A stretch of DNA of 62,539 nucleotides, taken from the IMG/VR virus record IMGVR_UViG_2634166512_000005; one strand, given 5' to 3'. Below the pieces are notes generated by a model. That model worked only from the letters and a program-made list of their open reading frames with translations, was not told the origin of the DNA and ran no database searches. Source of the DNA: a virus. Its lineage: Duplodnaviria; Heunggongvirae; Uroviricota; Caudoviricetes. A program made the translations under genes and the position numbers. Positions within the stretch are counted from its first letter, which is position 1. Every line of letters begins with the position of its first letter. Positions 1-62,539 of the stretch are shown here, piece after piece.

Positions 1-678
1 TTATTCCTGTGCCCAGCCAACCCTGTATGCCAGGATCTCATCCGCACTGCTCAGCGATTCCAGGTCCTTCTTCATGGTGCGCTGGCGAATGTGGATTTCC
101 ATCCCTTTAGTGAACATCGCCTGCTCTGCCGCTTCACTCAGCGCAATAAGCTCTTCTGCTGTCACCGGCACATCATTGTTTTCCGCATCCGTCCAGAAAA
201 ACGCCTCCGGCAGTTTCCCCGCTTTCGCTGCCGCCACCGATGGCTCAAGACGCGTCTGCGTTGACTTCCCGTAGTCCCATTTCCGGCCATTGTGCTCAAA
301 CGTGTAGTTCGCCGCCTCCATCGCATTACGCCAGGTGTTTATTTCATCGCCCTTCATCCCGCGGGCTTTCTCCGCGGTCAGCAGGTCCGTGATTTTCTCC
401 CCGTCAAAGCCCCAGCGCCCCGAGATATCAGCTTTGCGGTTTTCTTCCGTATCCGCCACCTCCGCAACACTCTGATTCGCTGGCCACAGCGCCTGTACAT
501 CCCTGCTGATATCAGTGATAACCCCTGCTCTGTTATAAACCACTTTCAGCGTATCCGGCGAAAACAAGGGCTGACACTCATACCAGTCCTGACCATCCTC
601 TGATTTCAGGTACATCGCCCCCGGAACATCCGGATTTTCCGGCGTATACCAGATGAAGTTTTTTATATTTACCATCAT
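1..678 (-). CDS. tfa: tail fiber assembly protein
   Basis: ORF 1..738; EDGQDWYE...PDTLKVVY...ADISGRWGFDG pattern as in P2 gpG/TfaE-type chaperones; start placed at ATG 678. Confidence 0.7.
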   Translation of the reverse strand: MMVNIKNFIWYTPENPDVPGAMYLKSEDGQDWYECQPLFSPDTLKVVYNRAGVITDISRDVQALWPANQSVAEVADTEENRKADISGRWGFDGEKITDLLTAEKARGMKGDEINTWRNAMEAANYTFEHNGRKWDYGKSTQTRLEPSVAAAKAGKLPEAFFWTDAENNDVPVTAEELIALSEAAEQAMFTKGMEIHIRQRTMKKDLESLSSADEILAYRVGWAQE

Positions 679-686
679 TACCCCGC

Positions 687-899
687 TTATCGTTGCCCCG
701 CTTCTCTCCAGATCGGCATATTCTCCGGCCCCACACACCTCTCCATTCCTGCCGGGGCTGCACTGGCAGAAAAGACCTTATACACGGCACTCTCCACAAC
801 AACACTGTCTTCCGGCCAGCTTCCGGCAGCCTCATAAACCGAACGAAGCGAGGCCGGATAAAACGCATTATTTGATGGCGAAAAAAAATACTTTTCCAT
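687..899 (-). CDS. small hypothetical protein between stf and tfa (possible tfa N-terminal remnant)
   Basis: 70-aa ORF starting 10 nt after stf stop with RBS AGGAGGGAGA; no recognisable family. Confidence 0.3.
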   Translation of the reverse strand: MEKYFFSPSNNAFYPASLRSVYEAAGSWPEDSVVVESAVYKVFSASAAPAGMERCVGPENMPIWREAGQR

Positions 900-908
900 T
901 CTCCCTCC

Positions 909-2621
909 TCAGTAGCCAATAGCCTCCCAGTAAAACAGCCCGTATGTGTCCTTACTGACCGTCAGTATTACCGACTTCAGCAACGGTTCTGAAAGGGCAT
1001 ACCCCGTGAAATTTCCCGGTGAACCTACCGGTGATACAATGACATTCAGCGCCGCTGACGGAAAAGCTATCGGGAAATAGATGGTATGTGTGTCTCCTTC
1101 ACTGGTTGGCCGGACAACTTGTTTCTGCCCCCATTGCCGTATTCTTCCTGTTGCCTCATCCCGCTCCCATCCGTTCACATCCAGTTTCGCTGTTGAGGGG
1201 CGTCTGATGGAAGTGTAGTTAAACCGCCACTCATAGCTCTTTATACTGCCGCTGACCACGCAGGTGCAGTCCGTGCCATAAAACATATCCCAGGGCCGGT
1301 CATCACCTGCGCTGATCCGGACTATCGCATTCTCCCATGACCCCATCACTTCAATGGCGCATCCTCTCAGGGTGATTTTTTTCTTACCCAAATCAGTATC
1401 CACATCCGTGATCACACGGTTACTGTTGAGTAACCGCGTCGTGGTCATTACCCAGTAAGGGCCCTCAAAAGCACCCTGTGATTTCAGCCAGTTGATGAAC
1501 TCTTCTGTCGTCCACTCCCCTTCACCTGTTTTGAGATCACGCCCGTAAGCTCTTGCCACCCCAAGCTTACGAATAAACGCCTCCTTGTCGGCAATATCAT
1601 CCAGGCTGGCAGACTTCCCTGCCGGACCCGCTGGCCCCTGCGCCCCTCTCTCGCCTTTATCGCCCTTTGGCCCCGTCGCCCCCTGCGGCCCCACGGGCCC
1701 CGTTGCACCTCGCTCACCTTGCGGCCCCCGCTCACCGGCAGGGCCTGCCGGGCCGGGGTCACCTTTATCCCCTTTTACCCCCTGCGGTCCTCTGGGGCCG
1801 GTAGCGCCCTGTGGACCTCGTTCTCCGGGCTCGCCTTTTTTCCCCTCAGGACCGGCCCCCCCCGTCGGCCCCTGAGGCCCCGGCATCCCCTGCTCGCCCT
1901 TATCTCCACGGGGCCCCGCTTCTCCACGCGGCCCTGCGGGTCCCTGTGGACCAGCAGGCCCCCGGGGTCCTGCCGGGCCTCCCGGGTCTCCTTTATCACC
2001 TTTCGGTCCGACAGGCCCCTGCTCACCCCGTTCCCCCCGTGGCCCCTGCCCGCCGGTTTCACCACGCGGCCCGGCAACACCGGCCTCGCCCTTTGCGCCC
2101 TGAAGCCCCTGCGGCCCCCTCTCACCACGCTCACCCTTTGGCCCCCGCTCGCCGGTATCGCCTTTTGGCCCGGGAATACCCTGTGGCCCCGTGTCTCCCT
2201 TATCCCCCTTCGGTCCCCGCGCATTCTCTGCCCGTTTCTTCGCTTCCTCTGCACTCGCCGCTGACGCTTCCGCACGTTTCAGGATTTCCGCGGCCACCGC
2301 TTCCAGCTCTGCAAGGGCTTTCGGGTAATACTGTGCGTCCTCCAGGTCCATCAGAAATTTATTCAGCGTTCCCGGTGCAGACTCCGCCTTCACCAGAATG
2401 TCACCCACATATGACGGCGCGTACCCTTCCGTGTTCAGCGTCACCCGGTACAACCCCGGCTCAACATCCATACTGTAACTGCCGGTTTCCCCCGGCTGAC
2501 CATACGCCACCGTGGTGACAATCACCGTCTCCGTTGTGCGGCGCGCTTTCAGCTCTATCGTGCATCCCGGTACCGGCTTACCGGCCCCGTCCTTCAGCAC
2601 ACCCGATATTCTGACTGCCAT
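909..2621 (-). CDS. stf: side tail fiber protein with collagen-like Gly-X-Y repeat region
   Basis: 570-aa ORF; long uninterrupted G-X-Y run ([16 protein letters not shown]...); RBS GGAGG. Confidence 0.8.
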
Positions 2622-2633
2622 GGATTTCCTCCA

Positions 2634-2668
2634 TAAAAAAACCGCAGGACCGATTTCCCGGCCTGCGG
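2634..2668 (-). terminator. Rho-independent terminator just upstream of stf RBS
   Basis: minus-strand hairpin CCGCAGGCCGGGAAATCGGTCCTGCGG followed by T7. Confidence 0.55.
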
Positions 2669-2765
2669 TAAAATTTGTGATTTATTGATGTTAAAAAGGT
2701 GCCATCCGGCTGATCACCCTCAGCAACCGGTCGGCGGGGAAGGTACACTCCCCCGCCACGGTTTC

Positions 2766-2906
2766 TTACCGCTTACACTGTAAGAACGCCGCAATCTCCG
2801 CGCCCGCTATCCGGAACCGGAACTCGCACAGTGAACTGTGGGTGATCCAGATAATGAGCACTACCGTGATACAAATCACGGTGGTTTTTAACGGTTTTTG
2901 CGACAT
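2766..2906 (-). CDS. Hok/Gef-family type I toxin-like small membrane protein
   Basis: 46-aa ORF MSQKPLKTTVICITVVLIIWITHSSLCEFRFRIAGAEIAAFLQCKR (below the 60-aa ORF track cutoff); hydrophobic helix then SLCE-F-R...EIAAF signature of Hok family; overlapped out of frame by ORF 2773..3051 as mok overlaps hok. Confidence 0.5.
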   Translation of the reverse strand: MSQKPLKTTVICITVVLIIWITHSSLCEFRFRIAGAEIAAFLQCKR

Positions 2907-3104
2907 AACGCTTGCTCCTTTTACGGAGAGGCGCTAACCTTCTTCTTGCTGAAGGAAGAACGTCAGGCCTCGGGTTAAACATGAATGTTTTGTCCGGGGC
3001 CTTTTCACATCCGGCCTTCAGGTGTTCCCTCCGGCCATCAGCCAAAGGCACCCGCGCATACTGTACGGTTTTTGTCTCCTTCCGGCAATCCCGGGGCGCG
3101 ATGT

Positions 3105-6100
3105 TCAGCGGATACTGATCCCCGCGCTGTTTTTCTTCACCACTATCGCCTGAAGGTTACTGATTCGTGAACTGCCCCAACTGTTATTCTGACGCCGTGA
3201 GCTCACGGTAAAACTCAGGGTGATATGACCACCGCCAGCTGGCATATCGATGATCCCGCTGAAAACTCCCGGCTCTTCCACTGACCTGCCTGAATAAATC
3301 CGGCGTCCGTTCTGATCAACATGCAGGAAGCACTCTGTCCAGATGTCATTACTGGTGCGGGATTCCTGTTTTGACCCGACATAGATTATCGGCGGGATTA
3401 TAATCTGCCGGTCAAAGCTGTGATCGTCATACACCGTCAGCGTCCGTGTACCGTTCGCAAGGTAACTACCATCCACCGGAAAAGCCACCCCTGCACATTT
3501 CACCAGATCACCAATAATGTTCTCCGCTTTCAGCGTGCCATTTATCGTACAGTTCTCCGCTATCACGACATTATTGAGCGTGCCCGAGTTCGCACTGATA
3601 TGTCCGCTGATGTCAGCATTGCGGGCCGTCAGCCTGCCCTCCGGCGTCAGGGAGAACGTCGGGGGATTGCCGGACGAGGTGATACTCACTGCAAACAGTC
3701 GCTTCAGGAACACGTCGTTCATGAACAGCTGATTCCCCTGTGCCACAAACAGCGGCGTGGTGTTGCCGTTCTCCGGGGTAATCATTGCGATACGGTCCGC
3801 CTGCAGCAGAATATTGCTCAGCGTCTGGCCATCAGCATCCTCAATCCCCGCACCAATACCGGCAACATACGGAATGCCGTTTTTCGTTTTCTGCACCTTC
3901 AGCATGTACAGCGCTGCCAGCTCATCATTCGTGTCTGACTGGACCTGCTGTATCTGCTGTATGGTCGCGCTCTGGTCTTCCAGCTTTTTATCCGTGGTCG
4001 AGGTGATTTCACTCCCTTTGTCATCCACGTACTGGCGGACCTGCGCTATCTGCCTGGCGTTTTCCTCCGTGCTCTGGCTGACTGTCTGTGTGATTTCACT
4101 GCTCACCCGGTCCACCTGCTGACTCACCTGCGCGATGGCCAGCGTCTGGTCCTCATTCTTTTTCGCAACCAGCTGCGTGAGGCTGTTTTCCGCCTCCCCG
4201 ATTTTTCGGGTCACTTCCGCAACATCCGTCTCCAGCCGCTGGCGGATGTCTTCTTCCAGTTGCGTGACCTCAGTACGCAGGGCTGACGCATCAATACGCT
4301 CTTTCAGTGCCTTCCCCAGCAGCGCCTCATCTATCAGCCCACGGAAAATTTCCAGATACCCTTCACCATCATTGCTGGCCTGCCCGCTGGCCTCCACAAA
4401 CGCAGATTTCCCCACCAGGTTGACGCTGCGCACATAAAACCAGAAAATCCTTCCCCGGCTTAATGTGCGGACCGGAGACGCTCCACTGGCTGCCGGTACC
4501 CAGATAACGGGCAGAGGTTTCCACCTGTGCCGTGTCCGTGATGCGTTTTTCTGAGAACCAGAATTCATGCTGTACCGTCGGGTCATACACCGTAAGATGC
4601 GGGACCACCGTTATCTGATAATACCCCGGCGTCAGTTCAATGCTGGCCGGTGCTGCCGGTGCGTTAATCCGGAACGTGGTGGTGGCAGGTTCGCCCTGCT
4701 GGCCGTAGCTGTTTATCGCCCTGACCGTCAGGGTGTATTCCCCCAGAGGCAGGCCACTGAAACGGTGCTCCGTGTCGGCAGTGATGGCGCTGGTCACCAG
4801 GCGGCTGTTTTCACCGTTTCCGCTGGTCAGGCGCAGACTGAAGCGCACGCCCTTCACCCACCCGCGGCGTGTCCCATTTCGCCAGCGCCAGATACTGGCC
4901 GTCTGAGGCACTCACCTCCACCGTGAGGTGCTGCACTGCCGGCGGGATGACGCTGTTCAGTGAACCGGACAGCGGCTCAAAGCGGGCCCCGTTATCCACG
5001 ATGGCTTCTTTTTCCGGTACGTGCTGCACTGCCGTGATGGCAAAGGTGCCGTCCGTGTTTTCCCGGATGGAAACACAGCGGAACAGGCGACGACGCAGTG
5101 ACGGCAGGGAGAGTCCCCACACACCGTATGTCGCCACGCCATCAGGCAGAATGCTGACCTGTATCCGGTCAGGGGCGGGGTGTGCAGTGATGTCCACGCG
5201 CACCGGCTTACCGCTGCCGTTAATCAGGTTCACCGTCGATGTCCCTGTTTCCGGCAGTGTCACCTCCACGGTCCAGCGTCAGTGTGCGGCTGGCGGCATC
5301 GATGGACAGGATACGTCCGCCGGTCAGGGTCCCGGCATAGTCGTTATCACAGATTTCAATGATGTCACCGGGCGTGTGCCGCAGCCCCTGTGACCCGAGC
5401 GTGAAATCCACCGTCTGCGTTTCCAGCAGTTCGGTCTTTATCACCCACAGTCCGGCACGGTGAGCCTGACCGCGGCTGGTACAGCCGAACGCATCCATCT
5501 TCAGCAGGTTGCGCCCCGTAGCGCAGGATGGCGTCCGGGTCTTCCACCAGTTCCGTGACGTCTGCCAGCCGTTCTGCGGGTCAGTGTAATTCACCTCCAC
5601 CGCCGTGTGCCGTCCTTCAGGGCACTGAAGCTGTAGCGGAACCCCACCGCCGTTATCATCCACCACCACATCGCTGTTCGTGTACGGCCACACCACATCC
5701 GACGGGCGGTCCTGAACGAACGTCAGCGTCTGGCCGTTCCATACCGGCATACAGCGCATCGCCGAGCAGAAATCCCCCCAGGACATCCCAGACCTTTACG
5801 CTGCTGTTGACAGGTACGCATTGAAAGTCATCCGCGGCTCTGTTCCCCCGAAACCATCCGGGACCGTCTGGTTCGCAGTACTGGCCCGATGGCATACAGC
5901 GCCCACTTGTCCACATCCGCCGCCCCCCAGGCGTTTTCCCATCCCGTAGCGCGGGTGGGTCAGCATGTCCCACCAGGCACCAGGCCGGTTATTGCTGTAT
6001 GCGGTTTCAGACTCCCGTCCCAGATACCGCTGTAGGTGCGTTTTTCCGGGTCATAGTTTGACGGCACCTGAATGATGCGGCCGCGGATATGGTAGTTCAC

Positions 6101-6803
6101 CACCATCTGCTGGCCACCGAACTGCTCCGCATCCACCTGCAGCCCCACAATGGCCGTGTTCGGGTAACACTGTTTCACATCGATGATTTCGGTGTATGAC
6201 GACCACAGCGTTCTGTTCTGCAGCTGGTCCGTGGTACTGTCCGCCGTCACCCTGACCATCCGGATGTTAAAGGGGCGCTCAGGGAGATTATTCAGAATCA
6301 CCGACGTCAGGTACTGCGAGGTGGTCTTGCCGTTAATGGTGACATCCTTCTCCGTCACCCAGTTACCGTTACGCTCAAGCTGAATCAGCAGCCGGACAGA
6401 AGAGGGATTACGGTCACCCTTTGAGGTGGTCTCCCACCAGTGACTGCACCCCGAAGGTGACCCGCAGACGGTCAATGTTCGCTGACGTGATGGTGCGCGT
6501 CACCGGCTTTGCCTTCGTCACCTCCACGCCCAGTGCGGTTTCTGCCCCGGAGGACTCAAAGCCTTCCGGCGGTGTCTGCTCCTGCTCCCCGGCACGCCAG
6601 ACGGCGGTCACACCGTGTATCACGGGATTACCGTCCGTGTCCGTCAGCGGGGTTTTGTTCCACCAGAATACTCTGCAGTCCCTTCACCGGGCCTTCCACC
6701 GGTCCCTCACCGATGGCATCAATCACGCTCATCATCTGCGTGGATTTGAGATTGTCCTTCGCCTCACGCGCGGTGTGTGCCCCTTGCCGCCCCCTTTACC
6801 CAC
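3105..6803 (-). pseudogene. J: host specificity / central tail fibre protein J, broken by several frameshifts
   Basis: ORF fragments 3105..4586, 4369..4911, 4811..5269, 5220..5786, 5656..5973, 5960..6475, 6414..6623 are co-linear with the intact copy 17503..21189. Confidence 0.75.
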
Positions 6804-6872
6804 TCTGTCCCCCTCTCCTGTCTGATGTCTGGATCTGTTTAATGCCCAAAACAACAGCACCCCCCGGAGGGT

Positions 6873-7012
6873 GGCCTGTGTCATGACGGAATAAAATTTC
6901 TGAAATTCTCACATTTTTGCAAATACTGGTGGCGCTTATAATTATCCTGCGTTACCATTTTTTTCCGTGACATAATAATTCCTTACAGTTAATCTTCGTA
7001 TCTCTTCTTGGA
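6873..7012 (+). promoter_or_regulatory. remnant of I-J spacer cassette (promoter TTGCAA..TATAAT) cut at the deletion junction
   Basis: matches 21263-21398; the terminator hairpin is replaced by cro-like sequence from 7013. Confidence 0.4.
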
Positions 7013-7100
7013 GGTGATACACCTAAAAGCTTAGCCATTGCTGATTGCCACCGACAACAGCACAAGCTCGTTTGAATGAATAGTTCTCTCTTTGTTTCAT
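7013..7100 (-). pseudogene. 5' remnant of ydaS/cro-like gene (about 29 codons)
   Basis: matches 55985-56074; carries an in-frame 3-nt difference from copy 2 (MKQRENYSF vs MKKENYSF). Confidence 0.45.
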
Positions 7101-7228
7101 CGAATGAACTCCCAAAAAACACACAATAAATATTAGGCTGCGCCTAACATTATTGTCAATAGGCTGTGCCTAACACACTAAAGGTAGGGATTGGCCTAAT
7201 GCGATGCGCATAGGAGGCTATTAAAGCA
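7101..7228. promoter_or_regulatory. OR-like operator/promoter region
   Basis: three TTAGGC-N3-GCCTAA-type inverted repeats (TTAGGCTGCGCCTAA, TAGGCTGTGCCTAA, TTGGCCTAAT) between divergent cro-like and repressor genes. Confidence 0.45.
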
Positions 7229-7704
7229 ATGCTTAGTGGTAAAGACTTAGGCGAGCGATAGAGCAGGCCATTAAACAAAAAAATTGCATCAGGAGCCGTC
7301 AAATCAAAGGCGAGATCGCACGCCATTTCAACGTCCAACCACCATCAATTCATGACTGGATGAAGAAAGGTTCAATAAGTAAAAACAAACTTCCAGAACT
7401 ATGGGCTTTCTTTTCTGATGTAGTTGGTCCAGAGCATTGGGGCCTTAACAAATACCCCATAACCACCCCTTCCAGTTCAGATACAAACGGTGCACTTTCA
7501 AACATAAACAGCCTTTATCAAGCCGCCTCTGATGAAAAAAGAGCAATTGTAGCTTTCCTCTTATCTTGGAATGCTACGGAACCTGGTTGGGTTGATCATG
7601 ACGTTCGCGCCTACATTGCTGCTATGGAAATGAAGGTAGGTAACTACTTGAAAAATCAAGAATCAGAACGAAAAAGCCAGAACATCACCAAGACAGGAAC
7701 TTAG
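7229..7704 (+). pseudogene. RacR-like prophage repressor, frameshifted near the 5' end
   Basis: three 1-nt indels relative to 56199..56675; ORF 7360..7704 keeps the C-terminal 114 aa. Confidence 0.5.
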
Positions 7705-8016
7705 ACTTATATGGTCCGACGGGAAACGCCTAGATCCCGTTAGTTAACTCCTATTACCTCTCCCACATACCATTGTCTATTAGGTTGCACGCAAAACATT
7801 AGGCATAGCCTATTGACAACAGATTAGGCATTACCTATAGTTCCCCATGCCACCCCGCCCCACAGAACGCCAGGCAATACTTCGAGTTACCCGGCAGTGG
7901 TCAGGGGTTAAGTAGCCAGCCCGAGGCGTATGAACATGACGGCGGGAACACTTTTGTATAACAGCGCAGCAGGTTTTTAGTTCCGCGCCCCGGCGTTAAG
8001 GGGGAATGAGGTCAAC

Positions 8017-8169
8017 ATGGATACGCTCAATCTTGGCAACAACGAATCTCTGGTATGCGGCGTGTTTCCCAACCAGGACGGCACGTTTACCGCGATGACG
8101 TATACCAGAAGCAAAACGTTTAAAACTGAAGCTGGCGCGCGTCGCTGGTTAGCCAGAAACACTGACTGA
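8017..8169 (+). CDS. YdaF-like small protein
   Basis: 50-aa ORF MDTLNLGNNESLVCGVFPNQDGTFTAMTYTRSK..., RBS GAGG; resemblance to Rac YdaF is recalled, not searched. Confidence 0.45.
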   Translation: MDTLNLGNNESLVCGVFPNQDGTFTAMTYTRSKTFKTEAGARRWLARNTD

Positions 8170-8180
8170 TGAGGTTGACG

Positions 8181-8540
8181 ATGGAATTTAAAGATTTACC
8201 AGTACCATTCCAGGAAATGGCAGCGAATATAGTTCGTTCTCAACTGGCGACTCTTGACCTGAGTACCGTAGAAAAAGAAACCATCGATAATATATCCGGT
8301 AACGTGCGTCGAACCTTTATCGGGCTGTACGAAGAAAAGTGGCCATTCGGCGGACAAAATTCGCTTGAAAACAAGAATCAAGCGAATGATGAGAAGCTGA
8401 AACACGTTATCGCCTTACTACTGGAAGATGCAAAACGTCTACAGCAACTGGAACCAAATGCAGGCACCGAAGCCCGCATCTGGATTGCCATAAAATCACT
8501 CAAATGTGAAAGCGATGATTATTTAATAAACCATAATTAA
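8181..8540 (+). CDS. hypothetical early protein
   Basis: 119 aa from MEFKDLPVPFQ; coupled to the upstream ORF stop. Confidence 0.5.
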   Translation: MEFKDLPVPFQEMAANIVRSQLATLDLSTVEKETIDNISGNVRRTFIGLYEEKWPFGGQNSLENKNQANDEKLKHVIALLLEDAKRLQQLEPNAGTEARIWIAIKSLKCESDDYLINHN

Positions 8541-9176
8541 AACAACTCAGCTTTCTGAAGAGCTACCGAAGAAATTGCCATAATAATATGTTTTCTTATA
8601 GAGGGGTTAGAAATATGGGCCAGCATTATAGCAGCCCCATATAACAGAAAGTATTTTAAATATTACGCCGTATCTTGTGATTGTTTTTTAATATATTCAT
8701 ACAAGCGCACAAGTTGTTTCAACTCTTCAAAGCACATCGCGGAATTTTCAATTTTTCCGGCGTTGATTAGTGCCAGAAGAGCCTGATGTGCGCAAGCATA
8801 TGGATCATTACAGGGCTAATAATATCAACTTGCATATTATCCTCTATAGAGGTTCCGGGTTAATGATGGAGACCAACACGCTGTCACGTGTGGTCGTGTG
8901 CGGACACGGATAAGAATCCGGCACTGACAGTTTGCTGAAAGGATATTTCCCTGAAAAGTCAGGGCATAACACGAAAGCGCACGGCGAAGTTAGTCTCTCT
9001 GTACAGGTCGTCGTTAAATGTAATTCGATCATGCGCTTCCGGTTGTGGCAATCCGCGAAATGGCGCGGCGGTAAGTATGGCTGGGGTTTCCTCCATTGCT
9101 CCAGAAAATGCACCGGGTTGTCAGGTTGACCATACGCCTGAGTGACAACACCGCCACAACAACCTCTGTTATCACT

Positions 9177-9215
9177 TTTCTGGTGATTCGGCGGAAATGG
9201 ATATCCGCCATTTTT
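9177..9215 (+). ncRNA. dicF: DicF-like small RNA (short form)
   Basis: UUUCUGGUGA 5' segment then GGCGG...CCGCC hairpin and U5; sits upstream of dicB as in the Qin dicBF operon. Confidence 0.5.
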
Positions 9216-9392
9216 AAAGTGTATTTTGTGATGCGGTGAATGCGGCTAAGCGCACGCGGAACAGTTAAAACAAGCGGTCTTTTACTGGCGTAACAGACAT
9301 CAACTAACAATCCGGCGTTAATTGTTAACTGGTTAACGTCACCTGGAGGCACCAGGCACCACATCACAAAATTCATTGTTGAGGACGCGATA

Positions 9393-9581
9393 ATGGAAAC
9401 GTCACTACCAAACGTTAATACGTCTGAAGGGTGTTTTAATATTGGTATTCTGCTCAGTAACCGGGAGTTTACTGAGGACGCCATCAGGATGAGAAAATAT
9501 GAGCCTTATCTTCTCAATGATAATTCCATACTCTCCAGAATTGCCCTTCTTGAACTTGGCATTTTCGGAGGGCAGCAGTGA
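9393..9581 (+). CDS. dicB: cell division inhibitor DicB
   Basis: 62 aa, METSLPNVNTSEGCFNIGILLSN... Confidence 0.75.
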   Translation: METSLPNVNTSEGCFNIGILLSNREFTEDAIRMRKYEPYLLNDNSILSRIALLELGIFGGQQ

Positions 9582-9868
9582 GTTCAGCGTTTGCACTGAT
9601 GATGACGGTTTTTCTTATAACAGGTGAGCCACAGAATGTGATTACCGGAATTTATGCCAGTAAAGAATCCTGCCATCAGGCAAGAGACGAGCAAAAAATT
9701 TCCGGTGAATGTCTCCCGTTAAACAAAGTATCGCTGTACCTGAATACGAAATACCGGCTGGATAACCCGCCAGCCATATTAACGCCATACCCGTTGATTA
9801 AGTATGCCAGCAATGGCAGGGATTCGTACAACCTTAAAATAGTTATGAGGTTTATCAATGAGCACTGA
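9578..9868 (+). CDS. ydfD: YdfD-like lysis protein, 3' end read-through after a 1-nt deletion
   Basis: [19 protein letters not shown]...; copy 2 terminates at ...NNEIPAG. Confidence 0.5.
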
Positions 9869-12262
9869 TAAAGAAGAAATTGCACTGTATTACGAAGCCA
9901 AAAATGACAAAGTCAGAAAACGCCTTGGGATTAAAGGCGGTTTTTACTGGCGCACAGCAAAAAAATTATCGGTTGCAATATCACGGGGTGTTGTCGCAAT
10001 GGACGATGCTGGATTTGACGAAGAGGATTTCAAAAAACCTGTTCGCGTGAATTTGCCCATTGTTAATGACCTGCCGCCTGAAGGTGTGTTTGATACCGAA
10101 TTCTGCAACCGCTATGAAAAAGGTGGAGAAGATGGCATCACAATGATATTTATAGCGCCTTCCCCCTCAGTTCAGGACAAACCAGCCAGCACTGACAATA
10201 CCAACGTCAATGGCGAAGACATGGCTGAGATTGAGGATAATATGCTCCTGCCGATTTCCGGTCAGGAACTGCCCATTCGCTGGCTTGCGCAACATGGCAG
10301 CGAAAAACCGGTAACGCACGTTTCACGGGAAGAACTTCAGGCATTACATATCGCACGAGCTGAAGAACTGCCTGCTGTTACTGCCCTGGCTATTTCCCAC
10401 AACACAAAGCTGCTCGACCCGCTGGAGATTCGCGACCTTCAAAAACTGGTACGCGACACAGACAAAGTTTTCCCTAATCCCGTTAATTCCAGTCTGGGGT
10501 TAATGACTGCTTTTTTCGGAAGGCATACCTGGACGCTGACTATACCGATCGAGGTCTGCTGACAAAAGAGTGGATGAAAGGAAATCGTGTTTACGCATCA
10601 GCCGCACGCGCATCCGGCGCTAATGCTGGCGGAGGAATTCTTACCGATCGCGGTGAAGGTTTTGTCCACGATGATGCGTCAGTGGAACGTGACGTTGCCG
10701 CTGGCGTTCTGGCCCGTTCAATGGACATCGATATTTACAATCCACATCCGGCACACGCCAAACGCATTGAAGAAATCGTTTCAGAGAATAAGCCGCCCTT
10801 TTCTGTTTTTCGTGACAAATTCATCGCCATGCCTGGTCACCTGGATTATTCCCGCGCGATAGTGGTTGCATCCGTGAAAGAAGCACCAATTGGTATCGAG
10901 GCTACTCCCCACCGTGTTACCGAATATCTGAACAAAGTACTGACCGAAACCGACCATGCCAACCCTGATCCAGAAATCGTGGATATTGCCTGCGGTCGCT
11001 CCTCTGCTCCAATGCCGCAGCGTGTAACAAAAGAAGGAAAACAGGATGATGAAGAAAAACCGCAGCCAACTGGCGCAATGGCAGATGAACAGGCAACGAC
11101 TGAAGCAGTGGAACCGGATACAACTGAACATAATCAGGACACGCAGTCGATGGATGCTCAGCCACAGATAAATTCTGTTGATGCGAAATATCAGAAACTG
11201 CGTGCAGAACTCCATGAAGCCAGGAAAAACATTCCCCCCAAAAATCCTGTCGATGCAGATAAATTACTGGCTGCTTCTCACGGAGAATTTGTTGAAGGGA
11301 TTAGCGATCCGAATGATCCGAAATGGGTGAAGGGGATTGAAACCCGCGATTCTGTGAACCAGAACCAGCACGAATCGGAACAAAACGAGCCGGAAACGAA
11401 ACAGCCTGAACCAGAAGAGCAACAAGAACCGGAAAAAGTCTGCACCGCCTGCGGTCAGATCGGCGACGGCAACTGTCCTGACTGTGGCGCGGTAATGGGC
11501 GACGCAACATACCAGGAAACATTCAACGAAGAAAGCCAGGATGAAGCCCGGGAGAAAAGATCCAGAGGAAATGGAAAGTGCCGTATACCCGAACAAGGAG
11601 TGCTCCGAAGGCGATCAACATGCCAATGGCAATAATGAAACAGGCGAGACAGCAAATCCCTTAATTAAGGTGAACGGTCATCGCGAAAGCACATCCACCA
11701 GCAGGTTGTGGCACCATCTGATGATTGACCTTGAAACAATGGGCAAAAATCCTGATGCGCCAATAAACGCTCTGGCCGGTAAGTTTTTTGATCCGGCAAC
11801 CGGAGAGATGGGGCCAGAATTCAGCAAAACTATCGATCTGGAAACCGCGGGCGGAGTCATCGATCGGGACACCATTAAGTGGTGGCTGAAACAGTCACGG
11901 GAAGCACAATCAGCCATTCTGACCGATGAAATCCCGTTGGATGACGCACTGTTGCAATTACGGGAATTTATCGACGAAAACTCCGGTGAATTTTTTGTTC
12001 AGGTCTGGGAAATGGAGCCAACTTCGACAACGTGATTTTACGCCGTTCATATGAACGGCAGGAGATCCCCTGCCCGTGGCGTTACACCAATGATCGTGAT
12101 GTAAGAACGATTGTTGCCCTGGGGCTGGTGATGGATTTCGATGCTCGAAGTGTCATCACATTTGAGGGTGAACGCCATAATGCCCTGCACGATGCGCGTT
12201 ACCAGGCAAAATACGTTTCAGCTATCTGGCAAAAACTGTTCCCGAATCAGGCTGATTTTTAA
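9858..12262 (+). pseudogene. large exonuclease-like early protein (DEDDh C-terminal domain), split into four ORFs
   Basis: ORFs 9858..10562, 10574..11635, 11541..12035, 12032..12262 are co-linear with intact 58831..61233. Confidence 0.65.
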
Positions 12263-12328
12263 TGTTCAACCCATATCGCCGCCCACCAGCTATAGTGGCG
12301 GCGGTCATGCTGTAAGGCACGTGACCAC

Positions 12329-23459: not shown

Positions 23460-23800
23460 CAGTTCACCACCTGCTCTATCGTGCAACTGAAATCACTGTA
23501 CCGGGCGTTATCCGTAATACTCCACTCCCGGCACACCACCCTGACCGTCCGGTTATGTTTCGGGGGCTTCCACAAAAAAGCCCGGTAACCGCCATGCCAT
23601 GACAGAAACGCGGACAGTGCCTCCCGCTCAGCATCCGTTGTCACCCGAAAAACCACCTGAAAGGTCTTCAGTTGCGCATTCAGTCCTGCCGGACGACGCT
23701 GCTGATAACCGTCGCCAAACTTCACCGTCACCACCGACGGTTTCTCCGTCACCTGCATCCCTTCCCGGGGACACCAGTGAAGGGTCTTAATCTCATCCAC
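23459..23800 (-). CDS. M: minor tail protein M
   Basis: 113 aa, ...KFGDGYQQRRPAGLNAQLKTF... Confidence 0.85.
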   Translation of the reverse strand: MDEIKTLHWCPREGMQVTEKPSVVTVKFGDGYQQRRPAGLNAQLKTFQVVFRVTTDAEREALSAFLSWHGGYRAFLWKPPKHNRTVRVVCREWSITDNARYSDFSCTIEQVVN

Positions 23801-26800
23801 TCAGCATTCCTCCGTCACGACGCATGGATAACATCACCGCCTGTACCCTCTGGTCTATCAGTTGCACAAGGGTGCCCGCCGCTTCCGGCCCTATCTGCCC
23901 GTTAGCGCCGTCATTCTGAATGGCGATGTGGTACACCGGGGAATACACCAGACCCGCACTGCCGTTCATGCGGCCCACCGCACGCACGCCGAGTGAACCA
24001 TCCGCTGCCCGGGTCAGGGGCATGATGGCTTCAGGTCCGGCCTCCCCCATCAGCCCTGCCCCTTTTGCAAAGGCAAAGTACGTGGGCGTGTCCACAATAC
24101 TGTTACTGTATGCACTCAGGTTTGCCGAGGTATAAACGCCGCCTTTTGCATTTGCCACCGCGCCACCCAGCCAGTTGCCTATACTGCCGAAAAATCCTCC
24201 TGCACCGGACATACTGTTTGCCGCCATCTTAATGCCGTTGACAATGGCCGCATTCATAAGAACTTTTGATATTTCCTGCAGGATTGATGCAGCCCAGCTG
24301 CGCCATTCCACTTTATTTCCGTTCAGCATCTCCGTGATGTTATTCACCATCCCTGAGATACCGTCTGTCGCAAGCTGTGCTGCCTGTGAAGCGTAATCTG
24401 ATGCGCTGTCCACCCAGTTACTTAGCCCTTCCTGCAGCCCTTTCTGCCAGTCAGCACGCTGCGCATCCGATTCGGCATAAAAAGCCTCCTGGTCTTTCAG
24501 TCGTTCACTCAGATACTGCGCATTCTGCGCCAGCGCCTGTCTGTAAAAATCCTCACTGATATCCCCTGTCTGATACTGAGACTGCAGGTCCGCATCCTTC
24601 TGGCGGTAGCCGTCACGAATCTGCTGCAGCTCCCGCATCCGTTCACGGACCCGCTCACCCTGCCCGTACCCCAGCAGCTCAGCGTCATTTGATGCCCTTT
24701 CGTCTGCATTATCATTTTTCAGAGCCTCCTCCCGGGCCCGTAACTGCTCCCGGATTTTCTTCTGGTCAATCAGGGCAGCATTGCGCAGCAGCTCCTGCTT
24801 CTGTATCTCCGTCAGGGTTTTCAGCTCGCCCTGCGAGGTCTGGTATTTCAGTTTTGCCAGTTCTGTATTCTTCCCGGCCAGTGCCAGTTGTTCCTTCTGC
24901 TGCTTCAGCAGACGGGAAAAACTGTCTTCCGCTTTTTCCGCCCCTGATTTTCCGGCCCGGGATTTGGGTTTATTCGCCTCATTATTGCGCCAGGCTTCCA
25001 TCGAATTACGGATGTAACGCTGCCTCGCCTCCTGATACGTATCCCCCACCAGACCAAGGTCATCCGCCGCATACCCCAGCCGGGCACGCTCTTTTTCTTC
25101 CCCTTTCAGCCGGGACAGGGCAAGTTGACGCTCTGTGTTATTCAGGGCGCCCTGCTGTTTATCATCCAGAGTGGCCTGTGGCAGTCGCAGCGGTACACTC
25201 GCCAGTCCCTGACGCTGTTGCAGCAGTTCATTACCCAGCCCCAGCAGGCGGTTGAATTCCGTATGCTGACCGTTCATGATCAGCAGTGACTGATACGCTT
25301 TATTCTGCTCTGCCGCCTGCTGACGAATTAACACAACACGGCGCTCTTCCAGTCCGGCAAGCACATCCTGAATGGACTGCGCTTTTTCCTGCATCTGTGC
25401 CAGACGGGACTGCTCAACAGCAAACTGCTCTGTTGCCTGAGCAAGCTCTTCCGTTACAGTTTTCACCGATGTCAGATGGTTTATCATGAAGCCGTTACCG
25501 GTCGTCCAGCCCGGATTAGCCAGCACATACTGATACCCGGCGATTTTTTCCTGCAGGGATTTCACCCGGCTGGCCTGCTCATCAATCAGCCGGTTCTGCT
25601 CTGTCAGCGCCTCCCGTGTTCGCCCTTCATTATCTGAGGCTTCAGGCAGAGACATTGATGGCGTTTTATGCGCGATTTCATCAATCGTCAGTGCATACTG
25701 GTGCGCAGACTCCCTGGCCTGTTCCTGATTCTGGTACAGCGTGTACCATGCGGCAGCTCCCAGCATCACCAGTCCGGGTACGCCTCCAATCAGTCCCAGC
25801 GCACCGCTCATCAGACGTGAGCCCACCGCCGTTGTACTGTTCAGCGCATTCTGGGCGGCGGTTCTGGCAGCAATATTTCTGTTCAGGCGTTCCTGTGTGA
25901 CCGCCAGACGGGCCTCTGCGGCAATCTGCATCTCAGTCCCGCGGGCTGCCGCCACAGCCTGCTGAGCCCGGTACACGGCTGCCCTTGCCCGCGCAGTGGC
26001 AATCTGCGTTCCCCTTAACTGGGCCTCAGCCAGTGCCACTTCATTACGTGCAGCGGTCACAAGTCCTGCCGTGGCAGACATCGCTCCGGAAGCCAGATTA
26101 CCAAAGTACCGGGCGACCCCGACAGCAACCAGCACACCCGCAGCTGTTGCCACGGTATCAATATTTCCGGCCACACCGTTCAGCGCGCCGGAGAGCGTTT
26201 TCGTCGCTCCGCTGGCCTCATTCGCGCCGCCCACCCAGGCCATAAAGGCGTTTTCCACCTTCGTGATACTACCGGAAACCGTTTCCGGCATGGCTGCATA
26301 TTCATCACGCAATATCCCCAGCTGGCTGATTAACGCGGGAACGACTTTATCCGCCGTCAGTTGACCATCGTCCGCCATCGCCTTCAGATCCTTACGGGCC
26401 ACGCCCATGCCTGCAGCCAGTGCGCGAATGATCCGGTCCCCACTTTCATTGACCGAATTAAATTCCTCGCCGCGCAACACCCCCTGTGCCAGCGCCTGGC
26501 TGAACTGGGTGATCACCGAACCCGCATCTGCCGCACTGGCACCGGAAATTTTCAGCCCTGTCGAAATGGCCTCCGTCACCTTCAGCACATCATCAGCACT
26601 GTAACCATATTCACGCATTGAGGCGGCAGAGCGGGCAAACAGGGCCGCATTATCCGAAAATGCGGTGCCTGTCCGCTGGCTGATATCCATCAGCACTTTC
26701 TGTGATGACGCAAATTCATCCGATGACTGCGACGCCTGTTTCAGACGGGCATTCACGGAGCTCCATTCATCCGCCAGCGAAATCAGGTGTCCGGTGGCAA

Positions 26801-27035
26801 AGGCACCGGCAAACGCACCGGTCATTCCGACAGCCGAAACGCGGATTTCCGTCAACTGGCTGTTCAGCTCAGCCAGAGCCCGGCGCTGCTCCCTGGCTGC
26901 CGCAGCAGCCTGACGTCCGCCATTCTGCAGGGTACGGTAATATTCACTGCCCATACGGGACGCCCGCTGGATCTCCGACTGGAATGACTGTGAATTTGCC
27001 GAAATTTTGATAATCAGTTCACGTAACGTCGCCAT
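23793..27035 (-). CDS. H: tail tape measure protein
   Basis: 1080 aa, Ala/Gln-rich coiled-coil body, lambda gpH-like C-terminus. Confidence 0.9.
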   Translation of the reverse strand: MATLRELIIKISANSQSFQSEIQRASRMGSEYYRTLQNGGRQAAAAAREQRRALAELNSQLTEIRVSAVGMTGAFAGAFATGHLISLADEWSSVNARLKQASQSSDEFASSQKVLMDISQRTGTAFSDNAALFARSAASMREYGYSADDVLKVTEAISTGLKISGASAADAGSVITQFSQALAQGVLRGEEFNSVNESGDRIIRALAAGMGVARKDLKAMADDGQLTADKVVPALISQLGILRDEYAAMPETVSGSITKVENAFMAWVGGANEASGATKTLSGALNGVAGNIDTVATAAGVLVAVGVARYFGNLASGAMSATAGLVTAARNEVALAEAQLRGTQIATARARAAVYRAQQAVAAARGTEMQIAAEARLAVTQERLNRNIAARTAAQNALNSTTAVGSRLMSGALGLIGGVPGLVMLGAAAWYTLYQNQEQARESAHQYALTIDEIAHKTPSMSLPEASDNEGRTREALTEQNRLIDEQASRVKSLQEKIAGYQYVLANPGWTTGNGFMINHLTSVKTVTEELAQATEQFAVEQSRLAQMQEKAQSIQDVLAGLEERRVVLIRQQAAEQNKAYQSLLIMNGQHTEFNRLLGLGNELLQQRQGLASVPLRLPQATLDDKQQGALNNTERQLALSRLKGEEKERARLGYAADDLGLVGDTYQEARQRYIRNSMEAWRNNEANKPKSRAGKSGAEKAEDSFSRLLKQQKEQLALAGKNTELAKLKYQTSQGELKTLTEIQKQELLRNAALIDQKKIREQLRAREEALKNDNADERASNDAELLGYGQGERVRERMRELQQIRDGYRQKDADLQSQYQTGDISEDFYRQALAQNAQYLSERLKDQEAFYAESDAQRADWQKGLQEGLSNWVDSASDYASQAAQLATDGISGMVNNITEMLNGNKVEWRSWAASILQEISKVLMNAAIVNGIKMAANSMSGAGGFFGSIGNWLGGAVANAKGGVYTSANLSAYSNSIVDTPTYFAFAKGAGLMGEAGPEAIMPLTRAADGSLGVRAVGRMNGSAGLVYSPVYHIAIQNDGANGQIGPEAAGTLVQLIDQRVQAVMLSMRRDGGMLSG

Positions 27036-27082
27036 TCACCTTTCTCCGGGCGTAAAAAAACCGCCTCAGCGGTTCTCATCAT

Positions 27083-27397
27083 TCATGACTGTGCTGCAAA
27101 GCTCAGCGCGTCTTCCAGCGCCGCAAACGGATCCACCTCCGGCTTATCCTCATCCTCGCCCCAGCAGAGCATGGCGTCCTTCAGTGCAACATTCATCCCC
27201 TGTGCCCCGAAAACCGCTTTCACGATCTGTGCATTACGGATATCCCCGCGCTCATCACCCAGCGGGGATATCCTGTCGAACTCCATCCACATCATCGCCT
27301 CGCTCGCACTCAGGCTGTGGCGCAGTTCGGATAAGGTGCGCCCCAGACGGAGCGCAAGTCGCATCAGAAAGCGAATTTCCGGGCGGGCTACTTTTTT
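27083..27397 (-). CDS. T: tail assembly chaperone T, made as a G-T fusion by -1 frameshift
   Basis: ORF 27083..27364 stays open upstream across the G stop; slippery heptamer A-AAA-AAG at 27391-27397. Confidence 0.65.
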   Translation of the reverse strand, partial: KKVARPEIRFLMRLALRLGRTLSELRHSLSASEAMMWMEFDRISPLGDERGDIRNAQIVKAVFGAQGMNVALKDAMLCWGEDEDKPEVDPFAALEDALSFAAQS

Positions 27398-27762
27398 CTG
27401 GCCGACCCTGCATCAGCGATCAGTTCCAGTGCCTGACGCAGCAACCGGGCATGTACCGGACCATAGACGGCCAGCACCTGCTCACGGTCGTCCGGAGTGA
27501 ACACCCGCTGCAGGTCCGTATCACACAGGACATCGCAGAACAGCGTCACATCCGCTTCCAGGTTACGGCGGGTTTTCGCCACCACCGACAGGGTATCGTC
27601 ATCCTCTCCATCACCATTGAGCACGTCCTGCCACAGATACCAGGCCTCTGCCGAAGGCTCCCGCAGCACCACGCTGACATTACCCCATTCCGGCACCTTC
27701 ACCGTTTTATGACGAAACCCTGACAGTCTGGCCAGCGCCAGCGTTTTCAGATCCTTTTTCAT
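27388..27762 (-). CDS. G: tail assembly chaperone G
   Basis: MKKDLKTLALARL... immediately after V. Confidence 0.75.
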   Translation of the reverse strand: MKKDLKTLALARLSGFRHKTVKVPEWGNVSVVLREPSAEAWYLWQDVLNGDGEDDDTLSVVAKTRRNLEADVTLFCDVLCDTDLQRVFTPDDREQVLAVYGPVHARLLRQALELIADAGSARKK

Positions 27763-27776
27763 GATGCCCCATCCCC

Positions 27777-28493
27777 TTATCCGGCGGCTGCGCTCACTGT
27801 CACGGTGCATTCAACAGACGTCACACTCTGTGCTTTCTCTGCCGAATCGGTCACCACGCAGGTATATTTCCCCGCATCAGCGGACTGCGCACCGGGCTTA
27901 CTGAAGGTGTCTGTCGTCTGCCCGTCAACCGGCTGACCATCCTTCTTCCAGGCGTATTTATACGGCGGCATTCCCCCGTTGGCACTGACTGACATTGTCA
28001 GCAGCGCACCGGTATTCACGGTAAGTGTCTTATCCAGATTTTTCACAAACGCCAGCGGTACCACAAAGGACATCGGTTTGCCTTTCAGACGCAGTGAGAA
28101 CGTTGCAGCCACCACGCCGTTGGTACCGGATGACCAGGTGTGCTGACGCACTTCCGCCAGGAATTTAAAGCCCTTACCGGACGGAAACTGCACCTTAAAC
28201 GCATACAACGCGTCATTGTCATAAGCATCACGCAGGGCGTTCTGGGCCTGATTCAGATAAAAATTACCCGACATGGAAATCTCGGACGACGCCCCCAGAC
28301 CGTTGATGTTCTCCTGCTCTGTGGAGCAGAGCGTGGTCACATCAATATCCTGTTTCTGACCGGCGGTGAACTGGACTTCCTTGATGGTGCAGTCCAGGCG
28401 CAGATATTCCGCCTTATCCATAGTTTCAGCAGTCGCCGGGGCAGATGAAATCATCACCTGCGTCAGCTGTGAGCGTTCATACAAAGCAGACAT
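27777..28493 (-). CDS. V: major tail protein V with C-terminal Ig-like domain
   Basis: 238 aa. Confidence 0.85.
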   Translation of the reverse strand: MSALYERSQLTQVMISSAPATAETMDKAEYLRLDCTIKEVQFTAGQKQDIDVTTLCSTEQENINGLGASSEISMSGNFYLNQAQNALRDAYDNDALYAFKVQFPSGKGFKFLAEVRQHTWSSGTNGVVAATFSLRLKGKPMSFVVPLAFVKNLDKTLTVNTGALLTMSVSANGGMPPYKYAWKKDGQPVDGQTTDTFSKPGAQSADAGKYTCVVTDSAEKAQSVTSVECTVTVSAAAG

Positions 28494-28559
28494 TCTGCCT
28501 CCTGATAATAAAAAACCCGCACGCGGCGGGGTATGGGTTTTGTGGGAAAAAAGAAAAAG

Positions 28560-28904
28560 TCACACCGTCACCTGAAACTCCAGGGTTGCACGGTAACAGC
28601 GGTTTTCCGGAATATAGTCCTGCATTTCACTGACGGCTCCCGGGGCCAGCAGCATTATGGCTTCACGGGCGTCCTGACGTATCTGACGCGCCTGCGTCAC
28701 AGTCCCGGCATAAACGTCTATCTGCACCGACACTGAGGACTCCGCCTGCCCGCCCATCACGTCCGCAGACACCGATGAAATCAGGCTGAAAACCACCCAC
28801 GGAAGCGCCACCGACGGCCTGCCATCCAGCAGGGGGACCACATACGGGTACACCTGCCCGCCGGCAAGATGCGCCAGATGAGGATACAAATCCGCCTCCG
28901 TCAT
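28560..28904 (-). CDS. tail terminator / tail completion protein (gpU-like position)
   Basis: 114-aa ORF directly upstream of V. Confidence 0.55.
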   Translation of the reverse strand: MTEADLYPHLAHLAGGQVYPYVVPLLDGRPSVALPWVVFSLISSVSADVMGGQAESSVSVQIDVYAGTVTQARQIRQDAREAIMLLAPGAVSEMQDYIPENRCYRATLEFQVTV

Positions 28905-29347
28905 CGTCTCAGTACCTCATCAATGGCCCGGTTCATCCGCGCAATCGCCACCTGCGCTGCCTGTTCACTGCGCACATCAAACGCCGGGCGCACAAACGGG
29001 TGCGGTGGCATATTCACGGTCCCCATTTCCACAAACCGCCAGTAGAAAGCATTCCGCGGGTTATCCGCCTTCATGGTGTTATCGCTGTTACCGGTGTCCG
29101 GATTAACACCACGGATATGGACACCGGATTCCATCCCGCCATCGCGGGAGCGCCGGGAAAGGACCACCACATTGCGGCGCAGTTTTCCCCTGCGCACCGG
29201 TGCCCGTGACACCACTTCTTCTTTCAGCACATTCGCACCCGCACGGGTTGCCTCACGCAGCACCCGGTTATTTTCCGCACCACTCAGAAGCTGCAAATCG
29301 CGGCTGATGTCCTCCAGCCCCGAAAAATCCAGCAGGGTTTCGATCAT
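28901..29347 (-). CDS. tail component (HK97 gp10-like)
   Basis: 148-aa ORF, coupled to neighbours. Confidence 0.55.
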   Translation of the reverse strand: MIETLLDFSGLEDISRDLQLLSGAENNRVLREATRAGANVLKEEVVSRAPVRRGKLRRNVVVLSRRSRDGGMESGVHIRGVNPDTGNSDNTMKADNPRNAFYWRFVEMGTVNMPPHPFVRPAFDVRSEQAAQVAIARMNRAIDEVLRR

Positions 29348-29694
29348 TTTTCCCCTCCCAGCCGACAGAGAATTTCCAGACGCCCGCCGGTCGCATCCGG
29401 CACGGGCAGCCCGACAACGTTCAGGATCCGGTCACGCCATGGACCACTCAGCACATGAAGTCGTGACGCTGCCGTGATTTCCCGACCGGACTGACCGCGC
29501 ACCCAGATGCGGATTTCCGCCTGCGCCATTTCCGCACCGGACTGCATCCGCTCCCGGCTGCTCCTGCCACGGATATCCGCATGAATTTTCCCGCATGACA
29601 CCCATTCTTCCGTCATTTCTCCGGCAGCATTACGGGTTAACACCGGGTTCAGAACACTTATCATCTGTGTCAGACGACCTGCATATATTGCCAT
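29344..29694 (-). CDS. head-tail adaptor / head closure protein
   Basis: 116-aa ORF in head-tail joining block. Confidence 0.55.
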   Translation of the reverse strand: MAIYAGRLTQMISVLNPVLTRNAAGEMTEEWVSCGKIHADIRGRSSRERMQSGAEMAQAEIRIWVRGQSGREITAASRLHVLSGPWRDRILNVVGLPVPDATGGRLEILCRLGGEK

Positions 29695-29703
29695 TCCCCC
29701 TCC

Positions 29704-30030
29704 TCATAACACCGTCGGACACCGCAAATCGTAAATCAGCACGGAAACAGAAAACGGCAGCTCCCCCTGAAGCAGTTCTTCCCGCTCCGCAAGATCCGGA
29801 TTCCGGTACAGCATCCCGGTCAGCCGCATGGCAGCCCCCTTCATCCGGGTTAATGCCTCGCCCGGGATCAGTTCACCGTCCTCACGAATCACTTTATCCC
29901 GGCTGCCCTGAATGTAGGCCAGCAGCACGGCGGTAGCCTGACGAACCTTGTCCATCAGCATGTCATCATCCGCGTCATGGTCGACACGCAGATGTGCCTT
30001 GATCTCTTCCAGTGTCAGTAATGCCGTCAT
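29704..30030 (-). CDS. head-tail connector (gp6-like) protein
   Basis: 108-aa acidic ORF. Confidence 0.55.
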   Translation of the reverse strand: MTALLTLEEIKAHLRVDHDADDDMLMDKVRQATAVLLAYIQGSRDKVIREDGELIPGEALTRMKGAAMRLTGMLYRNPDLAEREELLQGELPFSVSVLIYDLRCPTVL

Positions 30031-31088
30031 TTTCCGCCTCCTGCATCCCGCCCACGTTTTGCAGCCAGGGTCCAGGCTGATGAATGAGCTTCTCCGGGTT
30101 TATCACCGGTCATACTGTTGCAGTGCCACAGCGAGCCCCCCCATGTCACCGTATCGCCGGGGTGGTAGGTTTCACCGGCTCTGAACACACCGCGGTAGAG
30201 CATCACCGGCAGGGAAAATGTTTTTTCCGTACGCTGACCGCTGCTCTGCCGGATCACCACAGAGAACAACCGTTCACCCGTCATACTGACGTCAATATCC
30301 GCCACCCCGTCAACCAGGCATTCCCATCCCCGCATCCCGTGCGTTTTTTCATACGCCCGCCAGAGTCCGCCCAGGTGTGTGGCATACGTGCCCCGGGGAA
30401 AGGATTTTTGATCGTCAATGGCGGGGAGTATTTCCAGTGCCGTGGCATCACGCCCGTCCTGCGGAGCCGGCAGGGCACTCACCGCATCCAGAACCGCCTT
30501 CTGCAGAACATCCGGATCGTAGTCACGACCATCACGCGGAACAGGAATATGGCTTACCGCCTCCTTCACCATCTGTTCAAGCATCGGATGCACATCATCC
30601 GGGGTGATACTTTTACCGTCTGCCGGCTGCGGAATATTTGCGACCGCATCATTCACCGCCTTCTGCAGAACATCGGGATCATAGTCACGACCATCTCGCG
30701 GAACAGGGATATGGCTTACCGCCTCCTTCACCATCTGTTCAAGCATCGGACGCACATCATCCGGGGTGAGACTTTTACCGTCCGCTGGCTGTGGAATATT
30801 TGCGACCGCGTCATTCACCGCCTTCTGCAGTACTTCCGGATCGTAGTCACGACCGTCACGCGGAACAGGGATATGGCTTACCGCCTCCTTCACCATCTGC
30901 TCAAGCATCGGACGCACATCATCGCCCGTCACGCACTTCTGTAATACCACAGACAGGGAAGCCAGTTTTTCTTCAAACGTTTGTGCCTGCGCGGCTATTT
31001 TCCCCTCAAATGTGCGCTGTAAATCCGCCAGCACTGCGGAAAATTCTTCACCCAGCGCACGGATAATGGACAGTTCACGTTCATTCAT
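30027..31088 (-). CDS. head-region protein with three tandem ~55-aa repeats
   Basis: 353 aa; repeat DDVRPMLEQMVKEAVSHIPVPRDGRDYDP.VLQKAVNDAVANIPQPADGKS.TP three times. Confidence 0.6.
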   Translation of the reverse strand: MNERELSIIRALGEEFSAVLADLQRTFEGKIAAQAQTFEEKLASLSVVLQKCVTGDDVRPMLEQMVKEAVSHIPVPRDGRDYDPEVLQKAVNDAVANIPQPADGKSLTPDDVRPMLEQMVKEAVSHIPVPRDGRDYDPDVLQKAVNDAVANIPQPADGKSITPDDVHPMLEQMVKEAVSHIPVPRDGRDYDPDVLQKAVLDAVSALPAPQDGRDATALEILPAIDDQKSFPRGTYATHLGGLWRAYEKTHGMRGWECLVDGVADIDVSMTGERLFSVVIRQSSGQRTEKTFSLPVMLYRGVFRAGETYHPGDTVTWGGSLWHCNSMTGDKPGEAHSSAWTLAAKRGRDAGGGK

Positions 31089-32449
31089 TTTTTCAGAGTC
31101 CCCCTGAACATCGCCTTCACCGCATCATGCTCTGTTTCAGTGATTGCCTTATTACCGTCAGAGGCAGCGACCGCCTGAGGCACGGAAGCTGTTTTACCGG
31201 ACGACGCGAACGGATCTTCACGGGCATCACGACGGGACAGCGCCTCCAGACTGTAGTTCTGCTGCTGAAGATACAGTGCATCACCGCCGGCCAGGGGCGG
31301 CAGGTTCTCCCGTTTACGGGCCTCATTGGGCGTGAGAAGCGTATTTTTCACCGCATCCCCCAGCGTTTTCATGCGCCGCTCACTGTCCATTCTCAGCAGC
31401 GTGGTGACATCAAATTCCGTACTCTCGTTTTCCCCCGTTTCCAGCGCCTCATCCAGTAACAGTTCAATGGACTCAATCAGCGTCTGCAGGCACTGGGAAT
31501 AATACTGCTGCTCCAGCGCCTCCACGTTGTCACTGGAAGGCGGTTGTCCCACGCCAATCTTGTAGGCCGGGACACGGAACACCGAACAGACAATTTCAGC
31601 GGTCATCTTCAGTTGTTCCACCGTCTGCGAATCCACCGGTGAAAACGTCGTGGGGTTGTATTTTGCCCCGTTGCTCAGAATGGCCGTTTTCCCCGCATTT
31701 TCGCCTGTATACCCGCTGTCCCAGTTGCTCTTCAGTTTTTTCGCATTTTCTTCCGTAATACTGCCGGGGATCTCAATCACCCCGGACGGCCTGCCGCCAT
31801 TTCTGAAAAAAGACGTCGAATTTTCCTGAATATGATGCCCCTGCGTGGCCGCCAGCCCGGCGGCATACACCGGCGGCAACCCTATAAGCGGATGAAAAAA
31901 ACAGTTAAACCGGTCGTGGATCACTTCCCGGGCAGGCACCGTCACCGCCTCAGTGATCCCACAGTTCCGGTCCGGCGTGATGCGGTAGAACACCTCGCCG
32001 TCATCCGCCACCAGAGGTTCAACCCGGTTCCAGTCCAGAATACGCAGTTCTTTGATCTGCCCCCGGGCATTACGGATTTTCAGCACCACCGTATTGCCGT
32101 GACGCAGTTTGGCGTTCAGCCACAGTTCAAAAAACTGAATGCGGTTCTGCTGCGCATTGGGGCGACGACAGAGGCGGGCAATATCCCCCCGGCGCGTTTC
32201 CCTGCGTATCCCATGCGCATCCGTCTGCATAAGACGCAGCCGCATTTTGGCGATATCCTGGGATATCAGCGAAATACATGCAAACACCGCATGAAAGGAG
32301 AGGACGGCTTCAGGATCGGCTTTCACGCCCTGCTGCCAGGCGCCGGAAAAGGGCTCAGCCACCGCCTGAAACAGGCTGGTCCAGCCCGCCTCTCTTACGT
32401 CACGTCCTGATTTCTGGTTTTTTCGGGTTCGCCGTAAAAGGTTCCACAT
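31085..32449 (-). CDS. portal protein (HK97 family)
   Basis: 454-aa ORF in head module. Confidence 0.65.
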   Translation of the reverse strand: MWNLLRRTRKNQKSGRDVREAGWTSLFQAVAEPFSGAWQQGVKADPEAVLSFHAVFACISLISQDIAKMRLRLMQTDAHGIRRETRRGDIARLCRRPNAQQNRIQFFELWLNAKLRHGNTVVLKIRNARGQIKELRILDWNRVEPLVADDGEVFYRITPDRNCGITEAVTVPAREVIHDRFNCFFHPLIGLPPVYAAGLAATQGHHIQENSTSFFRNGGRPSGVIEIPGSITEENAKKLKSNWDSGYTGENAGKTAILSNGAKYNPTTFSPVDSQTVEQLKMTAEIVCSVFRVPAYKIGVGQPPSSDNVEALEQQYYSQCLQTLIESIELLLDEALETGENESTEFDVTTLLRMDSERRMKTLGDAVKNTLLTPNEARKRENLPPLAGGDALYLQQQNYSLEALSRRDAREDPFASSGKTASVPQAVAASDGNKAITETEHDAVKAMFRGTLKK

Positions 32450-32616
32450 TCGCCATGCTCCGCATCACGTTTCTTTTTCTGACCTGCCGGACGTCGCACC
32501 GTGATGTACTCCGCCTTTCCCAGGCGAACCAGCACCTCCGCACACGGCTGTGCCACATCACGGATATCCCCGGCCCGGGCATCATGCGTGCCCTGCAGAT
32601 ATCGGATCTTTGCCAT
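32395..32616 (-). CDS. small hypothetical protein between capsid and portal genes
   Basis: 73-aa ORF, weak RBS. Confidence 0.25.
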   Translation of the reverse strand: MAKIRYLQGTHDARAGDIRDVAQPCAEVLVRLGKAEYITVRRPAGQKKKRDAEHGECGTFYGEPEKTRNQDVT

Positions 32617-32660
32617 AACCTGTTACGGGAGGCACACGCCTCCCGTCCTCCTTATCAGAC

Positions 32661-34598
32661 TCAGCCGCCGGACGCACTGCCATAGTTCACTCCGGTGATC
32701 ACCGCCACCGCCGCGGTACGGCGACGACGCCAGTTGATCCAGCGCTCCGCACGGATGGCCACGCTGCCTGTCTGGAACATGGAAACCAGCTCCACCGGCG
32801 ACGGCGTGGTACTGTCGCCGGTCGGCTCAGACTGCATTTCCAGTGATGCCTCGCGGGACATATCCACTGCCACGCCGCCGTCATCCGCCAGATAAATATC
32901 CGGGGCATTCACCAGCACCAGCTGGTCACCCACGTACTGGGAGACAATCACCGGCAGCCCCTGGAAGGAGCCACCCAGCAGGGTCATGTCCGGGTATTCT
33001 TTCTGACCCAGCGCATTTTTACGCATGGACAGCGCCAGGGCATTGGTGCTGGACATCAGCCAGACCGCACCGGTGGGCTGCAGGTTTGCTGCAACAAACT
33101 GTCCAAACGCCGCCTCTGCATCCGCATCCGGGTTACCGCTTGAGGCCGTGCCCTTCACATCATGGGTGATGGACGCCGGGGAGACATCTGCCACCGCCGC
33201 TTTTTTCGGGTCCACAAAGTCTGTATCCAGACGCGCCACCACCGCTTCCGCCAGCGCATTACGGACCAGTGCATCAGCAGCCGGACTGGAAAAACGGATC
33301 AATTCTTCCGTCAGTACCGCAATGGCCGACACCTTCGCATGACTGAAGGTGATGGATTCAAAATCAAACTTCGTCAGGGGTTTTGCCTTACCCTCCCCCA
33401 CCCAGCCGGCAGCACCGCCCGACACCTGGGCGTGCACACGGATATTGAACGGCACCTGACGAAGTGCAGGGATCCCGCCCTGACCAAATCGCCCGATAAT
33501 GGTCTGAGGACGCAGGTAATCAATAAAGTCCTGTGCGTATTCCTGATATTCAGACAGGCTGCCTGCCCACTGCGGATCCGTGGTGGTCCCCGCGCCCACT
33601 GCCGATTTCAGGACATGATGCAGACGACTGTCATCCGGATACTGACGACGGGCCACTTCCAGGGCTTCAGAGCGGACACCTTTAGCCGCAGCCAGCGATT
33701 TGGCAAAACGTGCGAAACCAATCCCCTTATCCAGTTTCTGCTCCACACGGATCACCGGCGCAGAAGCCACCGCGGCCACATTCCCGTTACCGGCCTGTTT
33801 CACCGGCTGCGCCGTGGCGGCCTTACCGGCTTCCAGTTCACGCAGGCGCTTCAGGTGCGCATCCACCTGACGTATTTCCGCTGCGGTGTTGTCGTAATGC
33901 TCTTCCTCCTCCACATCCAGCGTGCGCCCTTCCTCTGCGGCTTTGGTCATGACCTCCTCAAGGGAGGCTGCCAGTGCTGCACGCTTGTTTTCAAAACTTT
34001 TAATCTGTTCGCCAATATTCATTATGGTCTTTTCCTTATGAAAAACGGTTGTTGACTGTGCCGCAGCGCCGGCAGAAGATGCGATTTTCACCACCGGTTT
34101 CCGGTTGCCGGACGCGGCAGAAAACTGGCGGTCGTAAGATTTAATGGTCCGGATGGTGCATTCCGCATTCGCGGGCACGGTGACGGCAGACACCTCCATC
34201 AGCTCCCAGCGCAGAAAATGCAGTCCGCCTCCGTCCAGAAAGGTGTATTCATGAGGACGGAAGCCCACGGACAGCCCCCTGACCAGCCCGGTCTTAATGG
34301 CCGCCCAGGCCTCATCCAGCCTGGCAGCCAGTTGCGATGGCATATCCGGCACGGGCTTCGCCAGTGTTGCCGTGATTTCCAGCCCTTCGCTGACCCGGCG
34401 CACCGTACACTGCCCCACCGGGCGGGAATGGTCATGCTGCCAGAGAAACGGGATCGCACTGCCAAACTCCGCGCCCTCCGGCTCCAGGATGTCACCATCC
34501 CGATCCGGAGAAGGCGTTGACGCAATCCCGGTGATCACCCGCTCATCCTCACTGAAGGATTTCACCGTCAGCAGGGAGCAGGCCCGTTTAAGAGTCAC
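32661..34598 (-). CDS. prohead protease - major capsid protein fusion (HK97 family)
   Basis: 645 aa; N-terminal protease-like region (GIASTPSPDRDGDIL...GFRP) and C-terminal capsid-like region. Confidence 0.7.
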   Translation of the reverse strand: MTLKRACSLLTVKSFSEDERVITGIASTPSPDRDGDILEPEGAEFGSAIPFLWQHDHSRPVGQCTVRRVSEGLEITATLAKPVPDMPSQLAARLDEAWAAIKTGLVRGLSVGFRPHEYTFLDGGGLHFLRWELMEVSAVTVPANAECTIRTIKSYDRQFSAASGNRKPVVKIASSAGAAAQSTTVFHKEKTIMNIGEQIKSFENKRAALAASLEEVMTKAAEEGRTLDVEEEEHYDNTAAEIRQVDAHLKRLRELEAGKAATAQPVKQAGNGNVAAVASAPVIRVEQKLDKGIGFARFAKSLAAAKGVRSEALEVARRQYPDDSRLHHVLKSAVGAGTTTDPQWAGSLSEYQEYAQDFIDYLRPQTIIGRFGQGGIPALRQVPFNIRVHAQVSGGAAGWVGEGKAKPLTKFDFESITFSHAKVSAIAVLTEELIRFSSPAADALVRNALAEAVVARLDTDFVDPKKAAVADVSPASITHDVKGTASSGNPDADAEAAFGQFVAANLQPTGAVWLMSSTNALALSMRKNALGQKEYPDMTLLGGSFQGLPVIVSQYVGDQLVLVNAPDIYLADDGGVAVDMSREASLEMQSEPTGDSTTPSPVELVSMFQTGSVAIRAERWINWRRRRTAAVAVITGVNYGSASGG

Positions 34599-34661
34599 AT
34601 CAGCCTCCTGAAAATAAAAAAACCGCCGCAGCGGTCCATGATGGTTACAGGGTGAACAGGG

Positions 34662-36323
34662 TTATATGAAAAAAACCGCATATTCTTTCTTTTTCGGCTC
34701 CGGATTCAGGGACATCAGGGATACCGCATTGAAGAGCGCCATCAGCGGGTCAATTTTCCCCCGTCCGCTGGCCTGTTTGGTAATAAGGATGGCGTTACCT
34801 TTCGGCTCCACCCGGGCATTGCCAACGCACCAGGCCATCAGTGGCTGACCACCATGCACCAGTACTCCCTCAGCCAGTTTGCGCTCGGTGGTTTTTATGG
34901 CCCCGCCCAGCTTCCAGCCCTGGCTTATCCCCACAACAATTCCGTCGGGGATCCCGGCTTCCGCCAGTGAATCCAGAATCTGCCCCACACCTGACGGGTC
35001 AATACCGATATGCTCCAGTAACTCAGCCTCATGAATACGACGCACATACTCCGCCACTTCCGCCGTGTCATCCCCGACCCGACGGACAATCGTCATGTCT
35101 CCACAGGCCACAAAATCCTGAAACCGGGATGCCTCACTCTTCCGTCTGACCACCGCGGTTTCATGCGCCCAGGCATGCCCCCAGCCCAGCCATTCGCGGG
35201 TTTCCCTGTCACGGCCAATCACGTACATTCCCAGCAGATCATCCAGGCCCCCGCCGTCAATCCCCACCGTCACCACATCAGCGCGCTGCAGGATATCGTC
35301 CAGGCTGACGCGCCTGCCCTGCTGCTCCCAGAAATCCGCACCCGTCCAGCGGTCAGAACGCAGGGCAAGACCAATTTCCACATTGGCATGTTTTGACATG
35401 AAGCCACGAAATGCTTCCTCACCAGCCTCCCGGGCTTTACGGTACTCCCGGTACAGAAAAGCCTCATCCACCGAATAACCGAGATTCGGATTGACCATGG
35501 CGAGGTTTTCCATCAGCAGGTGAGCCCCGCTTTCCACCATTTCAGGAGGGTGTTCAAATATCACCGGCAGAAAGTGCGGATCATGAATTTTGCCGTCACG
35601 GACATCCCGGGCGTACTGCAGTTTCTGTCTGAACACCCCGGCTGGCGGCTCATTCGACTGGGTGGTCGTATACACCACAAACCCTTCCGGGCGGGAGGCA
35701 AGGCCGCCTATGGCTTCACGTAACATGTCCTCCGCTTTGTACTGCTTGCCAAATAACCACAGTTCATCAATCAGCGTCCCCACGGACTTGATACCGGATA
35801 CCGTATTCGGGTCGGCAGCCACCACCTTAAGGGTGGTGTCCGTCACCCTGTGGGTGATGGTCCGGATATGTGTCTGCACCTGGCAGAGGTCATCCAGATC
35901 ATCGTCCCGTCGTACCATATCCCGCGCAGGATTAAAGGCGTTAGCCGCCACCTCCACGGTCGGGGCCAGAATGGTGTAGCCCGCCGCCTGCCGCCAGTTC
36001 AGTAACAGCGCCGTCATCATGATCCCGGCAGCCAGCGTGGACTTGCTGTTTTTCTTGGGGATAAGGATAAAAACTTCCTTGATATGGCGTACACCGGTCT
36101 GCGCATCGTAGGAGCCAAACAGGGCCGCCACCAGGTCAAACACCCACTGTGCGCAGGACTCCCCGAACGTCGGGCTGCCCGGTGCATCCACAATCCGCAG
36201 TTGTTTAAAAATCGCCAGGGCATGTGCGGCCTGCTCCGGATAAATCGGAGCCGGAATAATCGACAGCCCCTTTTTCAGGCGCTCTGCCCAGTCCGGGCAG
36301 GCCGTGCTCCACACAGGTATCAT
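34662..36323 (-). CDS. terminase large subunit
   Basis: 553-aa ORF overlapping the small-subunit stop. Confidence 0.85.
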   Translation of the reverse strand: MIPVWSTACPDWAERLKKGLSIIPAPIYPEQAAHALAIFKQLRIVDAPGSPTFGESCAQWVFDLVAALFGSYDAQTGVRHIKEVFILIPKKNSKSTLAAGIMMTALLLNWRQAAGYTILAPTVEVAANAFNPARDMVRRDDDLDDLCQVQTHIRTITHRVTDTTLKVVAADPNTVSGIKSVGTLIDELWLFGKQYKAEDMLREAIGGLASRPEGFVVYTTTQSNEPPAGVFRQKLQYARDVRDGKIHDPHFLPVIFEHPPEMVESGAHLLMENLAMVNPNLGYSVDEAFLYREYRKAREAGEEAFRGFMSKHANVEIGLALRSDRWTGADFWEQQGRRVSLDDILQRADVVTVGIDGGGLDDLLGMYVIGRDRETREWLGWGHAWAHETAVVRRKSEASRFQDFVACGDMTIVRRVGDDTAEVAEYVRRIHEAELLEHIGIDPSGVGQILDSLAEAGIPDGIVVGISQGWKLGGAIKTTERKLAEGVLVHGGQPLMAWCVGNARVEPKGNAILITKQASGRGKIDPLMALFNAVSLMSLNPEPKKKEYAVFFI

Positions 36324-36883
36324 CCGTTGCCCTCATTATCATTATTCACCACCAGTCGGGGTGGTGGTGGCACCGCAAAACGGTTAGCCGCTTTTTTCGC
36401 CGCGTCACCTTTTGCCGATTTTTTACCGGCATCCCCTTTTTTGTGGTGCGTGAACTGCGCCAGCTTATAAGCCGCATCCAGCGCCAGCCTGGGGTCGGTA
36501 TTAATGTTCTCCACCAGAAGACGCCCCATCGCTTTCACCGGATCGGGAAGACCGTCCTCCATATACTCAATACCAGGAGATATCACCACGGGCGGTGGCA
36601 TCTCCGGATTTGTTTCGTCCGGCTGTGGTATTGCAGCCGCCTCACGGCGACGGGGTTTATCCTCCTGCTCTGATTTTTTCTGCCGGTAAACAGGAACCTC
36701 ATCCACCTCCACCGTCTCGCACTGTTTACGGGCTATAAACGCAAGCACCTCCGGATCTTTTGCCAGCTGCGAGCCTTTAACCCTGGCTGTCTTCGCCGAA
36801 TAACCGGCGGCAATGGCTGACGCTGTTTTGTTTTTCCCGGACATGAGCGCCAGCGCAAATTTTCGTTTTTGCGTTGTCAGCAC
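36320..36883 (-). CDS. terminase small subunit
   Basis: 187 aa, basic/Pro-rich C-terminus. Confidence 0.7.
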   Translation of the reverse strand: MLTTQKRKFALALMSGKNKTASAIAAGYSAKTARVKGSQLAKDPEVLAFIARKQCETVEVDEVPVYRQKKSEQEDKPRRREAAAIPQPDETNPEMPPPVVISPGIEYMEDGLPDPVKAMGRLLVENINTDPRLALDAAYKLAQFTHHKKGDAGKKSAKGDAAKKAANRFAVPPPPRLVVNNDNEGNG

Positions 36884-36954
36884 AGCCTCCTCCCGGGTCC
36901 AGAACGCACTCAGCCGGGTATGGTTCAGCCCATTTTTCCCGGCGTCTCATGCCG

Positions 36955-37085
36955 CAAATGTTAACTGCTGCCTGGTTAACATTTGCTGAAAAAGCCAGTT
37001 AACATTTTTTCCACGCAACAAACTGAATAATAAAGATAAAAACCGCAAAAATGCCCGGGCAGCCAGTTAACATGTTAACTGGCCT
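36955..37085. repeat. cos/packaging-recognition-like repeats (CCAGTTAACAT x3-4)
   Basis: AATGTTAACTG, CCTGGTTAACATTT, GCCAGTTAACATTTTT, GCCAGTTAACATGTTAACTGGC between HNH and terminase genes. Confidence 0.45.
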
Positions 37086-37172
37086 GAAACGGGAATTTTT
37101 TCTCTGCGTGAGAGGGGGCGCGGTGTCCAAAGCGATCGTTTTTTACGCCGGATGATCCCCCCCCGGGTCGGG

Positions 37173-37538
37173 TTACAGTCCGATGATGTCGTCCGCTCTG
37201 CCACTACCTCCGGACACCTCCGGCAGCGTCGGGTCCGGCATACCACCCGCCGCTTCACGAGCAGACTTTTGTCGATGGCATTCGGTACAGAGCGTCCAGA
37301 GATTCGTCTCCTCATTACCACCACCGAACTGAAGTGCAATTCGGTGATCGAGTTCACTGTCACAGAGGTCAACCACACGACCACAGAGACAGCACTGCCC
37401 GGCGTCCCTGAGCCAGATATGACGCTTGAGGGAAACACGTGCACTGCCACTGACACGACGCTGTTCACCCTTCAGAATATTCACCCGTCGGGTATTCAGT
37501 GTTTTGATTCTGCTCTGGAGTGTACGAAGCTGAGCCAT
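37173..37538 (-). CDS. HNH endonuclease, packaging-associated
   Basis: CCLCGRVVD...LDHRIALQFGGGNEETNLWTLCTECH motif. Confidence 0.8.
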   Translation of the reverse strand: MAQLRTLQSRIKTLNTRRVNILKGEQRRVSGSARVSLKRHIWLRDAGQCCLCGRVVDLCDSELDHRIALQFGGGNEETNLWTLCTECHRQKSAREAAGGMPDPTLPEVSGGSGRADDIIGL

Positions 37539-37579
37539 GTAAAATCCCCGTCATATGGCAATCAGTAAAGGAAATAAAT

Positions 37580-37780
37580 ATGTCATCGAAAAACCGGACC
37601 CGCAGAACCACAACCCGCAATATCCGTTTCCCCAATCACATGATTGAACAGATCAACATCGCCCTTGAGCATAAAGGGTCCGGTAACTTTTCAGCGTGGG
37701 TTATTGAAGCCTGCAGGAGAAGGCTGGCAACAGATGCAACGCATCTGCGTCCGGCCAGCATGACAAATAACGAGAAATGA
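37580..37780 (+). CDS. ribbon-helix-helix (CopG/Arc-like) small DNA-binding protein
   Basis: MSSKNRTRRTTTRNIRFPNHMIEQINIALE...; RBS AAGGA; opposite strand to neighbours. Confidence 0.5.
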   Translation: MSSKNRTRRTTTRNIRFPNHMIEQINIALEHKGSGNFSAWVIEACRRRLATDATHLRPASMTNNEK

Positions 37781-37911
37781 ACGTTCGGTTACAGGAGCAG
37801 GTACCCACTGTCCTCCAACAATATTTCATCTTCATACCCGGCGGAACAAGACTTACCCAGCCGGGATGTACAGAATAACAACAGAGTGATAATTAATTTC
37901 TGATGAAATAA

Positions 37912-38244
37912 TCAGGGTGCAGAAGGACTAAAGATAAACGTTTTCTTCACGCCTTTACGCGGCCTGTCCTTCTCAAATCGCCATTTTGCCATCGCCTTTA
38001 CAACCTGCTCATCAAACAGATGGTGCGGCTCTGAACGGATAAACTCAATTCGGGTGACAGTACCATCAGCACCAATATCAAACTTCACATCAACCCGTCC
38101 CTTTATATAATTTGCCGCTGCATAGGCCGGATATTGTGGTAATGCCTTAACCAACTGTCGGGGCATATCTGTTTTATGTTGCGTACAGCCCATAACCAGA
38201 GAAGACAACAAAATAATTAACGGAAGATTTCTTTTCATTTTCAT
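37912..38244 (-). CDS. lipoprotein with TonB C-terminal-like domain
   Basis: signal peptide plus lipobox VMGC; C-terminal GRVDVKFDIGADGTVTRIEFIRSEP...KAMAKWRF resembles TonB_C; start could be 38238. Confidence 0.55.
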   Translation of the reverse strand: MKMKRNLPLIILLSSLVMGCTQHKTDMPRQLVKALPQYPAYAAANYIKGRVDVKFDIGADGTVTRIEFIRSEPHHLFDEQVVKAMAKWRFEKDRPRKGVKKTFIFSPSAP

Positions 38245-38574
38245 TCCCGGCACAGATAAGAATAAGTCTTATTCTAACAATGCCACCCTGTCAGTCATCA
38301 ATCCTCTGCTTAATGGCAACGACAATTATCCGACTTAAATCACAAATCAGACACATGACATAACAGAGCTTGCGAGGTAACACATCGTCCGGTTTCTTCC
38401 ACCATCGCACCGGACCAGCGACCATGAGGGGACAACGCCGCGCTCCGTTAACGCGGTAAACCCCGGTGTGTATCGTTTTTGATTATCCCCGCACACTCTC
38501 GCAGAGGAGTCTCCCTGTCGGGCTGCGGTCTCTGTTAATGCAGGAATACGGCGACGATACGGCGCATAGTTATG

Positions 38575-39120
38575 TCAGGCTGAAATGCCTTTATCAAATC
38601 CGGGTAACGCAATCTGCCCCTGCTGCTCCAGCCTGTCCAGCCTTGCCAGCAACTGAGGCTTCTTCACCCTGCCCCAGCGATTGAGCAAGCGACCTGACAT
38701 ACTGGCGACATCTTTCTCTTTCATGTATTCCAGCATGACTGCATTTCTCTCAGCTTCCAGGTGTGTTTTTCCCTGCATGATAAGTTCTGCCATCCAGTTG
38801 AAAGCCTGGATGTACGTAACCTTTATTTGCATCGCAGTCTTACCAGTAAACCCCATAACGACCAGCATGTAACCGTCTTTCGTCATGTTAAACATTGGCT
38901 GGACATCACCATTTTTATCAATAAAATCAGTAGGCTCAAAATTGAGCCGGGCAAAATCATCAGGACATTCAGAAATGGTTTGCCTGATCTTTCTTAATAC
39001 GTTCTTATGACTCTTACCAAAAAATTCCGCCACTTTAATACTCGTGGTCAGGACAGAGCCTCCCACTACCATAACCATGTCACGAAAATCAATGCCGTTA
39101 ACAACGGTAGAATATTTCAT
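38575..39120 (-). CDS. Rha-family anti-repressor
   Basis: N-terminal ...KNGDVQPMFNMTKDGYMLVVMGFTGKTAMQIKVTYIQAFNWM; start at ATG 39120. Confidence 0.7.
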   Translation of the reverse strand: MKYSTVVNGIDFRDMVMVVGGSVLTTSIKVAEFFGKSHKNVLRKIRQTISECPDDFARLNFEPTDFIDKNGDVQPMFNMTKDGYMLVVMGFTGKTAMQIKVTYIQAFNWMAELIMQGKTHLEAERNAVMLEYMKEKDVASMSGRLLNRWGRVKKPQLLARLDRLEQQGQIALPGFDKGISA

Positions 39121-39300
39121 AGCGTGTACCTGCTCTTTGAAATGAACCTTTGCCGCACAGGAAACCAGCCCACCGAGGCTCGCCAGCACTAACTGGTATC
39201 CTCAAAGGCTCATTCCAAAGGGGCAGGTTCGGTGGTTATCATGCGCTGCGGTGCGCGGTGAAATTCAGATATGAAAAAGCCAGCGATTAAGCAGGCTCTG

Positions 39301-39774
39301 TTAATTCAGGCACTGAGTGCGGATATATTCCTGAAGCGTTCTCAATGCGGCCTGATCGCTGATGATTCCGTCTCTGATACCGAGAACGTTTCGTCCAGCA
39401 ACTGGAGAGAGTTCGACGGAGGCATCATTGCCCACGCCGGAGGTGGTGGGGGCTTCACGCACGGTACCGGAGCTGGTGGCGTTGATCCGCAGGCGCTTAC
39501 GACCAGCGGCAACATCAGCACGCAGAGTTTCATTTTCAGCTCTCGCATCGGCTAATTCCCTCGAGTATTTTGCATCGAGCGCAGCAACATCGCGCTGGCG
39601 CACCTGCATATCAGTAATGGTTGCGTTTGCCTGCTCCAGCTCTCTGGCTTTTTTATCGCGCTGCGCTTTGTAGGTGATAGCGTTATCGCGGTAATGATTC
39701 AGCCCCAGACTAAGCGCACCACAGACCACCAGCAGAATAACGGTAAACGCGGAAAGCATTCGGTTTATGCTCAC
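39301..39774 (-). CDS. Rz: i-spanin Rz
   Basis: [45 protein letters not shown], lambda Rz-like. Confidence 0.9.
39342..39533 (-). CDS. Rz1: o-spanin Rz1 lipoprotein, embedded in Rz
   Basis: [17 protein letters not shown] then Pro-rich; +1 frame inside Rz. Confidence 0.8.
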
Positions 39775-39902
39775 CCCAGCAGCCCCGACGAAGATAACAT
39801 CATCCAGCCCATGGAAAGAAAAAGAGCAACCAGCATTAGTGAAAATGAAATGCCGACGATTACACAGAGGATCTTCGCCAGCATTATGAGTTTGTCTGAC
39901 AT
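39771..39902 (-). CDS. small hydrophobic membrane protein upstream of Rz
   Basis: 43 aa [43 protein letters not shown]; stop overlaps Rz start. Confidence 0.4.
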
Positions 39903-39916
39903 GTTTAATCCTCCCT

Positions 39917-40099
39917 TCACGATTTCAACGCAATGACCAGTTTTGCCAGCCCATACAGTATCGGAGACACAGCGATACCAACCGCCACCCACTTAATAGC
40001 AAAAGCCAGCGCTCTGCTGATGTCATCACTTACTGGCGCTTTCAGTTCAGGGCCGTTTTTCATAGTCAACCTCAACAGAATTCGTTTATACTTTTCCAT
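39917..40099 (-). CDS. small membrane protein between endolysin and Rz
   Basis: 60 aa from MEKYKRILL..., RBS AGGGAGAA; C-terminal hydrophobic helix. Confidence 0.45.
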
Positions 40100-40255
40100 G
40101 TTCTCCCTTGCCTTATCCAAGGTCAGAAACACAAAACCCCGCTTGCTGCCAACAAACGGGGTTTTTACTTTTATTCACTTAGGTTTTGCCAGTTCGCAGG
40201 ATTTCGTGTTATCCGTCCGCGTTGGCCAACGTCATTTTTCAGCAAAATATTCTGC

Positions 40256-40789
40256 TTATCTGTCGATTCCCCAGCACGCCAGCGCGCTCTCCTGGTCACG
40301 ACGGGATATCTGGCCGTAACAGTTGTTTGAGCGGATCCGGCAGTCTCTGCCACCGTCCTTAATCCACCAGCGAATCGCTTCACACGCTCCCCTGCGATCG
40401 CCTGCATTAATTCGTTTATAAAACGTCGACGGGAAACACTTACCGGGGCCAATGTTATACGGGCAGAATGACGCAATACCCGCTTTCTGGGGTTCAGTCA
40501 GTGGCACTTTGATGTTTTTCTCCACCCATGCCAGCGCCTTATCACGCTCAATGGCGTTAACCTGGTCGCATTTTTTCTTCGACAACTTCATGCCCGGGAC
40601 GACAGGTTTGCCATCCACCCTGGTGGCACCACGACAAATGGTCCAGATACCCGCACCATCACGGTATGCCGTGGTGTGGTTACCTTCTTTTTCATCCAGA
40701 AACTGGTCGAGAATATCAGGCGCAGGCGCCCCTGCGGCAATCAGCGCCAGAACGGCAGCCGACAGGCTGTATTTGATTTTGGTGTTCAT
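40256..40789 (-). CDS. R: SAR endolysin (phage 21 R-type lysozyme)
   Basis: 177 aa; N-terminal signal-anchor then lysozyme fold. Confidence 0.9.
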   Translation of the reverse strand: MNTKIKYSLSAAVLALIAAGAPAPDILDQFLDEKEGNHTTAYRDGAGIWTICRGATRVDGKPVVPGMKLSKKKCDQVNAIERDKALAWVEKNIKVPLTEPQKAGIASFCPYNIGPGKCFPSTFYKRINAGDRRGACEAIRWWIKDGGRDCRIRSNNCYGQISRRDQESALACWGIDR

Positions 40790-40919
40790 GGATATTTATC
40801 AGGATTTATCGGTTCCGAATCCCTGGATATGTTAAGCCTTCACCCCACCAGTGGTGGGCACTGGCGGGTTCTTAATTTCCCCGGATGATCGTGGATTACA
40901 TTCCACCAGGAGATTACTT

Positions 40920-41551
40920 ATGCTTATCTATCCAGCGGCAGACCTCCGTTTACAGGGACGCAGAGCACAACCATGGGATAAAACAACCACTCATAAATAT
41001 CGTCCCGGTCAATATTATGACTTTCGTAAACACCCGGAACTGATCGAGACACACCTTGAGGATTTTGTTGAATATTCAGACAGACAAGCGATTCAGACCT
41101 TTTTTCTTTTGTTAAGTGGATCAACAGCAATTCATCTGCATTCGAGAGCACGGACTGCATGTTTTCAGGAACACCAAAGGTTGATGAATACGCCCCGGTA
41201 TTTGGTTGCCCCCATGCGTCATCTGGCCGCTTCGAATTTTTGTTTCGCGATACGAAAATAAACCAAAATGAGCGAGCTGTCGGATGGGTACTTAACAAAC
41301 TATCGCTCTACCTTCAGAAAGAACGGCCCGATTTTTGTAAAGGAACCTTTGGCATCGTTCCCCTCATGACGGAATATACCGACTCCGGCGGTAACGAGTT
41401 CACCGGTTATCGTATTTGTGTCTATTTCGATGCTTACGGGAATGGAACAGAGGATACCTGGACTTCTCTCAACATCATGTTTGATGGCCTCATGAAAGCC
41501 ACCAAAAGAATGAGCAATGAAACAATCACTGGCGAGATGCGTCCCCTTTAA
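40920..41551 (+). CDS. opposite-strand cargo gene of unknown function between pinholin and endolysin; needs a frame change in a T-run near 41125
   Basis: ORFs 40851..41261 and 41159..41551 overlap in adjacent frames; RBS AGGAG before ATG 40920; plus-strand terminator at 41576-41598; no family recognised. Confidence 0.4.
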
Positions 41552-41575
41552 AAAATTATCCAGAATCTCACTATT

Positions 41576-41598
41576 TGCAGAGCGCTCTCTGTTTTTTT
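41576..41598 (+). terminator. Rho-independent terminator after the cargo gene
   Basis: CAGAGCGCTCTCTG followed by T7. Confidence 0.5.
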
Positions 41599-41788
41599 GA
41601 ATACGGAAACACTCTGCGAGATTTCTGCTCATCACTTTCCGACAATAATCGTCAAACGCAGCAAACTGCTCATCGCGGCGTTTGTTTGCATCTTCAGAAG
41701 GCATCAGCGCCGACAGTTTTTTATTCAGTTCAGCAATTTCATTTTCCAGACGACTGAAGCGCTGATTCATTTCTTCATGGTTCATCAC

Positions 41789-42004
41789 CTACTCTCCCCG
41801 TGCCGCCTTACGCCGGTCTTCTCTGATTTTGAAATACAGGTTCGTCAGATATGTCAGCAGCCCAAACAGCAGACTCCCCAGCACGCCTATTGCCGCCCAC
41901 TGAGACGGGGAAACCCTGTCCAGCAACTGCAGGAACCAGTAGCCCGTTCCCACCGCTGACGTGGTGTATGACACACCTGTTGTGATTTTTTCCATCTGGT
42001 ACAT
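41789..42004 (-). CDS. S: pinholin (phage 21 S-type)
   Basis: [71 protein letters not shown]. Confidence 0.9.
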
Positions 42005-42498
42005 ACCCCGTCTCCCGCAATCCGGAAGCTCACAACATGAAAAAGGCCGCCAGTGCTCCACTGACAGCCTCGTGTAGTTACTCTGAGTGCTCAACAATTC
42101 CCTGTAAAACGTGTTGACATTAAGAATCGCTTTTGTGTAGAAAATTTACCAATATAACAATAAAACCTCACCGCAGTTGCATTTCCACCAGAAGCATGAC
42201 GCATTTCTCCCTGTGCTTACTGGTGGATTTTTTTACCCCGCAAATACCGCTGACACATATTGATAATAAGAATATTTTTCATTTAAAAACACTCACTGCA
42301 CCATTTCTTCGGAGTGTCCATGGCGCTCCCCCACCAGTCGCTTACGGCAACTGGCGTTTTTTAATTTCTTACCGTTATTATTGACAACAGGAAGTGTTTT
42401 CATTAAAAAGAAGGCTCTGCACGAAAGAATCTTGCTTTTGTATTTCCATGGGTATTAGCACCGCCAGCGTCTATTCCTGTCGCTGGCGGCTTTTTTTA

Positions 42499-62539: not shown

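Follow-up and report, generated by a model that had tools for sequence, protein, structure and literature searches.

Between the tip attachment protein gene J and the tail fibre gene stf, the window (the whole stretch of DNA analysed, 62,539 nt) carries a small gene, hok, read from the minus strand at positions 2766–2906 and coding for a peptide of 46 residues (MSQKPLKTTVICITVVLIIWITHSSLCEFRFRIAGAEIAAFLQCKR). Its neighbours are set by the stop codon of J (3105–3107, minus strand) and the ATG of the tail fibre gene (2621, minus strand): the ORF that ends at 3105 encodes the C-terminal portion of J, and the one that begins at 2621 encodes a collagen-repeat prophage tail fibre with phage_tail_N, Collagen, and Gp53-like_C domains. 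The same CDS recurs, base for base, at 17164–17304 (minus strand) in the complete Stx prophage copy, where J is intact (17503–21240, six GpJ Pfam domains), and all the remaining parts of the cassette described below are repeated there at +14398. Because the two copies are identical over 2116–4446 and 16514–18844, they are one observation and not two. A preliminary description of this DNA had located both copies of hok correctly but had omitted their strand, which is minus and co-directional with J and stf.

The window as a whole consists of a full prophage and a tandem copy without the 34.6-kb middle (1–13568 against 14403–21393 and 55983–62539); in the deleted copy, tfa–stf–hok–J′ is joined straight to the exonuclease-to-integrase arm. 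The prophage copies differ only by single-base indels, many of them in short homopolymer runs, and by a few substitutions that cluster at segment ends; the indels disrupt J in the first copy and stf in the second. They look like long-read sequencing error and are possibly an assembly artefact. Hallmarks of an Stx-converting phage are found at 44675–46547 (minus strand), among them a 319-residue ORF of the RIP family (StxA-like, 45246–46205), with three tRNA genes at 46299–46547 and the sRNA STnc100 at 44675–44890 (minus strand); a DUF1737/SASA-domain esterase-like ORF lies at 42499–44463 and Q at 48238–48780. A direct repeat of 281 bp with 92.5% identity (30481–30761 and 30643–30923) sits inside the ORF 30027–31088. 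The nin/Q region holds a second, canonical hok/sok locus (50639–50963, minus strand; RF01794 113 bits), whose Hok is HokD-like and 50 residues long (MKQQKAMLIALIV...AYESEK) and is extended upstream, in frame, to an ORF of 70 residues. The complete prophage has two unrelated hok loci, and a third hok copy stands in the adjacent deleted prophage.

The 46-residue peptide has a single N-terminal hydrophobic helix (about residues 8–23, with the hydropathy peak at residues 5–24), followed by SLCE and then by AEIAAFLQCK with a second cysteine. L26-C27-E28, E37, and C44 fall in the columns conserved in R1 Hok and the HokD-like peptide, and also fit the family logo given by Escalera-Maurer et al. (bioRxiv 10.1101/2025.08.07.668861). 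The preliminary description had recognised a Hok/Gef signature by eye and proposed alignment to the family models as a check: the peptide scores 43.5 bits against Pfam PF01848 (Hok/Gef; E 2.4e-11, gathering score 22), in an alignment spanning profile positions 8–42 of 42, and matches PHROG 251 (“MokW-like host killing”) at E 3.4e-21, which puts the signature far beyond chance. Two narrower NCBIfam models are less accommodating, NF007279 (Hok family) giving 37.0 bits against a cut-off of 73 and NF007290 (HokA) 38.2 bits against 89; the peptide belongs to neither model, and it is not HokA. Relatives with 52–98% peptide identity are found in E. coli, Salmonella, Serratia, and Yersinia by protein database search, where those of the last three genera likewise go under the name Hok/Gef. 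The evidence supports a genuine Hok/Gef-family toxin gene in the J–stf gap of both prophage copies.

As a toxin gene, the locus is already known, through RefSeq annotation, a survey catalogue, and reported toxicity, and is ordinary; it therefore carries little weight as a discovery. A search of STEC chromosomes with a 551-bp query around the hok ORF finds loci that are 99.8% identical, annotated in RefSeq in the order gpJ, Hok/Gef family protein (WP_000078853.1), prophage tail fibre, which agrees with the J stop and tail fibre start of the window and with the earlier placement of the locus in the slot where lambda has lom. Of 5426 complete E. coli genomes, 1749 contain related loci by a more sensitive search, and among the matches listed for E. 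coli genomes nearly all carry the Hok/Gef annotation, as intact genes. Both the peptide and the 141-nt ORF are string-identical to construct 79_1563 of Escalera-Maurer et al. (bioRxiv 10.1101/2025.08.07.668861), described there as a “high-abundance cluster” and cloned as plasmid LRP163. In that study, 42 of 45 Hok homologs tested were toxic on arabinose induction, and the only non-toxic ones named are 19_179, 60_1482, and 69_1540 (bioRxiv 10.1101/2025.08.07.668861). Since 79_1563 is absent from this list of three, we infer by exclusion that it is toxic, as an over-expressed CDS only and from a preprint. The toxicity-on-expression experiment proposed in the preliminary description has in this sense been reported already, with a result that is positive by exclusion (bioRxiv 10.1101/2025.08.07.668861).

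The surrounding RNA was analysed on a comparative set of 15 distinct homologous loci (peptide identity 52–93%, DNA identity down to about 75%), which come mainly from E. coli RefSeq matches, a scan of genome contigs having given 5 loci. The hok promoter is predicted at 3060–3088 (minus strand), beginning 17 nt past the J stop, and consists of a −35 TTGCCG (3088–3083), a 17-nt spacer, and a −10 TACAGT (3065–3060). It agrees with the consensus at 8/12 positions; the 13 homologs shown in full retain TTGCC and TAnAnT, which are not kept in L007 (the −35) or L008. The full-length hok mRNA is predicted to run for about 360 nt (2693–3053, minus strand), from a +1 at about 3053 (GGGUGCC), the point at which the Rfam leader model RF01794 comes into alignment, to the U5 after an fbi-like segment, and its Shine–Dalgarno AAGGAG (2915–2920, minus strand) is hidden in a local hairpin with an upstream CUCC. 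Hairpins had been claimed 3′ of hok and are indeed there, in the form of the fbi-like segment with U5 (2693–2714) and of a strong intrinsic terminator (ACCGCAGGCCGGGAAAUCGGUCCUGCGGU followed by U7; 2635–2669, minus strand), which closes the cassette just ahead of the stf ribosome-binding site. A scan finds no terminator-like site between the J stop codon and hok.

The mRNA has the long-range pairing expected of the family. A tac-like 5′ element (3034–3053, minus strand) has two alternative partners, one at the 3′ end (fbi) and the other at +47 to +57 (GAAAAGGCCCC); the fbi-like 3′ element AUCAGCCGGAUGGCACCU (2697–2714, minus strand) forms 17 bp with the 5′ end in the MFE structure and is followed by U5 (2697–2693). 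Rfam RF01794 aligns end to end (model 1–157) over 2895–3053 with E 3.8e-10 for the 801-nt stretch searched, at 50.3 bits, which is under the gathering score of 59; at gathering thresholds Rfam gave a sok/hok match only at 50789–50963, and the J–stf locus needed a permissive search. The approximately 360-nt hok RNA folds with z = −8.4 to −8.8, none of 100 shuffles being as good. Its 5′–3′ duplex, at −30.9 kcal/mol (z = −5.4) in the window, is kept in all 15 homologs, at energies between −21.6 and −31.2 kcal/mol and z-scores between −3.1 and −5.6 relative to 3′ ends shuffled by mononucleotide; we used duplex energies rather than column-wise tac–fbi counts because MAFFT misplaces a 1-nt gap in the window 5′ end.

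The alternative partner is seen in two ways: a duplex scan puts the second-best partner of the 5′ end at +30 to +60 in 14/15 loci, and the RNAalifold consensus over the 15 loci pairs the 5′ end with +47 to +59. In R1 hok mRNA, the two alternative partners are fbi and ucb (PMC9841398). Of the cells in the consensus structure, 96.6% are paired, compared with 38–47% in slid controls, and 15 pairs have a compensatory change, against 6.5 ± 1.7 in shuffles (0/500 reach 15) and 2–8 in slid controls. A further conserved long-range helix joins the hok start codon region AUGUCGCAA to UUGCGGCGU in the codons for EIAAF (alignment A3 columns 154–162 with 270–278, in the window about 2906–2898 with 2790–2782), with 100% of cells paired over the 15 loci. 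This helix may be the reason why the codons of MSQK and AAF are invariant at the DNA level.

On the opposite strand, the preliminary description had suggested a search for a Sok-like promoter and antisense RNA, and in silico the outcome is positive. The Sok promoter is predicted at 2912–2940 (plus strand), with a −35 TTGCTC (2912–2917) that overlaps the hok Shine–Dalgarno, a 17-nt spacer, and a −10 TAACCT (2935–2940). It is weak in comparison with the consensus (6/12 positions). The −10 is invariant in 15/15 loci; the −35 is TTGCTC in 13/15, with TTGACT and TTGCCT in the other two, a conservation that is confounded by the overlap with the Shine–Dalgarno. A sigma-70 consensus scan of 2500–3250 reports no promoter, and both the hok and the Sok promoter are predicted from position and conservation only. 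The Sok-like RNA itself is predicted at 2947–3005 (plus strand), about 59 nt long, and would consist of a variable single-stranded 5′ tail of about 18 nt, a hairpin (GGCCUCGGG...CCGGGGCC), and UUUU, with a fold of −21.4 kcal/mol in the window. Across the 15 loci it would be 58–62 nt long, and it varies most in the 5′ tail. In every one of the 15 loci the hairpin is more stable on the Sok strand (−17.9 to −24.1 kcal/mol) than on the hok strand (−10.9 to −14.1 kcal/mol), an advantage of 4–13 kcal/mol, because the G–U pairs of the Sok strand correspond to C–A mismatches on the other; in each locus the hairpin is succeeded by a U-tract. This strand asymmetry is the best in-silico support for the prediction of a real antisense RNA.

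Less straightforward is the question of mok. An out-of-frame ORF overlaps hok at 2773–3051 (minus strand), with 92 residues if read from its GTG and 69 if read from an ATG at 2982, and had been likened in the preliminary description to mok. Part of the likeness holds: the ORF ends 7 nt ahead of the hok stop, and its relative frame is that of R1 mok, since the R1 coordinates (mok ATG at 116–118, hok ATG at 174–176; Le Rhun 2022, PMC9841398) place mok out of frame with hok. An objection to the analogy, that mok should be an in-frame extension of hok, falls away, R1 mok being out of frame (PMC9841398). The in-frame arrangement does occur, in the HokD-like locus of the window and in an IncFII plasmid locus. 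In the latter (L003, pMTY1886, 344–559), Hok is 100% identical to R1 Hok and an upstream ATG in frame gives a fusion ORF of 71 residues; the published R1 mok lies 58 nt upstream of hok, out of frame, and a 1-nt difference in the leader would reconcile the two. The R1 mutation T315A, reported as Hok Y48N (PMC9841398), is by our codon reading also a mok stop.

The other part of the likeness is weaker. On the predicted mRNA, the GTG (3051–3049) falls at +3 to +5, and because of this position the ORF cannot start there; the internal ATG at 2982 is without a good Shine–Dalgarno. Eight of the 15 homologous loci, including the closest relative (L009, 94.6% identity), offer no start codon, whether canonical or one of the near-cognates scanned (CTG, ATT, ATC, ATA), for any frame extending over the hok start, and Pfam, PHROGs, and NCBIfam give no family match to the product of ORF 2773–3051. 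A conserved GAGG box occupies the same position as in the R1-type L003, where GAGG stands shortly upstream of the ATG; in those loci that we inspected by eye in the alignment, no AUG, GUG, or UUG follows this box at 7–9 nt. At +44 to +47, a conserved GAAGGCCnGAUGUGG site offers a potential start for a leader ORF, and is also explained by RNA pairing; leader ORFs from this site vary in frame, and their ends are scattered between −101 and +134 with respect to the hok ATG. Judged by these sequences, ORF 2773–3051 resembles mok at this locus and is not a conserved element, and we call no mok.

Three settings are represented among the homologs: the J–stf gap of lambdoid prophages, the position after lom in Stx phages of the 933W/Sp5 type, and that after ogr in P2-like prophages. 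Whatever the flanks, the conserved block runs from the −35 of the hok promoter to the fbi-like GGCACCC, and because these boundaries are the same after J, lom, and ogr in different types of prophage, the hok unit is read as an autonomous cassette. Cassettes after lom belong to L002 and L013, both of the 933W type. In L010–L012 and L014–L016 (E. coli chromosomes, about 1480–1900), a hok cassette of about 395 bp immediately follows the ogr/Delta zinc-finger gene where a P2-like prophage ends, and the P2-like cassettes abut host genes, namely ihfA/pheT, serS, or a tRNA-Leu/Cys/Gly cluster. Two loci, L004 and L005, are on contigs labelled Planococcaceae bacterium UBA3378 and Vagococcus sp. and encode a P2-type hok peptide identical to that of E. 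coli, which suggests enterobacterial contamination or mis-binning; the L004 leader contains a masked run of N.

We therefore read the approximately 395 bp from 3088 to 2693 (minus strand) as a self-contained type I toxin–antitoxin cassette of the hok/sok type, a moron between gpJ and the tail fibre gene of an Stx-converting lambdoid prophage, and assign this reading a probability of about 0.8. As far as comparison of sequences can establish them, the toxin family, the RNA architecture, and the autonomy of the cassette are established. If the cassette works as R1 does, a weak constitutive promoter would give a stable, closed, untranslatable full-length mRNA held by tac–fbi pairing (PMC9841398); slow trimming from the 3′ end would take off fbi, the 5′ end would re-pair with +47 to +57, and the region complementary to Sok (+49 to +107) would become exposed. 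The short-lived Sok would bind there, and RNase III would degrade the duplex. Were Sok synthesis to stop, Hok would be made, enter the inner membrane, and kill or lyse the cell. Candidate triggers, again by analogy, would be the loss of the prophage, the shut-off of transcription by an infecting phage, or DNA damage with induction. The benefit is most likely prophage addiction or protection of the abortive-infection type, which we take as the default role.

Late read-through after induction could have a second effect, a contribution to lysis, as with hokW–sokW of Sp5 (PMC8621323), given that hok is co-directional with J and stf and that no terminator lies between J and hok. Taken further, Hok would be a lysis helper instead of an addiction toxin: the Q-antiterminated pR′ transcript would pass through J, hok, and stf, the 5′-extended hok RNA would escape the tac–fbi lock and outnumber Sok, and Hok would aid holin and endolysin late in the lytic cycle. 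The direction of the gene and the uninterrupted passage from J speak for this, as do the position of the cassette in the late operon, in the classic moron slot beside lom or in its place, and the finding that deletion of hokW–sokW in Sp5 delayed lysis and halved phage release (PMC8621323). It is nevertheless the less probable account, though one to be taken seriously. The cassette also turns up at the far end of P2-like prophages, behind ogr and away from any lambdoid late operon, which argues against help in lysis as its sole role, and everywhere it keeps its own promoter, its fbi-like element, and Sok, none of which a pure late gene would need.

A rather improbable alternative is that the locus is a decayed or silent relic, whose peptide is toxic if forced but which is unexpressed or unregulated, as proposed for the chromosomal hok genes of E. 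coli K-12. The promoters are weak in comparison with the consensus, mok is not conserved, the RF01794 score is under the gathering threshold, and the annotation of one homolog (L013) gives it a frameshift; inactivity of chromosomal hok/sok loci is an earlier claim mentioned in bioRxiv 10.1101/2025.08.07.668861. Decay is nevertheless hard to square with an intact ORF, with RNA elements that are kept, through compensatory changes, across loci about 25% different in DNA, and with related loci in 1749 of 5426 genomes that are annotated as intact among the matches listed. Finally, a chance small ORF in a spacer, with structure due only to transcription terminators, could appeal to the shortness of the J–stf gap and to the strong terminator at 2635–2669, but is refuted by the Pfam (E 2.4e-11) and PHROG (E 3.4e-21) matches. 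The 52–98% identical peptides of four genera and the reported toxicity of the identical CDS (bioRxiv 10.1101/2025.08.07.668861) also speak against it, and we give it practically no credence.

Within the reading as a type I cassette, what is left as novel is that a prophage-borne Hok clade is apparently regulated without mok. One could imagine, as a speculation that we consider unlikely as a whole, that the prophage-borne 46-residue Hok clade (clusters 72 and 79) has no fixed mok frame, that Sok either acts solely through RNase III decay or blocks a short leader ORF, variable in frame, whose start would be the conserved GAAGGCCnGAUGUGG site (+44 to +47) just ahead of the Sok duplex, and that Q-dependent read-through overrides the tac–fbi lock and makes Hok a lysis accessory. 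The number of hok loci in the window also bears on experiments, in that deletions of a single locus, such as that of hokW–sokW, may underestimate the effects of Hok on lysis and on the release of Stx phage.

The position of the cassette recalls the morons of lambda (lom and bor), which are likewise extra genes with their own promoter and terminator between late genes. The slot of lom between J and stf is exactly that of hok in the window, and in 933W-type phages hok adjoins lom. The products differ, that of lom being an outer-membrane protein and that of hok a toxin with an RNA antitoxin.

A related system with experimental proof of both toxin and antisense antitoxin is hokW–sokW of Sakai prophage 5 and 933W (Takada 2021, PMC8621323), where deletion in Sp5 has the effects on lysis and phage release given above. 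Like the window locus, it is a prophage-borne type I toxin–antitoxin system of the Hok family in an Stx phage. HokW is, however, a different peptide of 51 residues, and we rejected the identification of the 46-residue locus with hokW–sokW; the 46-residue type is a second locus, beside lom, in 933W-type phages, usually annotated “hypothetical” and outside the study of PMC8621323. The counterpart of hokW–sokW in the window may be the HokD-like locus at 50639–50963.

With the prototype, the R1 hok/mok/sok system (parB), the window locus shares the Hok/Gef signature of LCE, E, and AAF, a structured mRNA of about 360–400 nt, and a 5′ element that can pair with either the 3′ fbi or an internal box. 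The predicted antisense promoter is at the homologous place (TTGCGC-17-TATCCT in the R1-type L003, TTGCTC-17-TAACCT in the window), for a putative RNA of about 60 nt, and the overlapping ORF is in an R1-like −1 relative frame and ends a few nt ahead of the hok stop. The differences are as clear: the two Hok peptides are only 30% identical and have 46 and 52 residues, the window peptide being without the AYESGK tail of R1 and ending in LQCK(R/Q); mok is essential in R1, whereas in the clade of the window the mok ORF is not conserved; and the R1 system is on a plasmid, the window cassette on a prophage.

At the protein level, the window locus does not differ from clusters 79 and 72 of Escalera-Maurer et al., and the relatives of the 933W/Sp5 type and of the P2 type are the 72_1589 and 72_1621 of that survey. 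The survey dealt with the CDS only and says explicitly that Mok, Sok, and the mRNA structure are left out of its annotation, so that the RNA anatomy described here (the promoters, the 5′–3′ lock, Sok, and the lack of a conserved mok) is an addition to it, and gives exact targets for mutagenesis.

Follow-up and report, generated by a model that had tools for sequence, protein, structure and literature searches.

The window analysed here, a 62,539-nucleotide stretch of DNA, comes from a lambdoid Stx2 prophage of E. coli. Its minus strand carries a gene at positions 37912–38238 (stop codon 37912–37914) that encodes a lipoprotein of 108 aa, with a gene for a Rha-family regulator (38575–39189) upstream, and genes for an HNH endonuclease and for the small and large terminase subunits downstream. 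A small gene on the plus strand, ylcI (37580–37780), converges on the lipoprotein gene. At its longest, the lipoprotein open reading frame begins at a GTG codon and spans positions 37912–38253; an in-frame ATG at 38244 (MKMKR...) had been taken as the start in an earlier reading of this DNA from its letters alone (hereafter, the sequence-only reading). Translation most probably begins at the ATG at 38238 (MKRNLPL...), since the RefSeq entry for this gene in a near-identical prophage (“TonB family protein”) has a length of 108 aa, and since the position of the 38244 ATG is occupied by ATA in 21 related loci.

The N-terminus of the lipoprotein, as read from its sequence, is a predicted lipoprotein signal peptide (MKRNLPLIILLSSLVMG; positions 38185–38238, minus strand) that ends at a predicted lipid-modified cysteine, Cys18 (codon 38185–38187). 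The sequence features of a signal peptidase II substrate are present: a positively charged n-region (MKR), a hydrophobic h-region (NLPLIILLSSL), and a lipobox (VMG-C, within L-V-M-G-C18) with an invariant cysteine. Met at the -2 position of a lipobox is unusual, yet allowed. In an alignment of homologues, Cys18 is invariant across 13 family members, whose lipoboxes are canonical (e.g. SVGC, AVGC, LMGC, ISAC and LLGC). According to the Lol sorting rule, Asp at position +2 causes a lipoprotein to be retained in the inner membrane. The +2 residue here is Thr, and across the family it is Thr, Ser or Ala, and non-Asp throughout; hence, we predict that the lipoprotein is sorted to the outer membrane. 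The sequence-only reading had described a lipoprotein gene with a signal peptide and a VMGC lipobox at this place, in agreement with both the sequence and the 13 homologues. It had also called the product secreted; the protein is better described as periplasmic and, by prediction, anchored in the outer membrane.

Residues 26–104 (positions 37927–38163, minus strand) form a predicted TonB C-terminal domain. The lipoprotein matches the Pfam TonB_C profile (PF03544) with 55.9 bits (cutoff 24.6; E=5.8e-15) and TIGR01352 with 56.4 bits (cutoff 27.1; E=2.8e-15). A phmmer comparison with TonB C-terminal-domain chains in the PDB (E~1e-16) aligned residues 26–104 with chain positions 4–82 of 1u07 without gaps, giving an identity to E. 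coli TonB of ~39% (range ~37–42%) over about 79 residues. We take 1u07 to start at TonB residue 150, such that lipoprotein residues 26–104 would correspond to TonB residues 153–231. With TonB numbering assigned on this assumption, the residues aligned with F180, G186, F202, W213 and F230 are retained, the conserved YP motif is present, and Q160, R166 and Y215 are replaced by Leu, Tyr and Phe, respectively. An AlphaFold2 (AF2) model of the lipoprotein has a mean pLDDT of 86.6, with values >95 across the domain, and contains helices at residues 38–42 and 76–83 and strands at residues 47–55, 61–70 and 94–103, the last of which is equivalent to β3 of TonB. The best Foldseek matches of the model are 1u07, 2gsk_B and 2grx_C, with target-normalised TM scores of 0.88–0.92 and rmsd values of 1.0–1.4 Å; the predicted structure therefore has the TonB_C α/β fold, a three-stranded sheet with two helices, and is superposable on solved domains. 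The resemblance is far beyond chance, and the likeness to the TonB C-terminal domain that the sequence-only reading had noticed is borne out by profile similarity, by sequence, and by the agreement of the model with crystal structures.

The lipoprotein shares with the E. coli and Salmonella TonB C-terminal domain (1u07, 2gsk chain B, 2grx chain C, 8rd6) the fold, the YP motif, the core aromatics and the β3-aligned strand. Compared to TonB, however, it lacks the last β4 segment, the proline-rich spacer that spans the periplasm, and the inner-membrane anchor, the N-terminus being instead a signal peptide that is predicted to be cut at Cys18. Only ~7 residues (TQHKTDM) separate Cys18 from the domain, and a protein with a signal peptide and so short an outer-membrane tether could not be energised by ExbB/ExbD. 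Moreover, NCBIfam equivalogs for “TonB system transport protein TonB” score 49–73 bits, below their cutoffs of 265–448. We conclude that the lipoprotein, without a membrane anchor or a proline-rich spacer, is not a canonical TonB energy transducer. By its sequence, the product is a signal-peptidase-II-type lipoprotein precursor, the mature part of which is essentially a TonB C-terminal domain alone.

Pairwise blastn comparison with an Stx2a phage (L002) revealed that ~650 bp of the window (37735–38387) are replaced in that phage by 246 bp of other sequence. Within these breakpoints are the lipoprotein gene together with the sequence upstream of it, and the 3′ end of ylcI, which is variable. 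The cassette so defined has a GC content of 41–46%, as compared with 55–59% in the flanking HNH and terminase DNA. The lipoprotein gene is thus a phage “moron”, a self-contained accessory cassette of atypical composition that is discretely present or absent between collinear phages, in a slot between the lysis genes and cos/terminase. The sequence-only reading had put the gene between an anti-repressor gene and the packaging module; the place is correct, and the “anti-repressor” is the Rha-family protein. In seven of seven phage contexts inspected, the lipoprotein gene has the lysis cassette on one side and the terminase or cos on the other, and the same slot is used in phages with differing terminases and lysis cassettes, including phage 21. 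We found no intrinsic terminator downstream of the lipoprotein gene. Neither the lipoprotein nor YlcI nor Rha matched a defence system in PADLOC. [quoted passage not shown]

The convergent gene ylcI (also ynfO) encodes a 66-aa protein that matches DUF3950 (E=4.2e-20) and the NCBIfam YlcI/YnfO family, and only the last ~45 nt of the gene are inside the cassette. In a single-sequence AF2 model of YlcI (pLDDT 60), two helices come after a stretch at the N-terminus that is extended. YlcI matched no ribbon-helix-helix (RHH) family in Pfam and no sequence in the PDB, and BLASTP against Arc repressor produced no alignment; it is only plausible that YlcI is an RHH protein. The sequence-only reading had reported an adjacent RHH gene on the plus strand, correctly as to the gene and its position, whereas the RHH identity, with a model of low confidence, is no more than plausible. 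It had also suggested that this gene regulates the lipoprotein gene. That suggestion is not supported, in view of the presence of ylcI next to the HNH gene in L002, a phage that lacks the lipoprotein cassette, and of the single copy of a palindrome upstream of the lipoprotein gene (see below). A non-exhaustive survey, which drew on ORF lists, on the record of phage 21 and on Pfam scans of a selection of neighbouring ORFs, revealed no DUF3950-like gene adjacent to the family member in L004, L094, L102, L103 or phage 21. Because ylcI occurs without the lipoprotein gene, and no counterpart was seen beside other family members, we conclude that ylcI is a phage backbone gene and not a dedicated regulator of the lipoprotein.

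A consensus scan identified a candidate σ70 promoter within the cassette (38271–38298, minus strand), ~30 nt upstream of the lipoprotein start codon, with ATGACT separated by a 16-nt spacer from an extended -10 element (TGtTAGAAT). The candidate is weak, and promoter-scan matches in the region are no more numerous than in shuffles. The -10 block (TGTyAGAATAAGAC) is preserved in L004, a locus with 70% identity, and promoter-like sites that are equally weak are found upstream of the gene in L094 and L104. A perfect 8-1-8 palindrome, AGAATAAGtCTTATTCT (38259–38275), overlaps the -10 element and the expected transcription start. It occurs once in the window, where 0.11 occurrences are expected by chance; we found no second copy anywhere in the window, including near ylcI. 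The palindrome is retained in 86 of 91 close loci, although those sequences are near-identical, and is absent from L004 and L005. It could be an operator for some factor. A Fur box at the palindrome was considered and rejected: the best match agrees with the consensus at 13 of 19 positions, and 17 sites in the window score equally well or better, i.e. the match is at chance level. Further upstream, a stretch of ~200 nt (38388–38595) is more conserved than the lipoprotein coding sequence across L004 and L005. We rejected a cassette-specific regulatory RNA in this stretch, since the same sequence is found in L002, which lacks the gene, and is therefore phage backbone; an Rfam search of 38388–38595 yielded no match.

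Phages of both Escherichia and Klebsiella carry members of the TonB_C lipoprotein family, among them the classical phage 21, where the gene (gene 73) is carried in addition to bor; the gene also occurs in both Stx1 and Stx2 converting phages. Of 5426 complete E. coli genomes, 411 (~8%) contain the 1.1-kb stretch in its entirety, and the full-length ORF persists in many phage lineages. Relative to diverged homologues, the dN/dS ratio of the lipoprotein gene is 0.1–0.3, with dS up to 1.5, from which we judge that the gene is under purifying selection. In a scan of a genome collection with the 45%-identity subgroup of the family, some members in Raoultella proved to be in apparently non-phage chromosomal contexts, which suggests that the domain may have a housekeeping role that was borrowed by phage. 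Our literature searches returned no paper on a TonB_C lipoprotein or a TolA-domain lipoprotein, or on a phage decoy for TonB or TolA.

We propose, with somewhat less than even confidence, that the phage moron lipoprotein is a dominant-negative TonB-box decoy that damps TonB-dependent uptake. The ~7-residue tether would keep the domain at the periplasmic face of the outer membrane, the site at which TonB-dependent transporters and incoming group B colicins expose their TonB boxes, and the domain would bind these TonB boxes by β-strand addition, in the manner of authentic TonB. Without an inner-membrane anchor or a link to ExbB/ExbD, the lipoprotein would be unable to transmit force, and would therefore act as a dominant-negative decoy. 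For a lysogen, the gain would be tolerance of colicins (B, D, Ia/Ib and M), microcins and phages (T1 and φ80) that depend on TonB, and the price some loss of siderophore and vitamin B12 uptake. The gene would be expressed from its own promoter in the lysogen and, because it is on the late-gene strand, also as part of the late transcript.

We count in support of the decoy a TonB fold that includes the β3 strand and that retains the YP motif and core aromatics, as well as the invariant lipobox Cys and non-Asp +2 residue of the family. The behaviour of the gene as an accessory gene also favours it: a low-GC cassette of variable presence, purifying selection, occurrence in 411 E. coli genomes, and a constant slot in differing phages, in L102 beside a gene for the lysozyme inhibitor Ivy. 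On the opposing side, Leu and Tyr replace Q160 and R166, two TonB residues implicated in transporter contacts; Q160L is a suppressor allele of TonB, not a null allele. The chance-level promoter match, the lack of a terminator and the Raoultella family members outside phages likewise count against the decoy. In addition, TonB-dependent transporters can far exceed any plausible number of decoys. Since a block of TonB would starve the lysogen of iron, expression of a decoy would have to be low or conditional. By analogy, competition for TonB boxes, which the sequence-only reading had suggested, is plausible, because TonB-dependent transporters of E. coli are reported to import less iron when the periplasmic domain of TonB is overexpressed (Howard et al. 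2001, J Bacteriol 183:5885, cited in PMC9841981). A TonB-box pentapeptide lowers colicin killing and φ80 infection (Tuckman 1992, as cited in PMC9841981). In the FhuA-TonB crystal structure, β3 pairs in parallel with the TonB box, and secondary structure matters more than side chains for TonB-box function (PMC11658791).

As they are described in the citing article, the plasmid-expressed periplasmic TonB fragments of Howard 2001 resemble the phage lipoprotein in that a TonB C-terminal domain is present in the periplasm with no coupling to the motor of the inner membrane. They were, however, soluble products of engineering made in excess, whereas the phage protein is natural, predicted to be lipid-anchored, and ~39% identical to TonB. 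Llp of T5 and Cor of φ80, N15 and HK022 are likewise small outer-membrane lipoproteins encoded by phages, and from the periplasmic side they block phage and colicin entry by inactivating the TonB-dependent transporter FhuA. However, Llp and Cor are receptor-specific allosteric inhibitors, whereas a decoy built on the TonB domain would act on every kind of TonB-box protein. Nor is their fold shared, since a PDB fold search with the lipoprotein returned TonB domains and not the FhuA:Llp entry; a BFVD fold search with the lipoprotein model found no viral structural match at E<=1e-3. λ Bor and other morons located between Rz and cos are similar in being lipoprotein accessory genes of low GC content and variable presence in the same slot. 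Bor itself has no sequence or fold relation to the TonB_C lipoprotein, and in phage 21 bor is on the opposite strand, whereas the TonB_C lipoprotein gene is on the late strand.

If the decoy reading is correct, it would represent a new route by which a prophage protects its host, in which a host coupling domain is copied to plug the TonB-box handle common to every TonB-dependent transporter and group B colicin. The interaction between TonB and the TonB box is pursued as an antibiotic target, and the decoy would be its counterpart in nature. The trait could affect the ecology of Shiga-toxin-producing E. coli, through colicin competition in the cattle and human gut and through iron uptake, and could affect the outcome of phage or colicin therapy.

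An alternative that we regard as rather unlikely is that the lipoprotein is a conversion factor that remodels the envelope, with the domain binding peptidoglycan or another envelope protein and thereby altering outer-membrane stability, vesiculation or serum resistance. The model for this alternative is the lipoprotein Bor, which occupies the same genomic slot in λ and phage 21. Consistent with such a function, the slot is common to bor in phage 21 and to a gene for the lysozyme inhibitor Ivy, another periplasmic host-benefit gene, which adjoins the lipoprotein gene in L102; the Raoultella family members in non-phage chromosomal contexts are also in keeping with it, as is the occurrence of the TonB_C fold in TolA domain III and in gliding-motility proteins with other functions. 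However, in both sequence and structure the domain is closest to the C-terminal domains of genuine enterobacterial TonB proteins and not to divergent TonB_C variants, and we detected no similarity of the lipoprotein to Bor/Iss.

It is less probable again that the domain, anchored in the outer membrane, has as its partner not TonB boxes but host TonB, through the C-terminal domain of the latter, or the periplasmic domain of ExbD. The phenotype would be that expected of a decoy with a different target, a scarce transducer being held at the outer membrane. Work from the Postle laboratory reportedly shows that TonB aromatics mediate dimer contacts between C-terminal domains in vivo, and the lipoprotein retains the residues aligned with F180, F202, W213, Y215 (Phe here) and F230; these aromatics also pack the core, such that they would be conserved in any TonB_C fold, and an identity to TonB of only ~39% also counts against such pairing. 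TonB is described as limiting, with transporters competing for it (cited from PMC9841981), and titration of limiting TonB would take far fewer decoys than titration of transporters.

We consider it very improbable that the lipoprotein is a lysis accessory or spanin component that is made late and acts in outer-membrane disruption or timing. This possibility is raised by a full-length match to phrog_1267 (“Rz-like spanin”, category lysis; E=2.6e-42), by the location of the gene directly after spanin or endolysin genes on the late strand in L094 and L102, and by its predicted nature as an outer-membrane lipoprotein, as o-spanins are. However, the window already encodes an intact Rz (39301–39774; Pfam Phage_lysis, E=1e-38), within whose gene that for a proline-rich Rz1 lipoprotein (39342–39548) is embedded, complete spanin pairs are also present in L094 and phage 21, and related phages such as L002 manage without the lipoprotein gene. 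In addition, the lack of a C-terminal transmembrane or hydrophobic segment argues against a unimolecular spanin (u-spanin), and a folded domain of 90 residues without a periplasmic Cys is unlike the short, proline-rich o-spanins. We judge the PHROGs label for this family (PHROG 1267) to be wrong. Least probable of all is a functionless passenger, i.e. a captured tonB fragment drifting in prophages, for although an older record names the gene a “partial tonB-like membrane protein” and frameshifts affect the C-termini of several proteins in the 70%-identity subgroup, the low dN/dS at dS values of up to 1.5, the acquisition and maintenance of a lipoprotein signal peptide with an invariant Cys, and the intact ORF across many phage lineages and the 411 complete E. 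coli genomes all speak against drift.

Returning to the decoy, a related prophage (L003) encodes a lipoprotein (30533–30961) that combines a lipobox (LTTGC) with TolA domain III (PF06519, E=5.9e-23); no such lipoprotein is encoded in the window. This protein corresponds to phrog_5772 and to the “TolA protein” of phage mEp460. Its design is the same, a lipobox joined to the C-terminal domain of an envelope energy transducer that is bound by colicins and phages, but its slot differs, being downstream of Q and tRNA genes, where the window has stx2. By analogy, this parallel hints at a wider decoy strategy. Specifically, temperate phages of Enterobacteriaceae may have repeatedly turned the C-terminal domains of TonB and TolA into outer-membrane lipoprotein decoys, as a generic defence by “import-hub mimicry”, a generalisation that we think doubtful. 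If it is true, defence would not be limited to one receptor at a time; tolerance would extend to whole classes of agents, group B colicins via TonB, and group A colicins and filamentous phages via TolA, and Stx-converting prophages would carry a previously unrecognised competitive-fitness trait. The TolA-domain lipoprotein gene broadens the question, since it is present in 894 of 5426 E. coli genomes (~16%).

The lipoprotein gene (37912-38238, minus strand) lies in an ORF that runs, in the window ORF list, from a GTG at 38253 to a stop codon at 37912-37914. As its working start we take the ATG at 38238, giving a 108-aa product with the N-terminus MKRNLPLIILLSSLVMGC; this is the length annotated by RefSeq in near-identical prophages, and an upstream ATG at 38244, where the sequence-only reading placed the end of the feature, is ATA in 21 related loci. 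As read from the sequence, the N-terminus opens with a charged MKR and continues through a hydrophobic core to a VMG-C18 lipobox, whose Cys codon lies at 38185-38187. The VMGC lipobox previously proposed for this gene is confirmed: Cys18 is invariant, and the lipoboxes canonical, across 13 family members, down to 34% identity. Under the established Lol sorting rule, residue +2 governs lipoprotein destination; since this residue is Thr here, and Ser or Ala in relatives, the outer membrane is the predicted location. The signal is typical of lipoproteins, and the product is the precursor of a lipoprotein that carries a TonB C-terminal domain.

The resemblance to this domain had been claimed without database searches, and it held up in both profile searches and structure prediction. 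Pfam TonB_C matches the lipoprotein at 55.9 bits (cutoff 24.6, E=5.8e-15) and TIGR01352 at E=2.8e-15, and the C-terminal ~80 residues of the NCBIfam equivalog models for enterobacterial TonB align to it. A phmmer search of PDB sequences matched the E. coli and Salmonella TonB C-terminal domains (E~1e-16), with a gap-free alignment of residues 26-104 to positions 4-82 of the 1u07 chain; this chain presumably starts at residue 150, placing the aligned stretch at TonB 153-231. An AlphaFold2 model built from an alignment of 13 family sequences had a mean pLDDT of 86.6, and >95 across the domain. The top Foldseek PDB matches of this predicted model were TonB C-terminal domains, including 2gsk_B (on BtuB) and 2grx_C (on FhuA), with a target-normalised TM of 0.88-0.92, an rmsd of 1.0-1.4 Å and 37-39% identity. 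The alignment shows conservation of the YP motif and of the positions corresponding to F180, G186, F202, W213 and F230; Leu, Tyr and Phe stand in place of Q160, R166 and Y215. Unlike TonB, the lipoprotein has neither a membrane anchor nor a proline-rich spacer, its Cys-to-domain tether being ~7 residues, and the NCBIfam TonB equivalog models score it at 49-73 bits against cutoffs of 265-448. On these grounds it is not a TonB. The gene is already annotated as 'TonB family protein', 'partial tonB-like membrane protein' or 'TonB fragment'.

The window is a long-tailed lambdoid prophage of E. coli and, because it carries stx2A (45246-46205) and stx2B (44965-45234), both on the minus strand and with sequences that we take to be those of Stx2, a Stx2-converting one; three tRNA genes (Arg, Arg, Met; 46296-46547) lie upstream of the stx2 genes. 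Along the late (minus) strand come, in order, Rz and the Rz1 embedded in it (39301-39774), a Rha-family gene (38575-39189), the lipoprotein gene, ylcI (37580-37780, on the plus strand), an HNH endonuclease gene (37173-37538), and the small and large terminase genes. The lipoprotein gene does therefore sit, as had been stated, between the presumed anti-repressor gene (the Rha-family gene) and the HNH/terminase genes. Many E. coli isolates carry the whole 1.1-kb stretch of this region at 99% identity. Of 5426 complete E. coli genomes, 411 have it at a coverage of at least 80%, annotated 'TonB family protein', and it is also found in Stx1a phages and in phages JLK-2012 and Lys8385Vzw. Homology to a Stx2a phage without the cassette (L002) spans the HNH gene and most of ylcI to 37734 and restarts at 38388, the intervening 653 bp being swapped for 246 bp in L002. 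GC content is 41-46% across the lipoprotein gene, whereas it is 55-59% in the HNH and terminase DNA. We conclude that the lipoprotein gene is an accessory cassette and not part of the backbone.

The proposal that the adjacent plus-strand gene regulates the lipoprotein gene is not supported, since most of ylcI is also present in L002 and no DUF3950-like gene was seen beside family members in four comparison loci (L004, L094, L102 and L103) or in phage 21, as judged from ORF lists, from the phage 21 record and from scanning selected neighbours with Pfam. The 66-aa ylcI product belongs to the DUF3950/YlcI-YnfO family (Pfam, NCBIfam) and had no match among ribbon-helix-helix Pfam families, PDB sequences or Arc. 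A single-sequence model of low confidence (pLDDT 60) has an extended N-terminal stretch and two helices, which would be compatible with a ribbon-helix-helix fold but is not proof of one.

Inside the cassette is a promoter-like site with an extended -10 (ATGACT, 16-nt spacer, TGtTAGAAT; 38298-38271), overlapped by a perfect 8-1-8 palindrome (38259-38275) that is single-copy in the window. The palindrome is conserved only in near-identical loci, promoter-like matches are no more frequent in the region than in shuffled sequence, and no terminator was found 3' of the lipoprotein gene. We regard the promoter and palindrome evidence as weak. A candidate Fur box at the palindrome was rejected: its 13/19 match is at chance level, with 17 window sites scoring at least as well. 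Directly downstream of the Rha gene, a ~200-nt non-coding stretch (38388-38595) shows 88-90% conservation whether or not a phage has the cassette, and also where the lipoprotein is only 70% identical; it is thus better conserved than the adjacent coding sequence. Short stem-forming repeats are visible in it by eye, and it has no Rfam match. Elsewhere in the window, equal-length ORFs recur (1-920 and 14403-15321; 3105-4586 and 17503 onward; 10574-13568 and 58831-62539) and the same 19-mer is shared between 664 and 15066, and another between 10730 and 59701. This suggests large internal repeats, which could be IS copies, a duplication of tail-fibre regions, or two prophages side by side.

A word-indexed protein search returned only E. 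coli relatives of the lipoprotein, in groups of at least 89% and ~71% identity. An exhaustive representative search returned 4933 TonB_C proteins at E<=1e-3, and the best full-length matches include ~110-aa proteins of 33-49% identity, most with lipoboxes. Close relatives are encoded on 176 IMG/VR stretches, and viral contigs there also frequently encode members of a 45-62% subgroup. In the phage contexts inspected, the late strand carries the gene, with the lysis genes preceding it and the terminase or cos following. It adjoins a Nu1-type small terminase in L004; in L094 it comes directly after genes for a GH19 endolysin and a DUF2514 protein (the latter has a lipoprotein ORF embedded in it, and we read the two as a spanin pair); in L102 it is followed by a gene for Ivy (lysozyme inhibitor) and then by a DUF1441 protein, read as the small terminase; and in L103 it precedes a Terminase_2 small subunit and is separated by an inserted IS element from the holin and endolysin before it. 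The Ivy (inhibitor of vertebrate lysozyme) homologue, secreted and encoded directly after the lipoprotein gene (L102 5449-5871), is another periplasmic host-benefit gene in that slot. In the classical lambdoid phage 21, gene 73, 'TonB C-terminal domain protein' (OL657228.1 41842-42168; L160 3501-3827), is 71% identical and lies between bor and cosQ, offering a ready laboratory system for probing function. Small TonB_C lipoproteins are not exclusively phage-borne, since two Raoultella members (R. planticola/R. ornithinolytica; L006 6001-6318 and L008 6001-6327; 47-58% identical to the 45% subgroup) sit among ordinary chromosomal genes (EAL/GAF, GNAT, lacZ/lacI, mlrA-like), and the neighbouring ORFs that were scanned included no phage genes. 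Within the 70%-identity subgroup, to which the phage 21 protein belongs, P0010, P0012, P0013, P0018, P0019 and P0021 have differing frameshifted C-termini after ~residue 88-95, which may reflect cryptic-prophage decay or assembly errors.

We tentatively propose that the lipoprotein is a dominant-negative decoy for TonB boxes, a serious possibility if short of a probable one. Its domain would bind TonB boxes by β-strand addition, as TonB does, but for want of any link to ExbB/ExbD it would remain a dead-end partner. The FhuA-TonB crystal structure has TonB β3 paired in parallel with the TonB box, and secondary structure matters more than side chains in TonB-box function (PMC11658791). The decoy reading is supported by two precedents summarised in PMC9841981: iron import through the TonB-dependent transporters of E. 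coli is inhibited when the periplasmic domain of TonB is overexpressed (citing Howard et al. 2001), and both killing by colicins and infection by phi80 are reduced in the presence of a TonB-box pentapeptide (citing Tuckman and Osburne 1992). T5 Llp, a phage lipoprotein in the inner leaflet of the outer membrane, binds FhuA, and Cor of phi80 and N15 is a phage lipoprotein acting on a TonB-dependent transporter. The fold here is unrelated to theirs. If the decoy reading is true, this protein would join the known phage outer-membrane lipoproteins that disable TonB-dependent import, and would do so by mimicry of a host domain. Against this reading, a lysogen would pay a cost through iron starvation; the stoichiometry works against it, any plausible decoy being outnumbered by the transporters; the positions matching Q160 and R166 differ from TonB; the family has chromosomal members; and no sign was found that the phage's own receptor is TonB-dependent, the C-terminal region of its J being lambda-like. 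The literature searched yielded no functional study of the lipoprotein and no paper on a phage TonB or TolA decoy, although such work may exist elsewhere. We consider the decoy idea a reasonable one that lends itself to testing, for instance with lysogens of phage 21.

Other explanations fare less well. The lipoprotein could be a Bor-like, envelope-binding conversion factor, which we think unlikely, or, in a variant of the decoy reading that predicts the same phenotype, could sequester TonB itself, which seems less likely still. A role as a lysis or spanin component is very improbable: phrog_1267, 'Rz-like spanin' (category lysis), matches at E=2.6e-42, but the window phage already has an intact Rz/Rz1 pair, sister phages have no lipoprotein gene, and the protein is a folded 90-residue domain without a C-terminal transmembrane segment, not a short proline-rich peptide. 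We judge the PHROGs label wrong for this TonB_C lipoprotein; it looks positional in origin and will spread into phage annotations. Least credible is a drifting fragment, contradicted by the maintained signal peptide and by pairwise dN/dS of 0.1-0.3 across the family (dS up to 1.5), values that indicate maintenance by selection.

A parallel gene occurs in L003, a near-identical prophage of E. coli OkiPb01697 and the closest relative of the window prophage. At 30533-30961 (minus strand), a 142-aa gene annotated 'TolA' by RefSeq encodes a lipoprotein in which the lipobox LTTGC is followed by TolA domain III (PF06519, E=5.9e-23); it lies downstream of Q and tRNA genes, a place taken in the window by stx2. 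The window lacks this TolA-domain lipoprotein gene; of 5426 complete E. coli genomes 894 have it, as does phage mEp460. TolA domain III is described as the binding target of group A colicins and of filamentous-phage g3p. Both genes join a lipid anchor to a transducer's C-terminal domain, that of TolA there and of TonB here, and the occurrence of this design twice strengthens the decoy reading without proving it. L003 also carries an ompC-type porin gene among its tail genes (4436-5599, flanked by the gene for minor tail protein L and by one annotated only as 'phage tail protein'), which is a further envelope-modifying accessory gene.

Follow-up and report, generated by a model that had tools for sequence, protein, structure and literature searches.

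A convergent accessory cassette with a putative antisense-overlapping gene pair between the lysis genes S and R of a stx2-bearing phage sequence

The classical morons of lambdoid phages are bor and lom of lambda and gp15 of HK97, single genes with membrane or exclusion roles. A prophage accessory gene accompanied by a small overlapping antisense gene has been described in Staphylococcus aureus phage 80alpha, where the small gene, long mis-annotated, encodes an inhibitor, Ith, which prevents autoimmunity by the prophage defence protein Tha (Rostol et al., 2024, PMC11087260). Antisense overlapping genes, among them nog1 and ano, were also reported from EHEC, the evidence consisting mainly of RNA-seq and Ribo-seq of one strain (PMC5960689; PMC9927249), and in the Salmonella prophage BTP1 a non-coding unit antisense to late genes, STnc6030, is expressed in the lysogen and has an exclusion function (PMC7067206). 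On inserts between the lysis genes S and R, and on the function of the DUF1327/YdfR proteins, nothing was found in the literature.

The locus considered here is part of the window, that is, the whole stretch of 62,539 nucleotides which was analysed (IMG/VR record IMGVR_UViG_2634166512_000005), and over the 1.2 kb compared (40700-41900) it is 100% identical to the Stx2a prophage of E. coli RM9387. Its features are collected in Table 1. S bears the PGAP name 'class II holin family protein' and ends with TAG at 41789-41791. R, named 'lysozyme' by PGAP, matches the phage 21 lysozyme 3hde (residues 9-174) as well as RrrD 4zpu, and its Ala/Gly-rich N-terminus, LSAAVLALIAAGAPAP, is a putative signal-anchor-release segment, as expected of a SAR-type endolysin. 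Of the marks of a phage 21-type cassette, a class II P21-like holin and a lysozyme-family SAR endolysin are present, whereas R does not stand immediately after S. The distance of about 1 kb between the S stop at 41789 and the R start at 40789, noted in the initial annotation, was confirmed and amounts to 999 nt (40790-41788), and GC content is 0.43-0.47 in the insert compared with 0.52 in S and R.

Table 1. Features of the S-R spacer and its surroundings, with positions in the window, strand and basis of assignment
Feature	Position	Strand	Basis
Minus-strand late region, in the order stx2AB, SASA/nanS-p esterase, S, spacer, R, Rz, Rha-type gene	stx2AB: 44965-46205	-	
S, P21-type class II holin (pinholin)	41789-42004	-	Pfam PF04971 'P21 holin S', 9e-33
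N-terminal coiled-coil module of the 161-aa ORF	41570-41785	-	PHROG hits to residues 1-69 only; DUF1327 alignment
B domain (residues ~73-161 and the stop codon of the 161-aa ORF)	41300-41569	-	Alignment A8 to stand-alone ~89-aa B proteins
Antisense overlap zone, A codons 128-210 against B, same triplet boundaries	41300-41551	both	Coordinates, codon register
Intrinsic-terminator-like hairpin with T7 tail, end of A transcript, inside the minus-strand ORF	41577-41598	+	Terminator scan
Gene A, 3' part, codons 63-210 plus stop TAA (41549-41551), second frame	41106-41551	+	ORF list, alignment
Frameshift site, T6 in the window against T7 in most relatives	41100-41105	+	Alignment, T7 in 22/25 loci
Gene A, 5' part, codons 1-62, first frame	40920-41105	+	ORF list; aligns to residues 1-62 of the intact 210-aa protein
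Minus-strand ORF of 124 aa	40924-41298	-	PGAP-annotated solely in T6 copies (e.g. RM9387)
Shine-Dalgarno sequence of gene A, AGGAG	40908-40912	+	Direct sequence reading
Promoter-like element TATCAGGAT-N16-CCnGGnTATGTT, putative -10 TATGTT	40797-40833	+	Conservation, 37 nt
Leader common to all S-X-R variants, with any cargo	40790-40866	.	blastn and alignment with L003, L004, L015
R, SAR-type endolysin, downstream of the insert	40256-40789	-	Pfam Phage_lysozyme, 6e-25

It had been assumed at the outset that in such cassettes R follows S directly. This applies to some relatives, S and R being adjacent in AU5Stx1 and 4 nt apart in locus L014, yet it is not the rule in E. coli prophages, many of which possess a YdfR/DUF1327 gene after S, often followed by a small ORF on the opposite strand; variation in this slot is known. 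The sequence bears out the description of the spacer as the site of a cargo gene which runs on the opposite strand and is equipped with an RBS and a terminator of its own: AGGAG lies 7 nt before the ATG, and a hairpin with a T7 tail was recovered by the terminator scan. The hexamer ATGAAC indeed occurs twice, at the start of R (40789-40784) and at the start of the ORF right after S (41785-41780). The genes that follow S all begin with ATGAAC, and homology between the mosaics resumes at 41780; the left junction, compared with phages in which S and R are adjacent, thus sits where the initial annotation had placed it. An Rfam search of the spacer gave no match even at E<=1, and the putative 5' UTR folds no better than its shuffles (z = -1.55).

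On the plus strand of the spacer two ORFs are present in the window, at 40920-41261 and 41159-41551, which were originally joined across a run of T near 41125 into a product of about 205 aa. Both frames are one gene, here called A, as was then proposed, although the run lies at the position given in Table 1 and the intact product comprises 210 aa. A is a genuine, conserved gene and not a chance ORF: full-length homologues of the same length and with 53-65% identity occur in Salmonella and in metagenomes, and an exhaustive HMM search yielded a family of 251 clusters, 183 of them at E<=1e-10, mostly of 200-215 aa and including chromosomal genes of Acidobacteria and Myxococcota. In the plus frame substitutions are distributed over the codon positions in the order 3 > 1 > 2, and a structure was predicted by AF2 from an alignment of 88 sequences with a pLDDT of 94.8 and a pTM of 0.91. 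The near-invariant polar residues (R15, E47, D48, N69, S73, E76, D79, R104, R110, N115) suggest a defined active or binding site. A is an old, widespread cytoplasmic alpha/beta protein which was captured by lambdoid prophages.

The statement that the joined product belongs to no recognised family holds for Pfam, PHROG, NCBIfam, PADLOC and PDB, none of which contained a relative; in the first four of these, neither B (see below) nor the 124-aa ORF of the minus strand was matched. The best results from PADLOC-DB 2.0 were fragments at E=0.01-0.045 in two homologues, and P0001 and the 161-aa ORF gave none. Ten longer homologues of A revealed no informative fusion domain, one carrying DUF2934. In environmental bacteria A is widespread as a lone chromosomal gene, which by itself gives no hint of a phage-related function, and its neighbours there include no consistent partner, DUF1415 being found downstream in 2 of 7 contexts. 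A locus search of genome contigs with alignment A3 gave no match, and alignment A6 was too diverse for the design of patterns for locus searches.

In prophages A is always oriented opposite to the flanking late genes, and it occupies several slots: S-R in E. coli, one adjoining the holin gene in a P22-like prophage of Salmonella, one at sodC in a prophage remnant, I-J among the tail genes of 14 IMG/VR contigs, and one at the tape measure gene. Homology to the Salmonella copies is confined to ~40920-41563, essentially the A ORF. Towards R, leader homology ends at 40865/40866 in comparison with L003 and L004 and at 40833 in comparison with L015, all of which carry different cargo, and the block specific to the window among S-X-R phages extends from 40867 to 41641. 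The flanking genes are adjacent in relatives, the insert has its own terminator, and in other phages A is found in different positions, as is characteristic of morons. The spacer is best explained as a convergent two-gene accessory cassette (moron) lying against the late operon.

Upstream of A, and of no fewer than 14 other, unrelated cargo genes of opposite orientation, lies a promoter-like element of which the window contains one copy, against 0.01 expected by chance. In 43 of the 58 loci examined it is present once, on the cargo strand and upstream of the cargo, and its two blocks are invariant across the S-R and I-J slots. Carriers in IMG/VR number at least 120 contigs; about 15 unrelated cargo ORFs, mostly of 65-116 aa, start 55-85 nt beyond the element, and their slots lie ahead of R, tail M, tail L and J. 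Each of these ORFs has a convergent neighbour, a small late-strand ORF that frequently encodes a coiled coil. Among GTDB species representatives the form with the 16-nt gap was detected only in Escherichia, Enterobacter, Citrobacter and Atlantibacter, the remaining matches approximating the number estimated for chance. Both Salmonella copies of A are devoid of the 37-nt element. A generic sigma-70 scan called no promoter upstream of A, the element included. The element is taken here for a putative portable promoter or regulatory module with TATGTT as its -10 box. Readings of the element as an RNA stem or as an IHF, Dcm or alternative-sigma site were rejected by eye, as the variable positions break each consensus.

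The convergent partner of A is the minus-strand ORF at 41300-41785, which encodes 161 aa (PGAP WP_001457151) and consists of two parts. Its N-terminal module, starting with ATGAAC 3 nt after the S stop, is common to YdfR/DUF1327-type proteins and aligns with the DUF1327 proteins of loci L004 and L005 and with the protein of L003; the PF07041 (DUF1327) domain, present in the L004 and L005 proteins, was absent from the 161-aa ORF according to Pfam. The second part, here called B, faces the 3' end of A: residues 80-161 are antisense to A codons 210-129, and the codon of Leu79 is the complement of the A stop. In the S-R slot of E. coli both parts form one fused ORF of 161 aa without a separate start for B. 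In the tail slots B has an ATG of its own, at a distance of 9-21 nt past the A stop and with GGAGAG, AGGAGG, AGGAG or GGAG in front of it, and terminates opposite A codon 128, in L052/L053 one codon off. Over the corresponding A codons all diverged tail-slot homologues keep the antisense frame open. Homologues of B, called as proteins of 84-120 aa, were found in Enterobacter, Yersinia and E. coli only, all of them Enterobacterales, and B has no match in Pfam, PHROG or PDB. The notion of the minus-strand ORF as a fusion remnant is therefore correct with regard to the fusion and mistaken with regard to a dead remnant, its C-terminal ~89 residues being kept open in diverged relatives.

It could be assumed that the cassette is a plain one-gene moron, in which only A is functional and the minus-strand ORF is a truncated YdfR-like gene that stayed open by chance, TTA, CTA and TCA being rare there. 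Several observations agree with this: the ORF shares the triplet boundaries of A, and of the antisense frames it is this aligned one that most frequently stays open by chance, also over long stretches; PHROG hits are limited to residues 1-69; the plus-strand terminator lies inside the ORF; and on tail-slot contigs B was left uncalled by gene callers. However, TTA, CTA and TCA are the only A codons able to create stops in the B frame, and they are far from rare in the remainder of the gene. Relative to all Leu and Ser codons they amount to 88/232 in A codons 1-127 against 4/162 from codon 129 to the end, and all four of the latter belong to the two Salmonella copies. In eight representative non-Salmonella sequences the ratio is 58/147 upstream and 0/109 in the overlap, while other A-ending codons in the same sequences fall merely from 0.32 to 0.21. 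In ten diverged sequences the three codons are absent from the overlap, but they make up 39% of the Leu and Ser codons among the first 127 of these genes. Per-sequence hypergeometric P values extend from 0.066 down to 8e-5.

Synonymous change points in the same direction. Ten pairs have B fully open in both members, and in seven of these synonymous differences at identical residues decrease from 0.53-0.65 upstream to 0.31-0.46 in the overlap; little or no drop was seen in Ec/L051 and L051/L053, likewise open in both, and none in pairs with the Salmonella copies L007, in which B is broken, or L010. That B is broken in L007 means that A is able to exist without B. Together with the ATG and Shine-Dalgarno sequence of B just past the A stop in several independent contexts, these results render the one-gene reading unlikely. 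Taken as a within-gene contrast across related, not fully independent lineages, the patterns are held to show that both overlapping frames are selected as coding sequence, so that one stretch of DNA appears to encode two proteins. We conclude, as far as comparison of sequences allows, that B is a real, selected gene which arose by overprinting on A within the Enterobacterales.

The cassette was found in 133 of 5,426 complete E. coli genomes (~2.5%), in 199 copies, and is nearly invariant among 29 E. coli copies that were compared. Against strain P15-385 the sole length difference of the window is 1 nt, T6 instead of T7, and with T7 the two plus-strand frames become one intact ORF of 210 aa. 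Among the 133 carriers a T7 copy is present in 128 and a T6 copy in 14. The window also differs from the other copies by C for A at 41210, which results in T98P, found in the window only among the 29 copies and affecting a conserved T/S site beside the invariant H99. The copy of A in the window is real but broken, on account of T6 and T98P, unless T6 is an assembly error or a slippage variant, and with the frameshift any function of A is probably lost there. The frameshift lies outside B, which is therefore intact in the window. The 124-aa ORF opposite the 5' part of A, without family hits and shortened to 68 aa in T7 copies, is probably an artefact of the frameshift.

The proviso that T6 might be a homopolymer error of sequencing or assembly, or a reversible slipped-strand (phase-variable) switch, so that A may work in the living strain, has some arguments in its favour. 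A single T of a T7 run is all that separates the window in length from intact copies, T6 is found with two flank backgrounds, frequently in genomes that have a T7 copy as well, and two T6 copies (L035, L062) come from assemblies with many other indels. Against this, the 14 complete genomes with T6 stem from several laboratories and platforms, efficient phase variation would call for a run longer than 7 nt, and the unique, non-conservative T98P next to an invariant His is what would be expected after loss of function. We regard an error or switch as distinctly unlikely.

The reading preferred here, with slightly more confidence than doubt, is that of a convergent cassette in which A is made in lysogeny and the overprinted B late, and of which the window retains an inactive A and an intact B fusion. 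A would be transcribed from the element in the lysogen. As A opposes Q-antiterminated late transcription, its expression presumably belongs to the lysogen and ceases upon induction, when colliding late transcription and the complementary late RNA would silence it. B would be translated from the late transcript, in the tail-slot copies from its own ATG and Shine-Dalgarno sequence, and in the S-R slot of E. coli as the C-terminal domain of the ORF which starts right after S. In that case the same DNA would give one protein in lysogeny and another in lytic growth, the two probably belonging to opposite phases of the life cycle. Like Tha and Ith, A may then exert a function in lysogeny and B be its counterpart or neutraliser in the late phase, and by analogy such a pairing is our best guess. 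Promoter activity, reciprocal expression, antagonism of A and B and a benefit to the host are what we infer from the arrangement of the sequence. A further-reaching version is rather doubtful: A would be an anti-phage or exclusion protein of lysogeny with a new fold family, late expression of the overprinted B would switch A off, and the element would mark a so far unrecognised family of mobile convergent cassettes in the lysis and tail operons of enterobacterial lambdoid phages.

The plus-strand transcript could also act mainly as an antisense RNA to the S-R late mRNA, tuning R and lysis timing or excluding superinfecting relatives, with coding as a secondary matter. The T6 allele breaks A and not the transcript, and it persists in 14 genomes; STnc6030 provides a precedent; and from the occurrence of the same element before about 15 unrelated cargo ORFs in several late-operon slots it would follow that the constant part is an antisense transcription unit. 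A, however, is strongly conserved as a protein, the element is missing from its copies in Salmonella and in non-phage genomes, and an intact copy is kept in 128 of the 133 carrier genomes, for which reasons this reading of the transcript appears very unlikely. A role as antisense RNA in the manner of STnc6030 is still a live alternative, especially for the T6 copies.

RefSeq and deposited phage records omit A and annotate the opposite strand instead. The conception that they are right, with coding restricted to the minus-strand ORFs of 161 and 124 aa, the only ones annotated by PGAP, and with a spurious plus-strand ORF, can practically be dismissed, as it is already contradicted by the 251 clusters of A, Acidobacteria and Myxococcota among them, and its confidently predicted fold, by codon-position variation fitting the plus frame, and by the confinement of the 124-aa ORF to T6 copies.

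A is a conserved gene missing from RefSeq and phage annotations, although ~2.5% of the complete genomes of E. coli carry it, many of which belong to STEC and have it inside Stx phages. A cassette between holin and endolysin could affect lysis and therefore the release of Stx. For the convergent cassette preferred here, the locus offers comparative evidence, and not just evidence from expression, for a long antisense overlap in the same register, and the younger frame, B, may be dated to the Enterobacterales, which is of use where overlapping genes and the de novo birth of genes are debated. The common upstream element hints at a class of convergent late-operon cassettes, whose cargo constitutes a list of candidates for lysogenic conversion, defence or self-immunity.

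With regard to known systems, the locus is most aptly classified as a moron, or a noncontiguous operon, that has an overlapping antisense partner, and its A gene is degraded in the window. It resembles bor, lom and gp15, as generally known, in being an extra gene between late genes that are adjacent in relatives, with its own terminator, a putative promoter, lower GC content and presumed expression in the prophage, and differs from them in the convergent pair with antisense overlap, in the 37-nt element common to unrelated cargo and in the soluble nature of the A protein. With the YdfR/DUF1327 genes between essQ and rrrQ (Qin of K-12 and many lambdoid prophages) it shares the slot after a P21-type holin and the ATGAAC start, and these proteins have, in the middle or at the C-terminus, a coiled-coil module corresponding to the first ~66 residues of the window ORF; in contrast to them, the ORF has B in place of the DUF1327 domain, and Qin of K-12 has no gene on the opposite strand.

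The likeness to Tha/Ith consists in a prophage accessory gene combined with a small, overlapping antisense gene, the small one mis-annotated, and in opposite orientation, which ties the two expression states to the lysogenic and the lytic phase and from which such expression of A and B would be deduced. In contrast to A and B, Tha, a HEPN RNase, is encoded in the cI operon, and a separate promoter serves ith, whereas here the larger gene, A, has a putative promoter of its own and the small B would ride on the late operon; the overlap of A and B covers ~83 codons in the same triplet register, no relation in sequence or fold exists, and the roles in defence and inhibition known for Tha/Ith stand against a pair known from its sequence. 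STnc6030 is likewise a unit antisense to late genes, from which the plus-strand unit of the cassette differs in encoding a strongly conserved protein. Finally, as in nog1 and ano, a protein-coding ORF apparently lies within another gene on its opposite strand and escapes annotation pipelines; unlike in these, the case for A and B rests on comparison across diverged homologues, and the unannotated member is the 'mother' gene.

A 37-nt element, TATCAGGAT-N16-CCnGGnTATGTT, lies within the insert that separates the holin gene S from the endolysin gene R, and recurs in the comparison loci L066-L144. Across this set of enterobacterial prophage loci, about 15 unrelated small ORFs on the opposite strand were found downstream of the element, in operons for lysis or tail genes. 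Each of them converges on a second small ORF, which is encoded on the late strand and in many cases specifies a coiled coil. These element-headed convergent cassettes look like a class not described before.

On the minus strand of the insert, a 'hypothetical protein' was annotated only in cassette copies with six Ts at the frameshift site of gene A, the plus-strand insert gene; in copies with seven Ts this ORF shrinks from 124 to 68 aa, and it is probably an annotation artefact produced by the T6 frameshift. Regarding the gene after S, Stx2_12E129 has the N-terminal module MNHEEMNQRF... in common with the window ORF that follows S and carries a different C-terminal domain of ~150 aa, and hence this gene is a modular scaffold with exchangeable C-termini.

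Homologues of gene A were found in diverse neighbourhoods. In a Salmonella P22-like prophage (L010) the homologue adjoins the holin gene, and at a distance of ~3 kb the interval from Q to the lysis genes holds the Kiwa defence pair KwaA and KwaB; the region with both is an accessory or defence island. A DUF1415 gene directly follows the homologue in two Acidobacteria-type contexts, and was absent next to it in five other contexts examined.

Features of the window and of comparison loci
Feature	Locus	Position	Strand	Remarks
37-nt element	window	40797-40833
Sequence upstream of the R start	window	40790-40810	minus
124-aa ORF	window	40924-41298	minus	PGAP; TTG start
STnc100 sRNA	window	44675-44890	minus	Rfam, 193 bits
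stx2a A and B genes, three tRNA genes upstream (Ile, Arg, Arg)	window	44965-46547	minus
sok antitoxin RNA	window	50789-50963	minus	Rfam, 113 bits
Gene with shared N-terminal module	L003 (Stx2_12E129)	2044-2685	minus
KwaA and KwaB	L010	9618-11257
DUF1415 gene	L054/L055	4606-5172
DUF1415 gene	L058	4633-5238

The stx2a genes downstream of three tRNA genes identify the window as an Stx2a-converting prophage. The STnc100 sRNA is flanked by stx2B and a nanS-p esterase gene. A Hok/Gef gene is annotated near the sok RNA in E. coli RM9387, which has a matching prophage, and the two form a hok/sok module within the prophage.

The start context of R, AAATCCTGATAAATATCC-ATG, is the same in all phages with cargo between S and R, and no recognisable Shine-Dalgarno sequence precedes the R ATG in any of them, whereas in phages with adjacent S and R a GGAG within the end of S serves this function; R translation in insert-bearing phages may therefore differ from that in S-R-adjacent phages.

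Follow-up and report, generated by a model that had tools for sequence, protein, structure and literature searches.

In Stx phages, host regulation is rewired by the sRNA genes that flank nanS-p (AsxR, STnc100/PasD/Esr055, and PasA/PasC). Esr41 (EcOnc14), which resides in SpLE1/OI-43, is an Hfq-dependent RNA of about 70 nt that carries a GC-rich palindrome and a poly(U) tail; in EHEC O157 it pairs directly with chuA, cirA, and bfr and represses them, and it also has effects on ler/LEE and on fliC (PMC5286369, PMC7873438, PMC8565820). PasA and PasC were validated as Hfq-dependent sRNAs in EPEC E2348/69 by Pearl Mizrahi et al. (PMC8550237). PasA is transcribed from 743499 to 743415 of NC_011601 (with a minor form ending at 743264), antisense within the esterase-holin interval, and PasC, a 78-79 nt RNA, is transcribed from 1290909 to 1290832 and ends 2 nt from the esterase stop codon; their EHEC homologues are EcOnc51 and EcOnc52 (PMC8550237). 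Zhu, Shabalina and Storz mention that cmscan matches to Esr41 are frequent near PasD (bioRxiv 10.64898/2026.05.13.724894).

The DNA analyzed here (the window) is a 62,539-nt stretch of a Caudoviricetes genome, in which the late region of a Stx2 prophage occupies the minus strand. From gene context, this region includes stx2A (45246-46205), stx2B (44965-45234), the endolysin gene (40256-40789), and Rz (39301-39774). The nanS-p gene (42499-44463) encodes a 654-aa SASA-type sialate esterase, annotated in RefSeq as 'SASA family carbohydrate esterase', and is separated by a 494-bp spacer from the gene of a P21 S-type (pinholin-class) holin, which starts at 42004 (PF04971, E=9e-33). The original prediction had placed a terminator-like hairpin in the spacer between NanS-p and the pinholin, and the identities of the flanking 654-aa esterase ORF and P21 S-type holin bear this location out. 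At gathering thresholds, Rfam models matched the window at STnc100 (44675-44890, minus strand), one sok RNA, and three tRNAs, with nothing at the hairpin site, and a literature search by the locus tags ECs1207/1208 and Z1466/1467 returned no RNA described there. The spacer contains three plus-strand promoter-terminator modules in tandem, of which the third (unit 3) is intact, proximal to the esterase gene, and ends in the hairpin. We consider it probable, at odds of roughly three to one, that the hairpin is the terminator of a self-contained gene for an Esr41-like sRNA of ~84 nt, which would probably act in trans. This reading builds on the observed structure, non-randomness, conservation, and fixed position of the element, and on its homology to Esr41. 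A trans-acting sRNA is preferred to an antisense regulator of S because of this homology, and because the unit occupies the slot of PasC and EcOnc52.

The hairpin spans 42461-42489 of the plus strand, as identified by sequence, fold energy, and a whole-window scan. It reads CCGCCAGCG-TCTATTCCTGT-CGCTGGCGG, with a 9-bp stem (CCGCCAGCG/CGCTGGCGG, seven G:C pairs) and an 11-nt loop, and is followed by a C and by TTTTTTT, which ends at 42497. As RNA, the stem folds at -20.2 kcal/mol, compared to -11.5 +/- 2.6 for dinucleotide shuffles (z -3.4), and none of 200 shuffles matched its fold energy. A scan of the entire 62.5 kb, counting both strands, for perfect stems (8 bp or more) with a T-run behind them gave four sites, this hairpin among them, against 0.05 expected from Markov simulations. 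A generic terminator scanner reported only a 5-pair stem, because its loop limit of 8 nt is exceeded by the 11-nt loop. The minus-strand version of the stem has A7 on its 5′ side and UGCUAAUACCC on its 3′ side, and the T-run is present on the plus-strand side only; the absence of a U-tract from the minus-strand stem makes this a one-way, plus-strand terminator, and rules out a bidirectional or late-strand one. The hairpin and U7 thus have the layout of a Rho-independent terminator (a GC-rich stem-loop directly 5′ of a U-tract on the transcribed strand), and constitute, as originally predicted, a plus-strand intrinsic terminator; it is strong, real, and non-random. The U7 tract (42491-42497) is the predicted termination point, at which transcription would be expected to end, and the expected Hfq-binding 3′ tail. 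A single nucleotide separates it from the stop codon of nanS-p (42499-42501, minus strand).

A TTGACA hexamer is located at 42381-42386 (+), about 75 nt upstream of the hairpin and ~30 nt ahead of the position where the RNA is predicted to begin. This putative -35 element is invariant among the aligned homologues (13/13 and 21/21), and nhmmer aligns it with the TTGACA upstream of true Esr41. Beginning 17 bp past it, a -10-like TAAAAA (42404-42409, +) is aligned with the -10 elements of the homologues, matching TTAAAA/TAAAAA in Sp5-type units and TTATAT/TATATA in Esr41. The -10 of unit 3 is weak, as it lacks the T at position 6, and is weaker than that of Esr41; a simple promoter scanner skipped it because the scanner requires this T. 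Judging from these motifs, unit 3 would have promoter activity of the sigma-70 type.

The family profile, the Rfam model, and the fold together delimit a predicted Esr41-like sRNA of ~84 nt, at about 42414-42497 (+), whose 5′ end was placed about 7 nt past TAAAAA, to within +/-3 nt. The predicted RNA folds at -26.3 kcal/mol (z -2.5). Both the MFE and the centroid structures contain a 5′ stem-loop formed by ACGAAAG and CUUUUGU (42421-42441, +). Sequences read by eye suggested possible 5′ hairpins at the corresponding place in Esr41 (GAUGC/GCAUC), in FORC_043 (CAU/AUG), and in the variants v4 and STEC1590 (GAUG/CAUC, with different loops). The UCCAU core (42445-42449, +) is single-stranded between the two hairpins, and its conservation makes it a candidate seed: the T, C, A, and T do not vary, and conservation of the other C is at least 90%, in Esr41, the Sp5-type and FORC_043-type units, and units 2 and 3 of the window. 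A protein-coding reading was discarded; the plus-strand ORFs at 42394-42573 (59 aa) and 42133-42384 (83 aa) matched no Pfam family.

According to the proposed mechanism, the sigma-70-type promoter (TTGACA, 17 bp, TAAAAA) would fire against the late operon, and would produce an ~84-nt RNA consisting of the 5′ stem-loop, a U/C-rich stretch with UCCAU, the GC-rich terminator hairpin, and the U7 tail. The hairpin and U7 would halt polymerase a single nucleotide short of the stop codon of nanS-p, which would keep antisense transcription out of nanS-p and stx2. The terminator would also supply a hairpin and oligo-U 3′ end, of the type used by Hfq-dependent sRNAs, and by analogy with Esr41, and with PasC and EcOnc52, both of which were found experimentally to be Hfq-bound, the RNA may bind Hfq. 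The linker with its UCCAU core would, by homology, base-pair with targets in trans.

A permissive Rfam scan of 41900-45000 returned one extra match, to Esr41 (RF02676), in which model positions 1-74 of 74 were aligned to 42425-42497 (+). At 22 bits (E=0.44), this match fell far short of the gathering score, which is 102 bits; the VT2-Sakai copy of the unit, likewise aligned to the full model, scored 30.9 bits (E=0.041), and true Esr41 from SpLE1 of Sakai scored 108.6 bits. A comparison independent of Rfam was provided by a family profile built from 30 Sp5-type units, with the variant of the window left out. In nhmmer searches, this profile matched unit 3 (E=6e-27), and also the Esr41 locus (L140, 1213-1323) from the -35 to the U-tract (profile positions 4-124, E=2.9e-6). 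The unit is, by this measure, homologous to the Esr41 gene, and blastn of the VT2-Sakai unit against the same locus gave 77.8% identity over 63 nt (E=1e-5). Pairwise alignment to Esr41 gave z values of 7.2-7.8, with 0 of 500 shuffles scoring as well, compared to 3.3-5.1 for PasA, PasC, and EcOnc52. The 5′ halves alone were also significantly similar to Esr41 in v4 (z 5.3) and Sp5 (z 3.7), and marginally so in the variant of the window (z 2.3, 27 of 1000 shuffles). Two pairs of the terminator stem differ from those of Esr41, one through a double change (G:C to A:U) and the other through a single change (A:U to G.U).

The likeness to Esr41 extends over the whole gene, and includes the TTGACA promoter, the 5′ stem-loop, the U/C-rich linker with UCCAU, and the terminator (CCGCC.GC/GC.GGCG with U7), for a length of about 74-84 nt. 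Unit 3, at a predicted ~84 nt, also fits the published description of an RNA of ~70 nt that has a GC-rich palindrome at its 3′ end and a long poly(U) (PMC8565820). It differs from Esr41 in lacking the middle hairpin, in a 5′ region extended by ~10 nt, and in a weaker -10. Whereas Esr41 is found in SpLE1/OI-43, between z1181 and z1182, unit 3 adjoins the esterase gene in the late region of a Stx2 prophage, between nanS-p and the holin gene; a search for an esterase relic beside true Esr41 found none. We conclude, on sequence grounds, that unit 3 is a diverged paralogue of Esr41 in another genomic context. The linker reads UAUUUCCAUGGGUAUUAGCA in the window, UUUUCUCCAUGGGGUAUUCCC in Esr41, and UUUUCUCCAUAGGUAUUACCA in Sp5; the targets of the window unit may differ, as its linker differs from both of the others. 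Likewise, the targets of Esr41 are not to be assumed for unit 3, because the putative seed is UAUUUCCAUGGG rather than the UUUUCUCCAUGGGG of Esr41. Targets within the window were considered and rejected: the 14-mer complementary to the linker had 12 matches with up to 3 mismatches (one of them at the start codon of R), against 5.5 +/- 2.3 expected, and the duplexes predicted with the translation start regions of the late genes (-15 to -21 kcal/mol) did not exceed those with random segments of the window (mean -20.5).

Copies of unit 3 are widespread. A set of 5,426 complete E. coli genomes contained 1,593 copies, spread over 721 of them; identity was about 80% for most, and an esterase-type CDS was overlapped by 39 of 40 sampled copies. 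Phage records that carry the unit numbered 227, among them VT2-Sakai, VT1-Sakai, and many Stx1a, Stx2a, and Stx2c phages. In VT2-Sakai (24618-24755, just 3′ of the esterase gene ECs1207) and eight sampled genomes, it occupies the ~135-nt gap between the esterase stop codon and a DUF1378 gene, always in antisense orientation; the DUF1378 gene is on the late strand in these other phages, and is absent from the window. The Sp5 and Stx1-phage copies are identical, and the Sp5 and Sp15 copies apparently are as well. The esterase-adjacent units are likely the source of the Esr41 cmscan matches near PasD. As a whole, the spacer of the window is rare, being covered to at least 80% in 35 of the 5,426 genomes, and a megablast search with the whole spacer matched no phage record. 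Strains 89-3156, 2011C-3911, and RM7190 are among those that have it, at >=99.5%.

Sequence variation was assessed among 31 distinct variants, which were collected from an IMG/VR pattern scan and from genome loci. The constant features are TTGACA with its spacing, a UCCAU core, a run of T6-T8, and the 7-bp core of the stem (CCGCCAG/CUGGCGG); the loops and 5′ body are variable. The search pattern used for part of the set fixed TGTTTTCATT and TTTTTTATCAT, so the conservation of these two motifs is biased in the IMG/VR set; the loci derived from BLAST carry both motifs as well. A pattern search of genome contigs was too loose, and among the matches listed only a Shigella flexneri locus was real, the others being chance matches. 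RNAalifold, applied to the unit with its promoter, predicted long-range pairs that were spurious and left the shorter hairpins misaligned; the terminators were therefore folded one by one. All 31 variants and Esr41 form the terminal hairpin, at -11.6 to -20.2 kcal/mol. Stem pair 8 is C:G, U.G, or U:A among the variants, with a G-A mismatch in one minor variant. As read from these alignments, the covariation of the stem is real and sparse, and is limited by the invariance of the 7-bp core. An invariant core in otherwise diverged units suggests selection on the sequence as well as on the pairing, and might reflect overlap with a seed, as reported for PasA. Separately, the 3′ arms of the terminators of unit 3 (CGCTGGCGG, 42481-42489) and unit 1 (ACTGGTGG, 42220-42227) are each one mismatch from Chi, the octamer GCTGGTGG.

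These patterns bear on the possibility that unit 3 is a non-expressed relic carried along with the esterase gene, or that the hairpin acts on the late strand instead, for example as a stabilizer of the nanS-p mRNA 3′ end. The weak -10 would fit a relic, the neighboring unit 2 illustrates that such units decay, and no Hfq-CRAC peak was reported at the Sp5 or Sp15 copies (Tree et al. 2014). In a late-strand role, the stem would form just past the nanS-p stop codon. However, the -35, spacing, UCCAU core, stem, and U-tract persist across ~1,600 copies and 31 variants, and their retention, while the loops and 5′ body drift, fits selection on a plus-strand gene; the late strand, moreover, is without a U-tract. 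As for the Hfq-CRAC data, we speculate that multi-mapping among the Sp5, Sp15, and Stx1-phage copies, which are or appear to be identical, might have concealed a peak. A relic or a late-strand element is improbable.

A cis-antisense RNA acting on the late mRNA, through pairing in the nanS-p-lysis intercistronic region or through convergent-transcription interference, would be proposed to affect late-mRNA processing, stability, or read-through towards S and R. The antisense orientation noted in the original prediction was upheld, in that the terminator is on the plus strand and the late genes on the minus strand, and the late transcript, immediately 3′ of nanS-p, would pair with an RNA from unit 3 without a mismatch. 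Where the spacer has its usual form, with a DUF1378 gene, there is overlap between the promoter and the 5′ UTR of that gene, which is on the opposite strand. RIL-seq chimeras joined PasA to the esterase 3′ end (PMC8550237), and a cis-antisense repressor of an endolysin gene is listed for a Pseudomonas phage in a review (PMC12197685). The more specific suggestion, that the antisense RNA runs across the S promoter region, was not sustained. The S start codon is at 42004, and ~410 nt lie between it and the beginning of the predicted RNA (42414-42497), which ends before nanS-p and overlaps neither a translation start nor a known promoter. Given this distance, the RNA would stay clear of any S promoter region. 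Transcripts that begin nearer S would arise only by read-through from units 1 or 2, and these would run away from it. We are aware of no S promoter, and none is evident; S is read from the late transcript. Moreover, the seed is not complementary to the translation start regions of the late genes above background, and the homologue Esr41 acts in trans (PMC5286369) and is located in SpLE1, where no esterase or lysis gene lies on the opposite strand. Regulation in cis is considered very unlikely.

The position of unit 3 is that of the Pas RNAs. Like PasC and EcOnc52, it is antisense between a SASA esterase gene and a holin gene, with its terminator against the esterase stop codon; it also resembles them in size (~79-85 nt), in the TTGACA promoter and A-rich -10, in the tandem arrangement of units, and in a terminator of the GCCAGCG...CGCTGGC-U7 type. 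PP2 and Sakai Sp12 contain two tandem units each; in Sakai Sp4, the unit next to the esterase gene is EcOnc52. The spacers of the window, PP2, and Sp12 further share a late-strand hairpin ahead of the P21-type holin gene (see below). The sequences, by comparison, are scarcely related. Blastn of PasA, PasC, EcOnc51, and EcOnc52 against the window gave no match at word size 28, and only chance-level 10-14-mers at word sizes 11 and 7. The family profile reached PasC (E=0.5) and EcOnc52 (E=1.5) over the terminator portion only, the 5′ parts of Sp5 and v4 gave z<0 against PasC, and Esr41 was clearly the better relative. Under the definition of Zhu et al. (2026), more than 75% of the query must be similar to PasA or PasC in blastn; unit 3 falls outside it, because it has no significant similarity beyond the terminator. 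Unit 3 is a positional counterpart of PasC/EcOnc52 that would work as PasC does, and not a PasA/PasC variant as defined by BLAST; that it should be a sequence variant of the PasA/PasC (EcOnc51/52) family is very unlikely.

Other prophage sRNAs of the 'moron region', the convergent pair formed by the anti-sRNAs AsxR/AgvB and STnc100/PasD/EcOnc27, are similar in having intrinsic terminators and, for some, an orientation antisense to the late operon. They differ from unit 3 in lying between stx2B and nanS-p and in their unrelated sequences, with no Rfam match to them at unit 3. An identity with AsxR/AgvB was rejected, as AsxR lies 282 bp 3′ of stx2B, which corresponds to about 44,610-44,676 of the window, and Rfam gave no AsxR/AgvB match. 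At that position, which is the AsxR position of Sakai Sp5, a plus-strand terminator (AGCCGCTCTTCCCAGGAGCGGTT and T8, 44646-44668) is convergent with STnc100. No match to the Rfam models of AsxR or AgvB was found at 44600-44676 (+), even at E<1, and this segment may be a different variant of the anti-sRNA type.

The remainder of the spacer records the history of the array. Unit 1 (42114-42234, +) contains TTGACA at 42114-42119, a 13-pair stem at 42184-42227, and T7 at 42228-42234. It folds at -20.5 kcal/mol (z -3.1), has a full-length but marginal similarity to the family profile (E=0.01), and is intact but rare, being present in 61 of the 5,426 complete E. coli genomes. Unit 2 (42260-42362, +) appears to be a decayed tandem paralogue (nhmmer E=5.6e-8), with a -35 of TTGATA (42260-42265), a 5-bp stem (CCAGU/ACUGG, 42334-42354), a T6 tail, and a weak terminator (-9.3 kcal/mol). 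FORC_043, SI-NP020, GE3, and STEC1590 have a two-unit spacer in which the second unit, the counterpart of unit 2 of the window, adjoins the esterase gene and is intact, with TTGACA and a CCGCCAGU/ACUGGCGG terminator. In the window, the T-run of unit 2 is joined to AATTTCTTACCGTTAT, the sequence found 5′ of the Sp5-type unit in other phages. The decay of the -35 and stem of unit 2, and the fusion of its T-run to AATTTCTTACCGTTAT, point to a recombinant spacer, in which an Sp5-type unit 3 would have been gained on the esterase side while the older unit 2 was decaying. Esr41 itself may at one time have belonged to a tandem array of this kind, as hinted by its flanking sequence: just 3′ of Esr41 (L140, 1350-1376), TTTCCACCAGAAACATACCTCGTTTCT resembles the 5′ arm of the unit 1 terminator (81% over 27 nt; E=0.13, not significant).

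Outside the predicted sRNA, a terminator-like hairpin is present on the late strand (42038-42071; 13 pairs, U5; -20.8 kcal/mol, z -4.7), about 35 nt upstream of the S start. Its sequence is kept upstream of the P21-type holin gene in PP2 of E2348/69, in Sakai Sp12, and in 5 of 5 related spacers, and it could stop non-antiterminated read-through from nanS-p/stx2 from reaching the lysis genes in lysogeny. The holin and endolysin genes, which are normally adjacent, are separated by a 162-aa ORF without a Pfam family (41300-41788, minus strand) and by ~500 bp of additional DNA (40790-41299), probably a moron insertion; strain 89-3156 has a RefSeq 'hypothetical protein' at the corresponding site. 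The window also contains direct repeats of 99.5-99.6% identity (1-7007 and 14403-21393; 7007-13568 and 55983-62539). The two repeated segments are contiguous at 1-13568, and their second copies flank the ~34.6-kb Stx2 prophage body (21393-55983), which looks like a truncated prophage copy in tandem with a full one, or like an assembly or recombination product. Within the repeat copies, 4208-4251 and 18606-18649 (+) have a weak similarity (E about 0.08) to the portion of the family profile that covers the terminator, and possibly represent another CCGCC-type terminator.

Nothing in the result for unit 3 challenges current understanding. It adds an unannotated Esr41-like gene to the cluster that flanks nanS-p, and, by homology, the same would apply to Sp5 and 933W-type phages. 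More tentatively, and at slightly less than even odds, Esr41 may be one member of a large, undescribed paralogous family at the esterase/lysis junction of lambdoid prophages. The proposed family would amount to about 1,600 copies in 721 of the 5,426 genomes, including the Sp5 and Sp15 Stx phages, and its copies escape both the very strict Esr41 threshold of Rfam and the BLAST-based Pas surveys. The three-unit spacer illustrates how such units duplicate at terminator junctions, and then decay. If expressed, the Sp5 and Sp15 versions, whose linker (UUUUCUCCAUAGG) all but matches that of Esr41, could be redundant with Esr41, which would touch the control of iron uptake, LEE, and motility, and the phenotypes of esr41 deletions in EHEC may be buffered by these phage-borne paralogues. 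The version in the window, with its altered linker, would have a shifted target set, and carriage of the Stx2 phage would be tied to host regulation in lysogeny.
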